Part shown: positions 1 through 64,000 of the stretch, one piece after another
Numbering within the stretch: position 1 is the first letter of the stretch
Layout: each line of letters opens with the position of its first letter
From: Nitrosopumilus sp.
Lineage (GTDB): Archaea; Thermoproteota; Nitrososphaeria; Nitrososphaerales; Nitrosopumilaceae
NCBI GenBank assembly: GCA_963662625.1
Contig: OY759726.1
Span: forward strand, 288,001-352,000
Direction: 5' to 3'
DNA length: 64,000 bases
The notes under the pieces: generated by a model
The model's database searches: none
What the model was told of the DNA's origin: nothing
Seen by the model: the letters and a program-made list of their open reading frames with translations, nothing else
Program-made: the position numbers and the translations under genes

Positions 1-361
1 CGGCAGTCCGCGCACGGTCTCGGCCCCCGTGCTCCCCTTCTTGGGCCCGCGCGCCGGGTCCGGCCCCGGCCCGCCCGCCACCTTGGCGGCGGCGTGCCCC
101 CCGGAGCGCGGCGTCCCGTTCCCGTGCCTCGCGCGCACCAGCTGCTCCCCCCCCGGTGGCGGGGTTCCTGCCGTGCCTGGGCATCGGGCGGCAGACCGGG
201 GCCACGGCGTGGGACGCCCCCACGATGATCCCGGCGCGACGGGCCCCGCGCACCGCGGGGCGCAGGGCGTCCCTGCACCTGCCCTCCATGGTGCCGGGGT
301 CCCGGCACGCCCCCCCTGTCCTGGACAGGAACCACGCCGACGGCGGCACGCGGCGGGGCCC

Positions 362-1698
362 CAGTAGATCGAAATGTACCCCTGTGGGGCGTTGGCCAGC
401 ATGTATTGACCTGGCACTGGAACGTTTTGGACAGAAAAACCAATGGATCAGGCGCCCCTGTCATCCGTCATGTACAACCAAAACGAACCGCAGGGGCACC
501 GACTCAGGGTGGCCGGCAAGGCGTTTAAAATGTTGCCCGGGCTGCTGGAGAGGGCGGGCATCGGGTTCTCGGGCCGGCACAACGCCGTGTACGGCATGGC
601 CGACTTCGTGCGCGTTCTGGTGTCCATGTGCAGGGACCGCGCGTGCGCGTCTGGCGCCACCGGGACGCTCGCCGTGCGCCACGGGCCCCGCCGCGTGCCG
701 TCGTCGGCGTGGGTGCTCTCCAGGATACGGGGGGCGTGCCCCGAACCGGACGCCATGCGGGAGCGGTGCGCCGGCGCCCTCGCATCCACCGTGCGGGATG
801 CCGGGCGGTCGAGGATCCTCAGGCGGATCCGCTGCGTCGTGGCCCTGGACTACCACCTGATACCCAGGTACGACAGGGATCCCGCGACCAGGGAGGAGCA
901 GCTGGTGCGCGCGAGGCACAGGTCCGGGACGTCGCGCTTCGAGGGGTACGCCACCGCCCAGATGGTGGACGGGCCGGGGCTGAACCTGGCGTGCAGGCCC
1001 AAGGGGGGGAGCACGGGGGCCGGAATCGTGCGCGAGCTGCTGCGTGACTGCGCTGGCGTGGGCGTCCGCCCCAGGCTGGTCCTGCTGGACCGGGGATTCT
1101 TCTCGGCAGGGGTCGTCGGGGAGCTGTCCGGGTCGGGCCACAGGTTCATCATGCCCGCGTCGCGGACTGCCGGGATAAAGAGGGCCGTGGGGGAGCACGC
1201 CCGCGGGGAGAGGGCCGCGGTGTCCCCGCACGCCCTGACGCCCCAGGACAGGAAGGCCAGCGAGCCGTTCACCCTGGTGATAGTCCCGAAGAAGGAGGGC
1301 GAGGACGGGTGGGACTCGGGGGACGCGCAGGAGAGGTACCTGGCGTACGCCACCAACGCGGACGCCGGCAGGGCGGTGCGCGCCGCCGACGTCCCTGACG
1401 AGTACCGGAAGAGGTGGGGGATAGAGACCGGGTACAGGGACGCCGAGAAGGCCAGGCCCAGGACCACCAGCCCGGACGCCTCGGTCAGGACGTTCCTGTT
1501 CTTCATGGCGCTGGTGATGTACAACCTGTGGATGATGTCGGTGGAATGGTCCGCCGGGTGGTACGGGAGCCGCGACACCGCCTCGATCCGGCTGGCGGTC
1601 ATGCTGGAGTGCATGGTGGGGATGGCTGCGGGCGGGACGGATGGCTGCCGGGCGTGGCCCAACCAGTCGTCTGGCGGCTAGTACATTTCGATCTACTG
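362..1698 (+). mobile_element. ISH3-family (IS4-like) insertion sequence, copy 1, 1337 bp
   Basis: 18-bp perfect TIRs CAGTAGATCGAAATGTAC (362-379 and 1681-1698), 5-bp TSD GGCCC on both sides, three copies in the window. Confidence 0.93.
443..1681 (+). CDS. ISH3-family DDE transposase
   Basis: Motifs VVALDYH, LLDRGFF and YRKRWGIETGYR (YREK-type signature). Confidence 0.9.
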   Translation: MDQAPLSSVMYNQNEPQGHRLRVAGKAFKMLPGLLERAGIGFSGRHNAVYGMADFVRVLVSMCRDRACASGATGTLAVRHGPRRVPSSAWVLSRIRGACPEPDAMRERCAGALASTVRDAGRSRILRRIRCVVALDYHLIPRYDRDPATREEQLVRARHRSGTSRFEGYATAQMVDGPGLNLACRPKGGSTGAGIVRELLRDCAGVGVRPRLVLLDRGFFSAGVVGELSGSGHRFIMPASRTAGIKRAVGEHARGERAAVSPHALTPQDRKASEPFTLVIVPKKEGEDGWDSGDAQERYLAYATNADAGRAVRAADVPDEYRKRWGIETGYRDAEKARPRTTSPDASVRTFLFFMALVMYNLWMMSVEWSAGWYGSRDTASIRLAVMLECMVGMAAGGTDGCRAWPNQSSGG

Positions 1699-2258
1699 GG
1701 CCCGTGGCGCACGGCGAGCGCCCCGGCGGCGCCCGACGCGCACGAGCGGTCCCCGCACGCCGGTACCGGCACGCGCACGAAGCCGGCCATGCCGCACGCG
1801 GCGTCGTGCCGGCCCGGGAACCTGATGCCCGCCTTCCCAAGCAGCCGTGGCAACGTTTTAAACGCCTTGCCCGCCACCTCAAGCCGGCGCCCCCGTGGTT
1901 CGTTTTGGTGGTACACGATGGATGGCAGGGGCGCCTGACCCGTTGGTTTTTCTGTCCAAAACGTTCACGGATCGGGCCAAGACACGCCGGCCGGCGCCCC
2001 GCGGGGGTACATTTTCAACTACTGGGGCCCGCGCGCGCTGCCTGGAAGCCGGGCGGCAGGGCGCGGGGCATCCGGTCGGCAGGCCCGCCCCGTGCGCAGA
2101 GGGGGTGTTCGTTCCCGGTTGGTCGCGGGCTAGCGGAGCCTCGATCATGTGGCAGGGCCCGCGGCGTACGCGCGTCCTGACTCCCCACGGGTCACCGCAA
2201 TGGCGGCACCGGGTTTTGCGGGTGCGGAACTGCGTACCGTGCAGGCGCGGGCCGGACC

Positions 2259-5129
2259 CTACCTCCCAAGGTAGAGCAGCCATTCCACGGGGGCCAGGCC
2301 GACCCTGACGTAGTGGACGGAGCCCGGCTCCGGGTCCACTATGGCCGGCAGCCACGGCACCTCGACGCCGCCGGGGCCGGCGTACGCGTATTCCGTGGGG
2401 GCGTACCCGCGGAGATCCGGCAGCACCGCAAAGTCTGACGGGACGATGTCCCGCATCTCGAGGGCGCCGCCGGGGCCCGTCTCCGCCACCGCGTCCCCGG
2501 AGGCGTACGTGTGGACCGCGACCCGCAGGCCCCCGGCGCCCGCCTCCCCGGCGTCGCGGGCGCCGTCCAGGTCTGCGTCCAGGTACGCCTCGAGGCGCAG
2601 GGTGACCATCCCGTCCGGCGGGACTGGGTAGAGCCCCAGGTCAAACGTGGCGCCGGACCCCCCGGGGGGGCTCGCCAGGACGGACCACCCGGGGGGGTCC
2701 GCCGCCACGTGGCCCGGCGGGAGCGGCCCGGTCTGCACCAGCGTGGAGGCCGGGCCCGGGTCGAGCCCCGCGAACCTGTACTGCCCGCCGGCGTCCGTGA
2801 CGGCGGCCATCGCCGGGGCGCCGGGCCGGAGGGCGAGCATCACGTGCCCGGCGACGCCCCCCTCGCCCGGATCCCGCACGCCGTCGCCGTCGGCGTCGCG
2901 GAACACCGTCCCCGAGACCGCGGCCGCGGCTCCCGCCGCGCCGCCCGCCACCCTGACGGCCACCGCCCCCTCGTTGCCCTCCCCGACGCCGAACCCGTCC
3001 GCCCTGACGGTGACCTCGTAGGAGCCCTTCTCGTACGGGAGGGACTTTAGCTGGAGGATCCTGCCCCCGGGCCCGCCCATCTGGAACAGGTCCCCGTCGC
3101 CCCCGGGCACGACGGCGTATGACGCCTGGCGCCTGTCGAGGGCGGGGCTCTGCACCGTGATGGTGGTGACGTCGGCCCGGCCGGGGGCGGGGACGGCGTG
3201 GCCCGGCACGACCAGCCAGCTTCCGAGGTTCTGGCCGAAGGAGTCGGCCCCCTCGAACATCCCCTCCATGTCCGTCACGCTTGACACGTCCCAGGGGGCC
3301 AGGGGCTGGTCGAAGGAGGCCGCTCCCGAGAACATCCAGCTCATGTCCGTCACGCTTGACACGTCCCAGGGGGCGAGGGGCTGGTCGAAGGAGGCCGCGC
3401 CCGAGAACATCGCCCTCATGTCCGTCACGCCAGACACGTCCCAGGGGGCGAGGGGCTGGTTGAAGGAGTCCGCGCCCGAGAACATCGCCCTCATGTCCGT
3501 CACGCCCGACACGTCCCAGGGGGCGAGGGGCTGATTGAAGGAGCTATCGGAGGGATAGTTGATGTTCTGCCCGTTGAACATACCGGACATGTCCGTCACG
3601 TTTGACACGTCCCAGGAGTCCAGGGGCTGGTCGAAGGAGACCGCGCCCGAGAACATCCAGCTCATGTCCGTCACGCCCGACACGTCCCAGGGGGCGAGGG
3701 GCTGGTCGAAGGAGGCGTTCTGGGCGAACATCCAGCTCATGTCCGTCACGTTTGACACGTCCCAGGATGAGAGGGGCTGGTTGAAGGGGGTATGGCCGAA
3801 CATGCCGGACATGTCGGTGACGCTCGAGACGTCCCAGGAGGCGAGGGGCTGGTCGAAGGAGAAGCCGAACATGTAGGACATGTCGGTGACCGACGACACG
3901 TCCCAGGAGTCCAGGGGCTGGTCGAAGGAGCCGGTCATGGCGAACATCCAGCTCATGTCCGTCACGCCCGACACGTCCCAGGAGTCCAGGGGCTGGTCGA
4001 ATGCATGGACAAATCTGAACATGTGGGACATGTCGGTGACGCTGGACACGTCCCAGGGGGCGAGGGGCTGGTTGAATGAATGCGCTTCTATGAACATCCC
4101 GGACATGTCGGTGACGCTGGACACGTCCCAGGAGTCCAGGGGCTGGTTGAACGACCACGCTTCTCTGAACATCCCGGACATGTCGGTGACGCTGGACACG
4201 TCCCAGGGGGCGAGGGGCTGGTTGAACGACCATGCACCTCTGAACATCCCGGACATGTCGGTGACGTTGGACACGTCCCAGGAGTCCAGGGGCTGGTTGA
4301 AGCGGGTGCCTTCGAACATGCCCGACATGTCCGTCACGGACGACACGTCCCAGGAGGCGAGGGGCCGGTTGAAGGAATTCGCACCATAGAACATCCCGGA
4401 CATGTCGGTGACGCCGGAGACGTCCCAGGAGTCCAGGGGCTGGTTGAACGACCACGCTTCTCTGAACATGCCGGACATGTCGGTGACGCCGGAGACGTCC
4501 CAGCCGCCTATGGGGCCGCTGAAGGAGGAAGACGCGAACATGCCGCTCATGTCCGTCACGCCGGAGAGATCCGGCGCGTCGCTTGCGTTGTATGACAGGT
4601 TTAACGCGCCCTTGAATGCGGACTCCATGGACTCCCACTTGGTGCCTCCCCACTGCTCGATGGATGCCAGCTTGAGGGCGTTGGCCGTGGCTGGCGTGCC
4701 GTCGTCCCTCACCGAGCCCAACCTGAGATCGAACGCCGGGTTGCCGTCCAGGCGGATCATGGTAAAGTCGCCCGTTATCTGCACGGTGTAATGCCCGGGG
4801 GCGGCGTACGTGTGGGAGGCGTCGCCGGCATGCGCGGTCCGGCACCCGTCGCCCCAGTCCACCGAATAGGCGCCCGCGGCGCCCCCGACCGGGATGGTGA
4901 TCGACTCGTGCGCGGAGGCGATCCTCCACTGGGTGACAAAGGCCCCGCCTTCGGCGGCCGGGGACGGCTCCGCCGCCGCGCAGGCTCCAGAGTCGTCGAA
5001 AAAGCCGTCGGGCGGGGGCGGTGGAATGGGCATGGCGGGCAGCGCCATCGCCGCGTCAAGGCCGAGTGCCACCGTGATGGCCGCAAGCCCTAGCGCGGCC
5101 GCCACCACGGGCCGGGTTTTGTTCTGCAA
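2259..5129 (-). CDS. BspA/DUF285 repeat surface protein with signal peptide, PKD-like domain and C-terminal SdrD-B-like domains
   Basis: Hydrophobic N-terminus, YSVDWGDG...HTY PKD-like motif, about 18 FNQPLxxWDVSxVTDMSxMF repeats, and SGTVFRDADGDGVRDPGE. Confidence 0.9.
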   Translation of the reverse strand: MQNKTRPVVAAALGLAAITVALGLDAAMALPAMPIPPPPPDGFFDDSGACAAAEPSPAAEGGAFVTQWRIASAHESITIPVGGAAGAYSVDWGDGCRTAHAGDASHTYAAPGHYTVQITGDFTMIRLDGNPAFDLRLGSVRDDGTPATANALKLASIEQWGGTKWESMESAFKGALNLSYNASDAPDLSGVTDMSGMFASSSFSGPIGGWDVSGVTDMSGMFREAWSFNQPLDSWDVSGVTDMSGMFYGANSFNRPLASWDVSSVTDMSGMFEGTRFNQPLDSWDVSNVTDMSGMFRGAWSFNQPLAPWDVSSVTDMSGMFREAWSFNQPLDSWDVSSVTDMSGMFIEAHSFNQPLAPWDVSSVTDMSHMFRFVHAFDQPLDSWDVSGVTDMSWMFAMTGSFDQPLDSWDVSSVTDMSYMFGFSFDQPLASWDVSSVTDMSGMFGHTPFNQPLSSWDVSNVTDMSWMFAQNASFDQPLAPWDVSGVTDMSWMFSGAVSFDQPLDSWDVSNVTDMSGMFNGQNINYPSDSSFNQPLAPWDVSGVTDMRAMFSGADSFNQPLAPWDVSGVTDMRAMFSGAASFDQPLAPWDVSSVTDMSWMFSGAASFDQPLAPWDVSSVTDMEGMFEGADSFGQNLGSWLVVPGHAVPAPGRADVTTITVQSPALDRRQASYAVVPGGDGDLFQMGGPGGRILQLKSLPYEKGSYEVTVRADGFGVGEGNEGAVAVRVAGGAAGAAAAVSGTVFRDADGDGVRDPGEGGVAGHVMLALRPGAPAMAAVTDAGGQYRFAGLDPGPASTLVQTGPLPPGHVAADPPGWSVLASPPGGSGATFDLGLYPVPPDGMVTLRLEAYLDADLDGARDAGEAGAGGLRVAVHTYASGDAVAETGPGGALEMRDIVPSDFAVLPDLRGYAPTEYAYAGPGGVEVPWLPAIVDPEPGSVHYVRVGLAPVEWLLYLGR
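3230..4570 (-). repeat. Array of about 18 DUF285 repeats (about 69-96 bp, mostly 75 bp)
   Basis: Recurring gacacgtcccagg...aggggctgg units. Confidence 0.9.
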
Positions 5130-5159
5130 GGCTGGTACTGGTCACGCTGCATCGTATTT

Positions 5160-5506
5160 ATGTGGGGCGAACCGCCCCGGCACCGGTTCGCGTACTTGGA
5201 GAACTTGGGGGCGGGGCCCACTAACCACTCCCCCGGGCGCGGCCTGCGTCACGTGGAGGTGTCCCGCAATACGAGCGGCCAGACACTCCGGGCCGACTCC
5301 CGCGTGCGGGACGCTGTCAGGCAATACTGGGACGCGCAGGTCTTGCAAACCGTCCCGGGACAGAGACGCACGCCGCGCTCGTGGCGGCGTCGGGGAAAGT
5401 CGGGCATGGTAGAAAAACACGGGACCAAATAAGTAAAGAAAACGGTGTGGGCGAAGGGCTTCAGGGCGTTTTGCTCGGCGAACCTGTCCCATGCTTAAAT
5501 AGGAAC
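5160..5506 (+). pseudogene. IS66-family transposase C-terminal remnant with probable right end
   Basis: FAYLENLGAGPTNHSPGRGLRHVEVSRNTSGQ resembles the IS66 motif FTFLE.PGVEPTNNAAER.LR..V..RK.SG. Ends in cttaaataggaac. Confidence 0.6.
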
Positions 5507-5898
5507 TTGGCATGGACAGCCTTCCCAGAAGCGCCCCACGGATACGCCGGGGGCGGGGGGCCGGCGGCATCATGCAGCCAAGCACGCGCAACGCCGCCAC
5601 GTCCTTGATGTCCTGCAGGGTCGCCGGCAACTCCCCCGCGCGGGCGCCCCGCCCCGTGCCCCAGCACGGCGTTTGCCGTGACCCCCGCGCGGGATACTCC
5701 CATGGCCGCGGTGCGGACCGCGCCGGGAGACCGATCGCCGGCGCGCGCTTTGGCGGCGGGGGCAAGGCGGGGCACGGATGGCGAGAAGGCCGGGCGGGCA
5801 CGGGCGAGGTGCACGCATGGCGCCGCAGACTCCCATCCCGGTGACCGGCACGGCCGGCGCCCGCCAGGCCTCCCCCGCGCCGCGGCTTTGCGGCGGGC

Positions 5899-6507
5899 CT
5901 ACTTTAGCTGTTCCAGGAGGGACAGGCTCACCAGGTTGGTCATGGTGAGGCCCTTCCTGTTGACGTCGCGCCTTGTCTGCTCGCAGTATTTCTTGATGCT
6001 CTGGTGGCTTTTCTCGCTTGCCACCTCGATGACCACTATGTTTTCCGAGTAGGGGAAGGTGAATTTCGGCGGGGTGGAGCATACCGTGTCCATGCTCCCG
6101 AGGCCCGCGATCTCGATCTGTTCCCTCTTGAGGAGGAGGTTCGCTATCTCCTGAAGGTCCGACGGCTTGCCGTATTCCAGGTAGTACACTGAGATGAAGC
6201 CCGTCTCGCCGAAAAAGTCCCGCGAGAACAGGTCGTTCTTGATGTTGAAGACGAAGCTGGTCTTGTTCTGCTTGTGCTTTGACAGGTCCCTTGCGATCGA
6301 GTGGTTGTTGCGGAATTTTGCCAGCAGGTAGTGGTTTGCAGAGTCCGCAAAGTACGGCTTGCTTTCGCTTGAGAAGGTGCCGGTCACGAAATATAGCCTC
6401 TCGACGTTCTTGGAGAGCATCCAGGCCTCCTTCAGCTCCACGGAGCCGTGGTTGTGCAGGTACGGCGCGCACGCGTATCCCGGGTATGCGAGTTCTAGGG
6501 CCGCCAT
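5899..6507 (-). CDS. Hypothetical protein (202 aa)
   Basis: Clean ORF with normal amino-acid composition from ATG 6507; TATA-like AT-rich tract just upstream. Confidence 0.75.
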   Translation of the reverse strand: MAALELAYPGYACAPYLHNHGSVELKEAWMLSKNVERLYFVTGTFSSESKPYFADSANHYLLAKFRNNHSIARDLSKHKQNKTSFVFNIKNDLFSRDFFGETGFISVYYLEYGKPSDLQEIANLLLKREQIEIAGLGSMDTVCSTPPKFTFPYSENIVVIEVASEKSHQSIKKYCEQTRRDVNRKGLTMTNLVSLSLLEQLK

Positions 6508-6819
6508 GATCAGAGATCTCAGAAATAGCGTATTTATGTATAGAGCTGGGGGATCGAGCCTGCGCGGGCAGCCCTCCCGCGCCGCGGGGGCCCCGGGCAC
6601 GGGCGGGCCGCCTGCTGGAATATTCTTGACAAAAGGGGTTGTTTTTCCTACTGCGGGGGGCCGCGTCCCCCCCCCCCGGGGGGGGCGCCGCCTGCCCGCG
6701 GCACTGCCTGGATTCCGGGCATGGCGGCCGTGGCGCCCTTCACCGTCCGGGCGCCTGTTGCGCGGCGGGATCGGGCACTGCGATAGTTTTTTAATGGCAT
6801 GATGCGTCGTGTTGTTTGT

Positions 6820-6942
6820 CCCAAGCTAGCTCAGCCTGGTAGAGCTTCCGGCTGTAGGTGTCGGCTTTAGATGGCTGACCAGTACCAGCATATCAGGCAT
6901 ACAGAAACCGGGTTGTCGAAGGTTCAATTCCTTCGCTTGGGA
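6820..6942 (+). tRNA. tRNA-Tyr(GTA) with a 49-nt intron at 37/38 (about 6858-6906)
   Basis: Acceptor stem CCCAAGC/GCTTGGG-A (C1:G72), D-arm AGCTCAGCCTGGTAGAGC, anticodon CT-GTA-G, T-loop GTTCAATTC. Confidence 0.93.
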
Positions 6943-6986
6943 CTACAAATTAAGTTTAAACCCTAAACACCCGCACGGCATACGGG

Positions 6987-8270
6987 ATGGCCGGAAAGCA
7001 GAAAACAGCCACGGGCGGCAGGATCATGGAGAGGCCAACCCGTACAAGCGCGACGGGCAGGTGGCGAGGATCTGGAGGATGATCAGGGCCGAACTCCCAG
7101 AGTTGCCCCCCCCCCACGAGAGGTACGACGGCACGCTCCTGAACCAGTCCCAGAACAAGGCGTCCAAGGTGAACAACCTCAGGGCGCTGCTGTCACTTGG
7201 CAGGATCGCCAAGTGGAGGGCATCGCCTGGACGGACGTCGCCGCGGGGCAGGTCATCTCCATAGCCAACCACGTCATGAGGGCGTGGGCGGGCACGGGCG
7301 GGAAGGAAACCTGGCACGCCGCGGACCACGAGGAGTTCCTGACGCGGTTCGCGAGGCGGGGAAAGACGGGGAAGGGCTCCGGGAGGAAGGGCGGCAAGGA
7401 GCCGGAGTGGATCCCCATATCGAGATCAGGGAGGCCGGGCAGAAGCTGGCCAGGGAGGACATGCTGGCGAGGGGGGAGGTCATGGAGATCCCGGAGGCGT
7501 GCGGGGGCAACCACAGGGACAGGGCCCTGATCTCCTTCCACATGGAGGCAGGCACGGGGGCCGGGGAGACGCCGAACGCGGGGATAGGCCACGTCGAGTT
7601 CCTCGACAACGGCGGCGCGGTCGCCGACGTGGGCGGGAAGGCCGGCGACAGGCCCATACACGTCCTGCACTGCGTCCCCACCTCGCCAACTGGGTAGCGT
7701 CGCGCGCCGACAGGGGCTGCAAGGCCAGGCCGCTTTGGACCGACATGTACGGCAAGGACCTGACGTACGCCAGCTGCGGGGCGATGGTCATGGGGAGGTT
7801 GGCCGAGGCCGTCAGGCGCGGGGAGGGCAGCACACCCTCGGGCAAGCGGGTGTGCATGACGCTGTTCCGCCACGCCGGGATCACCGACGCCCCCAAGTGG
7901 ATGAGCCCGCAGCTCGTAAAGCTGAGGCACGGGCGGGGCCCGAACAGCGGGATTATCTCCAACTACCAGCACCTCAGCCAGGCCGACGTCGGGGAGGCCG
8001 TCTTCGGCCGCTTTGGCCTCGAGACCGAGATCAAGGAGCCGGAGGCGAAGGCCAAAAAATGCCCCGTCTGCTGGCTCGCGAACCCCCCGGACAGCGCCAG
8101 GTGCGGCAAGCCGATGGGCCTGCAGACCGCCATCCAGCAGGAGGGCAGGGAGAGGGAGGAAAAGGCCGGGCTCGAGGAGAGGCCCCGCGTGATGGAAAGC
8201 CAGACGGGGCTGCCGGAGGGCGTGATCAGGGACCTTCAGGGCCATAAAGGCGGGGAACAAAAGCCGGGAA
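6987..8270 (+). pseudogene. Frameshifted tyrosine recombinase/integrase with C-terminal zinc ribbon
   Basis: Fragments in different frames: NHRDRALISF...EAG...GE, LFRHAGIT, HG...NS...NYQHLS, KKCPVC...N...ARCGKPM. Lies immediately 3' of tRNA-Tyr. Confidence 0.78.
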
Positions 8271-8701
8271 CGGCGGCGGGCAGTGGGGATGACCGCGCCC
8301 GCCGGCGCAGGTCACGGGCAGAGGCCCCCACCTCCCCGGCCGGCGTGGACGCGATCCCATTCCCGGAACCCATCCCCCGGACCAAGGCGTCCAGCAGGAG
8401 CCTGTCGTCCACCAGCGCCGGCTCCCGCGCCAGCGTCCCACTCCTCCTGGCCCGGACCGTGGCCACCGTCCCTCCCCGGGGATGCCGCCATGCAGGAGAA
8501 CTCGTAGGCGTTCCCACTACTGCGCGCCCCCCCACGCCGCGTCCAGGGCCCCGGCGCCAGACCGGAACGGCGAAATAGGCCCCGTGGCCAGGTTGGCCGC
8601 GGGGACGGGCGGCCGCACGCGCGGGCATTGCTGAAAATAAGAAAAAGATAGACCAGATTTAAGAAAACAGAGACTGAAGTCTTAAACTAAAAATTCCTTG
8701 C

Positions 8702-8893
8702 CTATTCTGATTTTTTGACTTTTTGGGCTGCTGGGCCTTTTCGTCCTTCGCCGACCTCGAACTCCACCTTATCGCCTTCGTTGATGAACCCGTCAACGTC
8801 TGACTTGTGGACGAACAGATCGTCGCCAGATTCCCTTTCGATAAAGCCAAAGCCCTTAGTCCGGTTGAACCACTTTACGGTACCTTGTTCCAT
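8702..8893 (-). CDS. cspA: Cold-shock protein
   Basis: GTVKWFN.KGFGFI and DLFVHKS RNP motifs. Confidence 0.95.
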
Positions 8894-8988
8894 TTGGTGT
8901 AATTGGGATTTACTCCGTATATTAAGATAAGCGGATCCTTGGCGGGCGGCGCAAAACGCCCTCCCGGGCCGAAATTCCGCTGAAATCC

Positions 8989-9300
8989 CTAGAAATCCTT
9001 GGGGATGTGGTTGTTATCCTTGAGCCACTCGACCTGGGGCAGCGTAAACCGCCAGACTATGTCCCCCCGCCCGGTCTCGTTAAAGTCCCACGGGGCGATT
9101 ATCACGATGTCGTTGTCGCGGATCCATACCCGGCGCTTCAGCTTTCCGCGGATCCGTCCCCTCCGGGTGATGCCGTCGTTGCATTTTATCATGACGTTCT
9201 CCCCACCCAGCATCTTCAGCACCCTGCCGAACAGTTCGCCCTCCTCGGGAAGGCGGATCTCCTTTAGCGCGCTCTCGCTTTTTACCTGGCGCTTGCCCAT
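8989..9300 (-). CDS. eif1a: Translation initiation factor aIF-1A
   Basis: [26 protein letters not shown]. Confidence 0.95.
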
Positions 9301-9351
9301 GGCGTATGTTGGATTCGTGGGCATATAACTGTGGGGTTTGCGGCCCGGGCC

Positions 9352-10688
9352 CAGTAGATCGAAATGTACCCCTGTGGGGCGTTGGCCAGCATGTATTGAC
9401 CTGGCACTGGAACGTTTTGGACAGAAAAACCAATGGATCAGGCGCCCCTGTCATCCGTCATGTACAACCAAAACGAACCGCAGGGGCACCGACTCAGGGT
9501 GGCCGGCAAGGCGTTTAAAATGTTGCCCGGGCTGCTGGAGAGGGCGGGCATCGGGTTCTCGGGCCGGCACAACGCCGTGTACGGCATGGCCGACTTCGTG
9601 CGCGTTCTGGTGTCCATGTGCAGGGACCGCGCGTGCGCGTCTGGCGCCACCGGGACGCTCGCCGTGCGCCACGGGCCCCGCCGCGTGCCGTCGTCGGCGT
9701 GGGTGCTCTCCAGGATACGGGGGGCGTGCCCCGAACCGGACGCCATGCGGGAGCGGTGCGCCGGCGCCCTCGCATCCACCGTGCGGGATGCCGGGCGGTC
9801 GAGGATCCTCAGGCGGATCCGCTGCGTCGTGGCCCTGGACTACCACCTGATACCCAGGTACGACAGGGATCCCGCGACCAGGGAGGAGCAGCTGGTGCGC
9901 GCGAGGCACAGGTCCGGGACGTCGCGCTTCGAGGGGTACGCCACCGCCCAGATGGTGGACGGGCCGGGGCTGAACCTGGCGTGCAGGCCCAAGGGGGGGA
10001 GCACGGGGGCCGGAATCGTGCGCGAGCTGCTGCGTGACTGCGCTGGCGTGGGCGTCCGCCCCAGGCTGGTCCTGCTGGACCGGGGATTCTTCTCGGCAGG
10101 GGTCGTCGGGGAGCTGTCCGGGTCGGGCCACAGGTTCATCATGCCCGCGTCGCGGACTGCCGGGATAAAGAGGGCCGTGGGGGAGCACGCCCGCGGGGAG
10201 AGGGCCGCGGTGTCCCCGCACGCCCTGACGCCCCAGGACAGGAAGGCCAGCGAGCCGTTCACCCTGGTGATAGTCCCGAAGAAGGAGGGCGAGGACGGGT
10301 GGGACTCGGGGGACGCGCAGGAGAGGTACCTGGCGTACGCCACCAACGCGGACGCCGGCAGGGCGGTGCGCGCCGCCGACGTCCCTGACGAGTACCGGAA
10401 GAGGTGGGGGATAGAGACCGGGTACAGGGACGCCGAGAAGGCCAGGCCCAGGACCACCAGCCCGGACGCCTCGGTCAGGACGTTCCTGTTCTTCATGGCG
10501 CTGGTGATGTACAACCTGTGGATGATGTCGGTGGAATGGTCCGCCGGGTGGTACGGGAGCCGCGACACCGCCTCGATCCGGCTGGCGGTCATGCTGGAGT
10601 GCATGGTGGGGATGGCTGCGGGCGGGACGGATGGCTGCCGGGCGTGGCCCAACCAGTCGTCTGGCGGCTAGTACATTTCGATCTACTG
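9352..10688 (+). mobile_element. ISH3-family IS, copy 2
   Basis: Same TIRs and the same protein as copy 1; flanks are GGGCC (left) and GGCCC (right). Confidence 0.93.
9433..10671 (+). CDS. ISH3-family DDE transposase
   Basis: Translation identical to 443-1681. Confidence 0.9.
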   Translation: MDQAPLSSVMYNQNEPQGHRLRVAGKAFKMLPGLLERAGIGFSGRHNAVYGMADFVRVLVSMCRDRACASGATGTLAVRHGPRRVPSSAWVLSRIRGACPEPDAMRERCAGALASTVRDAGRSRILRRIRCVVALDYHLIPRYDRDPATREEQLVRARHRSGTSRFEGYATAQMVDGPGLNLACRPKGGSTGAGIVRELLRDCAGVGVRPRLVLLDRGFFSAGVVGELSGSGHRFIMPASRTAGIKRAVGEHARGERAAVSPHALTPQDRKASEPFTLVIVPKKEGEDGWDSGDAQERYLAYATNADAGRAVRAADVPDEYRKRWGIETGYRDAEKARPRTTSPDASVRTFLFFMALVMYNLWMMSVEWSAGWYGSRDTASIRLAVMLECMVGMAAGGTDGCRAWPNQSSGG

Positions 10689-10705
10689 GGCCCGGCATGG
10701 AAAAG

Positions 10706-11002
10706 TCAGGACTGGTTCCACGAGGGGTATCCGCCCTCCAGGGTCACCGCGTCAAAGCCCTCCTTGTCAAGCTCGTCTGCCGCAATGTTCCCCCTGTAAC
10801 CGGTGCCGCAGTAGGTGCAGATCTTCCTGCCCCTCAGATCCTCGATCTGCTTCTTCTTCGCGTTCCTGATGGCCAGCCCAAGCGGCATGTGCACGGAACC
10901 GCCGATATTCCCGCCCTCCAACTCGTCGGCCTCTCTGACGTCGATCACGACAAACTCGTCACGCCTTGCCTTGAGATCTCCTGGTGTGATTTTTTCTGCC
11001 AT
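10706..11002 (-). CDS. Rhodanese-like domain protein
   Basis: VIDVREADE...G.IGGS.HMPL, YCGTGYRG and LEGGY..W motifs. Confidence 0.9.
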   Translation of the reverse strand: MAEKITPGDLKARRDEFVVIDVREADELEGGNIGGSVHMPLGLAIRNAKKKQIEDLRGRKICTYCGTGYRGNIAADELDKEGFDAVTLEGGYPSWNQS

Positions 11003-11040
11003 GCACTTGGTGCGGGCGCATCCAATTTAACTCAGCTGGA

Positions 11041-11745
11041 TCACCCAAAGCTTGCCGAGCCGAGCCCCTCGCGCATGGTGCGCGACGACTCCATGTTGTA
11101 GTCGTAGATTATCCCGGAGTACTCCTCCAGCTCCTCGCTCATGTCCCGGACGTCGTCTGCCAGGTAAAACCCGGGGCAGTCGCCCGTCAACTGGTACGAC
11201 GCGTGGACGCGGGCAGTGCCCCCCTCGTTTTCGAGCCACGTCAAAAACGGGTAGAGGTAGCACACCCCGGGCCTGCCAGGATGCATGCTGCACCCGCCCT
11301 TCTCGTCTAGGAACCTGCAGGAGACGTGCGTCCCGTCGTCTGCCTCGGTCTCGCCCTCCCTTCTCTTGAGGTTGATCGTGGTCATCGTGGCCACGCGCCC
11401 GTCGGGGGACGCCTCCTGCCACGTGGCCGTGACGGTCTCGTTTCTCACAAAGTCTGACGTCTTTTGGTATTTCATGCCCTTTCCTATGGTGATCAGGTCG
11501 TCCGACGTCAGGGGCAGCCTGCCCTGCCTGTCGCAGCAGTTGTGGCAGTCGGGCCAGTAGCACTTCCACAACACGTATTTTTTCAGCTCCGTCAGGTACG
11601 GCACGTGGAACACCACGCTGCCCACCCTGAGCGCGCGGTCGCGTACCGCGGAAATCCTGCCGAGCACAAAGTCCTGCAACACGGGATCAACGTCCCAGTC
11701 CTTTTTGAGCAGATCGAGCGATTCCTGGATTTCTCTTTGTGACAA
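11041..11745 (-). CDS. YkgJ-family CxxCxxCC cysteine-cluster protein
   Basis: CYWPDCHNCC, CRFL...GCSMH..RP.VCYLYPF and CPG motifs. Confidence 0.85.
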   Translation of the reverse strand: MSQREIQESLDLLKKDWDVDPVLQDFVLGRISAVRDRALRVGSVVFHVPYLTELKKYVLWKCYWPDCHNCCDRQGRLPLTSDDLITIGKGMKYQKTSDFVRNETVTATWQEASPDGRVATMTTINLKRREGETEADDGTHVSCRFLDEKGGCSMHPGRPGVCYLYPFLTWLENEGGTARVHASYQLTGDCPGFYLADDVRDMSEELEEYSGIIYDYNMESSRTMREGLGSASFG

Positions 11746-11780
11746 CTATTAAGTTATACCCTCAGCGCGTGATGTTATTA

Positions 11781-12101
11781 ATGTTGAGCGGGAAGGGCAA
11801 GTACGCATCGGCCACTGAAAACAGGAGGCTCGTCTGGGCCCAAATAGTATGGCCGCTGATCCTGGAGTTGGGCGACGTGGCCTTTTCGCTAAAGCAGTAC
11901 CAGGCAAAGCGCGACCAGGCGTGCCGCGCAAACAAGGTTGGCGTCCAGGCGGCCTCGCGCGGGCTGGCGTCGCTGATCCAGAAGGGGATCCTGCTCAAGG
12001 AAGGCGGGTCATACTCCATCCACTACAGGCTGATACCGTACATGAGGCTGGGGGCTGCCTGTGACTATGCCACCGCGATCCACGAGGCCAGAATGAAATG
12101 A
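11781..12101 (+). CDS. Hypothetical protein, possibly winged-HTH
   Basis: Compact ORF; ASRGLASLIQKGILLKEG..YSI resembles a wHTH wing. Confidence 0.7.
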   Translation: MLSGKGKYASATENRRLVWAQIVWPLILELGDVAFSLKQYQAKRDQACRANKVGVQAASRGLASLIQKGILLKEGGSYSIHYRLIPYMRLGAACDYATAIHEARMK

Positions 12102-12133
12102 TTATATTCCAAGACAACGTGACTATCCTTGGT

Positions 12134-12239
12134 AGCCCGATAGTCTAGCGGTCAAATAATAATTTTAGATTAGGGATTCCGCGCTCTGGATCTTAGGAGT
12201 GGATACGCGGTGACGGCAGTTCGAATCTGCCTCGGGCTA
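12134..12239 (+). tRNA. tRNA-Gln(CTG) with two introns (D-loop about 12156-12173; anticodon loop 12190-12204)
   Basis: Acceptor stem AGCCCGA/TCGGGCT-A (A1:U72), anticodon stem CCGCG/CGCGG around CT-CTG-G, T-arm GGCAG-TTCGAAT-CTGCC. The cloverleaf closes only after both inserts are removed. Confidence 0.88.
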
Positions 12240-12395
12240 CTTATCACCACTTTTGGCGGCGCGATGCCTCGCAGAAACCCCGCGGGCGCGCGGTCCGGCG
12301 TCCCCGGCGCGGAGCCGGCGCCCGAGACTCGGGGCCCAGCGCCCCCGCCGCGCCCCCCGTACCGGGCCCGCCTTCCGGGCGGGCTGCGGGCGGGC

Positions 12396-12956
12396 CTAGG
12401 ATGGGCGACTCTCCGGCAACCTGTCGAGGATCTGCTTTAGCATCCTCGCTGACGCCCCCCAGATCAGGTGCTCTCCGAAGGTGAACGTGTACGACTCCTG
12501 GATGGCGTTGTGCTCCGGGTCTGGATCGTCCCGAAGCGTCCCAAGCAGGGGCAGGGCTGGCATGTGCAGGACCTGCTCCACCTCGCGGTTGCACGTCAGC
12601 TCCGGCAGAAACTCCAGCACGCCCACAAAGGGAATTATGGTAAAGTTGGAGTTCAGCGTGGTCACAGGCTTTAGCTGGCCGATGACCCTGGCCCGGGGGA
12701 CGTCCAGGCCGATCTCCTCCACCGTCTCCCGCAGGGCGGTGCAAAGCAGGTCGGCATCCCGCCCTTCCGCCTTTCCCCCCGGGAACGCGATCTCGCCCGC
12801 GTGTATCTTCAGATGGGACGCCTTTTTTGTCATCAGGATCTTCGGGGGGCTGCCGTAAACTATGATCAGGACCGACGAGAGCCTCGACGTGCCAGCCCCC
12901 GAGACGCCAAGATCGAGCTCCGACTTGAGGGCAGCCTCAAAGTCGCCCAAATCCAT
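12396..12956 (-). CDS. NUDIX hydrolase, CoA pyrophosphatase-like
   Basis: HAGEIAFPGGK...TALRETVEEIGL and IWGASA motifs. Confidence 0.9.
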   Translation of the reverse strand: MDLGDFEAALKSELDLGVSGAGTSRLSSVLIIVYGSPPKILMTKKASHLKIHAGEIAFPGGKAEGRDADLLCTALRETVEEIGLDVPRARVIGQLKPVTTLNSNFTIIPFVGVLEFLPELTCNREVEQVLHMPALPLLGTLRDDPDPEHNAIQESYTFTFGEHLIWGASARMLKQILDRLPESRPS

Positions 12957-13031
12957 GACACCCGATTCCCCGCCATTCCATATTGGTCTTGCCATTCAAA
13001 GGTTTTAATCATGACCCCGAAAAATCACAAC

Positions 13032-13790
13032 ATGGCAGTCAGGTACGAGGCAAACCCGCCCAAGATCGTCCCGGGCATGGACATGGAGGCCGCCGTCTCG
13101 GAATTTGTCGAGAAAATCAGGCTGATCTCCGCAAGCTGTGACGCGGTACACCTGACCGAAGACGTCCTGGGCTTTAAGAGGATGTCCCCGATCAGGGTCG
13201 GCAGGGTGATAAGGGACGAGATCCCCTCCATGCCGATCACGGCAAGCATGAGGGTCAGGGACAAGACGGAGCGCCAGATACAGGGGTTCGTCGAGGAGTG
13301 CATCGGAGCCGGGTTCTCCGGGATCCTGATCCTCATGGGGGATCCCCCCCAAGACGGCAGGCCGGACTCTGGCGAGGTACCGAGCAGGGTCGTGAAGGAT
13401 CTCCGCAGCCAGGGAATTGACTCGAAGATCGACCTGTACCTGTCGGTGCCAAGTGACCCAGATTTCTCAAAGCTCGGCAAGAAGGTGGACGCGAACCCGA
13501 GGGGGTTCGTCACCCAGGTGATCCAGTCGCCGGGTCAGGTCCAAAACCTGCGTGACAACCTGCCGGGGTTTGCGGTGATACCGATCATCCTGTTCCCGTC
13601 GCGGAAGAACTCCAAGTCCGCAAAATTCCTGGACATCGACCTTGCCATGTACGAAAAAAACTTTGCGCAGTTTGCAAGCGACGCGCACGCCATAACCGGG
13701 GACGTCCTGTTCACGTCACCGAACGATTTCCATGGCCTGGAGGGGTTCCTGCGGGATAGCGCGGGCACGGTGGCCGGCAAAGGCCCCTGA
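13032..13790 (+). CDS. Methylenetetrahydrofolate reductase-like protein
   Basis: YEANPPK, GILILMGDPP and GFVTQ motifs. Confidence 0.75.
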   Translation: MAVRYEANPPKIVPGMDMEAAVSEFVEKIRLISASCDAVHLTEDVLGFKRMSPIRVGRVIRDEIPSMPITASMRVRDKTERQIQGFVEECIGAGFSGILILMGDPPQDGRPDSGEVPSRVVKDLRSQGIDSKIDLYLSVPSDPDFSKLGKKVDANPRGFVTQVIQSPGQVQNLRDNLPGFAVIPIILFPSRKNSKSAKFLDIDLAMYEKNFAQFASDAHAITGDVLFTSPNDFHGLEGFLRDSAGTVAGKGP

Positions 13791-14090
13791 GGAGTCCGCG
13801 ACTGCCCGTCACAGCCACGGCATCCGCGGGCGGCCCCCGGCGCCGCGCAGGCCTCCCGCCATCTCGGCCGTTTCCTGAGCGCCTGCGATCAGTGCCTTGG
13901 GTTACTTTCCCGGCGCGCCTGCAGTCAAAATGGCTGGCGGATCCGGATGGTGCCATGGTGACGCTGCCGCCTCCCTGGGTGGCCATGCAGTTTGCGAGGG
14001 AACTCGCTGCACGGGACCGCATCGGGGCGGCATCAAATGTTCCAGAACATCGCCCCGCTACCGCGCGATAGAGCCGGGCCACAGCACATG

Positions 14091-14100
14091 ATTTAAAAAA
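14091..14100 (+). promoter_or_regulatory. TATA box of rpl39e-rpl31e
   Basis: ATTTAAAAAA about 25-30 bp upstream of ATG 14123, in GC-rich surroundings. Confidence 0.55.
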
Positions 14101-14122
14101 GGCTTCCCGTGTCCGAAGAACC

Positions 14123-14281
14123 ATGGCCGCGCGCAAGTCGTCTCCTAGGAAAATCCGCCTGTTAAAAAAGACCAAGCAGACGTCGCCGGTGCCGGCCTGG
14201 GTTATTCTAAGAACAAACAGGCACGTTAGAACCAACCCGAAACGCAGGGCTTGGAGATCGGCCGACTCGGAGGTGGGGTAG
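14123..14281 (+). CDS. rpl39e: 50S ribosomal protein L39e (missing from the ORF track)
   Basis: MAARKSSPRKIRLLKKTKQTSPVPAWVILRTNRHVRTNPKRRAWRSADSEVG; abuts rpl31e. Confidence 0.92.
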   Translation: MAARKSSPRKIRLLKKTKQTSPVPAWVILRTNRHVRTNPKRRAWRSADSEVG

Positions 14282-15010
14282 ATGTCCCAAGACTCCGAAC
14301 GGGTTTATACCATAAACCTTGGCAAAGTGCTGCTGTCCCAAAGCCAACATAGGGCGGTCCGAGCGGTCAACATGATCAAGGAATTCGCCCGCCATCACAT
14401 GAAGGCCGAGGAAATCAAGATTGAAGAGGAACTGGCCCACCAGATATGGGCAAGAGGCGTGCGCCGCCCCCCAAGAAAGATCCGGGTCTTGATGAACAAA
14501 ACCGATGAGGGCTATGTCTTGGTTTCGCCATACAATGACGAATTTGACACTAGTGCTGCTCCGGACCAGGAAGGACCCAAGACTGACGGGGCCACCGCAC
14601 CGGCAGCAGTAGAGGACGCCGCGGAGCCCAAGGCGGAGGACGCCGCGGAGCCCAAGGCGGAGGACGCCGCGGAGCCCAAGGCGGAGGACGCCGCGGAGCC
14701 CAAGGCGGAGGACGCCGCGGAGCCCAAGGCGGAGGACGCCGCGGAGCCCAAGGCGGAGGACGCCGCGGAGCCCAAGGCGGAGGACGCCGCGGAGCCCAAG
14801 GCGGAGGACGCCGCGGAGCCCAAGGCGGAGGACGCCGCGGAGCCCAAGGCGGAGGACGCCGCGGAGCCCAAGGCGGAGGACGCCGCGGAGCCCAAGGCGG
14901 AGGACGCCGCGGAGCCCAAGGCGGAGGACGCCGCGGAGCCCAAGGCGGAGGACGCCGCGGAGCCCAAGGCGGAGGACGCCGCGGAGCCGGCTAAAGAATC
15001 AAAAGGCTAG
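14282..15010 (+). CDS. rpl31e: 50S ribosomal protein L31e with long acidic repeat tail
   Basis: ERVYTINL, RAVRAVNMIKEFARHHM and IWARG.RRPPRKIRV motifs. Confidence 0.92.
   Translation: MSQDSERVYTINLGKVLLSQSQHRAVRAVNMIKEFARHHMKAEEIKIEEELAHQIWARGVRRPPRKIRVLMNKTDEGYVLVSPYNDEFDTSAAPDQEGPKTDGATAPAAVEDAAEPKAEDAAEPKAEDAAEPKAEDAAEPKAEDAAEPKAEDAAEPKAEDAAEPKAEDAAEPKAEDAAEPKAEDAAEPKAEDAAEPKAEDAAEPKAEDAAEPKAEDAAEPKAEDAAEPKAEDAAEPAKESKG
14612..14988 (+). repeat. Perfect 24-bp tandem repeat, 15 full copies plus a partial (EDAAEPKA)
   Basis: Unit gaggacgccgcggagcccaaggcg. Confidence 0.97.
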
Positions 15011-15029
15011 GTTTTGTAAACCAGAGGGC

Positions 15030-15980
15030 TCACTCTAGCTGGTACAGGTCCAGCTTGCAGTCGATGCTGATTTCTGGCTCGGCCCAGTCCAAGGTGTTTT
15101 CTTGCGGTATCGAGCCAAGAGGATCATAGCCGTCGAATTTTGTCATGCCCTGCACCGTGGAGAGCATCACGACGTGCGGCTTTTCCGAGGACGTGGACTC
15201 GAGGCTCACCTGCGAGTCCCCTTCCCCTAAAACCCCGACGGTGATGCTGGCGATTGTGTTTAGGATCCCGGTCGGAATGTCGTCTCCTCCCGCGATGTAC
15301 AGGATCGAGCGTTTGACGGAGCCCGGGGGGGCGTCGTCATACAGCATCTTTATGGAGTCCCTGAGGGACTCCTCGACGTCCGCATTCCCGGTGCCGGTAG
15401 TGAGGATGCCAGTCTCCGGATCCATGTCGGACGCCTGCAGCGAGCCCGCCACGTGCAATATTGCCCTGTTCGCGATGTCAAAGCAGGAGCTGGGGCTCAG
15501 GCTCGGGTTGCTTTCCAGGAGGGCGTCGTTGTCCAGGACTATGGTGCACCCGGAGTTTTCCCTCAGGCGCTTCAGCGCTATGCCGGAATTGAAGATTCTG
15601 TCCTTCTCGTACCCGAATGGCATGATCGCAAACGACACCGTCTCTTTTCCTGCCTCCCTGCAGATCTCAGAGACGGCCGGTGCCAGAGCCGCGCCCGCCC
15701 TGCCGGCAAGGCTTGCCATGAGGACGACCGTGGAATAACCCGCGATCCCGGCTCTTATCTCGTCACGCGACCCGTAAGACGAGCCCCTGATCAGCCGGAC
15801 TGACGGGTTTACCACCGGGGCGGTGGACACCTCGATTGAGTTGCCCGCCCGCAGGTCCCTCCTGTCGTTGCTAACCACGAGCACGTCGGCGCCAAGCCGG
15901 TCTCCTGCCTGGGCTGCCAGCCTTGACCCGGCGCCGCCCAGGCCCACAACTAAGATCGGTTCTTTTACCTGAAAACCCAT
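15030..15980 (-). CDS. ftsZ: Divergent thaumarchaeal FtsZ/tubulin-like protein
   Basis: VVGLGGAGSRLA, IMPFGYE and IVLDNDALL motifs; the GGGTG signature is degenerate (LAGRAG). Confidence 0.8.
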   Translation of the reverse strand: MGFQVKEPILVVGLGGAGSRLAAQAGDRLGADVLVVSNDRRDLRAGNSIEVSTAPVVNPSVRLIRGSSYGSRDEIRAGIAGYSTVVLMASLAGRAGAALAPAVSEICREAGKETVSFAIMPFGYEKDRIFNSGIALKRLRENSGCTIVLDNDALLESNPSLSPSSCFDIANRAILHVAGSLQASDMDPETGILTTGTGNADVEESLRDSIKMLYDDAPPGSVKRSILYIAGGDDIPTGILNTIASITVGVLGEGDSQVSLESTSSEKPHVVMLSTVQGMTKFDGYDPLGSIPQENTLDWAEPEISIDCKLDLYQLE

Positions 15981-16053
15981 TTTAGTACATATTATATCAT
16001 TTGGATAAAAAACCTTCTTACGTAGTTTTAATCAAATCCCCGATCTAAAAAAT

Positions 16054-17322
16054 TTAGCTTGCGATCTGCCCGATCAGGCAGTTGGGGGTAACCCGATCGA
16101 TCCGGACGGTGCGGGTCTGGCCTATCCCGGCGCGGCCCCCGGCGAACACGGGCTTGTATGCGAAATTCCTCCCCTTCAGGCCGCCGTCCGTCCTTTCGCT
16201 GAACAGGACCTCTCCCTCCCATCCGATCCACCTGCGGTTGTTCTCAAGCGAGACCCGGTTGACCAGGTCGAACACTGCCTTGGCCCTCCTCTTGGTCTCC
16301 GCGGCGCCCACCTGCTCCATCCCTGCGGCCTCGGTCCCCGGCCTCGCGCTGTACTTCGAGAGGTTGACCACGTCGGGCCTGACGTCCTCGATCAGGCCTA
16401 GCGTCCTCTCAAAGTCCTCGGCGGTCTCCGAGGGAAAACCCACTATGATGTCGGTGGATACCGTAAAGTCCCCGAACCTCCGCCTTGCACTCCCGACCGT
16501 CTCCCGGAACGTTCCCGCCGTGTGGCCCCTCTTCATGTCGTGCAGGACCCTGTCACTCCCGCTCTGCACTGGGACGTGGAGGAACTTGTAGACCTTGCGG
16601 CTGTCGTACGCCTCAAGCAGCCTCTCCCTCATCCTCGGCATGTACATGGGGTTCATCATGCCCACCCTGATCCTAAAGTCACGCGGGATCCCGGACACGG
16701 CGCTTACCAGTTCCGGGAGGTCGGATCCGATGTCCAGCCCGTAGCACCCGTTGTCCGTGGACGTGAGCCAGACCTCCTTGCAGCCGTCGTCGACCTCCGC
16801 GCTCACCTGCCTTACGATGTCGCCCACCCTGTAGCTGCGGAGGCCACCCTTTGCGAGCTTCGTCTGGCAGAAGGTGCACTCGCTCAGGCAACCGCTGGCG
16901 ATCTCAACGATCCCGACTGCCGGGTTCAGCCTGACCTTCGGCAGGCCAGTCTTCGTGGCGTCGGTGTCCTCCAGCGCCGTGGCCTTGACGCCGCCCAGCG
17001 CGGAGTCTACCACCTGCAGCGTCTTGCCCAGCGAGTTGGGCCCCATCATGCTGGCGTTCCCGGCAAACTTTTCCACCGTGCCGCGCTCTGCCTTTGGAAG
17101 GCAGCCCGCCACGACGAGGGGCCTCGACCTTAGCGATTTTATCCTGTGAATCATCCTGTTCGCAGTAGCGTCCTTCACCGAACACGTGACGATCACGTTC
17201 AAGTCGGACTCCGAGGGGCTGTCCACGAGGGTATGCCCCCCGTTGGAGATCAGCCCCGAGATCATCTCAGAGTCCGCAAAGCTTGCAGAGCACCCGTAGG
17301 CCTCCACGAAGATCCTTGCCAT
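16054..17322 (-). CDS. tRNA methylthiotransferase (MiaB/MtaB-like radical SAM with TRAM domain)
   Basis: YGCSAS..DSE, GCLSECTFC, HVPVQSGSDRVL and TDIIVGFP motifs. Confidence 0.92.
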   Translation of the reverse strand: MARIFVEAYGCSASFADSEMISGLISNGGHTLVDSPSESDLNVIVTCSVKDATANRMIHRIKSLRSRPLVVAGCLPKAERGTVEKFAGNASMMGPNSLGKTLQVVDSALGGVKATALEDTDATKTGLPKVRLNPAVGIVEIASGCLSECTFCQTKLAKGGLRSYRVGDIVRQVSAEVDDGCKEVWLTSTDNGCYGLDIGSDLPELVSAVSGIPRDFRIRVGMMNPMYMPRMRERLLEAYDSRKVYKFLHVPVQSGSDRVLHDMKRGHTAGTFRETVGSARRRFGDFTVSTDIIVGFPSETAEDFERTLGLIEDVRPDVVNLSKYSARPGTEAAGMEQVGAAETKRRAKAVFDLVNRVSLENNRRWIGWEGEVLFSERTDGGLKGRNFAYKPVFAGGRAGIGQTRTVRIDRVTPNCLIGQIAS

Positions 17323-17325
17323 GCC

Positions 17326-18687
17326 CTACCCGAACAGGGAGTCGATCTCCCCGTCGGTCATGATCCCCTTTGAAACTGCCAGCTCGCGGATGGTCTTGCC
17401 GGTCTTTAGCGACTCCTTGAACAGCTGCGCCGACTTCAGGTACCCTATCCTCGGGGCGAGCAGCGTGACGATCACGGGGCTGTTCTCGATGTCCCCGCGC
17501 AGCCTCTCCCTGTTCGCGGTGAGCCCGTCGATCAGGTTGGCCGAGAACACCGGCAGGAAGTTTTTGATCATGTCGGTCGACTCTAGCATGCACTTTAGCA
17601 TGCCGGGCAGCATCACGTTGAGCTCGAACTGCCCCGCCTGCGCGCCATGGGCCACCGCCACGTCGTTCCCGATTATGTTAAAGCATATCATGTTCATGCA
17701 CTCGGCCAGGGACGGGTTTACCTTGCCTGGCATGATCGACGAGCCCGCGTGCACCGCCGGAATGCCGAGTTCGGCGAGCCCGGCAACGGGGCCCGACGCC
17801 ATCAGCCTGATGTCGTTTGCCAGCTTGTTCACCTCGAGTGCCAGGTTCCTCAGCGCCCCCGACAGGCTCGCGACTGCGAACCTGCTCTGCAGCGCGTGCT
17901 GCATGTCCCGCTCCGGCCTCAGCGGAAGCCCGGAGATCCTCGCAAGCTCGGACACGGCGGCCCTCCTGTAGCCCCTGGGGGCGTTTGCGCCCGAGCCCAC
18001 GGCCGTCCCACCGAGCGCGACGCCATGCAGCCCTTTTTGCGCCGCCGCTATCTCGCGCCGCGCCTTGTCGACCGCCGTGGCGTATGCGGCAAACTCGCCC
18101 CCTAGGGTCACCGGGAGCGCGTCCATGAGGTGGGTCCTGCCGATCTTTTTGAACGCGGAAAACTCCCTCGCCTTCCTCCTCAGCGAGCCTGCCAGCGCGT
18201 CGACTGCAGGGACAGCGTCCTTGAGGTTCATCAGGATCGCTACGTGCATGGCGGTTGGGTACGTGTCGTTGCTTGACTGCGACATGTTCACGTGATCATT
18301 GGGGTGCAGGTGCTGGTACTGGCCCTTCTTCTTGCGCAGCACCTCCAGCGCGACGTTGGCGATCACCTCGTTTGCGTTCATGTTGAACGCGGTCCCCGCG
18401 CCAGAGTTTATCATGTCCACCACGAACTGCTCCGTGTGCCTTCCGGACAGAATCCTATCGCATGCGGTGACTATGGCCCTCCCGCGCCTCGCGTCAATCG
18501 CCCCGGCCTTCATGTTGGCGACTGCCGCCGAGCGCTTTATCATGACGAAGGCATTGATCAGGTTCGCGTGCGCCCTGCTGCCCGTGACGCGGTACTGCTC
18601 GATCGCCCTTCCCGTGAACGCCCCGTAGTACGCGTCGGCTGGGATCCTAACCTTCCCCAACGAGTCCTCGTCGAGCCTGTGCTTCAT
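17326..18687 (-). CDS. fumC: Class II fumarate hydratase / aspartate ammonia-lyase
   Basis: HPNDHVNMSQSSND, KIGRTHLMDA and GSSIMPGKVNP motifs. Confidence 0.88.
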   Translation of the reverse strand: MKHRLDEDSLGKVRIPADAYYGAFTGRAIEQYRVTGSRAHANLINAFVMIKRSAAVANMKAGAIDARRGRAIVTACDRILSGRHTEQFVVDMINSGAGTAFNMNANEVIANVALEVLRKKKGQYQHLHPNDHVNMSQSSNDTYPTAMHVAILMNLKDAVPAVDALAGSLRRKAREFSAFKKIGRTHLMDALPVTLGGEFAAYATAVDKARREIAAAQKGLHGVALGGTAVGSGANAPRGYRRAAVSELARISGLPLRPERDMQHALQSRFAVASLSGALRNLALEVNKLANDIRLMASGPVAGLAELGIPAVHAGSSIMPGKVNPSLAECMNMICFNIIGNDVAVAHGAQAGQFELNVMLPGMLKCMLESTDMIKNFLPVFSANLIDGLTANRERLRGDIENSPVIVTLLAPRIGYLKSAQLFKESLKTGKTIRELAVSKGIMTDGEIDSLFG

Positions 18688-18779
18688 GCCGCTTTAGCAA
18701 GGCGCGCCACCACTATTCATTCTTTTTTTTTCGGCGGCCGGCCGCCGGGGATCCGCGCCCGCTGAACCCGAATACAACA

Positions 18780-18789
18780 ATATATAAAT
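18780..18789 (+). promoter_or_regulatory. TATA box of nirK (probably leaderless mRNA)
   Basis: ATATATAAAT 21-30 bp upstream of ATG 18810. Confidence 0.6.
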
Positions 18790-18809
18790 CGCCAAGTGTA
18801 AGCTAAGGA

Positions 18810-20219
18810 ATGAATAAGAGAATCAGCACGCTCTTTACAGTTGCGGCAGTAGCTGTAATGGGCGCTACCTTATTCGGAAGCACATACACACAAACACAGA
18901 TTGCTGGCCAGTCCATCGACGCATCCCAACTAGACGTTGACGTCCTAGAGCAGATCCAACAAATGGGGGGGTTGCAACTGGTGATGCCTGAGGCGTTCGC
19001 AGTAACCGACTGCGCCGTTTTGGAGTCGTCTGGCAGAAACGTCTACGACTTCCAACTAACCGGCGTGAGCGTCGAACTCCCGACCATGGGAGGCAAGACG
19101 TTCAATGCGATGACCTTCAGCGGGCAGGTCCCAGGACCCACGCTCAGAGTCACGCAGGGCGACGTCGTGAAGATGACACTCACGATTCCGGCAGACGAGG
19201 TCACAGGCCACGGCAACGACATGCACTCATCACAAATGTCAGCGGGCAACTTTGAGTCAGTAAACCCTGGCGAGACGAGTCAGTACTGCTACATTGCTGA
19301 AACCGCGGGCATCTTCAAGTACCACTGTTCGGGCGTGAAGCTTGTGGGCATGGATCAACACGTACTTTCTGGCATGTACGGAATCGCGATAGTCGATCCC
19401 GCCAACGGCTACAAGAAACTGATGGTGGAGAAGACGAGCGGCAGCGGCATGATCGACAGAAAGTTCTACGACGCGGACGCGCTAGAGTTCCAACTCCAGT
19501 ACAACCAGATGTACCTGACGCCCGAGGGCAACTATGATCAAGTGGCGATGTTCAAGCACCAAAACACGGCCACGGTTGTCAACGGGATGCAGTTCGGCTA
19601 CGTGCCGAACATGGCACACAACCTGCTGGTCAACGGAGACACGAACAAGAACATCTTTGTAGCGCAGCCTTGGAACGGAATCGAGCTCAAGCAATACCAG
19701 TCACAACTGCTGTTTGTTGAAAACGACCAACACGTGAGACTCTTCATAGAGAATCAGGGCAACGAGCCGGTGTTCTTCCACATTGTTGGCGAGATCTTGG
19801 ACAGGGTTGTCCAGGGGAACCGCGTACAATCTGCAGCGACCGAAACGTGGCTGCTGGGAGGTTCACAGGGCATGATAGTCGACGTGGTGTTTGACGAGCC
19901 CGGCGTCTATGCGGCGGTCAATCACGACTATGCGGCCATCTACACTGGCGCGGCCACGGTATTCGTGGCAGGCGACCCGTTCGGCCTGAACCCGGTTCTG
20001 GTCGACAAGGGAGTGCTGGACGCACCGGTGCCCTCGTATGCATACGCATTGGGCAACCCGAGCGACGCCGTTCCCCCGATGGGGATGAACAGCATTGCCC
20101 ACCCCGCGATCAACATCCATGGTCTGTACACTGACGAAGTAGCTTCCGCTATGCAAGAAGGCGGCATGATCGCTCTATGGGAAGTAATTCCCGTGGTTGC
20201 CGACATCCTGACCTCTTAG
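18810..20219 (+). CDS. nirK: Copper-containing nitrite reductase, AOA type
   Basis: Signal peptide; copper-binding motifs GQVPGPTLRVTQGD, HGNDMH, FKYHC...DQHVLSGMYG, FHIVGEI and AVNHD. Confidence 0.93.
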   Translation: MNKRISTLFTVAAVAVMGATLFGSTYTQTQIAGQSIDASQLDVDVLEQIQQMGGLQLVMPEAFAVTDCAVLESSGRNVYDFQLTGVSVELPTMGGKTFNAMTFSGQVPGPTLRVTQGDVVKMTLTIPADEVTGHGNDMHSSQMSAGNFESVNPGETSQYCYIAETAGIFKYHCSGVKLVGMDQHVLSGMYGIAIVDPANGYKKLMVEKTSGSGMIDRKFYDADALEFQLQYNQMYLTPEGNYDQVAMFKHQNTATVVNGMQFGYVPNMAHNLLVNGDTNKNIFVAQPWNGIELKQYQSQLLFVENDQHVRLFIENQGNEPVFFHIVGEILDRVVQGNRVQSAATETWLLGGSQGMIVDVVFDEPGVYAAVNHDYAAIYTGAATVFVAGDPFGLNPVLVDKGVLDAPVPSYAYALGNPSDAVPPMGMNSIAHPAINIHGLYTDEVASAMQEGGMIALWEVIPVVADILTS

Positions 20220-20221
20220 CC

Positions 20222-20237
20222 TCTTTTTTTCTTTTAT
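20222..20237 (+). terminator. Oligo-T archaeal terminator after nirK
   Basis: tctttttttcttttat directly after the stop codon. Confidence 0.6.
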
Positions 20238-20278
20238 TACCTTAATGAAATATATGCCGTGCGCGCGGTGGAATCCCT

Positions 20279-21211
20279 GTGAGTTTTAACGACTCTGTCC
20301 TGGTGTGCGACGAGGTGGCACCGGTGCTGACCAAAATCCTCCAGGACAACGGGCTCCGGGTATCGTACGAGCCGGAGATAACCGCCGGCCAGGTACTCGA
20401 AAGGATCCGGGACTACGAGATCGTGATCGTCCGGAGCAGGACCACCATCACCGGGGAGATGATCGCGGCTGCCGGCAAGTGCAAGATCATCGCGCGAGTG
20501 GGGGTCGGGTTAGACAACATCGACCTCGAGGCCGCCAAGTCGAGGGGCATCCGGGTCATCAACGCGGTGGAGGGGGCGATGAACGCCGTGGCTGAGCTGG
20601 TCCTGGGCCTGATGCTGTCGCTGGCAAGGCAGACGGCGCGCGGCGACAGGGGGATCAGGGGAGGCCAGTGGCTGAAAAAAGAGCTCAAGGGAACCGAGCT
20701 CAAGGGGAAGTACCTCGGGATCATCGGGCTGGGAAACATCGGAAAGCGCCTGGCCCGGCTTGCCCGGGCGCTGAACATGAACGTAATCGGCTACGACGTG
20801 ATCCCGATCGACGCAGAGTTCTCGAAGGAGGTCGGCCTCATAAAGTCTGACCTGGACACCCTGCTGCAGAGCTCAGACTACGTGTCCGTCCACGTCCCGC
20901 TCCTGGACTCGACCCACCACCTCATCGACTCGCAGAAGATGTCGCTGATGAAGCCAACTGCCAGCATAATCAACACGTCCAGGGGGGGGATAGTGGACGA
21001 GGACGCGCTCTACGACGCCCTCAGCAACGGCAGGCTCGCAGGCGCCGCGCTCGACGTGTTTGAAAAAGAGCCCGCTACCGGGAACAGGCTTGCGGAACTG
21101 GACAACGTCATACTCACCCCGCACATCGGCGCCCAGACCAAGGAGGCGCAGTCGCTTGCGGCAAACGTGATCGGAGAGAAGATCATCCAGGTGCTCCGCG
21201 GCGTGATCTAG
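20279..21211 (+). CDS. serA: D-3-phosphoglycerate dehydrogenase
   Basis: ARVGVGLDNID, GIIGLGNIG, INTSRGGIVDE and TPHIGAQT motifs. Confidence 0.88.
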   Translation: MSFNDSVLVCDEVAPVLTKILQDNGLRVSYEPEITAGQVLERIRDYEIVIVRSRTTITGEMIAAAGKCKIIARVGVGLDNIDLEAAKSRGIRVINAVEGAMNAVAELVLGLMLSLARQTARGDRGIRGGQWLKKELKGTELKGKYLGIIGLGNIGKRLARLARALNMNVIGYDVIPIDAEFSKEVGLIKSDLDTLLQSSDYVSVHVPLLDSTHHLIDSQKMSLMKPTASIINTSRGGIVDEDALYDALSNGRLAGAALDVFEKEPATGNRLAELDNVILTPHIGAQTKEAQSLAANVIGEKIIQVLRGVI

Positions 21212-21308
21212 GCCCTCCCTTCCCAGAACTTAAATAACTAAAAAAACTTGACTGTTACGTGATGGAATGCTGCCTGAACGGCCTTAGCTCTCCCGGGAGG
21301 CCATTAGG

Positions 21309-22442
21309 GTGTTGAAAAACCGGCGCCTGCCAAGAGTCATCCCGGGCAGCCCCCGCAAAAACCTGCCCAGCACCAGATCGCTGCTGGTAATATCGCTCGG
21401 ACTGGTCATACTGGCTGTAGTCTCGCCGTATTTTGTACATGCCGACACGGGCTCCGTCACAGTCGACGGCATCCCCTACGACGTAAGTTATGACGCCGTG
21501 GGAGTCGGCATTCTGGGGTTTGACACCGATCCGGAGTGGCCCGCCCTGATAGTGTCCATGGACGCGGCGTCTTCCGGGATCCTGGACGTCACACTTGGAA
21601 GCGACCTACTTGATTCCCTTTATGACGAAGCGGGAGGCGAGTTTGAGGTCCTGGCCGACGACGATCTGGCGGTCTTTTCCGAAACGGAAACCATGCCGTC
21701 CTCTAGGGCCCTGACCATCGTCGTGCCCGCGGGAACCCAAGAGATTTTGATCGGCACCATCCCGGCGGAGGATCCGGCGCCAGTAGACGCGGCGGAGGAT
21801 CCGGCGCCAGTAGACGCGGCGGAGGATCCGGCGCCAGTAGACGCGGCGGAGGATCCGGCGCCAGTAGACGCGGCGGAGGATCCGGCGCCAGTAGACGCGG
21901 CGGAGGATCCGGCGCCAGTAGACGCGGCGGAGGATCCGGCGCCAGTAGACGCGGCGGAGGATCCGGCGCCAGTAGACGCGGCGGAGGATCCGGCGCCAGT
22001 AGACGCGGCGGAGGATCCGATGCCAATCGGCGCGGCCGTGGACGCGTCAAGTTCCACATCCGTCACGGCCTCCGACGGCGCGACATCTGACATGGCATCC
22101 ACGGATCCGACAGGCGATACTGCCGATGATCCGGGCATGGGCACGGCTGACGACGCGGTAAATGCCGGGACGGTGACAGCGGACGGCCAGACGGTGGAAT
22201 GCGGGCCAGGCACAGTTCTTGAAGACGGAGTATGCATTCTGGACGAACCTGCCGATCCGCCGGAACCCCTAGAGACCGCCCAGTCAGAGTCGGCAACGGG
22301 CCAGGCGGAATCCGCCCCCGGCAAGCCGCTGCTCTCCGGACTCAGCTACGGGATCGTCATGGCGTTCATAATTGCAGGTGGCGTCGGGGCCCTCCTCGGC
22401 GCGGCAGCCAGGTCAAGCATGCGCAACAGGCAAAAGAACTAG
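21309..22442 (+). CDS. Membrane-anchored surface protein with acidic repeat stalk
   Basis: N-terminal hydrophobic segment, PAPVDAAED repeats, CGPGTVLEDGVC motif and C-terminal TM helix. Confidence 0.78.
   Translation: MLKNRRLPRVIPGSPRKNLPSTRSLLVISLGLVILAVVSPYFVHADTGSVTVDGIPYDVSYDAVGVGILGFDTDPEWPALIVSMDAASSGILDVTLGSDLLDSLYDEAGGEFEVLADDDLAVFSETETMPSSRALTIVVPAGTQEILIGTIPAEDPAPVDAAEDPAPVDAAEDPAPVDAAEDPAPVDAAEDPAPVDAAEDPAPVDAAEDPAPVDAAEDPAPVDAAEDPAPVDAAEDPMPIGAAVDASSSTSVTASDGATSDMASTDPTGDTADDPGMGTADDAVNAGTVTADGQTVECGPGTVLEDGVCILDEPADPPEPLETAQSESATGQAESAPGKPLLSGLSYGIVMAFIIAGGVGALLGAAARSSMRNRQKN
21765..22019 (+). repeat. Perfect 27-bp tandem repeat, 9 copies plus a partial
   Basis: Unit gcggaggatccggcgccagtagacgcg. 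Confidence 0.97.
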
Positions 22443-22951
22443 CACCTAAAACCGTCGCCGCGCATCATCCCGTCAAAGCCGAACCCCGTGTACTGGGAGC
22501 TTGTAGCATACGGGATAAAGCCGAGAACCGGGGTGCTGACGGTAACCAGCACGTACATCTTGGTGGGATCCAGCCTGACGTCCCCGCCATCAAACTCGTA
22601 GTCCAGCGTCATGAATATGCTCTGTACCGTGATAAACTCGTCGGATCTAAACCCCCCGTACTGCAGTGCGGAAGATGATGGCTCCAGGCCCACCCCGTCC
22701 ACAACGAATGTGCCCAGGATGTCCGCGTCATAAAACAGGTCCGCCTGGAAACTCCTGAGGTCCGCCCACAGCGGCGTCGGGTTGCAGAACTCCACGTACC
22801 CGCTGTTTGACATGGCAAAAAAGCTGAACCCCTCGGCATCGCCCCACCTGTACTGGAGCTGCTCTGCGGCGTAAATGTTCATGCCCGAGTACGCGAAGGG
22901 GACCGCCATCACCACGATCGCAATGCACGTAATTACAGTGTGTTTGTTCAT
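22439..22951 (-). CDS. Hypothetical membrane-anchored protein
   Basis: N-terminal TM segment; 4-bp overlap with the upstream gene. Confidence 0.72.
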   Translation of the reverse strand: MNKHTVITCIAIVVMAVPFAYSGMNIYAAEQLQYRWGDAEGFSFFAMSNSGYVEFCNPTPLWADLRSFQADLFYDADILGTFVVDGVGLEPSSSALQYGGFRSDEFITVQSIFMTLDYEFDGGDVRLDPTKMYVLVTVSTPVLGFIPYATSSQYTGFGFDGMMRGDGFRC

Positions 22952-23595
22952 GCCCCGTTACGCAACTTCACCGTGATGATGCCCTCGTCCATCAGGTAAT
23001 CCAGCGCCCCTATGAACTCTTCGTCGGAAACCGATCCCTCGATCCACCAGAACGCGATGCCCTTCACCCAAAACGGAATGTGGACGTCGTTCATGTTATG
23101 CTCCGTGACCTGGAACGGGACCTCTATGATCTCCTTGTCCACGTATTTTTCCAGCGCGTCGATCACTATCCAGCTTGAGACGTAGCCGCCTACCCAGTTG
23201 GCGATGTACGGCTTTAGCAGTTCTGGCAGGCACCTCTTCCCCGAATCGACCAGGACGAATTCCGCGGTGGCCCATCCCCCCGAGTACTCCACGTCGATGA
23301 AGTAAACCCCCCGCGGGAATATGTCCTCGCTGAAGGCCACCCGTGACGGCACGGGGGTCTCGTAATCGTCGACGGCCACCGGTATCGCGCTGCTGCCCTT
23401 CCCCTCGCTGTCCCTTATGTGGATCGTCGCAACGTCCCCGGTGACCTCGGACACCCTGATCGTGTAGAACAGCTTCTCGCAATAGCTGAACGTCGACTGC
23501 TCCATGGCAATCTCTACTGTGGGCGCCGCGTGCGCGGCGGGCACCAGCCCGAGGACCGCCACCGCCGCAAGGACGTAACCTCTCTTCACCCTCAT
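22948..23595 (-). CDS. Secreted protein with thaumarchaeal IPxWVK...WW..G..SD.EF C-terminal domain
   Basis: Signal peptide; HIPFWVKGIAFWWIEGSVSDEEFIGALDYLMDEGII. Confidence 0.78.
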   Translation of the reverse strand: MRVKRGYVLAAVAVLGLVPAAHAAPTVEIAMEQSTFSYCEKLFYTIRVSEVTGDVATIHIRDSEGKGSSAIPVAVDDYETPVPSRVAFSEDIFPRGVYFIDVEYSGGWATAEFVLVDSGKRCLPELLKPYIANWVGGYVSSWIVIDALEKYVDKEIIEVPFQVTEHNMNDVHIPFWVKGIAFWWIEGSVSDEEFIGALDYLMDEGIITVKLRNGA

Positions 23596-23723
23596 ACGTG
23601 GCAGTGCCACTTTATAAAAATCCCAGCCCGCCGCCCACGGCGCCGGGCGCCTCCCGTGCCGTAGGCCTGCCGTGCCCGGCCCGTTTCGTTTTAGTTATTA
23701 AAGGGGTTCTTGATACCCAATCC

Positions 23724-24179
23724 ATGCCCAGTTTGCAGGATCGCTCGTGGATAAGGCTGTGGAAGGAGAACGCCCCCGAGCTGCGGGAACGCGTCGTGAA
23801 ATGGCGCAAGCAAAACGCGATCACCAGGATAGACAAGCCAAGCCGCATCCAGCGGGCAAGGAGGCTGGGCTACAAGGCAAAGCAGGGCATCATAGTGGTC
23901 CGGATGCGCGTGGGCACCGGCGGCATGAGAAAACAGAGGCCCACCGGCGGCCGCAGGCCAAAGCATCTCGGCGTCACCCGGATCAAGGCCGACGACAACA
24001 TGAACAAGGTGGCAGAGAGGAGGGTCTTGGAGAGGTATCCCAACATGAGGATCCTGGGCTCCTACTTTATCTACAAGGACGGCCTGCACTACTGGTTCGA
24101 GGTCATCATGGCAGACCCGGCCCACCCGAGGATCGTGCAGGACAAGGAGCTCAAGAAACGGCTCGCGCCTGCCGCGTAA
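23724..24179 (+). CDS. rpl15e: 50S ribosomal protein L15e
   Basis: RARRLGYKAKQG and YPNMRILGSY...YWFEVIMADP motifs. Confidence 0.95.
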   Translation: MPSLQDRSWIRLWKENAPELRERVVKWRKQNAITRIDKPSRIQRARRLGYKAKQGIIVVRMRVGTGGMRKQRPTGGRRPKHLGVTRIKADDNMNKVAERRVLERYPNMRILGSYFIYKDGLHYWFEVIMADPAHPRIVQDKELKKRLAPAA

Positions 24180-24180
24180 A

Positions 24181-25005
24181 TTGAACGCGTTCCTGACAGT
24201 CCCGCTGCTGCTCCTCCTGGCAACCGCGCCCGCCCATGCCCAGATGCTGTCCGACAAGACGGGCCTCCTGTACCGGCTGGACATAGAGGCCGGCGGCCAC
24301 AGCTACGAAGTCGAGACGGTATCTACATTCGACGTCCGGGACTATTCGTTCGACGGGGATCAGGGGCGCCTGACGCTGCACGTCTTCAGCGGCGTCGAGG
24401 ATAACCTGGGCGAGCTGCTGATCCCGCAGGCCCTCATGGGAGGGGACCTTGCCGTCTACCTGGACGGCGCCGAACTGCCCGCCAGGATAGGCTCCAACGA
24501 AAGGATCTCATTTGTCACGATAAGCTTTACCGGCTCCGGGGACAGCAGGATCGACGTCGTCGGCGACTCCCGCCTTGGCGCCACGGGGGCCCCGCAAGCT
24601 GGAGCGGAGCCCGCGCCCGCGGGCGGCGGGTGCCTGGTGGCCACGGCCGCATACGGCTCCGAACTAGCGCCCCAGGTGCAGATGCTTAGGGAGGTGCGCG
24701 ACGGCAAGGTGGCCGGCACGCCGCTGGGGGCAGCATTCATGGGGGGATTCAACCAATTGTACTACTCGTTCTCCCCGCACGTGGCAGACTACCAGAGGGA
24801 AAACGCGGCATTCAACGGGGCGGTAAGGATGGCCATCACGCCCATGGTGGCGTCACTCGGGCTCATGTCCCTGGCAGAGTCGGAGCAGGAGATCCTGGCG
24901 TACGGCACCGCGGTAATGCTGCTCAACGTGGGGCTGTACCTGGCGGCGCCCGCCGCGGCCCTCGCGCTCCTGGGAAGGGCGTCTACTGGCCGACGAGCTT
25001 CCTGA
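24181..25005 (+). CDS. CFI-box-CTERM domain secreted/membrane protein
   Basis: GGGCLVATAAYGSELAPQVQMLREVRD...FNQLYYSFSP. Confidence 0.87.
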   Translation: MNAFLTVPLLLLLATAPAHAQMLSDKTGLLYRLDIEAGGHSYEVETVSTFDVRDYSFDGDQGRLTLHVFSGVEDNLGELLIPQALMGGDLAVYLDGAELPARIGSNERISFVTISFTGSGDSRIDVVGDSRLGATGAPQAGAEPAPAGGGCLVATAAYGSELAPQVQMLREVRDGKVAGTPLGAAFMGGFNQLYYSFSPHVADYQRENAAFNGAVRMAITPMVASLGLMSLAESEQEILAYGTAVMLLNVGLYLAAPAAALALLGRASTGRRAS

Positions 25006-25645
25006 CCTTGGCTTCCAGGTTGCCTGACTGGCCAAACGACACGTCACGCAGCACGCCATCCCTGTCGACCAGTATGGTCGACGGCGTGCCCCGCAGTGAG
25101 AACTTTTCGAACGTCTCGGCAGAGAACTCCTTTGATCCCATATAGTCCCTGACCCTCCGGACGACCTGCTCTCTGTACTCCTCCGGCTGCGAGTCGAACT
25201 CTGGAATCTGTGGACGTATGAACTGCATCACCTTCTCCTGGCTGATCTCGCCGGACGCCCTCGTGAGGACGTCCATTCCCAGCGGGAAGGGGATCTTGTA
25301 GGGGAGCCTGTCCCCCTCCAGGAGCTGCCCGTACGTCGACAGCGTGTCCTTGGTATCGCCTACCACCCTGCCGGTCTCTGCGAGCATCCTCAGGTTCTCC
25401 AGAGTGTTCTTGTCAAAATCCTCAAACGCGGTTGCGATCCCGAGCACCCTGACCCCGTCATCCCCGTACCTGTTGTAGATGTCTATGGCCTCGGGAATCG
25501 CGTGCATAAAGCAGCCGGGGCAGTTTACCTGGAACACCTCCACCAGGACAACGTGGTCTTTTTCCTGGTCCAAGTTGGTGGGGGCGCCCTGGATCCACTC
25601 AGAGACGCCCAGGTTCGGCGCCTTCTGCCCTATGACCGCGCTCAT
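24983..25645 (-). CDS. Redoxin/TlpA-family thiol-disulfide oxidoreductase
   Basis: FQVNCPGC and GTPSTILVDRDG motifs. Confidence 0.85.
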   Translation of the reverse strand: MSAVIGQKAPNLGVSEWIQGAPTNLDQEKDHVVLVEVFQVNCPGCFMHAIPEAIDIYNRYGDDGVRVLGIATAFEDFDKNTLENLRMLAETGRVVGDTKDTLSTYGQLLEGDRLPYKIPFPLGMDVLTRASGEISQEKVMQFIRPQIPEFDSQPEEYREQVVRRVRDYMGSKEFSAETFEKFSLRGTPSTILVDRDGVLRDVSFGQSGNLEAKVRKLVGQ

Positions 25646-25689
25646 CAACTGTAATCGGTTTTTTTCCATTAAATACATACCTGAGGAGT

Positions 25690-26270
25690 GCCAGTAACAC
25701 TTTCGGCGATCACGCCCCGCGGGACTGCCTCCACCCATGCGAGAAAATCAGCAGGAACCAACCCCGTCATGCTTGCAGTGCCGCCTTCCCAGGTTACTGT
25801 AGGCCCCAGCTCGTTCGTGGCGTACGTGTGGACATTCGCCACCACGCCCGGGATGGCCGGCTCGCCGGCATCAATTACGCCGTTTGCGCTGCCGTCCAGG
25901 CGTGCCGTAACGTCGAGCGTCACGGCCTCCGACGTCGCCACGGGGCGATTCCCACGCCAAACGTGGCGGGCGTTCCCATGGCAGGCTGCACGTAAGCGTA
26001 GAACGGGCCGGTGGCGACGGCGTGGCCAAGCGGGAAGCACGCAGCCTGCGCCAGCGCCGCCTCGGACGGGGCGGTGCCCTCGAACGCGTACGCGCCGTCA
26101 GAACACGTGACTGCCTCCGGCATGACCTGCGGGCTTGTCAGGCCTATGGCGTACATCGCGTGCCCCGGGATCCCGAACTCGCCGGGATCCCGGATCCCGT
26201 TGCCGTTGGAGTCGGTAAAGACGGTTCCCCGGATCGTGGTCCCGCTGCCGGATCCCCACGCGCGCGCCGG
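25690..26270 (-). pseudogene. Orphan frameshifted SdrD-B-like module, paralogous to the C-terminus of the 2259-5129 protein
   Basis: IRGTVFTDSNGNGIRDPGE...GAYAF, then after a frameshift near 25940 VTLDVTARLDGSANGVIDAGEP...VHTYA...LVPADF. No N-terminus. Confidence 0.75.
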
Positions 26271-26332
26271 GACGCGGCCGAGGGGGGCCAATAAAGTAAC
26301 CTAATATAGGACGCCTGAAACCTCAAAGCAAA

Positions 26333-26821
26333 ATGCAGGCAGTTACTGACGACAGGCTTTCGCTCCTTGCCGAAATGGAGGCAAGGTACGAGCAAAAAGA
26401 CACGGACTACTTTGTGGGCCTCCTGGATCACCCCGACTATGTCATAAGGGCCCGGGCCACCTGCATCCTGGTCGACTTTGGCGGCGAGGACAAGGTGCCC
26501 TTCATCGCCAGGGTGCTCAAGGGCGACTCCAACGAGCTGGTGAGGCACGAGGCGGCGTTCTCGCTGGGCCAGATGTGCTATTCCAGCTCCGTGCCCCCGC
26601 TGGCGGACGCCACGCTGAACGATCCGAGCATGTTCGTGAGGCACGAGGCCGCGATCGCCCTGGGGGTAGTCGGCAGCGCCGACGCAAAGGAGGCCCTGAA
26701 AAAGGCGCTGAACGACCGGGACAGGCCGGTGGCAGAGTCAGCCGTGGTCGCCCTGTCCAACATCGCGTTCATGGAAAAGTTAAGTAAGAACGAAAAGTTT
26801 GCAAGGTTGACGGGTGGATGA
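26333..26821 (+). CDS. HEAT/PBS-lyase repeat protein, half-size deoxyhypusine hydroxylase-like
   Basis: VRHEAAFSLGQM, VRHEAAIALG and VAES...AL motifs. Confidence 0.8.
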   Translation: MQAVTDDRLSLLAEMEARYEQKDTDYFVGLLDHPDYVIRARATCILVDFGGEDKVPFIARVLKGDSNELVRHEAAFSLGQMCYSSSVPPLADATLNDPSMFVRHEAAIALGVVGSADAKEALKKALNDRDRPVAESAVVALSNIAFMEKLSKNEKFARLTGG

Positions 26822-27263
26822 GGTGAAGTTCGCGTACGGTGTGATAGCTGCGGTGGGCGTCCTCATAGCAATCAGCCTCGGCCTGATCGCCGCAGACCCG
26901 GGATACCTGCCGGAGCCGTCAGCTCTCAGCGAGGGCGCCCCTCCGGGGCAGCCGGAGCCCCCGGCGCCTGCAGTCGTTTCCCTGCCCCCGGGTTCGGGCT
27001 CTCCCGGCTGCGAGTCGACCAACGAGTGCTTCATCCCGTACAGCCTCCAGGCAAGCGCGGGCGGCACCGTCACGTGGAACAACGACGACACCGTGGCGCA
27101 TACGGTGACCAGCGGGACCCTGGACGGGGGGCATGACGGCCTCTTTGACTCCGGCCTGTTCATGTCGGGCGCCTCCTTTGACTACGTGTTTGACGAGGCA
27201 GGCGAGTACGACTATTACTGCATGGTCCACCCGTGGATGGTGGGCAAGATCACCGTGGCCTAG
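26814..27263 (+). CDS. Membrane-anchored plastocyanin/cupredoxin
   Basis: VTWNNDD.VAHTVTSG and YYCMVHPWMVG type-1 copper ligands. Confidence 0.92.
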   Translation: MDEVKFAYGVIAAVGVLIAISLGLIAADPGYLPEPSALSEGAPPGQPEPPAPAVVSLPPGSGSPGCESTNECFIPYSLQASAGGTVTWNNDDTVAHTVTSGTLDGGHDGLFDSGLFMSGASFDYVFDEAGEYDYYCMVHPWMVGKITVA

Positions 27264-27275
27264 CGGATCCCGCGG

Positions 27276-29699
27276 TCAGCCGGGACCGGCAGAAACCCTG
27301 GACACGCCGTCCTGCTTCGTTACCCTGAACACGTGGTCCACGTATGTCTCCAGTTCCTTCTCGTGGGAGACAAGCACTATCTGCTCTGATTCCAGATCCT
27401 CCAGCACCTCCCGCATCCTCTCCAGCTGGCCCTTTGAGAACCCGTCCGTGGGCTCGTCGAGTATCAGCAGGTTCGACTTCATCGAGTCGGTCTCCTTCCT
27501 GATCAGGGAGTTCAGCGTGAGCCTGTACGCCAGGGCGACGCTCGTCTTCTCCCCCCCGGACATGTATTCCACCTGCTGCTCGAACCCGTCCTGCTCGACC
27601 GTGGGGGCAAAGTCCTCGTCGATCCTGGACTCCTTGTTGGGATCGTCCACCAGGATCGAGTACCACCTGCGGTACGTCTCGTTAAAGTTCTGCAGGATGT
27701 TGAGCAGCACCTGCTTCTCGATGCTTTTGGTGGTGGGTATGAAGAACCGCTCCAGCCACTCGCCGCATTCCGTGATCTCGTCGAATCTTTCCTTCCACCT
27801 CCTGGACGCCACGATTCTTTCGTTGTTTGCCGCCACCCTTTTCTCCTCCTGCGACTTTCTCTCCGTTTGCCGGGCCAGCCTGCGTTCTGCGTCGGTGGCC
27901 TCTTCCCGCGACGCCTCCAGCAGTGCTTCCTTTTCCGCCATGCGCTCGTCTAGGCCGCCGAAGCCGTCCAGTTGCGACAGCAGTGCCTTCAGCTCGTCCC
28001 TGTTTTCTGAAGCCAGCCTTGCCTGCTCTTCCTCGGCTCTCTTGTTCTCCTCGATCCTGCCCTCGGCCCTCCTGATCGCGTCCGCCACCATGTCCATCCG
28101 TTCTTTGGCATGCTCGTATTCGACCAGCCCGTCCCTGGTTTCAGTCAGCCGCGCGAGGGGGTCGTCCCCGTACTTCCCGCCGGCGCTCTCCGCCTCCAAC
28201 CCGGATATTCTGGCCACGACGCCGCCCAGTTTCGCCTTCTTTGACTCCAGCTCGCCGATCCGCCGGATCGATTCTTGGACGTGGGCGATCCTGGAATCGC
28301 GTGACTCCATCTCTGACCTGATCTCCTCCAGCCTGGAGCCCGCCTCGCCAAGCGATTCGGCGGCCTCCGTGATCTCGGCTTCCAGGCCCCGTATCTGGCC
28401 CCGTTTAGTGCCGACCAGGTCGTGGTGGTGCGCTTCGGTGATCTCCTGCTTGCAGGTGGGGCACGCGTTTCCCAGCTGCTCAAACTCCCTGATCTCTTCT
28501 TCCAGGTCCCCCTTCCGCGTCCGTCCACGCGTCTGTTTTTCTTGGGCCTCCCCGCGCTTTCTCTCCCACGCGTCCAGAAACTTGGCCGACGCGCTCCTTT
28601 CGGCGTTCAGCCTATCCAGTTCCCTTTCCAGGCCGGCCCTGTCGCCGTAGGCAGTTCCGCCCGGGGCCTCCGCGGCTGAAATCTCGGCCTCGAGGCCGTC
28701 CTTCTCCGCGTTGAGCCTGATCAGCCCGTCCTCCGTCTTCCGGAACCTCGCGATCTCCTCCTCCAGCTCGCGGATCGTCTTTGTGGTGTCGGGCTTTTCG
28801 ACGGCGTTAAGCCCCTCCAGACTCGAGCTTTTCCCCCTCACCTCTGCCTCGAGTGCCTCCGTTTCGGCCCTGAGATCCGCCGCCCGCCTTTCTGCAGACC
28901 CTATCCTCTCCTCCGCCGACGCCTTCCGGCCCTCGATCCTGGTCATCTCGACCCTGTCCTCCCGCAGCCCCTCCAGTTCCTTGGCGGCATCCTTCACCGC
29001 CAGCTCGTGCCCTTGTTTTTCCAGCTGCGTCTCCCTGATGGACGACTCTAGCCCCGAAATGGCTTCCGCCGCCTCCCTGTTCTCGCTTTCCAGTCCCGGG
29101 ATGTCCTTGAACCTTTCCTGCAGTATTTCCCGCCTGTGCCCGATCTCCCGCACCAGCTCGGAGGCGTTTGAGGCGGCCGTGCTGTATTCCTCGATTCCGA
29201 ACGCCCTCCGGATGGTCTCCGGCCGCTTCTTCGGGTTCGCGAGCACCTCCTTCATGGCCTCCTGCGGCGTGAACACCGCGTACCTGAAGATCCTGCTCTC
29301 GGCCTTTGGATCCGCGGGCTCGTTGAACTTGAGGATCTGCAGGACCCTCTGCTTCAGTTCCGACGGCGACAGCGGCTCCTTCTCGCCCCCGATCGTGATC
29401 CACGACTCCTTCGGGTCCTGGCTGACCGCCGAGTTCCTCCTCCTCAGGGTCCTCCGTATGCCGTATTTTTCCCCGCCCACTGAAAACTCCAGCATGACGT
29501 AGCCCGACTCGGACCTTTTTGCCAGCAGGGACTCGGCGTTCTGCGAGCCCAGCCCGAAGAGCGCAAACTCTATGGACATCAGGATCGTGGACTTGCCCGA
29601 GCCCATGTCTCCCTCGAACAGCGATGTCCCCCCTGGGAACTCGATCCTCTCGTGCCTGTAGCTCCTGATGCCGTCTATGGTTATGGAATCAAGGATCAT
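27276..29699 (-). CDS. rad50: Rad50 ATPase
   Basis: Walker A GDMGSGKST, CPTC zinc hook, MSGGEK signature and LILDEPTDGF. Confidence 0.92.
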   Translation of the reverse strand: MILDSITIDGIRSYRHERIEFPGGTSLFEGDMGSGKSTILMSIEFALFGLGSQNAESLLAKRSESGYVMLEFSVGGEKYGIRRTLRRRNSAVSQDPKESWITIGGEKEPLSPSELKQRVLQILKFNEPADPKAESRIFRYAVFTPQEAMKEVLANPKKRPETIRRAFGIEEYSTAASNASELVREIGHRREILQERFKDIPGLESENREAAEAISGLESSIRETQLEKQGHELAVKDAAKELEGLREDRVEMTRIEGRKASAEERIGSAERRAADLRAETEALEAEVRGKSSSLEGLNAVEKPDTTKTIRELEEEIARFRKTEDGLIRLNAEKDGLEAEISAAEAPGGTAYGDRAGLERELDRLNAERSASAKFLDAWERKRGEAQEKQTRGRTRKGDLEEEIREFEQLGNACPTCKQEITEAHHHDLVGTKRGQIRGLEAEITEAAESLGEAGSRLEEIRSEMESRDSRIAHVQESIRRIGELESKKAKLGGVVARISGLEAESAGGKYGDDPLARLTETRDGLVEYEHAKERMDMVADAIRRAEGRIEENKRAEEEQARLASENRDELKALLSQLDGFGGLDERMAEKEALLEASREEATDAERRLARQTERKSQEEKRVAANNERIVASRRWKERFDEITECGEWLERFFIPTTKSIEKQVLLNILQNFNETYRRWYSILVDDPNKESRIDEDFAPTVEQDGFEQQVEYMSGGEKTSVALAYRLTLNSLIRKETDSMKSNLLILDEPTDGFSKGQLERMREVLEDLESEQIVLVSHEKELETYVDHVFRVTKQDGVSRVSAGPG

Positions 29700-30945
29700 C
29701 GACGCCTGCCCCCAGCATGGCCAGGGCGTTGCCCCTGACCCTCGTGACGTAGTCGCCCTTCCTCTCGTTTGTGAGTTGCCCCTGTCCCAGCTCGCGCAGC
29801 AGCCCCTTCGCGAGCCTGACCCCGGCGTCCCCCAGCAGCCTCTCCTGCGAAAGCCGCAGTTGCCCTATGTTCTCCCTGAACACGTTGGTCTCTATCTCGT
29901 CCCTGTTTGAGCCCTTGGCCTCCGTGATGGTGTATTCCCTGGACGTGAGCTGTCCCCTTGAGATGTTTACCGCGAGCGCCCCCCTGTCCCCCAGGTCGAC
30001 CCTGAGGCCCGACGTGTCCACGTCCGACGTCTTCCCGGACGTCATCTCCCCCCGGATCTTCACGATCACGATCTTCTGCGCCGGGTCGACGCCCCCGGCC
30101 TTCGCCTCCAGCTCCGCGTTCACCGATTCGGACTTGCGGCCCTTCGCGTCGATGTCGATCACCCCGTACTGCGCGTTCTCCACCGGGACGAACTCCACGG
30201 AGTTTACGGCATCCCCAAAGTCCACCAGGAAGAACCCCCTCTGCTGGCCCCTGGCGTTCTCCTCGAGGTCCGCGGGGTGCCCCGCAAACAGCGTGCCGGG
30301 GTACACCACGTGGGGATAGTCCGCAAACTCCCGGTGGTTGGGCTTGTGCATGTGGCCCCCGGCATAGTACGCGAATCCCTTGGGGAGCAGCGAGAGCGGC
30401 ATGTGGTCCCCGTCCATGCCGGGCTCCGTCTTCATCTCGCCTATCCCGCCGTGGAAGAGGAATATCTTAAAGCCGGGCTCTGATTCCAGGCGCCGCCTGT
30501 CCAGCTTCTCGTACCACTCCCTGTCCTTGCCCACCTTGAGCCCCGAAAGGCCGGCAATCTTGGCGCCAGTCCTCCCGTCGGTCAGGAAGTCCAGGGATAT
30601 CGCCCCGTCCTCGCCGGGGGACGCCAGGGTCACCTTTATGATGTATCCCACCTCTGCCAGCAGGTCTATCACGGAGTTGGACACCGGCGAAAAGTCGTGG
30701 CTCCCGTACACGACGTAGACCGGGATTCCCGCCTCGTGCAGCCTGCGAAACCCTGCAAAGGCGAATTTCTGGACCCCCATGTCCGGAATGTTTACGTGGA
30801 ATATGTCCCCGGGCATCAGCACGAAGTCCACCCCGCGGGAGATGCACTCGCCCAGGGCCCTCTCGAAGACCGCCCTCTCTATCCCCTGCAGCGCCTCGTG
30901 CTTTTGGAAGCCCAGGTGGATGTCCGAGAGGTGGGCGAACCTCAC
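29689..30945 (-). CDS. mre11: Mre11 nuclease
   Basis: SDIHLG, GDIFH, GSHD and GGHMH motifs. Confidence 0.92.
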   Translation of the reverse strand: MRFAHLSDIHLGFQKHEALQGIERAVFERALGECISRGVDFVLMPGDIFHVNIPDMGVQKFAFAGFRRLHEAGIPVYVVYGSHDFSPVSNSVIDLLAEVGYIIKVTLASPGEDGAISLDFLTDGRTGAKIAGLSGLKVGKDREWYEKLDRRRLESEPGFKIFLFHGGIGEMKTEPGMDGDHMPLSLLPKGFAYYAGGHMHKPNHREFADYPHVVYPGTLFAGHPADLEENARGQQRGFFLVDFGDAVNSVEFVPVENAQYGVIDIDAKGRKSESVNAELEAKAGGVDPAQKIVIVKIRGEMTSGKTSDVDTSGLRVDLGDRGALAVNISRGQLTSREYTITEAKGSNRDEIETNVFRENIGQLRLSQERLLGDAGVRLAKGLLRELGQGQLTNERKGDYVTRVRGNALAMLGAGVDDP

Positions 30946-32532
30946 CTAGAACACCCTCGTCTTGCTGGGCCCCGCGCCGTCCCCCCGCCCGGGCCTGGCC
31001 ATGTCCTCGAACAGGGGCACCTTGATCGGCATGGCAAACGGCACGAAGATGCTGGTTATTATGGCCTCCCCCCTGTCCAGGCTGGCTATGTTCTTGTCGT
31101 CCTCGGACAGGTCCTGCGAGGCGGACGCAATGATCGCCTCCCGCTCCTGCTTCATCTCGTTGCCCAGGATTATCTTGGTATTCATGTTCGCCAGGATCGT
31201 CTTGGGGATGACGCTGCTCAGCTGGGTGACCGCGGTCAGGCCGACCTTGAACTTCCTCCCCTCCTTCGCGATCGTCGCGTAGATGTTGTAGTTTTTCGAC
31301 GTAAGGACGTCCTCCCCGATGACGCGCGGCGCCTCCTCGATCACGATGGTGGCCACCGGCTTCCTGTCCAGCTCCCCGGCCGCCTTGGCGTCCTTGTAGT
31401 CCTGCAGCAGCCTAGATGCTATGATGTTCCCGACCAGCAGTTCTGCCTCGTCGCCTAGCCTGGACGTGTCCAGCACGACCACTCTCCCCTCCTCGACGTC
31501 CCGCACGATGTCTGCCACGGTGGCCCTGCCCCTGGTGTCGGAGTCGAACACCTCGTGCCGTGACACCACGCGTCCCTCCTCGTCCCTCTCCAGGCCAAGG
31601 CTCAGGCGCAGCTTTCTCTGGACCACCATGAGGGTGGGGGCCTTGACCTCCCACTGGCCCCTGCCGTCCCCGCCTGCCTCCACCGCCGCCGGGTCGGCCA
31701 GCACCAGCTCCCTGATCCAGTTTCTCCCGTGCCTCCTGAACGCCAGCCTTATTGCCTGGAACTGCGGGTCCGAGAAGTCCATGATCCCCTCAAAGTGGTC
31801 CGGGCGGATCGATTCCAGGTTGATCGTGAGCCTGCTGGCGCCGGCCGGCGGGCTTGAGGGGGTGTAATAGACCAGGCCGTTCCTGGCGTTTGGGTGGTCC
31901 CTGAGCCCGGGGCCAGTCCTCCCAAAGTACTCGTCGTGCGCGTCGAGGACCAGCGCGCCGACCCTGCTCGTGCCAAGGACGTGCCACAGGATGGTCTTGA
32001 CCAGGTTTGACTTTCCGCGTCCCGTGGTGGCCGGTATCAGGACGTGGTGCGAGAACACGTCCTGGGCGGGGAGCCATACCTCGGCCTCCTTGATCACCTT
32101 GCTTCCGCTGCGGATGTGCCCGACGAACACCTGGTCGTCTTCCCGCCGCAGGAACCCCAGGTCGTCGCGGGACACCAGCCTGAGCTTGTTGAAGAACGGC
32201 GGGAGGGACTTGGGGATGGCCACGCTCCTCCCGTCCCCGTGTATCCTGGCAAGCGGCTTGATCCGCGCCAGGACGTAGTTTACAAAGTCCGGCTCGTAAA
32301 AGCCGGCGTCGGCAGCCCCGTGCTCCAGGTTGACCCCGGACATCATCTGCTGCATCCTGTCCTGGATCTGGGACCCGTATTCCAGCGCGAACACCTGCAG
32401 GATCAGGTACGATCCGTCCTCCTCGGAGATCATCAGGTCGCCGATCTCCAGGTCCGTGCCGGACTTTTGGCGGATTATGATGTCGCCGAACTTCCCGCCG
32501 ACCACCTGCCCCGCGACCAAGACCTCGTCCAT
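30946..32532 (-). CDS. herA: HerA ATPase/helicase
   Basis: [24 protein letters not shown] and [12 protein letters not shown] motifs. Confidence 0.9.
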
Positions 32533-33629
32533 CAGCTGGTGACCTCGTTGAGGACATCGTGCGCCCCCAGGCCCGCGCCGTACTCCCGGAACTTCTTCCC
32601 CTCCGGCCTTTTGAGCATCTCGGTCCGGACGAGCCCCCGGTACATGCCCCTCTCGTGCGCGCGCACCTGGGCGAACCTGTCGGCGTCTATCGCGCCGTAC
32701 GGGTAGCCCAGCATGGCCACGTCCTGGGAGTTTGCCGCCATGCTGTACATGACCGAGTTCACGTCCCCCGGGCCCATCCCCTCGAACTGCTCCCGCAGTA
32801 TCTCGAACCTGAAGACGTAGGGCGACTTTTCATGGAACCTTGCGGCAAGCATGAACCCGCGGGCGCCGGCGGACGCCTCCTCGGCCACCCTGACGTACCA
32901 CGTCCCGAACGGGACGGCGTCGGCTATCTCGGAGATCCTCGCCAGCAGCGGCTCCCCGGACTCCGTGATGAGCCTGCTGGTCTTTGCCAGCCCGCACACT
33001 ATGACGCCCTTCCTCACCGCCGCGTCGTACAGCCCGTCCGAGTACTTCTTCTCGTTCGTGACGCCAGTCTGCAGCGAGCCGTCCATCACGATCATGTCCC
33101 CGGGCCCGAGCTCGTCTTCCACCACGTGCCGCGCCAGCAGCAGTTCGGCGAACCTCCGTTCCGGGGAGGCGTGCCTGGCCCCGTGCAGCGCGGGCGACCC
33201 CCCTGCCCGCGACGTCAGGTCCGACTCCGAGGGCAGGTGCCGCCTGTCCCAGTCGTTGTATGCAAAGAGGCGCGTATCGTGGCTCACCGTCTTCTTGCCC
33301 CCCTCCGTCCGCACGTTCGCGGTGACGAAGGCGAAGAACTGGATCCTGGGGCTTGACCTCGGCTTGATCCTGTCCCTGCCCCTGAACATTGAAAAATAGA
33401 CGCGGTTTACCGTGATCAGGGAGTCTGCCGACTCGTACAGCACGCCGTCCCCGCCGTCAACGAACGCGATCTTGCGCGGGGGCCCGGCCGGGGCTATCTC
33501 CGTGAACCCTGACGGCTTTATCTCGAACTGCCTTCCCCTGCCGCCGTTCAGGACGACGTCCGAGTGCCCCTTCTGCGACAGGCGGGATCCGATCTCTTCG
33601 ACCAGGTCCTTTACGGGGTCGGAATTCAT
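32532..33629 (-). CDS. nurA: NurA nuclease
   Basis: AFVDGG, VMDGSL, GLAKTS and GYPYG.IDADRFA motifs; operon context. Confidence 0.88.
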
Positions 33630-34104
33630 GAAACGTCGTCACCGCCGCCTCGTATGATGTTTTCCCGGCGCGACAGTATGACCGTTGGTCACCATGTTTT
33701 CAACCGGTTTCATGGGCTAATTATATGGTTGTGCGCCAGTTCGGCGAAATGCGCGCCAAACGGCCAACCGCCACAATTCCAAACGGATCGACCGGGGATG
33801 GGCCCCCGCAGGACTTGAATTGGATCTAAGCAAGACCCGCCAGGGCAGCTACATGGTGAACGGCCCCCGCCAACGCCAAGGCGCCGTCTCCTGCGCGTGC
33901 GTGTCCCTGGCCCCCCGTGCGGCCCGCGGCGCGCAACTCCCCGTCCATGCCGCGTCATTGATGCCCTCGAGGGGCCCTGGCCGCCTGCCCGTCAGCGGCA
34001 GCCGGGCCGGACGCGTGCGCCATGGCGCGGGGGCCGGAGGGGCGCCGGATCGCGCCCCGCCGCCCGCCTTGATCAGGATTAATTACCCGATCCTCCCCAG
34101 TGGT

Positions 34105-34929
34105 ATGGTGGTGAAGAAGGTTGGCCTGCTGGGGTGCGGCGTGATCGGCACCCGCGTGGCCGCGGCGATCGACTCTGGGAAGATACCTGCAAAACTGACC
34201 CATGTCTACGACCGCTCCAGGGAGGCCTCCGAAAAACTGCTATCGGTCCTGGCCGACAAGCCGAGTATAGTCGAGAACTACCACCTGCTGTCCTCCAACC
34301 CCGTGGACATCGTGGTGGAGGCGGCCTCCCAGGAGGCGGTGAAGGACGCCGCCCTCAGCGTCCTGCAGAACAGGCGCGATCTGATGGTGATGAGCGTCGG
34401 GGCGCTGCTTGACGAGGCGGTGTTCGACGTCCTGTCCGACGCGTGCAGGGACTTTAGGAGGACCATCTACCTCCCGTCCGGCGCGATCGCTGGGCTCGAC
34501 GCGATAAAGTCGGTCCGGGGCGAGCTGGATTCGCTGTCCATCACAACCACAAAGCACCCGGACTCCCTCAGGGGGGCGAGGTTCTTCGAGGAGTCGGGGG
34601 TCGACTTGGACTCCGTCCTCGACCCTACCGTGATCTTCGAGGGGACCGCGGGGGAGGCGGTCCGGCTGTTTCCGGCCAACGTCAACGTCGCCGCGCTTTT
34701 TTCCCTCGCGGGTCTGGGCAGCCGGGAGACTGCCGTGAGGATCGTCGCAGACCCGGGCACCCGCAGGAACACGCACCGCGTCGAGGCCGCGGGCGGGTTC
34801 GGAAGCCTGGAATTCACCGTCGAGAACGTCCCCGACGCCGACAACCCCAGGACCAGCAGGCTGGCTGCCCTTTCCGCAGTGGAGACGCTGAGGCAGTACT
34901 GCTCCGACGAGATCCGGATTGGGACCTAA
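34105..34929 (+). CDS. nadX: L-aspartate dehydrogenase
   Basis: GCGVIG, VVEAASQ, LPSGAIAGLD, FPANVNVAA and NPRTS motifs. Confidence 0.92.
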   Translation: MVVKKVGLLGCGVIGTRVAAAIDSGKIPAKLTHVYDRSREASEKLLSVLADKPSIVENYHLLSSNPVDIVVEAASQEAVKDAALSVLQNRRDLMVMSVGALLDEAVFDVLSDACRDFRRTIYLPSGAIAGLDAIKSVRGELDSLSITTTKHPDSLRGARFFEESGVDLDSVLDPTVIFEGTAGEAVRLFPANVNVAALFSLAGLGSRETAVRIVADPGTRRNTHRVEAAGGFGSLEFTVENVPDADNPRTSRLAALSAVETLRQYCSDEIRIGT

Positions 34930-35021
34930 CGTGGCAATAATTGCCGCGTTTGGTGGATTTTGAGAAATTCTAGGCACCTTCCCACTCTTTAAATCTTCGA
35001 ACCCTGCAATTTTTGTGGTTC

Positions 35022-35978
35022 ATGTTAGTACAGCAGGCATCCAGGCTCAAGGAGGAGATCCGGGGCCTCAAAAAGGAGAGGGACGCGGTCATCCTCGCGC
35101 ACAACTACCAGGTTCCCGAGGTGCAGGACGTGGCAGACTTTACGGGCGACTCGCTGGGGCTCTCGAGGCAGGCCGCCAAGGTGGATCAAAAGACGATCCT
35201 GTTCTGCGGCGTCCACTTTATGGCGGAGACCGCGGCGATCATCAGCCCGGAAAAAAAGGTCCTGATCCCAGACGCCGACGCCGGGTGCTCGCTGTCAGAC
35301 TCGATCACGGTAGGCGAGCTGCGCGAGTGGAAGAAGCGGCATCCCGGGGCAGCCGCGGTGGGGTATGTCAACACCACCGCGGCCGTAAAGTCCGAGCTTG
35401 ACTACTGCTGCACGTCCTCAAACGCGGTGGGCGTCGTGAGGGCGATCCCAGAAGACAGGGAGGTGCTGTTCCTGCCCGACATGTTCCTGGGCTCCTACGT
35501 CGCCAGGGTCACCGGCAGGAAGAACATGCGCATCTGGGCAGGCGAGTGCCACGTCCACGCGGGGATCACGCCCGAGGACGTCACGGAGAAGCTCGACTCC
35601 ATGAGGGGCGCGGAGTTCGTGATCCACCCGGAGTGCAGCTGCACCACCCCCATGATGCACGACGCGGCCAGCGGGCGGTTCGGCGGCAGGAGGGTCTCGA
35701 TCCTCTCGACCGAGGGGATGCTGAACCACGTGGGAAGGTCCCGGGCAAAGAACTTCGTGGTGGCCACGGAGACGGGGATCCTGTACAGGATGCGGAAGCA
35801 GAACCCCGGCAAGACGTTCGTCCCCGCGTCCGAAAAGGCCGAATGCCAGTACATGAAGATGATAACGCTCGACAAGGTCCGCGACGCGCTCCTGCATGGC
35901 CGGCACCGGGTCACCGTGCCGAGGGAGACGGCAGACAGGGCGCGGCTGGCGATAGAGCGGATGCTCGCAATCAGCTAG
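35022..35978 (+). CDS. nadA: Quinolinate synthase
   Basis: LAHNYQ, GDSL.LS, FCGVHFMAET and HPEC motifs. Confidence 0.95.
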   Translation: MLVQQASRLKEEIRGLKKERDAVILAHNYQVPEVQDVADFTGDSLGLSRQAAKVDQKTILFCGVHFMAETAAIISPEKKVLIPDADAGCSLSDSITVGELREWKKRHPGAAAVGYVNTTAAVKSELDYCCTSSNAVGVVRAIPEDREVLFLPDMFLGSYVARVTGRKNMRIWAGECHVHAGITPEDVTEKLDSMRGAEFVIHPECSCTTPMMHDAASGRFGGRRVSILSTEGMLNHVGRSRAKNFVVATETGILYRMRKQNPGKTFVPASEKAECQYMKMITLDKVRDALLHGRHRVTVPRETADRARLAIERMLAIS

Positions 35979-35986
35979 GATGGGGC

Positions 35987-36385
35987 TTGGCCGGGTTCTT
36001 TGGCAGCCTCCGGGGGAGCCCCGGGGGGAGGCAAAACGCCAGGATGGCGAGGGAGCTGCGCGGCCTGGTCAGGTCAAAAAAATACCGCGAGGCGCTCAAG
36101 GTCGGGACAGCGTACCTGCAGAGGGTGCCCGAAAACCACGACGTGCAGTTCATAGTGGGCAGCATACACTACATGCAACACAGGTACAGGACGGCGATCT
36201 CCTTCTTTGACAGGGCCCTCGAGATCGGCTCCTACGACGTCGAAGTCCTGATCCTCAAGGCGCACTCGCACCATGCCCTGGGGGAGAACGGCCGCGCGGC
36301 CAAGTGCTGCGGCAGGATCAGGGAGGTCGACCCCGGGAACAGGGCCGCCTCGGAACTGCTGTCGAAGATCGGCGCCGGCGGCTAG
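35987..36385 (+). CDS. TPR-repeat protein
   Basis: AISFFDRALEI-type TPR helices; start uncertain (TTG 35987). Confidence 0.75.
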   Translation: MAGFFGSLRGSPGGRQNARMARELRGLVRSKKYREALKVGTAYLQRVPENHDVQFIVGSIHYMQHRYRTAISFFDRALEIGSYDVEVLILKAHSHHALGENGRAAKCCGRIREVDPGNRAASELLSKIGAGG

Positions 36386-37200
36386 ATCTCCAGGCTAACG
36401 TCGATCGCCCTGACCGACGACGTGATGCTCCCGACCGAGATGATGTCCACCCCTGCCCGGCCGAACTCCGCTATGTTCCCAGAGTCGATCCCGCCGGAGG
36501 CCTCGAGGGTCACCCCGTCCCGCAGCCCCATCCTGCTCAGGGTCCTCACCGTGCTCTTCACCTGCGCCGGCGTAAAGTTGTCAAGCATGACCACCGCCGC
36601 GCCCCCCCTTGCCGCAAGCACGGCGTCCGCGGCGTTTTCGACCTCCACCTCGAACCTCCTGCGCCTTTTCCTTGCCTTCCCGATCAGCGCCTCCAGCGAG
36701 CCCTCTGCCGCTATGTGGTTGTCCTTTATCAGAACCATCTCGTCCAGCCGCATCCTGTGCCTGTGGCCCCCGCCGATCTCCACGGCCGCCTTGTCAAAAT
36801 ACCGGAGGCCAGGCGCGGTCTTCCTCGTGGCGTACAGCTTTGCCCTCTTTCCGGGGATCTTTCCCGCGAGGAACCGCGTCTGGGTGGCTATGCCGCTCAT
36901 CCTGGCGAGCAGGTTGAGCGCCGTCCTCTCGCACGCAAGGACGTCCCCCGCGTTCCCCGACACGGCCATTATGGTCCCGCCCCGCCTTACCCTCGAGCCG
37001 TCCCCCGCGAGTATCCTGGCCCTGCACCCGCCGAGCTCGAACAACATCTTCGCAAACCTCGCCCCCGCGACGACTGCCGCCTCCCTCGAGACCACCCTTG
37101 CCCGGACGGGCTTTTCTGAAAGCAGGGCGCTCGTTACGTCGCCCCTCCCGACGTCCTCCGCCAGGAACCGCCTGAGTTGGCTCTTCACGTCAAAGGACAT
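36382..37200 (-). CDS. nadC: Quinolinate phosphoribosyltransferase
   Basis: ERTALN, TRKTAPGLR, LIKDNH, MLDN and EASGGI motifs. Confidence 0.95.
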   Translation of the reverse strand: MSFDVKSQLRRFLAEDVGRGDVTSALLSEKPVRARVVSREAAVVAGARFAKMLFELGGCRARILAGDGSRVRRGGTIMAVSGNAGDVLACERTALNLLARMSGIATQTRFLAGKIPGKRAKLYATRKTAPGLRYFDKAAVEIGGGHRHRMRLDEMVLIKDNHIAAEGSLEALIGKARKRRRRFEVEVENAADAVLAARGGAAVVMLDNFTPAQVKSTVRTLSRMGLRDGVTLEASGGIDSGNIAEFGRAGVDIISVGSITSSVRAIDVSLEI

Positions 37201-37231
37201 GCCGCATGATCCTGCCTGTGGGCCCCCCGGT

Positions 37232-37420
37232 TCACGTGACCTTGATCGCGTACTTGCCCCTGGCCGTGATGCCCAGGGTCTTTGAGATCGCGGAGTTTGT
37301 CGGGTCTACCACCAGGACGATCCCGGTCCAGTCCGGCGTCAGGTCCGACGACTTGCAGATCTTGCAGACCTTGCCGGTAGTCACGAACTTGCATTTCCTG
37401 CAGGCCATCTCCCTTGCCAT
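37232..37420 (-). CDS. spt4: Transcription elongation factor Spt4 (RpoE'')
   Basis: ACRKC...CKIC, DWTG and GKYAIKV motifs. Confidence 0.92.
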   Translation of the reverse strand: MAREMACRKCKFVTTGKVCKICKSSDLTPDWTGIVLVVDPTNSAISKTLGITARGKYAIKVT

Positions 37421-37421
37421 G

Positions 37422-38012
37422 CTAGCCTTCCTCCCCCTTGCCTTCCTTTGCCGGGGCATCGCCGTTAGCCTTTTTGATCTCCTCCTCGATCCAGCCGTCG
37501 GCTCCGAGGAACGGCTGCCTGCACGTGATCCCGATCTTCCCCATGGTCGCGGCCTTGCCCAGGGACACCGCCGTGATCCTGGCGCGAAGCGTCGAGCCGA
37601 CCTTCAGCGTCCTACCGCTCTGGTTTGCCACGATCATTCCCGACTTTACGTCGCTTTTCAGGTAGTCGTCCATGACCTGCGAGAGGTGTAGCAGCGCGTC
37701 GGTGGGGCCGATCCTCACAAACGCGCCAAAGTCGGTGATGTCCACTATCTCGCCCTGGACGATCTCCTGGAGTTTCGGGTAAAACGTGAGTGCCTTGAAT
37801 TCCACCTTGTGGAACGTGCCGCTGTCCCCCGCGATCATCTTTCCCATCTCGTCCACCTTGGCATCGAGTATCATTATGATGTAGCCCAGCTCCGCGTTGA
37901 TCATGCTCTCGTATTTTTCCTTGAGGATGTTTATCGCCGCCTTCTTGAGCATCGTCCCAAACAAGCTCGGCGGTATCCTTACCACATCAACTAGGGTAAC
38001 TATAGAAAACAA
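37422..38012 (-). CDS. rpo7: RNA polymerase subunit Rpo7 (E')
   Basis: DVVRIPP, FGAFVRIGPTDALLH and CRQPFLG motifs; TTG start inferred. Confidence 0.93.
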   Translation of the reverse strand: MFSIVTLVDVVRIPPSLFGTMLKKAAINILKEKYESMINAELGYIIMILDAKVDEMGKMIAGDSGTFHKVEFKALTFYPKLQEIVQGEIVDITDFGAFVRIGPTDALLHLSQVMDDYLKSDVKSGMIVANQSGRTLKVGSTLRARITAVSLGKAATMGKIGITCRQPFLGADGWIEEEIKKANGDAPAKEGKGEEG

Positions 38013-38641
38013 CTGTGTAGCTTCCTTGGATTTGAATTTATGAATCTTTGGATCCCGCGGCGGCGCGGCGGGCCCTGTCCGGGACGCGCGGCGGCGTGCG
38101 CATCGGCCCCGGCCCGTGACCCCGACCAACATGGTTTGTAATTGTTAGCCGGCCGGCGCCGTCCCCGGCGCGGACGCCATCCGCCGCGCCGCCGCGCATG
38201 CGCCCGCCGCCACAACCCGTCAGCCCCGCGGCCCCGGCCCGGATCCACGTCCGCCGCGCGGCGGGCGGCGGCGCGAAGGGGTTGCGCGCGGCGCGCCGCC
38301 GGCCCGGGCGGCACGTTTTTCACGCCAGCCTTTTGCGCGGCGCCTTTTTTGATCAGGGCCACGTGCCGGGCCGCCGCTTGCAGGCCGCACGCCCGGCCGG
38401 CGGCCGGCAACGGACACCGGCATGCGCCGCGACCTGGCCCGGAGCCGCCTCGACCGTGCTGCCCCGGTGCCTGAAGCCGAACCGCGCAACCGGCCGGCAA
38501 GTACAAGTTCAGGTCCACCCCGGATTCGTGTCTGGCCGGAGAATGTCTGCACTGGTTTTGTGCCTGCCGTATGCTTGGACCTGAGTATGTACGCCGTCAA
38601 GCACGGTATTTTTAAATAATGCGTTCTGATCTTTTCAGCCT

Positions 38642-39769
38642 ATGGTGGGAGTGGATCAGGTACTGGAAAAGCTCAGCACCGTGATTGACCCCGACTTGAA
38701 GAAGGACATCGTCTCGATGGGGATGATAAAGGACCTCGAGTTGGATGACGGTAACCTGAAGTTTACGCTGGAACTGACCACGCCGGCATGCCCGTTCAAC
38801 GTCGAGATCGAGGACGACGTACGGAAGGCGATAGGCGAGATCCAGGATCTCAAGAACTTCGACATGAACGTCACCGCCAAGGTGATGGAGGGGCGGTCAC
38901 TTGACGAGGACACCGGCATGGCCACGGTCAAGAACGTGATAGGCGTCGCAAGCGGCAAGGGCGGAGTCGGAAAATCCACCGTATCTCTGAACCTCGCGCT
39001 GGCACTGTCGCAGGCAGGCGCCAAGGTAGGGCTGCTCGACGCGGACATATACGGCCCCAGCATCCCGCTGATGCTGGGACTGAAGGAAGGGTACATGGAG
39101 GTGGAGGAAAACAAGCTGCAGCCGGCCGACTCGAACGGGATGAAGGTGGTCTCGTTCGGCTTTTTCGCGGAGCAGGCCCACCAGGCCGCGATCTACAGGG
39201 GCCCCATAATATCCGGGATCCTGAAGCAGTTCCTGGTGGACACGAACTGGTCCGACCTGGACTACCTCATAGTGGACCTCCCGCCGGGCACGGGCGACAT
39301 CCCGCTGACGCTCGCGCAGACGATCCCCATAACTGGAATCCTCGTGGTGACGACGCCGCAGGACGTCGCAAGCAACGTGGCGGTAAAGGCAATCGGCATG
39401 TTCGAGAAGCTCAACGTGCCGATACTCGGGGTCGTTGAAAACATGAGCCACTTTGTGTGCCCCAACTGTACCGAAAAACACCATGTCTTCGGCACGGGCG
39501 GCGCCAAGAAGATAAGCGAGAAGTTCGACATGCCGTTTCTGGGCGAAATCCCGCTGGCCCCCGGAATAATGTCCGGCTCGGACTCGGGCAAGCCGATCAT
39601 GATCTCCAGCCCCGATTCCCCGAGCGCCCGGGCATTCCGCGACAGCGCCAAGAACATAGCCGCGCAGTGCAGCATCCTGGCCGCAAAACTGCAGGAAGAG
39701 CTAGAGTCCGGGAATGCGGGCGACGGGCAAGGGCCCGGGCAGGCAGGCGACGGGCAGGCAGGCAGCTAG
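38642..39769 (+). CDS. mrp: Mrp/NBP35 Fe-S cluster carrier ATPase
   Basis: VASGKGGVGKST, DADIYGPS, DLPPGTGD and ENMS.F.CPNC motifs. Confidence 0.93.
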   Translation: MVGVDQVLEKLSTVIDPDLKKDIVSMGMIKDLELDDGNLKFTLELTTPACPFNVEIEDDVRKAIGEIQDLKNFDMNVTAKVMEGRSLDEDTGMATVKNVIGVASGKGGVGKSTVSLNLALALSQAGAKVGLLDADIYGPSIPLMLGLKEGYMEVEENKLQPADSNGMKVVSFGFFAEQAHQAAIYRGPIISGILKQFLVDTNWSDLDYLIVDLPPGTGDIPLTLAQTIPITGILVVTTPQDVASNVAVKAIGMFEKLNVPILGVVENMSHFVCPNCTEKHHVFGTGGAKKISEKFDMPFLGEIPLAPGIMSGSDSGKPIMISSPDSPSARAFRDSAKNIAAQCSILAAKLQEELESGNAGDGQGPGQAGDGQAGS

Positions 39770-39780
39770 AGCCGATTCCA

Positions 39781-40278
39781 GTGACCCTTTCTGATTCCCT
39801 CAGGGAAGAACTGAAAACCCCGCTGGGCGAGCTGGTGCCGGAAGGCCGGGTCAGCAGGGATGCCATAGCGCGGCTGATCCCCGAAGGCGCGTACGTCGTT
39901 TCCGTGGGCGACAGGACGACCGAGAGGATGATCGAGTTTGGCCTCGACCCGCCCTTGCAAATAATCGACAACCAGGAGAAGCGCAAAAAACGCGACGCGC
40001 TCGGCGCCGGGGGGGCGACTTCCCTCCTAGAATGCAGGAATCCGGCGGGGGAGATCACCGAGCAGGGAGTCGGTGCGGTAAGGGAGGCCTTCTCGCTGGA
40101 GGCCCCGGTGAGGATCACGGTGGACGGCGAGGAGGATCTCCTCGTGATCCCGGCCTGCGTCTACGCGCCGCCCAACTCCGTAGTGCTGTACGGCCAGCCC
40201 GACGAGGGGCTGGTCGTGGTGCGGGTCACCGCAGAAATTAGAAATAAGACCCGGGCCATACTTGACTCAATGAGGTGA
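39781..40278 (+). CDS. GTP-dependent dephospho-CoA kinase (DUF359)
   Basis: VSVGD.TT, NPAG.IT, VDGEEDLL and YGQPDEG motifs. Confidence 0.87.
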   Translation: MTLSDSLREELKTPLGELVPEGRVSRDAIARLIPEGAYVVSVGDRTTERMIEFGLDPPLQIIDNQEKRKKRDALGAGGATSLLECRNPAGEITEQGVGAVREAFSLEAPVRITVDGEEDLLVIPACVYAPPNSVVLYGQPDEGLVVVRVTAEIRNKTRAILDSMR

Positions 40279-40279
40279 A

Positions 40280-40334
40280 GGGTATGATGAGACGGTGGCT
40301 GTATGATCCGTGATTACACTAAAACCTCTGACCC
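40280..40334 (+). ncRNA. Candidate C/D-box guide sRNA
   Basis: GGG/CCC termini; C box ATGATGA, 12-nt guide, D' ATGA, C' GTGATTA, 11-nt guide, D box CTGA. Confidence 0.7.
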
Positions 40335-40479
40335 TGCTTCAAACCCTGCGGGGGCGCGGCGGCACCCCGGGGACGGCCTGGCACTCCGCGCGCGGGGAGC
40401 TGGCGGCAAACCAAAATGCACCAACTTTCGCACAACAATTGACAACCACAGATAAACGGCCGCCGCCTGATCCGTCCAT

Positions 40480-40842
40480 GTGAAGCTGGATCCCGACCTG
40501 CGGCTCGCGATCCTGGAGAAGGTCGGGATATACTCCTGCCGCTTTTCCATCCCAGAGCCGCACGTCCTGATGACCACCAGGGAGGTGCTTGGGATGCCGA
40601 AGGGGGTGACGGAAGGCAGAAGGACGTCCGCGTACAAGTACTACGGCGTGTCGTACCTCAACCACAACCTGGTGTTCATCAACGTCAGGAAGATCCCCGA
40701 CGAGAGGGCCCTGGAGAACACCATCGTCCACGAGCTGATCCACTTGCGGTTCCCGTACCTGTCCCACGGCAGGCGCTTCAACAGGCTTGTCAGGCAGGGG
40801 CTGCGGGGGAAGAAATTCCGGCCGTACAGAAAAAGGGGCTGA
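40480..40842 (+). CDS. Small HExxH metallopeptidase-like protein (SprT/DUF45-like)
   Basis: TIVHELIHLRFP..SHG.RF motif. Confidence 0.72.
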   Translation: MKLDPDLRLAILEKVGIYSCRFSIPEPHVLMTTREVLGMPKGVTEGRRTSAYKYYGVSYLNHNLVFINVRKIPDERALENTIVHELIHLRFPYLSHGRRFNRLVRQGLRGKKFRPYRKRG

Positions 40843-40893
40843 CGTTTTTCTCATTGATTTATATTTCCCAGCAAAAGGCATGCTGAGTGTAGT

Positions 40894-42933
40894 ATGAACC
40901 TCCAGGAACTGCTGCCTTTTGGGGCTGGCATCGCGGCTTTCATAGTTGCCGCGATCATGGTGGCCTGGATCTCAAAGCAGCCCAGCGGCACAAAAGAGAT
41001 GATGGAGATCTCAAACGCCGTCAGGGTGGGGGCCGCCGCGTTCCTGAAGCGCGAAATGAAGATCATCGTGCCCGTCGCGGTCGTCCTGGCCGTCATCATC
41101 GGGGTCTTCCTGCAGCCGTCAAACGGCATCGCCTTTGCGGTCGGCGCGGCGCTTTCCGCGGTGGCGGGGCTGATATCGCTCAAAATCACCGTAAAGGCAG
41201 CTGTCAGGGCGGCCAACCTGAGCAGCAGCGGCCTCGGGAAGACATTTGCCATGGCGTTCAGGGGCGGGGCCACCGTCGGCCTGGCAGTGCCTGCCATGGC
41301 GCTGCTCGCGATAACCGGGCTCTACCTGATCTACCCGGATCCAATCACCATCGCGGGGGTGGGCATCGGGGCCAGCCTCATCGCGCTGTTCATCAGGATC
41401 GGCGGCGGGATATTCACAAAGGCCGCGGACATGGGGGCCGATCTCGTGGGAAAGGTGGAGGCGAACATACCAGAGGACGATCCCCGCAATCCCGCAACCA
41501 TCGCGGACAACGTCGGCGACAACGTCGGCGACGCGGCGGGGATGGGATCCGACGTGTACGAGTCCTACATCGTGACGATACTCGCCTCCCTGCTCATCGT
41601 GGCGCTGATCGGCGCGCCCGAACTGTTCCTTTACCCCATACTGATCGGATCGTCCGGGATGATCGCGTCCATCGTGGGCGTCGCGACCATCGGCTCCAAG
41701 AACGTCACGGACGTCATGAAGCCCCTCAACCTCTCGTTTTACGTCTCTGCAGGCATAGCCATCGCCCTCAACTTCGCGTTCACCATGGTGTTCGTGGGGG
41801 ACTCGATCACCGCGTACGCGCTGTTTGGCACCACGGTGATAGGCGTAATACTGGTGCCCGTAATCCAAAAGATCACGGACAAGTACACCAACTACAAGTA
41901 CGGCCCGGTAAACGAGATCGCCGATTCCGCAAAGTGGGGCTACGCGTCGCTGACCCTGATGGGAATAATCAAGGGGCTGCAGTCCACGGGCCCGTTCATG
42001 ATCGCGCTGGTGGCCGCAATAATAATCTCGTTCGCAATATCGTCCTCCGCCGCCCCCGAGGGGGCGGACCCTGTCATATACGGGATATTCGGCACCTCGC
42101 TGACCGCCATGGCGATGCTGAGCCTTGCGGGCATCGTGCTCAGCATCGACGCGTTCGGGCCGATCGCGGACAACGCCGGGGGCATAGTCGAGATGACCGG
42201 GATGGGGGATGAGAACCGGAAGGTCACAGACGAGATCGACGCGGTCGGGAACACCACCAAGGCGGTCACCAAGGGGTTCGCGATCGCCAGCGCGGCCCTG
42301 GCGGCCCTGGCCATGATCCAGGCGTTCCAGTTCGAGGCGTCACACGTGTTCGCGGGCGTCCTTGAGATGAGCTACAGCCTGACGAACCCGTCGGTAATCG
42401 TCGGGCTGCTGGTGGGCGGCCTCGTGCCTTTCATCATCACGGGGCAGCTGATCAACGGCGTGTCGCGCGCGGCCGGCAAGATGGTCGACGAGGTCCGGAG
42501 GCAGTTCAAGGCGGATCCCGAGATCCTCACTGGCAAGTCCAAGCCCGACTATGCAAGGTGCGTGGACATCGCCACGGTGGCGTCGATCAAGGAGCTCTGG
42601 AAGTCCGCGATCATCGCGATCATCGCGCCGATCATCCTGGGCATCCTGCTCGGGCCCACCGCGGTGGCGGGGCTGCTCATGGGCTCGGTGGTGACGGGGA
42701 TATTCCTGGCGTACCACCTGGCTAACACCGGCGGCGCGTGGGACAACGCGAAGAAGCTGATGGAGATGAAGGGGAAGAAGGGCTCCGAGGAGCACAAGGT
42801 CGCGGTGGTGGGGGACATCATAGGCGACCCGTACAAGGACACCGCGGGGCCGGCGCTCAACACCGTGATCAAGCTGCTCAACACCATCGCGATCGTGTTC
42901 GCCCCGGCGTTCATCGCGATAATCGCGATCTAG
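40894..42933 (+). CDS. hppA: Membrane pyrophosphatase, K+-independent H+-PPase type
   Basis: DMGADLVGKVE, DNVGDNVGD and GDPYKDT motifs; GNTTKA carries the Lys determinant. Confidence 0.93.
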   Translation: MNLQELLPFGAGIAAFIVAAIMVAWISKQPSGTKEMMEISNAVRVGAAAFLKREMKIIVPVAVVLAVIIGVFLQPSNGIAFAVGAALSAVAGLISLKITVKAAVRAANLSSSGLGKTFAMAFRGGATVGLAVPAMALLAITGLYLIYPDPITIAGVGIGASLIALFIRIGGGIFTKAADMGADLVGKVEANIPEDDPRNPATIADNVGDNVGDAAGMGSDVYESYIVTILASLLIVALIGAPELFLYPILIGSSGMIASIVGVATIGSKNVTDVMKPLNLSFYVSAGIAIALNFAFTMVFVGDSITAYALFGTTVIGVILVPVIQKITDKYTNYKYGPVNEIADSAKWGYASLTLMGIIKGLQSTGPFMIALVAAIIISFAISSSAAPEGADPVIYGIFGTSLTAMAMLSLAGIVLSIDAFGPIADNAGGIVEMTGMGDENRKVTDEIDAVGNTTKAVTKGFAIASAALAALAMIQAFQFEASHVFAGVLEMSYSLTNPSVIVGLLVGGLVPFIITGQLINGVSRAAGKMVDEVRRQFKADPEILTGKSKPDYARCVDIATVASIKELWKSAIIAIIAPIILGILLGPTAVAGLLMGSVVTGIFLAYHLANTGGAWDNAKKLMEMKGKKGSEEHKVAVVGDIIGDPYKDTAGPALNTVIKLLNTIAIVFAPAFIAIIAI

Positions 42934-43109
42934 CCGTCCGTCGTCCGGGTCATGTCAAGCTCGTCTATCTGGGCCTGTATCGCCCTCTTCAGGGTGTCGC
43001 CGTGCCTATCGCAGAACCTGAAATAGCCGTCGACCGTCTGGAAGCACCCGCAGATCCACCCTGTCTCCTTGTCGCCCTCCACGGTCCACCTCGAGTACCT
43101 GTTCTCCAT
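42930..43109 (-). CDS. Small hypothetical Cys/His protein (59 aa)
   Basis: MENRYSRWTVEGDKETGWICGC...FCDRH; TATA-like tract upstream. Confidence 0.65.
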   Translation of the reverse strand: MENRYSRWTVEGDKETGWICGCFQTVDGYFRFCDRHGDTLKRAIQAQIDELDMTRTTDG

Positions 43110-43165
43110 GCACCCGGTGCGCGCAGGATCCAATATAGATTTTGTATAAAAAAAATAAAAGGCGT

Positions 43166-43423
43166 TTAAGGACAGCCTTCCATCTTCTGGATGAAGTATC
43201 CTTTCTCCTTGATCGCCTGCTCTACGGGCTCTGGGGCGCCCTGGGAATGGCAGAACTGGCATTCGTTGGCAGTTATGGTGGCGTTCCCCTCGCCGATTGA
43301 CTCCAGCCACTCCTTGCCGTACGCTATGGCCTTCTCGTGGTTCTTCTCCTCGGTGATCACGTCAAAGTGCATGGTGTGCCCGTCTGCGGCCTTGACGTAA
43401 CTGTCGTATACGTGGATTTCCAT
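43166..43423 (-). CDS. DUF2024 family protein
   Basis: HVYDSYV..DG..MHFDV and ECQFCHS motifs. Confidence 0.85.
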   Translation of the reverse strand: MEIHVYDSYVKAADGHTMHFDVITEEKNHEKAIAYGKEWLESIGEGNATITANECQFCHSQGAPEPVEQAIKEKGYFIQKMEGCP

Positions 43424-43471
43424 GCTACCCCTAAAAGCAAGGGATATTTAATTCAAAGATCTACCCCCCGC

Positions 43472-43858
43472 ATGGGGAGCCGGGTCAGCGTCGACGTTCC
43501 AGGGCACGGTTCCATCCTCCTGGAACTGGGCGGAGGCGACTCGCCCAGGACCGCGGGGGAGCTCGTCCGGAGGCTCCCGTTCAAGGCCACGCTGCACGTG
43601 TGGGGGGAGGAGATCTACTCGTCAGAGTCCCCCGTCCGCATGCCGGAGGAGGGCGCGAGGCAGGCGGTGCAAAAAAACGACGTCGCCTACTGGCCCGCCG
43701 GCAGGGCGGTGTGCCTGTTCTACGGCCCCACGCCGCTCGGGGGCCGGGGGGAGATCGTCCCGGCGTCGCCCGTCAACGTCATCGGGACGATCCTGGATCC
43801 CGACAAGGGCGTGCTGGGCGTCGCCGAGGGGAAGGCCGCCGAGTTCAGGCAGTGCTGA
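43472..43858 (+). CDS. Cyclophilin-like fold protein (TM1367/DUF369-like)
   Basis: WGEEIY, DVAYWPAG.AVCLFYGPTP and PASPVN.IG motifs. Confidence 0.85.
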   Translation: MGSRVSVDVPGHGSILLELGGGDSPRTAGELVRRLPFKATLHVWGEEIYSSESPVRMPEEGARQAVQKNDVAYWPAGRAVCLFYGPTPLGGRGEIVPASPVNVIGTILDPDKGVLGVAEGKAAEFRQC

Positions 43859-44273
43859 CCCCGGCCACCTCGACCTCCGCCATCTCGCCGTCCAGGACGA
43901 ACGCCCTGAAGCACCCGTCGATCCCGGAATATATCACCCACACTACGGGGTTGCCCCGCATGAACCTGGCGTCGGTGTCTGACGGGTACGCCGCGGAGTC
44001 TGGGTGGGAGTGGAAGATCCCCACCACGCCGACCCCCTTCCTCTCGGCCTCCTCGTACGCCCGTATCAGCTGCCCGTTGGGGATGGCAAACCTGCGCGGG
44101 GACCTCTCGGAGTTCTCGGCCAGCACCACCTCCGAGACCGTGGCGTCGCCGCCGTCCACGCTTCCTAGCAGCAGCGCGCACGACTCGTTCGGCATGCATC
44201 CCCGCGCATGGTCTGCAAGGGCCTTCCCCTGCCGTTCCGTCAGTATTATCCTTCGCAAGCCTGCATACTGCAC
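43845..44273 (-). CDS. JAMM/MPN+ metalloprotease
   Basis: PNESCALLLG and GIFHSHP...AYPS.TD motifs. Confidence 0.9.
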   Translation of the reverse strand: MQYAGLRRIILTERQGKALADHARGCMPNESCALLLGSVDGGDATVSEVVLAENSERSPRRFAIPNGQLIRAYEEAERKGVGVVGIFHSHPDSAAYPSDTDARFMRGNPVVWVIYSGIDGCFRAFVLDGEMAEVEVAGVSTA

Positions 44274-44330
44274 CTGCTCCCGTTTTGTTAACCTATCTGC
44301 GCAGGCGCGGCCGCGCCCCCGCCGGGGCGC

Positions 44331-45194
44331 CTACCCGCCGCTCGCGGCTTCCGCGCCCTCCGGCACGGCAGTGGCGACCGGCGCCGCCTCCGCTTCCGGC
44401 TCCACGACGACCAGGGTCGCGACCATCCACGGGTGGACGGCGCACACGTACTCGTACTCGCCCAACTCGAGGGTGCCCGTGTCCAGGCTGAAGACCTCGC
44501 CCCCGTCAAACAGGTTGGAGTTGAATATCTGCCCAAAAGAGTCGCCCGTGTTGGTCACCGTGTGGGGGAGGTTGTCCTCGTTCGTCCATTCGGCGGCGTA
44601 CCCTTGGGGGACTACGGCCCTGTCGGGCTCGTAGTCGGGCTGTCCCTGCTCTGCCGAGCCTGCCAGCACCCTGATTGCGTACGTGGGCCCCGCCGGCTCC
44701 AAGTCCTCCGGCTCTTCCACCTCCACGACCTGCTCCTGCACCATGTAGGTGTCGGGACTGACGAAGCCGAACGCGATCCACACTATGATGCCAGTCGCCC
44801 CCGCCAGCGCCGTGATGGATCCGACCGGCTTTAGGTACTGCGGCATCTTCGCCGCCACGTACGCGATCATGATCGCCGGAAATGCTATCGCCATCAGGAT
44901 TCCTGCCAGCGTCGCCGTAAAGTCCGACGTGTTCAGCGTGAACGCGAACATCCCGAACCCGAGCCCGATCGAGATGATGACCAGCGTGGTGGCCTTTGCC
45001 TTGTTGCTGGTGGAGATCCCGCCGTCCAGGATCCCGACTGCCAGGAAGATCAGCCCGATAAACATGGTGAGGCCCGTCAGGGCGTGCATCCCGTCTATGA
45101 AGGTATGCGCAATGCCTGTATAGGATATGACCACGCCTGCCAGGCCTATGGCCGTCAGCCCCATGCCCGGCATCATGAGATCCCAGTTGCTCAT
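44331..45194 (-). CDS. Multi-pass membrane protein with C-terminal cupredoxin
   Basis: About five TM helices, then WTNED..PHTVT and YVCAVHPWM. Confidence 0.85.
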   Translation of the reverse strand: MSNWDLMMPGMGLTAIGLAGVVISYTGIAHTFIDGMHALTGLTMFIGLIFLAVGILDGGISTSNKAKATTLVIISIGLGFGMFAFTLNTSDFTATLAGILMAIAFPAIMIAYVAAKMPQYLKPVGSITALAGATGIIVWIAFGFVSPDTYMVQEQVVEVEEPEDLEPAGPTYAIRVLAGSAEQGQPDYEPDRAVVPQGYAAEWTNEDNLPHTVTNTGDSFGQIFNSNLFDGGEVFSLDTGTLELGEYEYVCAVHPWMVATLVVVEPEAEAAPVATAVPEGAEAASGG

Positions 45195-45338
45195 CCATGC
45201 TAGCTGGTAGGAGTGTGATACTTATTCCTTTTGAAATCGCCGGGACCGCGCGCCGCGCCTTGCGCCATCCCGGGGGGCCGCGCGCTCCGGCCGGGCATCC
45301 CACTTGGTGCCGCCACAAGACGCGCAAAAATGGGTTTT

Positions 45339-46295
45339 TCAGCACTTGGCCATGGACGGCCTCAGGGTAATCCTGAGCCTGTACATGCCGAGGATCTCCT
45401 TGCACCTGTTCCTGATCGTGACCTCGGTGACCCCCGCGATGCTGGAGACGTCCCTCTGCAGGATGCTCTGCCCTAGCAGGACGGACGCCACGTACAGGTA
45501 TGCCGCGGCGATGCCGTTGGGGGCCTTGCCGTCGGTGATGCTGCTGTCCTTCGTCTTCTCGGCGATCTCCAGGGCCAGCCTCCCCACCCTGACCTCGGTC
45601 TGGGTCATGTTGGCTATCTTCGAGATGTACTTGTCCATGGTCACCACCGGGGCTGCGGGCCTCCCCGTCTCCATGACTATGGTCCTGTAGTATTTCGCGG
45701 CAAGCTTCGTCTTTGACTTTACGTCCTTCGGGGCGCATATCTCCCTGCAGATCTCCTCGAGGGATCTCACCACGGAGCACTGCTTGCACGCCATGTAGAT
45801 CATGGCGGCGGTGATGCTGGTCACCGACTTGCCCTTCACGTCCACGTGACCGTCCAGGTTCCTGTACGCCATGGAGGCGGTCTCCAGGACGTTCTTTGAG
45901 AGGTTGAGGTTGTCGCACGCCTCGCCCATCTTGGACAGGACGTTGGCAAGCCTCCTGTCCCTCGACGAGGAGACGCGCACCCTCTTTTGCCACTTTCTGA
46001 GGTTGTTCATCTGGCTCGCGACCTGGTGGTTGATCACCTTCCCGCTAAAGTCCTTGGAGCCGATTGATATCTCGGTGGTTATTCCCAGGTCGTGCTGCGA
46101 GTACGTCGTCTGGCCGGTGGCCCTCGCAAGCCTCATCTTGTCTTCCAGGCTGGAGCTCTTCGTCTCCGGCCCGTAGTCCACGATCTGGTCCGCGACGACC
46201 ACGCCGCAGCCGGAGCAGATTATCTCGCCGTTCTGGACGTCGTCGACTAGCGACGCCTTGCATTCGGGGCAGTTCTGCCTTTCCATCACGTTCAT
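45339..46295 (-). CDS. tfb: Transcription initiation factor TFB
   Basis: CPEC...GEIICSGCG zinc ribbon, cyclin repeats and GVTEVTIRNR. Confidence 0.94.
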   Translation of the reverse strand: MNVMERQNCPECKASLVDDVQNGEIICSGCGVVVADQIVDYGPETKSSSLEDKMRLARATGQTTYSQHDLGITTEISIGSKDFSGKVINHQVASQMNNLRKWQKRVRVSSSRDRRLANVLSKMGEACDNLNLSKNVLETASMAYRNLDGHVDVKGKSVTSITAAMIYMACKQCSVVRSLEEICREICAPKDVKSKTKLAAKYYRTIVMETGRPAAPVVTMDKYISKIANMTQTEVRVGRLALEIAEKTKDSSITDGKAPNGIAAAYLYVASVLLGQSILQRDVSSIAGVTEVTIRNRCKEILGMYRLRITLRPSMAKC

Positions 46296-46561
46296 TTCTT
46301 CCTTCTCCCAGCCTTCTTCTGCGCGCCCGCGGGAGCCCGCCCCGCCGCAAAGACGCTCTTCCCCACGTACCTCTTGATGTTGTTGGTGAGCGGCGCTGCT
46401 GACGCAAACGGCCTCCTTACCGGGCCTATCAGTTCTACTACCTTCGCTACCTTCGTGCCGTTCTCGTCGCAGAGGACCTGTCCTTCAGCCGCCTTGTCAG
46501 ACAGCTGAATGATCACTCTGCCGCTGCCGGCCAGGTGCATCACTTCGCCTACCTCCTGCAA
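46292..46561 (-). CDS. gar1: H/ACA RNP protein Gar1
   Basis: VAKVVELIGPVRRPF motif; conserved gar1-tfb neighbourhood. Confidence 0.82.
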   Translation of the reverse strand: MQEVGEVMHLAGSGRVIIQLSDKAAEGQVLCDENGTKVAKVVELIGPVRRPFASAAPLTNNIKRYVGKSVFAAGRAPAGAQKKAGRRKK

Positions 46562-46695
46562 TTACTGACCGTAACCACCGCGTTGCTTTCATAACCTTCT
46601 GTCAACTTTACTTTATCTAAGAGCTAGGATTGTGCGAGCAGCCGCCCGGAGCGGGGCCGGGGCCGGCGCGGGCGCGCGTTCCCGGGGCCGGCAGG

Positions 46696-46995
46696 TCACT
46701 TTGCCTGCTTGGGCCTCCTTGCGACCAGCCTCTCCGAAATCTTTCGGAGGATCCTCGTCTTGGGGGGGCCCTTTGGCAAGACGACGTACCCGGACCTCAC
46801 GTACGCCCTCCTGGGATGCCTGACTTTCTCGTCTGACTCGGTCACCTCGAAGCCGGCAGACCGCGCGGCGTCCACGAGCTCCTTCAGGGACGGATCGAAG
46901 ACGCACGCTTCCTTCCCAAGCCTCCTGCCCTTGGACCTTGGCAGGGTCTTGTTGAAATAATCCAGCCAGATTACGACGTGCTCGTAATCCTTCAT
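46696..46995 (-). CDS. srp19: Signal recognition particle protein SRP19
   Basis: VIWLDYFNKTLPRSKGRR and HPR...SGYV motifs. Confidence 0.9.
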   Translation of the reverse strand: MKDYEHVVIWLDYFNKTLPRSKGRRLGKEACVFDPSLKELVDAARSAGFEVTESDEKVRHPRRAYVRSGYVVLPKGPPKTRILRKISERLVARRPKQAK

Positions 46996-46996
46996 G

Positions 46997-47377
46997 TCAG
47001 CCTACCAGGACCGCGTTGACAATCCCGGTCTGGCCGGGCTTGGAGACGACCCTGCACTTGCCCTCCTGCGTCTCCAGTATCGCGCCCTTCGTGATGATGC
47101 CCCTCCTCTGGTAGTCGTTGTTCGTGGCGTTCTCCAGGACCTTCAGGATCTTCGTCTTCTTCACCTTCGAGTCGCCCGTAGCCAGGTTGACAAAGTCCAC
47201 CGTCTTCAGCGCCGTCTTCCTGTTCTTTCCCCTCACGTTCCTCGTGACCGTGACCTGGGCCCCCGTCACGGCCTCGTTGGGGTACCTGTCGATCTCGTAC
47301 TTTCTCCTGATCCTCAGCGGGTGCCTCCTCCCGCCCGTGGTCTTGCTCGTGGCCAGGTTCTCTACGGATTTTTTCAC
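46997..47377 (-). CDS. rps8e: 30S ribosomal protein S8e
   Basis: VRGKNRK, RRGIITKGAI and SKPGQTGIVNAVL motifs. Confidence 0.94.
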   Translation of the reverse strand: MKKSVENLATSKTTGGRRHPLRIRRKYEIDRYPNEAVTGAQVTVTRNVRGKNRKTALKTVDFVNLATGDSKVKKTKILKVLENATNNDYQRRGIITKGAILETQEGKCRVVSKPGQTGIVNAVLVG

Positions 47378-47509
47378 GATGGTGGTGGGGCCCACTCTAA
47401 TTTATACAAAACGCAGAAGCTGCGGCGCGCGCCAGTCCCCACGCCGCAGGCGCGCGAACCGCGCCCGGCCCCCGGGCGCAGACCCGGCGCGTGCCTGGCG
47501 GCGCAGGGG

Positions 47510-48082
47510 CTACGCCCCGGCGCCCCGGGATTCCCCGCCCGCGCCGGACGCCTTTGCGGCCTTCCTGACCTTGGAAAACAGCCTCTGCCTCAGGCTGTCG
47601 ACGTCGCCCTGGATGCCGAAATATTTCTGGAACTTTTCCGTGGTGCTGTAGATCTTCAGCCTTCCGACGTTCTGGTGGCTGACAAAATCCAGCTGCCGCA
47701 GTTCCTTCAGGTGCGCGTACACCCCCGAGCCCCTGGTCTCCACCAGCTGCTTTGACGAGATGGGCTGCTGGTACGCTATGTACGACAGGGTCTTGAGCGT
47801 GGCCCTTGGCAGGATCGGCTTTGACGCGTACCTCCTCACGGTGGCGCTGTACTCCGGCTTTAGCTGAAACACGTACGAGCCGTCCGGGAGCGTGACTACC
47901 TCCAGCGCTACGAATGCCGACTTGGACTTTTTCATGATGGCGTCGAGGATTGCGTGGGTCCTCGTGCGAGACTCCGTGCCCGACGCCCTTATCAGCTCTT
48001 CTATCTTCAGGGGCCTGCCGGCCGAGTACAGGGCGGCCTCTACCCGCCCAGTGGCCTCCTTGACGTCCTCGATCCTTGCCAA
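47510..48082 (-). CDS. scpB: SMC-Scp complex subunit ScpB
   Basis: VEAALYSAGRPL, TLSYIAYQQPI and YSTTEKFQKYFG motifs. Confidence 0.92.
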   Translation of the reverse strand: MARIEDVKEATGRVEAALYSAGRPLKIEELIRASGTESRTRTHAILDAIMKKSKSAFVALEVVTLPDGSYVFQLKPEYSATVRRYASKPILPRATLKTLSYIAYQQPISSKQLVETRGSGVYAHLKELRQLDFVSHQNVGRLKIYSTTEKFQKYFGIQGDVDSLRQRLFSKVRKAAKASGAGGESRGAGA

Positions 48083-48098
48083 CTGCCGACCGCCCCGG

Positions 48099-48755
48099 TC
48101 ATCCCGCCTGCCCGGCCCCTGCCAGCGTGATGTTGATGTCGTCGCCCACCTGCTCGATCCCTATCTTCTCGTCCCGCGCCAGGAACAGCACCGCGAAGAA
48201 GCACCTGATGGAGTCGGTCCAGTCGAGGCCGTCGGTTATGTCCTGCAGCGTGCCGGAGCCCGTCCCGGAGATCTTCTTCATCACCAGGTCCTCGTACTTT
48301 CCGATTATGCTCTCAAGCGAGATAAAGTACTCCTGGAAGTCGGGCGGCTCGGCGGGCTCTATGTCCAGGCTCTTGCTCCTCGACTTGGGGTTCGCGATGG
48401 AGCCGATCAGGTTCTGCAGCAGCCCGAGCAGGTCGTCAAGCGAGATGGGGTAGGTGGACTCGTGCCTGTACGGGATGCCGATCATCTCGATGTCCACGTC
48501 GACCCTCCTCCTTGGCGGCTTTTTCTCCATCGCCGCCCGCTGCAGCGCAAAGATGCTTTCGACCTTCATCCTGTATATCAGCGACGACGACAGCGCCGCC
48601 ATCCCGGCAACCCTGAGGTCCTTCTTCCCGCTTTTTTCCAGCATCCCCACCAGCAGGTCCAGGATCTGGACCAGGTCTATGGACCAGACGTCCCTCTTTG
48701 CCACGGAAGACGGGCTGAACAGGATGTTCACGGGCTCTTGCGAGATGCCCGCCAT
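48099..48755 (-). CDS. scpA: SMC-Scp complex kleisin ScpA
   Basis: DVWSIDL and FFAVLFLARD..I.IEQ motifs; adjacent to scpB. Confidence 0.87.
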   Translation of the reverse strand: MAGISQEPVNILFSPSSVAKRDVWSIDLVQILDLLVGMLEKSGKKDLRVAGMAALSSSLIYRMKVESIFALQRAAMEKKPPRRRVDVDIEMIGIPYRHESTYPISLDDLLGLLQNLIGSIANPKSRSKSLDIEPAEPPDFQEYFISLESIIGKYEDLVMKKISGTGSGTLQDITDGLDWTDSIRCFFAVLFLARDEKIGIEQVGDDINITLAGAGQAG

Positions 48756-48869
48756 GCGGTCTTTGCTCACACATGGGCTTCTCCCCCATTCCATAATACA
48801 TGCGGGATCTATTTTTTTCCCATACCCAGTCAACTAACTTATATATTGTTCAGGCAAATCCCGTAATTC

Positions 48870-49946
48870 ATGAAATCTGCCCAGATCGTGAGCCCCAACG
48901 AGCCGCTGTCATTCTTGGAGTCCGAGACCCCAAGCCCCCAGAACGGCCAGGTGCTGGTGAGGGTAAAGGCGGTGGGCGTATGCCACAGCGACCTGCACCT
49001 GTGGGAGGGCGGGTACGACATGGGCGATGGCAACTTCATGAAGGTAACGGATCGCGGCGTAAAGTACCCCGTGACCCCCGGCCACGAGATCGTCGGCGCC
49101 GTCGAGCGGGTCGGGGGGGACGTGCGGGGCGTCTCCGTCGGCGACCAGGTGCTGGTCTACCCCTGGATAGGGTGCGGGGAGTGCAGCGCGTGCGGGGCAG
49201 GGAATGAAAACCTGTGCGACGCGCCGAGGTCGCTGGGGGTGTTCCAGGACGGGGGATATTCCGACTACGTGCTGGTCCCGCACCACAAGTACCTCATCAA
49301 GGTCTCCGGGATCGACCTCGAAGGCGCGGCATCCCTTGCCTGCTCGGGCCTCACCGCGTATTCTGCCGTAAAGAAGGCAAACGCCAACTCCCCGGAATTC
49401 ATGGTGATCATCGGCGCCGGCGGCCTCGGGCTGATGGGGGTGCAGATCGCGAAGGCGATCACCCGGGCAAAAATAATCTGCGTCGACCTGGACGAGGAAA
49501 AGCTCAACGCCGCAAAAAAGATGGGGGCCGACTTTGTGGTGAACAGCAGCGCAATAGGATCTGTCGCCACGGGCTCCGGCGACGCGGTGCAGAAGATAAT
49601 CTCGATATGCGACGGCAAGGGAGCCGACAGCGTGGTTGACTTTGTAAACGCCCCCGCCACCGCAAAGACCGGCATATCGGTCCTGCGCAAGCGCGGGAAC
49701 CTGATCCTGGTCGGACTCTTTGGCGGCTCGCTTGAGCTCCCGCTGGTCACCGTGCCGCTGAAGGCGATCACCATACAGGGGGCGTACACCGGAAACTATG
49801 CCGACCTGGTCGAGCTGCTGGAGCTTGCCAAAAAAGGAAGGCTGAACCCGATCATATCCGCGCGCTACGCCCTGGACGACGCGACATCCGCGCTGGAAGA
49901 CCTCAAGGCCAGGAAGATCGTGGGGCGCGCCGTGATAAACCCGTGA
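48870..49946 (+). CDS. Zn-dependent alcohol dehydrogenase
   Basis: GVCHSDLH, PGHEIVG, CGECSAC.AG.ENLC and GAGGLG motifs. Confidence 0.92.
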   Translation: MKSAQIVSPNEPLSFLESETPSPQNGQVLVRVKAVGVCHSDLHLWEGGYDMGDGNFMKVTDRGVKYPVTPGHEIVGAVERVGGDVRGVSVGDQVLVYPWIGCGECSACGAGNENLCDAPRSLGVFQDGGYSDYVLVPHHKYLIKVSGIDLEGAASLACSGLTAYSAVKKANANSPEFMVIIGAGGLGLMGVQIAKAITRAKIICVDLDEEKLNAAKKMGADFVVNSSAIGSVATGSGDAVQKIISICDGKGADSVVDFVNAPATAKTGISVLRKRGNLILVGLFGGSLELPLVTVPLKAITIQGAYTGNYADLVELLELAKKGRLNPIISARYALDDATSALEDLKARKIVGRAVINP

Positions 49947-50199
49947 CCGGGGCGGGGGCATGGCAGCGGCGTGCGCGGATCTTCGGGGCTGCGAACGCGG
50001 GGCTTCGCCCGCATGCAGGCCGCGGATCCGCCGCGCGCCTCCGGGTAATGCGCGCGCGGAACGCTCGTGGCGCCAGCGCTTTTCGCCCGCCGCGATTGCG
50101 CCGGGCCGCGGGGAACGGGCACGCGCTGCCGGCCGGTGCGTACCGCCCGCGCCTGCTGGCCACGAAGTATTAATTAACTAGTGCGTTCACATTAAACCG

Positions 50200-51015
50200 A
50201 TGCTCAAAGACTTTCACGAGTTTCTTGTAAAGCCCGGCAGCAAGGTCCACCTGGAGAAGATGAGGACGGGCTACGACGGGAAGATGAAGAAGAAGCACGC
50301 AAAAAAAGAGCTTGACGCCATACACAAGAGGATGGGCGACCTGCAGTACACCCTCGCAGCCGAAAAGAAGCAGTCGCTGCTGATAGCGCTGCAGGCGACG
50401 GACGCCGGCGGCAAGGACGGCACGATTCGGGACGTCATGCACGGGTTCAACACGCAGGGGTGCAGCGTGACGCCGTTTCGCGTTCCCAGCGACGTCGAAC
50501 GGGCCCACGACTACCTTTGGCGAATCCACAAGGCGGTTCCGCCGAAGGGGGAGATCGGGATCTTCAACCGTTCCCATTACGGCGACGTCTTGGTGGTGAG
50601 GGTGGACAACCTGGTTCCCCGCAAGCAGTGGTCGAAGAGGTACGATCACATAAACGACTTTGAGAGGATGCTGGCAGACGAGGGGGTGAGGATAATCAAG
50701 TTCTTCCTGAACATCAGCAAGGACGAGCAGAAGAGGAGGTTTGACAAGAGGCTGCACAACCCGCTGAAGCACTGGAAGGCGTCAGAAGCTGACTTTGAGA
50801 CGAGAAAGTCCTGGCCCGACTACGTAAAGGTGCACGAGGTGATGCTGGAAAAGTGCAGCACGAAATGGGCCCCCTGGTACGTCATACCCTCCGACACGAA
50901 ATGGTACCGGAACTGGGTGGTCGGGCAGATAATCACGAAGACCCTCGAAGAGATGGATCCACAGCTGCCGTCAGCCACCATCGACATTGAAAAATACAAG
51001 AAAGAGCACAGTTAG
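50200..51015 (+). CDS. ppk2: Polyphosphate kinase 2 family protein
   Basis: DAGGKDGTI, HDYLWR, IFNRSHY and APWYVIP.D.KWYR motifs. Confidence 0.92.
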   Translation: MLKDFHEFLVKPGSKVHLEKMRTGYDGKMKKKHAKKELDAIHKRMGDLQYTLAAEKKQSLLIALQATDAGGKDGTIRDVMHGFNTQGCSVTPFRVPSDVERAHDYLWRIHKAVPPKGEIGIFNRSHYGDVLVVRVDNLVPRKQWSKRYDHINDFERMLADEGVRIIKFFLNISKDEQKRRFDKRLHNPLKHWKASEADFETRKSWPDYVKVHEVMLEKCSTKWAPWYVIPSDTKWYRNWVVGQIITKTLEEMDPQLPSATIDIEKYKKEHS

Positions 51016-51067
51016 GCGCGGGGCGCCCATCGGGCAGGCCCGCAATCGCCGGCCGTGAGCCAGCGCT

Positions 51068-51631
51068 TCACCCTTCCGGAATCCACCCCTTCCGGATCTC
51101 GGCCCTGTCGCGCTCCTCCCCCACCCCGGTGGCGTACCTCCAGACCACCGGCGCAGACGAGCTCGTCCTTGACTTGATCTTGAGCAGCGCCTCGGCCTCC
51201 GAGTCTAGGTTGCCGTCGGCCGATCCGCACTCCCTGCAAAACTTGCATTTCTGATCCAGCGTGACCGGCGCCAGGTCGTTGAGCGGGTACGCCGCGCATG
51301 CCAGCGGCCTCTCGGCATAAATCCTGCACAGGAACCCCCCGTGGGGGGAGCGCCCCCCCGACTCAGTGTCTAGGAACGGGCACGTGTCCCCGTTCTCCTC
51401 CCTTCCCATCAACTGGTAGGCGATTACCTCGGACGGGGCCCTGCCGCCCTCCACGGACGCCCCTATCCTCGGAAGGATCGAGACCTCGATCCCGGCGTCC
51501 CTTGCGAGGCCCTCGATCCTCTCCTTCTCTTCGGGGAGGACGAGCACGCCGATCTTCCCAAACCTCTTGCTCGGATAGTACTCCCTCTCGATGCAGCACT
51601 GGGAGCAGTCCCGGACGCATCCAAAGTCCAT
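51068..51631 (-). CDS. YkgJ-family CxxCxxCC protein
   Basis: FGCVRDCSQCC, CPFL and CRIY.ERP.ACAAYP motifs. Confidence 0.85.
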   Translation of the reverse strand: MDFGCVRDCSQCCIEREYYPSKRFGKIGVLVLPEEKERIEGLARDAGIEVSILPRIGASVEGGRAPSEVIAYQLMGREENGDTCPFLDTESGGRSPHGGFLCRIYAERPLACAAYPLNDLAPVTLDQKCKFCRECGSADGNLDSEAEALLKIKSRTSSSAPVVWRYATGVGEERDRAEIRKGWIPEG

Positions 51632-51831
51632 GGCATGTCTTGCGCCCCCGTGGATAAAATCCCTTGCGACGGCCGTGCGCGCGCCCCGCGCGCCGCAGGC
51701 CCCCGCGGGCCCGGCCGGGGGCGTCCTGCGCCAAGGTGCGCCGATCCGGCCCGGGCGCCTCCCGGCACGCTCCCCGGGGCCGGCCCCCGCGTGCCCGCGA
51801 GCCCTGGCCCCACATCCGCAGCGCCCGGCCC

Positions 51832-53168
51832 CAGTAGATCGAAATGTACTAGCCGCCAGACGACTGGTTGGGCCACGCCCGGCAGCCATCCGTCCCGCCC
51901 GCAGCCATCCCCACCATGCACTCCAGCATGACCGCCAGCCGGATCGAGGCGGTGTCGCGGCTCCCGTACCACCCGGCGGACCATTCCACCGACATCATCC
52001 ACAGGTTGTACATCACCAGCGCCATGAAGAACAGGAACGTCCTGACCGAGGCGTCCGGGCTGGTGGTCCTGGGCCTGGCCTTCTCGGCGTCCCTGTACCC
52101 GGTCTCTATCCCCCACCTCTTCCGGTACTCGTCAGGGACGTCGGCGGCGCGCACCGCCCTGCCGGCGTCCGCGTTGGTGGCGTACGCCAGGTACCTCTCC
52201 TGCGCGTCCCCCGAGTCCCACCCGTCCTCGCCCTCCTTCTTCGGGACTATCACCAGGGTGAACGGCTCGCTGGCCTTCCTGTCCTGGGGCGTCAGGGCGT
52301 GCGGGGACACCGCGGCCCTCTCCCCGCGGGCGTGCTCCCCCACGGCCCTCTTTATCCCGGCAGTCCGCGACGCGGGCATGATGAACCTGTGGCCCGACCC
52401 GGACAGCTCCCCGACGACCCCTGCCGAGAAGAATCCCCGGCCCGGCAGGACCAGCCTGGGGCGGACGCCCACGCCAGCGCAGTCACGCAGCAGCTCGCGC
52501 ACGATTCCGGCCCCCGTGCTCCCCCCCTTGGGCCTGCACGCCAGGTTCAGCCCCGGCCCGTCCACCATCTGGGCGGTGGCGTACCCCTCGAAGCGCGACG
52601 TCCCGGACCTGTGCCTCGCGCGCACCAGCTGCTCCTCCCTGGTCGCGGGATCCCTGTCGTACCTGGGTATCAGGTGGTAGTCCAGGGCCACGACGCAGCG
52701 GATCCGCCTGAGGATCCTCGACCGCCCGGCATCCCGCACGGTGGATGCGAGGGCGCCGGCGCACCGCTCCCGCATGGCGTCCGGTTCGGGGCACGCCCCC
52801 CGTATCCTGGAGAGCACCCACGCCGACGACGGCACGCGGCGGGGCCCGTGGCGCACGGCGAGCGTCCCGGTGGCGCCAGACGCGCACGCGCGGTCCCTGC
52901 ACATGGACACCAGAACGCGCACGAAGTCGGCCATGCCGTACACGGCGTTGTGCCGGCCCGAGAACCCGATGCCCGCCCTCTCCAGCAGCCCGGGCAACAT
53001 TTTAAACGCCTTGCCGGCCACCCTGAGTCGGTGCCCCTGCGGTTCGTTTTGGTTGTACATGACGGATGACAGGGGCGCCTGATCCATTGGTTTTTCTGTC
53101 CAAAACGTTCCAGTGCCAGGTCAATACATGCTGGCCAACGCCCCACAGGGGTACATTTCGATCTACTG
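51832..53168 (-). mobile_element. ISH3-family IS, copy 3 (inverted)
   Basis: Same 18-bp TIRs; GGCCC TSD on both sides. Confidence 0.93.
51849..53087 (-). CDS. ISH3 transposase, probably inactive (LLDRG changed to LPGRG)
   Basis: Substitutions at 52441 and 52444 relative to copies 1 and 2 remove the second DDE Asp. Confidence 0.85.
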   Translation of the reverse strand: MDQAPLSSVMYNQNEPQGHRLRVAGKAFKMLPGLLERAGIGFSGRHNAVYGMADFVRVLVSMCRDRACASGATGTLAVRHGPRRVPSSAWVLSRIRGACPEPDAMRERCAGALASTVRDAGRSRILRRIRCVVALDYHLIPRYDRDPATREEQLVRARHRSGTSRFEGYATAQMVDGPGLNLACRPKGGSTGAGIVRELLRDCAGVGVRPRLVLPGRGFFSAGVVGELSGSGHRFIMPASRTAGIKRAVGEHARGERAAVSPHALTPQDRKASEPFTLVIVPKKEGEDGWDSGDAQERYLAYATNADAGRAVRAADVPDEYRKRWGIETGYRDAEKARPRTTSPDASVRTFLFFMALVMYNLWMMSVEWSAGWYGSRDTASIRLAVMLECMVGMAAGGTDGCRAWPNQSSGG

Positions 53169-53359
53169 GGCCCGGTGGCCCAGTCGTTCGGCGGCGGCGC
53201 GCCCTACATCGTCCTCGGGGCGGCCGGGATCGGGGTCACCGCGCTTGCGGTAGCCCGCCGCGGGAGGCTCGAGCCCAGGCGGCGCCACGGCTAGGCCCGG
53301 GCGGGCGCCGCGGGGCCGCCGCGCAGTAGGTTTAATTTCGAACAAGACCATTACATGGC

Positions 53360-53701
53360 ATGGACCACCCCCTGAACATCGCGGGCAGCGAGTGGGTGAT
53401 CATAGTATTCGTCGCCCTCGTCCTGATCCTGGGCACGAACCAGCTGCCGGCCGCCGCAAGAAAGCTGGGAAAGGCGGTCAACGAGTACAACCGTGCAAAG
53501 GAGGACGTCCGGAACCAGATGCGGGAAGCCGCCGACCACGGCATCCCCGTCTCGGGCCCGGTGGAAAACGAGAGGCAGAAGCTGGAGGCAATCGCCAAGT
53601 CGCTCGGGCTTGACGCCGGCACGGAGTCCGACGACGAGCTGCGGAAGATGATATCGGACAAGATCGGCCGGAAGGGCGCCGACGGCCCCGGGGGAGGGTA
53701 G
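53360..53701 (+). CDS. tatA: Twin-arginine translocase TatA/E-like subunit
   Basis: GSEWVII...LILG...LP.AARKLGKA..EY motif. Confidence 0.85.
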   Translation: MDHPLNIAGSEWVIIVFVALVLILGTNQLPAAARKLGKAVNEYNRAKEDVRNQMREAADHGIPVSGPVENERQKLEAIAKSLGLDAGTESDDELRKMISDKIGRKGADGPGGG

Positions 53702-53791
53702 GGGGCCGCGGATCCGGCCGGCGCCGGATCCGGAAACGCGGAGGCCCCCGGCAGGTCAAGCAATAAATCCGCATGCGGCGGCCTAGTCTCA

Positions 53792-56302
53792 TTGAAGTAC
53801 CCGTGCCCCGAATGCCGATCCAGCCTGGAATTCCACAGGACGTTCAACAGGAAGATCCACGTCTCGTGCGCCTCCTGCGGCATGGGGGACCTGCTGGAAT
53901 ACGCCAGCAACCGCGACGAGGTGTACCTGGAGTTCCTCTCGAGGCACGACTCGGGGCTGGCGTCCAAGGGGCGGGTCCTGGAGAGCGTGAAGAAAGAGGG
54001 CATGGTCCGCGATGAAAAAGAGATCAACGACATGATCAAGGGGCACAAGCCGGCCGCGCTCACGAGGTCCGTGCTGCGCTCTAAGATGGACTACGTGTCG
54101 CAGTTCAAGGTCATCAAAAGCCCGGAGCCCGAGATGGGCTGCACGCCCGACGAGTCCGGGCTTGACGGGGCGGTCACGGGGCACCTGGCGGACTCCGGGA
54201 TAGGGAGGCTCTACAAATTCCAGGAGGACGCGATACGCGAGATCGCCTACGGTGAGAGCATCGTGATCGAGGCGCCCACCGCGTCGGGCAAGACCGAGGC
54301 GTTCATGGCCCCCGTGGTCCACAAGGTGGTGGGCAAGGCGGGGGCAGGCTCGATCCTGGCGGTGTTCGTATACCCGACAAAGTCCCTGTCCCGGGACCAG
54401 CTTCCCAAGATCCGGGGGTTTGCCGACAGGGCGGGGGTTGCCGTCGGCGTCTTTGACGGGGACACCCCGCCCGCGGACAGGCAGGAGATCCTGTCCCGCC
54501 CCCCCGGCATCCTCGTCACCAACTTTGACGTGCTGCACTACCACCTGTGGCACCAGACCAGGCTCGCGTCCCTGCTCTCGTCCGTGGAGGTGCTCGTGGT
54601 GGACGAGGCGCACGTCTACACCGGGATCTTCGGCTCGAACGTGCACTATATCCTGAAGCGCCTGAAGCGGATCTGCGGGAAGCGCCTGCAGTTCGTCGCG
54701 GCCTCTGCCACGCTGAACGGAGCGGGGGAGTTCTGCGAGGGGCTCTTCGGCGCGCCGATGGGGACGGTCAGCGGCTCGGGCAGGAGGGGGGAGACGGACT
54801 TTGTGATGCTGTTCCCGTCGCTGAGGACACAGCGGGCGCTGATGGTGGACCTGGCAAAGCGGCTCACCGACAAGGGCCACAAGACGCTGGTCTTCAGCAA
54901 CTCGCACCTGAACTCGGAACTGCTGGCGGTGCACGCGCGGCGTAGGAAGGTCGACATCAGGGTCCACAGGGCCGGCCTGATGGCAAACTACAGGAAGTCG
55001 GTCGAGGGGGCGTTCAAGGAGGGCTCCCTGCTGGCCGTCTCGTGCACCCCCACGCTGGAGCTGGGGATCGACGTGGGAAGCGTGGACGGGGTGATATCGT
55101 CGACGATCCCCGCAAACAGGCTAGTCCAGAGGATCGGGCGGGCTGCAAGGAAGGGGCAGCACGGCTTTGCCTTCCTGGCGCTCGGCAACGACCCCATATC
55201 GCAGTACTACAAGAACCACCCGGACGACTATTTCGAGGACGTCGAGCTGCCCCACATCGATCCCGGGAACCCCTTCGTGGAGGAGATGCACGTGCTGGCG
55301 ATGGCGTGCGACCGGCCGATCTCCAGGCACGAGCTCGGGGAGCACCGCGGGGCGATCCGGGAGCACCTCAGGAGGGGAAACATCGTCATGCAGGACAGCA
55401 GGCTCGTCCCGGTCCGCGCCAAGGCAGGGCCGCTGCTAGACCAGTACAGCATAAGGGGGATGGGGGAATCCGTGGACATCTTCCTTGGCAGGAGAAAGGT
55501 GGGGGAGCGGGTGCTCCCGATCGCGCTCGAGGAGCTGCACAAGGACGCGGTGTACTTCGTGGCGGGCACCCGCTACAGGGTCCGCGAGTTTGACTACCCC
55601 GGGGACCCCCGCGCGATGCTGCAGAGGATCCCGAGGGACTACCCGTACTACACCAAGGCGCTCGTCGAGGAGCGGCCCACAGTGGAGGCCGTGTACGAGA
55701 GGAGGCGGGCGTTCGGGGTGGAGGTCGCGTTCTGCAGGCTGCTGATCCAAAAGGAGGTGTCAGGGTACGCCAACGTGGAACTGGGGCAGGAGGCCTCCCA
55801 GGGGACCAGGGTGGCGCTGGACGCGCCCCTGAGGTACGAGTTCACGACCAAGGGGGTAGCCTTTTGCGCGCCAGCCCCGGCCGAGGCGATCCGGGCGGCA
55901 GACGACGGGGAATACGCCGAGGCAAGCGGGTACCACGCGACGGAGCACGTCCTGATCGAGGGCAGCAACATGATCACGGGAGGCGTGTCGCAGGACCTCG
56001 GGGGAATCTCCATGGGGACGTCCGGCATGATATTCATCTACGACGGGGCGATCGGGGGAAGCGGCGCGAGCAAGGCCCTGTACGACAGGTTCGAGAAGGC
56101 GCTGGAGCGGAGCATGCAGCTGGTGGGCGAGTGCCCCTGCAAGGACGAGTCGGGGTGCCCGCGGTGCACCCTCTCGTACAGGTGCGGCAACAACAACGAG
56201 TTTCTGCACAAGCGCTCGGCCCTTGAGATCCTGACGAGGATCAACGGCGGGGAGGATACGGCGATCGCGTACCCGTCGGAGGGCGACAGGCCGCTGGTGT
56301 GA
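53792..56302 (+). CDS. DEAH-box helicase with N-terminal zinc ribbon and C-terminal DUF1998 (Hrq1/MrfA-like)
   Basis: APTASGKT, VDEAH, SAT, LELGIDVG, QRIGRAAR and CPC...GCPRC motifs. Confidence 0.9.
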   Translation: MKYPCPECRSSLEFHRTFNRKIHVSCASCGMGDLLEYASNRDEVYLEFLSRHDSGLASKGRVLESVKKEGMVRDEKEINDMIKGHKPAALTRSVLRSKMDYVSQFKVIKSPEPEMGCTPDESGLDGAVTGHLADSGIGRLYKFQEDAIREIAYGESIVIEAPTASGKTEAFMAPVVHKVVGKAGAGSILAVFVYPTKSLSRDQLPKIRGFADRAGVAVGVFDGDTPPADRQEILSRPPGILVTNFDVLHYHLWHQTRLASLLSSVEVLVVDEAHVYTGIFGSNVHYILKRLKRICGKRLQFVAASATLNGAGEFCEGLFGAPMGTVSGSGRRGETDFVMLFPSLRTQRALMVDLAKRLTDKGHKTLVFSNSHLNSELLAVHARRRKVDIRVHRAGLMANYRKSVEGAFKEGSLLAVSCTPTLELGIDVGSVDGVISSTIPANRLVQRIGRAARKGQHGFAFLALGNDPISQYYKNHPDDYFEDVELPHIDPGNPFVEEMHVLAMACDRPISRHELGEHRGAIREHLRRGNIVMQDSRLVPVRAKAGPLLDQYSIRGMGESVDIFLGRRKVGERVLPIALEELHKDAVYFVAGTRYRVREFDYPGDPRAMLQRIPRDYPYYTKALVEERPTVEAVYERRRAFGVEVAFCRLLIQKEVSGYANVELGQEASQGTRVALDAPLRYEFTTKGVAFCAPAPAEAIRAADDGEYAEASGYHATEHVLIEGSNMITGGVSQDLGGISMGTSGMIFIYDGAIGGSGASKALYDRFEKALERSMQLVGECPCKDESGCPRCTLSYRCGNNNEFLHKRSALEILTRINGGEDTAIAYPSEGDRPLV

Positions 56303-56381
56303 GCGGCCGGGGAGGGCGCGGGCGCCGCGGCCCGCCGCGCCTGCCGGCATGGGATAAATATGACTGAATACCACAGACCTC

Positions 56382-57212
56382 ATGGACAAGGTAGCGCTGG
56401 TCACCGGGAGTTCCAGCGGCATCGGGCTCGAGGCGTCGCTGGCGCTTGCAAGGGACGGCTTTCACACGTATGCCAGCATGAGGGACCCGGGCAGGGGCCG
56501 GGAACTGCTGGCCGCCGCCGAAAAGGAGGGGCTGCCAGTAGAGGTGATCGGGCTCGACGTCGACGACGCCGCGTCGGTGGCCTCCGCGGTAGGCAGGGTG
56601 GTGGACGAGTCGGGCAGGATCGACGTCCTGGTAAACAACGCCGGCTACGGGCAGTTCGGGTGCACCGAGGACGTGTCCGTGGAGGAGTTCAGGAGGCAGT
56701 TTGAGACCAACTTCTTCAGCATCGTCGGGATCATCCAGCAGGTGGCGCCCGTCATGAGGGGCCAGGGCTCGGGGATAATAGTCAACATCAGCTCGGTTGT
56801 GGGGCGGATGGGGCTGCCAGGGTCGTCTGCGTACATCAGCACGAAGTTCGCGCTGGAGGGGCTCAGCGAGTGCCTCAGGTACGAGCTCGGGCAGTTCGGG
56901 ATAAGGACAACGCTCATCGAGCCGGGGGTCATAAAGACGAACTTTTTCAGCTCCATGAGGATCCCCGAGTCGAACAAGGACCCGAAATACAAGGAGCTGA
57001 CCGGGAACATCCTGGGGGGGCTGAAGATGATGGTGGAGATGGGGACCCCGCCGTCCCAGGTGGCCGAGGTGATCGTCAGGGCAATCCACGACGAGGAGAT
57101 CCTGCCCAGGTACACGGCGGGGGCCGACGCGGCCATGTTCATGGAGGCGAAGAAGTCCAAGACGGACGCGGAGTTTGAGAGGTACATGGGCAAGGAGCTG
57201 TTTCCCAGCTAG
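56382..57212 (+). CDS. Short-chain dehydrogenase/reductase
   Basis: TGSSSGIG, NNAG and YISTK motifs. Confidence 0.92.
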   Translation: MDKVALVTGSSSGIGLEASLALARDGFHTYASMRDPGRGRELLAAAEKEGLPVEVIGLDVDDAASVASAVGRVVDESGRIDVLVNNAGYGQFGCTEDVSVEEFRRQFETNFFSIVGIIQQVAPVMRGQGSGIIVNISSVVGRMGLPGSSAYISTKFALEGLSECLRYELGQFGIRTTLIEPGVIKTNFFSSMRIPESNKDPKYKELTGNILGGLKMMVEMGTPPSQVAEVIVRAIHDEEILPRYTAGADAAMFMEAKKSKTDAEFERYMGKELFPS

Positions 57213-57231
57213 GCCGGGAGCCTCCCGGACG

Positions 57232-59433
57232 CTATTCCAGGTAGTCGATTATCCGCCCGCTGGGCCCCAGCCCTACCGAGTTGATCTCGTTGCCGATGTC
57301 GTCGAGGTCGTTCATCTTGATCACGTCTGCGGACACGGTATACAGGACGTCCTCGATGTAGAGCGAGCGCGGGCCCGACGGGAGGTACGAGTCGGCGGAC
57401 TCTGAGTGGTCTATCGTCCCCTTGAGGCCAAAGCCGTCCCGCGTGTCGAGGCCGTACACGTAAAACCCGTACCAGTACGCGTCACGCTGCGCCGCGCCCC
57501 CGGGATCGGCGGCGCCGGGCGCCCCGCCCTCGATCGGGATGGACAGCACGTCCCTGGCCTTGTCAAACAGGAACGCCCTGTGGTTGTACAGCGCGGCAGA
57601 GCCCGTCGAGCCGTCGCCGATGACCACCTCGTCCAGGACGGAGGGGTTCCTCACGTCCGAGACGTCAAACAGCGCGAGCTTCACCCCGAGCTGCACCACC
57701 CTGCCGGAGTCCTCCTTCGTATCCCTGCCGACGCCGATCACGTGATCCCCGTCGTACGGGTGCAGGTAGTTCGAGAACCCAGGGATCTTCAGCTCTCCCA
57801 GGACCTCCGGCTGGTCGGCCGACAGGTCGATCACGAAGAACGGGTCGATCCTCTCGAACGTCACGAGGTACAGCCTGTCCCCCATGAACCTTGCCGAAAA
57901 GATGCTCTCGTCCTCCGCCAGGTTCTCCACGCTTCCCACCACGCCCAGGCCGTCCTTGTCCATGACGTATACCGAGTTGTACTCCGTGAACCCCCCGTCC
58001 TGGGAGACGCGCTCGTTAGTGGTGGCGACCCGGAACCTGTCGCCGTACTCGTCCATCGAGAACTGGTTCAGCAGCCAGCCCGGGACCTCGCCCTTCGCCT
58101 GGTACTCGAGGTTGCCGCCGTCCAGGAGTACCTTGTGGATCACGGTCCTGTGGGCGTCCGCCACAACCTTGGCGTGGTACTCGGCGAGCGCCCCCTCGAT
58201 CCTGTCAAACAGCCGCTTCCTGTCCTCCCCGTCCATCCCGTTGTATGCGTCCTGCAGGACGTCCGATATCTGGGCCCACTTCAGGCCCCCGTCCTGCGAC
58301 GCGATGCTGTTTATGTCGTCCTGCACCTGCTGTGGCAGCAGGGGCACTACCACTCCGAAGAACCTGTCTTCTTGCACGCGGTCGTGGTAGAGCCTGGGGC
58401 TGCTCTGGTAGGCGGCGTACAGCGCGTCCCGCGAGACGTAGATCGTGCCTGACGCCCCCATGAGGTACGTCTGGGAGTTCACAAAGCTCTCGTCAAGCAC
58501 GTTGAGCGCGGTTATCGTGTTGAAGTTATAGTCCGCCGCGGGGCTGTCAAAGTAAAACACGTCCGGCCAAAACACCGCCTCGCCCGACGCGCCGTCCATG
58601 ACGCGGGGAATCGTGGGCACGAAATAATCGGCCCACACCGTGGACACAAAGTACACATAGTCCCCGATCATCCGCGCGTCGGCAAAGTACCCGTCGACAC
58701 TGTAGTCCCTGAGGATCGCGGGGGCCCCCCTGTCGGACACGTCGATCACCACCGCGTGGGTCGCGGGCGTGGTGTCCCGGACCGGCATGAAATCAAACTC
58801 CGGAATCACGTCCCTGTCGCCGTACCCTTGGTAGAACACCACCAGCCTGTCCCCGTTCAGGAACATGCTCTGCAGGTCCTGCGTGCCTATGTCGAGGGCG
58901 ACCCTCGCGACGACCTCTGCCCCGTCTGCCGGATAGGCGTCGATGATCGTGAGGCTGCGGTCCTTCACTACGTATATGTAGTCCCCGTCGGTCTTGAGAA
59001 AGTCGGGCTCGTCGACCCCGGCCACCTGTATGTTCGTCGACGAATAGTCCGTGGCGACCACGGAGTCCAGCGCGACGGACTCGGCCGTGCCGGGGGATCT
59101 GAGCATGCCTTCGGATACTTGGAACGCCGGCATCGCGATTTCGTTAGCCAGGAATCCCTGGCCGAACCCGTAGTGCCGGGGGCCGCCGTAGGCCGCGGCG
59201 CCGGCCAGAAAGTCCCTCAACTCTTCCTCGGACGAGAATTTCTTGAGCTGCTGCGTCCCCTCAAACGATGCCGGCGGCGCGATCACCGGGGGCCCAAAGC
59301 CGGAACCCGCCTGCCCGGGATCCGCCGGCCCCCCCGCGTCCTGCGGCGACGCGTCCTGCGCGAGGTAAAACCCCAAGACGCCGGCCAGGACGACCGCCGC
59401 CATGGCGGAGGGCAGCACTATGCGGGGATCCAT
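57232..59433 (-). CDS. Secreted beta-propeller domain protein
   Basis: STNIQVAGVDEPD..KTDG, LLNQFSMDEY and GELKIPGFSNYLHP motifs. Confidence 0.88.
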   Translation of the reverse strand: MDPRIVLPSAMAAVVLAGVLGFYLAQDASPQDAGGPADPGQAGSGFGPPVIAPPASFEGTQQLKKFSSEEELRDFLAGAAAYGGPRHYGFGQGFLANEIAMPAFQVSEGMLRSPGTAESVALDSVVATDYSSTNIQVAGVDEPDFLKTDGDYIYVVKDRSLTIIDAYPADGAEVVARVALDIGTQDLQSMFLNGDRLVVFYQGYGDRDVIPEFDFMPVRDTTPATHAVVIDVSDRGAPAILRDYSVDGYFADARMIGDYVYFVSTVWADYFVPTIPRVMDGASGEAVFWPDVFYFDSPAADYNFNTITALNVLDESFVNSQTYLMGASGTIYVSRDALYAAYQSSPRLYHDRVQEDRFFGVVVPLLPQQVQDDINSIASQDGGLKWAQISDVLQDAYNGMDGEDRKRLFDRIEGALAEYHAKVVADAHRTVIHKVLLDGGNLEYQAKGEVPGWLLNQFSMDEYGDRFRVATTNERVSQDGGFTEYNSVYVMDKDGLGVVGSVENLAEDESIFSARFMGDRLYLVTFERIDPFFVIDLSADQPEVLGELKIPGFSNYLHPYDGDHVIGVGRDTKEDSGRVVQLGVKLALFDVSDVRNPSVLDEVVIGDGSTGSAALYNHRAFLFDKARDVLSIPIEGGAPGAADPGGAAQRDAYWYGFYVYGLDTRDGFGLKGTIDHSESADSYLPSGPRSLYIEDVLYTVSADVIKMNDLDDIGNEINSVGLGPSGRIIDYLE

Positions 59434-59477
59434 TCAGTTTATGCCGCCGACTGCGGATTTAAAGGTGGTGCAGCTAG

Positions 59478-60490
59478 TATAGCAACGCTCAAAAGTTCTT
59501 GAGCACCAAGGACTTACTGTTGATGTACCTCATGACGTCCAGGTTGGCGTGGGACGTCCTCAGGTATTCGGACAGGGTGCGCCTCATCTCCCCGAACGTC
59601 CCGTAATACTCCGACACCAGGACGTCGCGCCTTGGCCTGCGCCAGTACTCCTCCATGGCGTTCAGCTCCGGCGTCCCGTCGGGAAGGTACGTGACCCTCA
59701 CGCCGGGGTTGCGCGAGACGTATTTTTTCACGACCCCGGCCGTGTGGGGCGACGCGCCGTCCATCATTGCGTGCACCTTCCCGAAGCGCCGGTGCAGCCC
59801 CTCGAGGTACGACAGGAACGTGTCCTTGTCGAACCTGTCGTGCGTCCTGAAGTGCCTGCGCCCGCCAGCTGCCAGCGCCCCGTACGCCACCGCCTTGCGG
59901 CGGTTGCCGTCGTGCCCCACGACGATCCGCCCGCCCCTGGGGGACCAGTACTTCCTCCCGGTTACCTGGTCGCGTATGTAAACCGCCCCGCCCGGCATTG
60001 CTGTGGCAAAACCCTGCCCTTCCAGGCGCGAGATCTTCCTCCTCGCACTCTTCTGCCACCCGCGTGTCCAGTCCAGGCCCGCCTTGCTGGCGTGGACGCG
60101 CTGCGGCGCCTTGGGGGACAGGCCGATGTTCCCCATGATCCTCCTGACCGACGTGACGTGGTACGCCGCGCCCAGCGTTCTCCGTATGTCGTCGCGGAGC
60201 CTCTCCGGGGCGGCGGTGCCGCCCGTGCCGTCCAGCATGCCTTGGCTCTCCTCAATCTTGGCCTTTGGCGGTCTACCGCTCTTGGGAAGATCCCGGAGGG
60301 AGCCGGTGCCGTCCTACCTGAAGCGTCCCACCCAAGACGACACCCAGTTGGGGCACTGCATGAGGGAGTCTGCCGTGTGTTGGATGCTTTCACTGTTCAT
60401 GCACACCATGCTCACCCCTCCAGCTGCTTGGTCGTTCTACGCCTTGCCACGCACGTACTGGCACCTCCTGCCATAAGGATCAGGCATGAT
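59478..60490 (-). pseudogene. IS630-family transposase pseudogene
   Basis: HTH part WV.RFR*..G..LRDLPKSGRPPK with an in-frame stop; MDGASPH and YLP..TPELNAMEEYW motifs; first catalytic DE reads GG. Confidence 0.82.
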
Positions 60491-60582
60491 CGCGCCTTGT
60501 TGATTAAAGCGCTGTGTTTGGGCACGCTCAGCACGGCGGCCGACGAATACGGATCAGCATGATCGCGCCTTGTTGATTAAAG
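60484..60582. repeat. 26-bp direct repeat (60484-60509 and 60557-60582)
   Basis: gcatgatcgcgccttgttgattaaag occurs twice; on the minus strand it is a TATA-like box followed by an ATG. Confidence 0.85.
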
Positions 60583-60799
60583 GGTCAGCATACGTGACCT
60601 CATACTTAACTTAGGCGGATGAGCCGTTTTTCCCAACTTCAAGAACCCCTTCATACCTGTTTCGGGCGGACTACCGATATTCGTTTGTGTCCAAACCACA
60701 TGGCATGTATGGCCGAATACCCCACAAAAAGTCAGATCGCAGTAGGTGGCACGGCATACATAGAGACGAATGAGAACCAGGGAAAGGGCGTGCTCACGG

Positions 60800-61065
60800 A
60801 GGGGGGGTGCTGTGCCTTCCCACCGCCGCGCCGAAGCCCGGAGCGGCGGGGGCCGTGCGGGAGGAGGCAAGGCACGGGCTGGTCACGTCAAGGCACGGGC
60901 TGGTCACGTCAAGGCACGGGCTGGTCACGTCAAGGCACCACGGGACGCTGGAGGGCCTGAAGCACGCGGTCTCGGGGTATTTCAGGACGTGCCCGATCAG
61001 GGTGGACACCTGCAAGTTCCTGTACCGCTCCATCTGAGGGGAAATTTTCAATGATCGTCACTATC
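60800..61065 (+). pseudogene. Second IS630 transposase C-terminal fragment
   Basis: LCLPTAAPK...LVTSRHHGTLEGLKHAVSGYFRT is homologous to the YLP..TPEL...LVSEYYGT...LSEYLRT end of the 59489 ORF. Confidence 0.7.
60868..60938 (+). repeat. 21-bp tandem repeat, 3 copies plus a partial
   Basis: Unit caaggcacgggctggtcacgt. Confidence 0.95.
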
Positions 61066-61107
61066 GGTACATGCGATTACAATAGACGTGGCGTTGATCG
61101 TAAAAAA

Positions 61108-61431
61108 CTATTTAGCGTTTTTCCTATCGACTAGAACAATAACACAGATTACCGCAACAGGTAAAATCACCATGCTAAACAAAAACGGCACATTATCCCT
61201 AATTTGTGTTGTTATTTGAGGCTCTTCCATTCCGCGTGCAGTGCCACTCCACTCTGATATGCCCTCGCCTGTCACCCCAATTGTCAGTACCGGGCGTGTC
61301 AAAACCATTAATGTTGTGTATATGGAACAATCCATGTCAAGGCTTTGGCAAAACTGAAGTAGAGGTACTAGCGAAATACAAAAAAGAGCAAAACACAAAA
61401 CGACTAAAATTGCTTTATACCTAATTTTCAT
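61108..61431 (-). CDS. Hypothetical membrane protein (AT-rich island)
   Basis: Two or three hydrophobic segments; low GC. Confidence 0.7.
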   Translation of the reverse strand: MKIRYKAILVVLCFALFCISLVPLLQFCQSLDMDCSIYTTLMVLTRPVLTIGVTGEGISEWSGTARGMEEPQITTQIRDNVPFLFSMVILPVAVICVIVLVDRKNAK

Positions 61432-61464
61432 TAATGCCTCGACAACATTAAAAAACTAAAAAGA

Positions 61465-62181
61465 TCATGGCGTTAACCTCATCGTGCTGTGAACATTATC
61501 ACCAGTCTGTGCACTTTGCGTTTTTAACAAACCACTTTGCATCTCCCGTTCAAGAGCGGTAAAATACTGTGTTGTAAACTTTGTGCCAGTGTCTAAAACA
61601 TCACTGCCCCGTTGGTGTGTCCAATAACTATCAAAGTCTCGTGTGACGGAATAAAAATGCAAATTAGACGCCTCGTGTTCTAGTCTGACATAATTACCAT
61701 ATGCCCAATCACCGTCATCTGCATATTCCCACAATCCTTGGGCACAAATCAGGTCACCGCCACAGCTAAAGTATAACCGATGAACCAAATACCAGTCATT
61801 GTTGGAAACGCTGGTGACGGGTGCGTCAACAAACTTTATTGTGCTAGTTTGTGGGTTTGCTGGTGGTGTTGATGGTGGCGTAGAGTTGTCGTCGATGGGT
61901 GTTACAGGTCCAGTTTCTCGTAAAACATCTGTCCAATAGTCAGGATCATCATGGAACTCCTCACTAAATATCATTCCGTTTTTTATTAATGTTGGCCTAA
62001 TGGCTTCTAGATGCTTTAACAAGTTTGCTTTTTCATCAGTGTTGGCAGTTTCCATCTCTTCGTATATTTTTTCTACTTGATTAATAAGTTCTTTTTGTTG
62101 TTGTGTTGCTCTGACCTCAAGAGCAGTGGCAGACTCTATTTATTCTAAAAGTTCTGCCTTGTCATTTTCTGATAATTCATA
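61465..62181 (-). pseudogene. 5'-truncated hypothetical gene in the AT-rich island (open 61465-62139; TAA at 62140-62142)
   Basis: The frame continues upstream of ATG 62055 through one TAA to the GC shift near 62181. Confidence 0.62.
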
Positions 62182-62346
62182 CTCCTTGTGCAGGTCAATC
62201 CCCACGAAGTACTCCCCGCCGTCCGTGCACTGGTTCCCCGCCCCGGAAGCCTTCCTGCGCTTCCTTGCCGGAGCAGGTAATCTGTTTGTTTGCTTCCTGG
62301 CGCGCTTATGGCAGGTACCGTCTGAAACCGGCTTCTTTCGGGGCAC
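62182..62346 (-). pseudogene. IS110-family transposase N-terminal fragment
   Basis: EYFVGIDLHKE matches the IS110 DEDD N-terminal motif; truncated directly afterwards. Confidence 0.65.
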
Positions 62347-62464
62347 ATATGGTTACTGGGGCCGCTTTCTGCTACTGGGAAGGCTGGCTAAGCTACGTTC
62401 CGGCCGGCGCACGCGGCCCGGATCTCATAATACTTTTAACGAGTCTGGCGCCAGCCAATTGCAG

Positions 62465-63811
62465 GTGGCCCGCAAGAACAGATTCCTGATAGTCGGCGGC
62501 GGCGGACGCGAAGGCGCATTCGCGGTACGGCTTGCGCAGGACGCGGAGCTGTACGCCGTCATCCCGCACGAAAACCCGCTCATCGTGGACTGCGCGGCGC
62601 GGTCCGGCGGGAAGTTCCTCGTCGGCGACCCCGGCGATCCGCAGACGGTCCTGCAGTTTGCCAGGGACGTCCGGGCAGACTATGCGTTCATAAACTCCGA
62701 CCAGCCGCTGGCAAACGGCGTGGTCGACGCGCTGCTCGGGGCGGGGTTCAGGGCAGTCGGGGGCACCAGGGACGCGGCTCGCATCGAGTGGGACAAGATA
62801 TACTCCATCGGGATGGTGCAGAAGGTGTGCCCCGAGTTCACGCCGTTTTACCGGGTGGCGTCCAGCCCCGACGAGCTGCGGAGCGCGATGTCCGAGTTCG
62901 AGTCGAGGGGAATGGGGGTGGCGGTAAAGCCGCAGGGACTGACCGGCGGCAAGGGGGTGAAGGTCATGCCGGAGCACCTGCAGTCGTACGCGGACTGCGC
63001 GGACTATGCGTCACGGCTCCTCGGGAAGGACGGCAGGGTGCTGCTGGTGGAAAAGCTCGACGGCATCGAGTTCACGATCATGGGAATGACGGACGGCAGG
63101 AGCCTCGTGGCGGCCCCCGCGACATACGACTACCCGTTCAGGCACGAGGGCGACAGGGGCGCGGGCACGGGCGGCATGGGGTGCTTTACGGGCCCGGAGG
63201 GCAGGCTGCCGTTCCTGACCGACGGGGACCTTGACGACTGCAGGGGCATCATGCAGGGGATAATCGACGAGATGGGGCGCAACGGCCTGCTCTTCAACGG
63301 CGTCCTTAACGGCGGGTTCTTCAAGACGCGCGACGGGATCAGGTTCATGGAGTTCAACAGCAGGTTCGGGGATCCGGAGGCGCTGAACGTCCTGAGCGTC
63401 CTCGAGGGATCGTTCTCGGACCTGCTGGTCAGCATGTGGGACAAGACGCTCGCGGACCGGGCCGTGTCGTTCGCGAGAAAGGCAAGCGTCGTGAAGTACT
63501 TGGTCGCGCCCGAGTACCCCGAGCAGAGCAGCGAGTCCACGCGGTTCACGGTGGACGAGGGCGCGATGGGGGCGCTGGGCGTCAGGACGTTCTTTGCGTC
63601 ATGCGTCAGGACGGGGGATCGCCGGTACGAGACGCTGAAAAAGTCCAGGCCGGTGGCGTTTGCGGCCCTCTCCGACGGCGTCGCCGAGGCGTCGTCGCTG
63701 GTGGACAGGGCGATCGGCCTGCACGTCGGCGGGGGCCTCGAGTACAGGCGCGACATAGGGTCGCGCGAAAACCTCGGGAAGCTGGAGCGGGTCAACGCCG
63801 GCCTCGGATGA
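62465..63811 (+). CDS. purD: Phosphoribosylamine-glycine ligase
   Basis: LIVGGGGRE, VKPQGLTGGKGV, GTGGMG and EFNSRFGDPE motifs. Confidence 0.93.
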   Translation: MARKNRFLIVGGGGREGAFAVRLAQDAELYAVIPHENPLIVDCAARSGGKFLVGDPGDPQTVLQFARDVRADYAFINSDQPLANGVVDALLGAGFRAVGGTRDAARIEWDKIYSIGMVQKVCPEFTPFYRVASSPDELRSAMSEFESRGMGVAVKPQGLTGGKGVKVMPEHLQSYADCADYASRLLGKDGRVLLVEKLDGIEFTIMGMTDGRSLVAAPATYDYPFRHEGDRGAGTGGMGCFTGPEGRLPFLTDGDLDDCRGIMQGIIDEMGRNGLLFNGVLNGGFFKTRDGIRFMEFNSRFGDPEALNVLSVLEGSFSDLLVSMWDKTLADRAVSFARKASVVKYLVAPEYPEQSSESTRFTVDEGAMGALGVRTFFASCVRTGDRRYETLKKSRPVAFAALSDGVAEASSLVDRAIGLHVGGGLEYRRDIGSRENLGKLERVNAGLG

Positions 63812-63861
63812 GGCCGCCGGTTACATAGTTTTATATTATGTTCCAAGGGAGTCCCGTTACC

Positions 63862-64000
63862 ATGGAATACGTTTACGCCGCATTGCTCCTTCACAAGCTG
63901 CAGAAGGAGGTCAGCGAGGACAACGTAAAGGCCGTCGTCTCGGCATCCGGCGCGGAGGTCAACGAGGCGCAGGTAAAGGCCCTGGTCGCGGCGCTTGCCG
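63862..64000 (+). CDS. rpl12: 50S ribosomal protein P1/L12 (partial, runs off the window)
   Basis: [13 protein letters not shown]...VKALVAAL. Confidence 0.92.

Follow-up and report, generated by a model that had tools for sequence, protein, structure and literature searches.

Could an aerobic ammonia-oxidising archaeon hold a deoxyhypusine hydroxylase (DOHH) of half the eukaryotic length? The question is raised by a gene for a small HEAT-repeat protein located in the window, i.e. the whole stretch of 64,000 nucleotides of Nitrosopumilus DNA analysed in this work. Hypusine has been reported in Sulfolobus, Pyrodictium and Thermoproteus (excerpts of PMC5178350), and according to excerpts of the same and of two further papers no archaeal orthologue of DOHH is known (PMC5178350, PMC6105217, PMC8153317). 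Another article treats DOHH as an oxidase that arose from a HEAT protein without enzyme function, a rare innovation at the level of the fold (PMC9040561). A literature search found no report of a half-size archaeal DOHH, with the proviso that subscription papers and supplements could mention one; term searches in the available portions of PMC13602936, PMC8573960 and bioRxiv 10.64898/2026.10.28.762692 added nothing on the subject. The host is an aerobic ammonia oxidiser, amoA and COX1 both residing in its genome; an aerobic archaeon had been surmised in the preliminary description of the locus, drawn from the letters alone.

Translation of the frame bore out the HEAT-repeat protein with two His-Glu motifs, followed by VAES...AL, which had been read from the sequence (Table 1). 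The minus strand of the same interval is interrupted by stops. The Pfam domains HEAT_2 (E 3.5e-33) and HEAT_PBS are recognised in the product, and no NCBIfam family reaches its cut-off, NblB scoring 34.6 vs 300 and CpcE 20.9 vs 330. As judged from its 2382 relatives (E<=0.001) and from the near-invariance of the motifs, the frame is a real gene. A sigma-70 promoter scan returned nothing useful, the model not being suited to archaea.

Table 1. Positions of the features discussed in the text.
Feature	Position	Strand	Remarks
Half-DOHH candidate ORF	window 26333-26821	+	162 aa, ATG to TGA
Motif VRHEAAFSLGQM	residues 70-81 of the window protein		
Motif VRHEAAIALG	residues 102-111 of the window protein		
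VAES...AL	residues 133-141 of the window protein		
R39-x-R41, repeat 1	26447..26455	+	in the alignment, opposite R-[FYM]-R at the start of either DOHH lobe
His72-Glu73	26546..26551	+	human H56-E57 / H207-E208 (iron ligand and substrate-binding Glu, by alignment)
Gly79-Gln80	26567..26572	+	LGQ motif with human G214 and its N-lobe counterpart (substrate binding, by alignment)
His104-Glu105	26642..26647	+	human H89-E90 / H240-E241 (iron ligands, by alignment)
Conserved tail F156..T-G-G162	26798..26818	+	packs on the partner's first helix in the dimer model
AT-rich stretch	26290..26308	+	ends 24 nt 5' of the ATG; seen in the sequence; possible archaeal BRE/TATA promoter
Short ORF with partial SdrD B-like domain	window 25920-26291	-	
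ORF with acidic Pro/Ala repeats	window 21309-22442	+	
Paralogue B	L046:2089-2583		
Paralogue B	L047:2275-2778		
Paralogue B	L048:2487-2990		
Paralogue B	L049:2307-2810		
Paralogue B	L143:1459-1959		
Paralogue B	L145:1282-1794		
aIF5A insert	L226:230-261		
aIF5A insert	L227:232-263		
aIF5A insert	L228:218-252		
aIF5A insert	L229:230-264		
aIF5A insert	L231:410-431		
aIF5A insert	L232:421-442		
aIF5A insert	L233:224-245		
aIF5A insert	L234:437-466		
aIF5A insert	L235:397-426		
aIF5A insert	L236:444-464		

Conservation of single residues was counted in the best 120 of the 2382 relatives, the query among them; these are full-length and 80-86% identical, except for one longer ORF at 72%. H72 is found in 119/120 rows, and E73, H104, E105, G79 and Q80 in all 120, hence the His-Glu motifs, loss of which in orthologues would have spoken against the original idea, are conserved. 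H72, E73, H104, E105 and the Gly-Gln pair are also kept in 19/19 diverse rows of subfamily A1 and in 120/120 rows of subfamily A2 of the window family (family A), and Gly-Gln extends to 15/15 N-lobes and 15/15 C-lobes of eukaryotic DOHH and to 55/55 members of the marine family C described below; in 12 generic HEAT rows Gln is not among the three commonest residues at the Gln80 position. Paired [RK]HE motifs at the same spacing occur in 1/168 long generic HEAT proteins drawn from the same searches, and in these alignments the motif pair is more than a chance feature. Nearly all rows of family A have R39, and R41 is replaced by His in subfamily A2. F156, G161 and G162 are invariant in 32 family rows, and the corresponding codons vary synonymously. 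A ubiquitin-like role of the C-terminal Gly-Gly has been set aside: the C-terminus of subfamily A2 reads APRP, and in the model the tail touches the other chain of the dimer. Over 70 loci the median identity with the window protein is 79%, vs 83% for rpL15e (50 loci), 82% for SerA and 54% for the downstream cupredoxin. Of the best 120 relatives 17 carry a name, and six of these are automatically named 'deoxyhypusine monooxygenase' (JGI); names of ESM Atlas clusters also include 'DOHH', and annotation pipelines had already hinted at this identity for relatives. No match to the window protein was found among plasmid or phage records. The search against 50%-identity clusters was dominated by long repeat proteins, and the search for longer lengths returned, among 29 matches, only one eukaryotic DOHH and one tandem fusion. 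The latter (P0121, 363 aa) unites two family halves in a natural fusion, extended at the N-terminus by a hydrophobic stretch, and is known from one contig, as the single member of its cluster.

The eukaryotic enzyme (EC 1.14.99.29; human 4d4z/4d50, yeast Lia1) was represented by P0130, whose best PDB match is human DOHH (4d4z, E 8.9e-53) and for which no relative was found in viral contigs, and by 15 four-motif ORFs among the best 80 metagenome loci. Alignment by hhalign of the 32-row family profile with a 10-row eukaryotic DOHH profile (99.6%, E 2.8e-24, 116 columns) covers four repeats, in agreement with the proposed match to one DOHH half. Window protein and eukaryotic lobes share four HEAT repeats, His-Glu in repeats 2 and 3, LGQ, the R-x-R start and E-S/T in repeat 4. 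The iron anchors of human DOHH are H56, H89, E90, H207, H240 and E241, and its substrate contacts E57, E90, E208, E241 and two glycines, as given in the consulted part of PMC9117371; each of these residues has a conserved per-lobe counterpart in the window family. The differences are as manifest. The window protein has one lobe per chain, ending after 162 residues with a stop followed by a downstream gene, whereas eukaryotic DOHH has eight repeats in two lobes and about 300 aa; it lacks the SVDPAPP linker and the repeat-4 Cys, and identity to the DOHH lobes is only 26-31%. The Glu found in DOHH four residues after the second His is changed to Ile, a position held by Ile or Leu in 3/15 eukaryotic C-lobes too, and an additional N-terminal helix and the F..TGG tail are both in predicted dimer contact. 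Each chain carries two near-invariant His-Glu motifs, and four would surround one site only in the predicted homodimer. The protein is best seen as a variant which probably works like DOHH rather than as a proven member, the two-lobes-in-one-chain feature being absent.

Overall similarity is a poor guide here. Human DOHH is the best natural protein in PDB by sequence (E 7.9e-24), but designed alphaReps outrank it in sequence as well as in Foldseek E-value. A generic PBS-HEAT profile scores 94 bits on the window protein, vs 80 for the eukaryotic C-lobe and 63 for the N-lobe, a score biased upward by the choice of the generic set for likeness to the window family. Best matches to generic PBS-lyase HEAT proteins had been named as grounds to discard the DOHH hypothesis: in raw score they are indeed best, and this objection stands in part. 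It is accordingly the position of the motifs, the size, the dimer model and the context that carry the assignment, and not overall similarity. Raw scores would suit an ordinary PBS-lyase-type scaffold, with His-Glu pairs arisen by convergence and no metal site. The repeat scaffold is indeed common to CpcE/CpcF, NblB, YibA and alphaReps, which take the top raw scores; the paired His-Glu, near-invariant in the window family, is what these proteins lack.

The AF2 model of the monomer (mean pLDDT 93.1) consists of an N-terminal helix (residues 6-20), four HEAT hairpins (24-30/36-49, 52-64/68-81, 84-96/100-113 and 116-125/131-149) and a short C-terminal helix (154-159) with the tail. In the Foldseek list 4d4z has the highest query TM-score (0.74) and ranks 23rd by E-value; by VIA-align it is the best natural chain (Z 15.8, rmsd 3.2, 139 residues aligned), several unrelated HEAT proteins lying at Z 13-15. 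The homodimerisation originally postulated is also predicted: the model with two Fe scored 0.90 vs 0.26 for the best control, with at least 94% contact agreement among runs and pLDDT of at least 94, against a mark reached in calibration by 20/30 solved homodimers and 1/23 single chains. The score may owe something to likeness to the solved two-lobed 4d4z. The predicted interface is symmetric, includes residues 72, 73, 104 and 135 and the invariant tail, and its two-fold axis matches the symmetrical dyad of DOHH described in published excerpts. Residue 156 would contact 16' and 19' of the partner, and packing of the tail on the partner's first helix may explain the conservation of both ends. 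By bringing the His residues together, the model speaks against a plain scaffold.

DOHH is characterised by two irons in each active site and by a peroxo-diiron intermediate. According to the mechanism proposed, two chains of the window protein would pair head-to-tail, His72 of one meeting His104 and Glu105 of the other, and pairing would rebuild a di-iron centre of four His and two Glu, as the eukaryotic lobes do within one chain. The centre would bind iron and activate O2. DHS, encoded in the same genome, would place the aminobutyl-lysine (deoxyhypusine) on the lysine of the KPGKHG loop of aIF5A, and the centre would hydroxylate deoxyhypusine to hypusine. High confidence is placed in the reading that the gene encodes a genuine and conserved half-size homologue of DOHH, most probably a di-iron enzyme in the predicted homodimeric form. 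The more specific reading, a homodimeric deoxyhypusine hydroxylase acting on aIF5A, is given a probability of roughly 0.6.

How old is the half-size form? The tree was computed on 79 rows and 139 columns, leaving out 14 near-duplicate or partial rows and using 12 chosen generic rows as outgroup. All His-Glu-bearing halves fall on one side (100/98), and the window family (85/82) lies outside a clade (99/97) made of eukaryotic N-lobes, C-lobes and family C. The same two splits are found when the His-Glu columns and two long rows are removed (SH-aLRT 93 and 98). The split from generic HEAT proteins, at 93, is then unstarred, and was measured against the 12 chosen outgroup rows; this is the point at which the tree leaves room for convergence. 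Yet the grouping of all His-Glu-bearing halves, together with the motif counts and the dimer model, makes a plain scaffold without metal very improbable. Forcing the window family with the C-lobes costs 27.8 log units (p-AU 0.054), and a single clade of eukaryotic lobes excluding family C is not rejected (p 0.336). The notion of a pre-duplication form is thus backed by the best tree, in which the window family would have split before the eukaryotic DOHH duplication, a favoured and not a proven reading, while an origin from C-lobes is not rejected at the p-AU value given above.

Family C makes up 55 of the best 80 metagenome loci (L161-L225, e.g. L164:3995-4477), on marine and a few freshwater archaeal contigs, and we infer a Marine Group II-like host. 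Like the window protein its members are stand-alone lobes (156-180 aa) with two His-Glu motifs and GQ. They are 43% identical to the C-lobes and fall inside the 99/97 clade, whereas identity with the window protein is only 28%; family C retains the Cys, the linker motif and the Glu that follows the second His at a distance of four residues, all of which family A lacks. Genes of mqn type and archaeal PriS flank them on the marine contigs. Sequence comparison makes family C the closer relative of DOHH, and single lobes a recurring, conserved form.

The distribution of the gene is uneven. In a survey of 251 genomes of the class (E<=1e-8), which includes kin that are not independent, matches were found in families f1 (142/145, two of them weak), f49 (7/7), f50 (27/30, two with paralogue B only), f51 (1/1), f52 (3/3), f53 (4/9) and f55 (1/1). 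None were found in f54 (0/14), f56 (0/10), f58 (0/17) and f59-61 (0/5), and in f57 (5/8) only weak matches near 1e-9 were obtained. In the same sample COX1 is present in f1 and f49-f55, and was not found in f56-f61 (0/40). Strong half-DOHH matches are limited to COX1-positive families, the relatedness of the genomes applying here too; f54 has COX1 in 11/14 genomes and half-DOHH in 0/14. A survey of 301 genomes of the phylum added, outside f1, 7/11 genomes of f10, 2/11 of f29 and one weak generic match in f6, and none in 218 genomes of other families. Because of this last result the half-DOHH gene probably does not explain the hypusine of Crenarchaeota such as Sulfolobus, Pyrodictium or Thermoproteus, provided that these are among the genomes sampled. 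Family proteins also occur in records titled Ca. Caldarchaeum and Conexivisphaerales. The gene is near-universal in Nitrososphaerales and present in Caldarchaeum-type genomes.

The host genome (99.5% complete, one contig; 23,405 six-frame segments searched with the family and paralogue B profiles) has one half-DOHH copy and no paralogue. Its single aIF5A gene, with the KPGKHG loop, lies 27 kb from half-DOHH, and two DHS paralogues are present, one passing the canonical DHS cut-off, the other that of the 'homospermidine biosynthesis protein' of NCBIfam. Downstream of half-DOHH lies a cupredoxin ORF (Copper-bind); the overlap between the two, which had been noted, amounts to 8 nt if GTG 26814 is the start codon. 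In Nitrosopumilaceae-type loci a divergent redoxin gene lies upstream in 53/62 cases and cupredoxin downstream in 37/57; neither neighbour was seen in the inspected loci of other families. A functional link to cupredoxin, doubted from the start, is rejected, given its occurrence in 37/57 loci, its low identity and the presence of other genes downstream in other genera and families; the overlap is incidental.

Half-DOHH, DHS and aIF5A were mapped in 32 genomes outside f1, chosen among those with strong matches. In G201 (L034) half-DOHH adjoins two DHS genes, and in G338 (L136) aIF5A is its convergent neighbour. DHS lies within 7.3 kb of half-DOHH in 7/7 f10 genomes; in the six besides G201 it is 5.0 or 7.3 kb away, which counts as one inherited linkage, and at L058 and L060 the DHS found at 5 kb is of the canonical type. 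In 24/32 genomes no DHS or aIF5A was found within 18 kb, or they lie on other contigs. By a rough estimate (three target genes, two flanks, about 1,900 genes) chance adjacency would be about 0.3% per gene order, and two adjacencies are seen vs about 0.1 expected over some 30 genera. The adjacencies to DHS and aIF5A are two independent links and give modest support to a role in hypusine formation.

The same neighbourhoods bear on the substrate. A homodimeric di-iron oxygenase might have another substrate, such as free homospermidine as a product of the second DHS paralogue, or a modified lysine of another protein. Nearly all mapped genomes have two DHS paralogues, one above the 'homospermidine biosynthesis protein' cut-off, and the DHS directly beside half-DOHH in G201, in divergent orientation, is most like this paralogue; a long branch separates family A from eukaryotic DOHH, and paralogue B (see below) suggests that His-Glu HEAT halves have been put to other uses. 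However, aIF5A itself adjoins half-DOHH in G338, the DHS of L058 and L060 is canonical, and the Glu and Gly-Gln positions assigned to substrate binding agree with those of DOHH; a substrate other than aIF5A is regarded as rather unlikely. Two DHS paralogues stand side by side in several families (L240:3213-5217, L241:3179-5241; G427, G491, G500, G415, G377 and G395), which suggests an old cluster, in G201 also holding the half-DOHH gene.

Paralogue B, of about 165 aa, has two His-Glu motifs and a patchy distribution in ammonia-oxidising archaea; it was not found in the host genome. In its six rows the common residues do not include an intact GQ. It often resides among regulatory genes, including a response regulator, and is possibly a di-iron sensor. 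By analogy, the window protein might be a dimer which binds iron or oxygen through the same ligands and catalyses nothing, as a sensor, an iron chaperone or a holder of aIF5A. This would fit the absence of a conserved reductase partner, the upstream redoxin gene being confined to Nitrosopumilaceae-type loci among those inspected. Restriction to COX1-positive families and the links with DHS and aIF5A fit a pathway enzyme better, and both Glu assigned to substrate binding are invariant, so that a non-catalytic dimer seems quite improbable. A last arrangement is the heterodimer, in which window-family protein and paralogue B would form a DOHH split over two genes. B has an N-lobe-like last repeat, and Glu where family A has Ile, and many Nitrosopumilaceae carry both, but B is patchy and devoid of Gly-Gln; such a pairing is hardly credible in general, and is rejected for the host genome, where the B profile finds only the window ORF.

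A homodimeric hydroxylase of aIF5A would be a candidate for the activity that, according to excerpts of the hypusine papers, has no known gene in archaea. The protein is small, soluble and encoded by a single-copy gene in cultivable, globally abundant ammonia oxidisers, and a direct assay is available. If active, it would imply that homodimerisation turned a HEAT scaffold into an oxygenase ahead of the gene duplication, and that modification of a translation factor is tied to O2 in archaea. A wider scenario is advanced tentatively: aerobic Nitrososphaeria and Caldarchaeum-type archaea would make true hypusine by a homodimeric half-DOHH which branched off before the duplication, a living ancestral oxygenase whose gene formerly stood in a cluster with dhs and aIF5A. 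Were this correct, archaea would hold, with the marine half-size family, two independent DOHH lineages, overlooked because of their half length.

Mapping of aIF5A revealed that in 11/32 genomes (f49, f52, f55) the gene is split at the codon of the hypusine lysine. In 10/13 stretches the insert is 21-35 nt long and folds into a canonical bulge-helix-bulge whose inner stem shows compensatory changes; once it is excised at the bulges, KPGKHG and an open frame are regained. The variant in L230 is shorter and missed the pattern; two of the 13 stretches, and the host gene, are uninterrupted. The insert is probably an mRNA intron comparable to the one in cbf5, and no case of an aIF5A intron was found in the literature search. 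Within the window, the short ORF between the redoxin gene and half-DOHH contains a partial SdrD B-like domain (Pfam E 1e-6), and looks like the remnant of a surface-protein gene. Farther upstream, an ORF contains an acidic Pro/Ala repeat of 9 residues in about eleven tandem copies, preceded by a signal-like start and followed by a membrane segment at the C-terminus.
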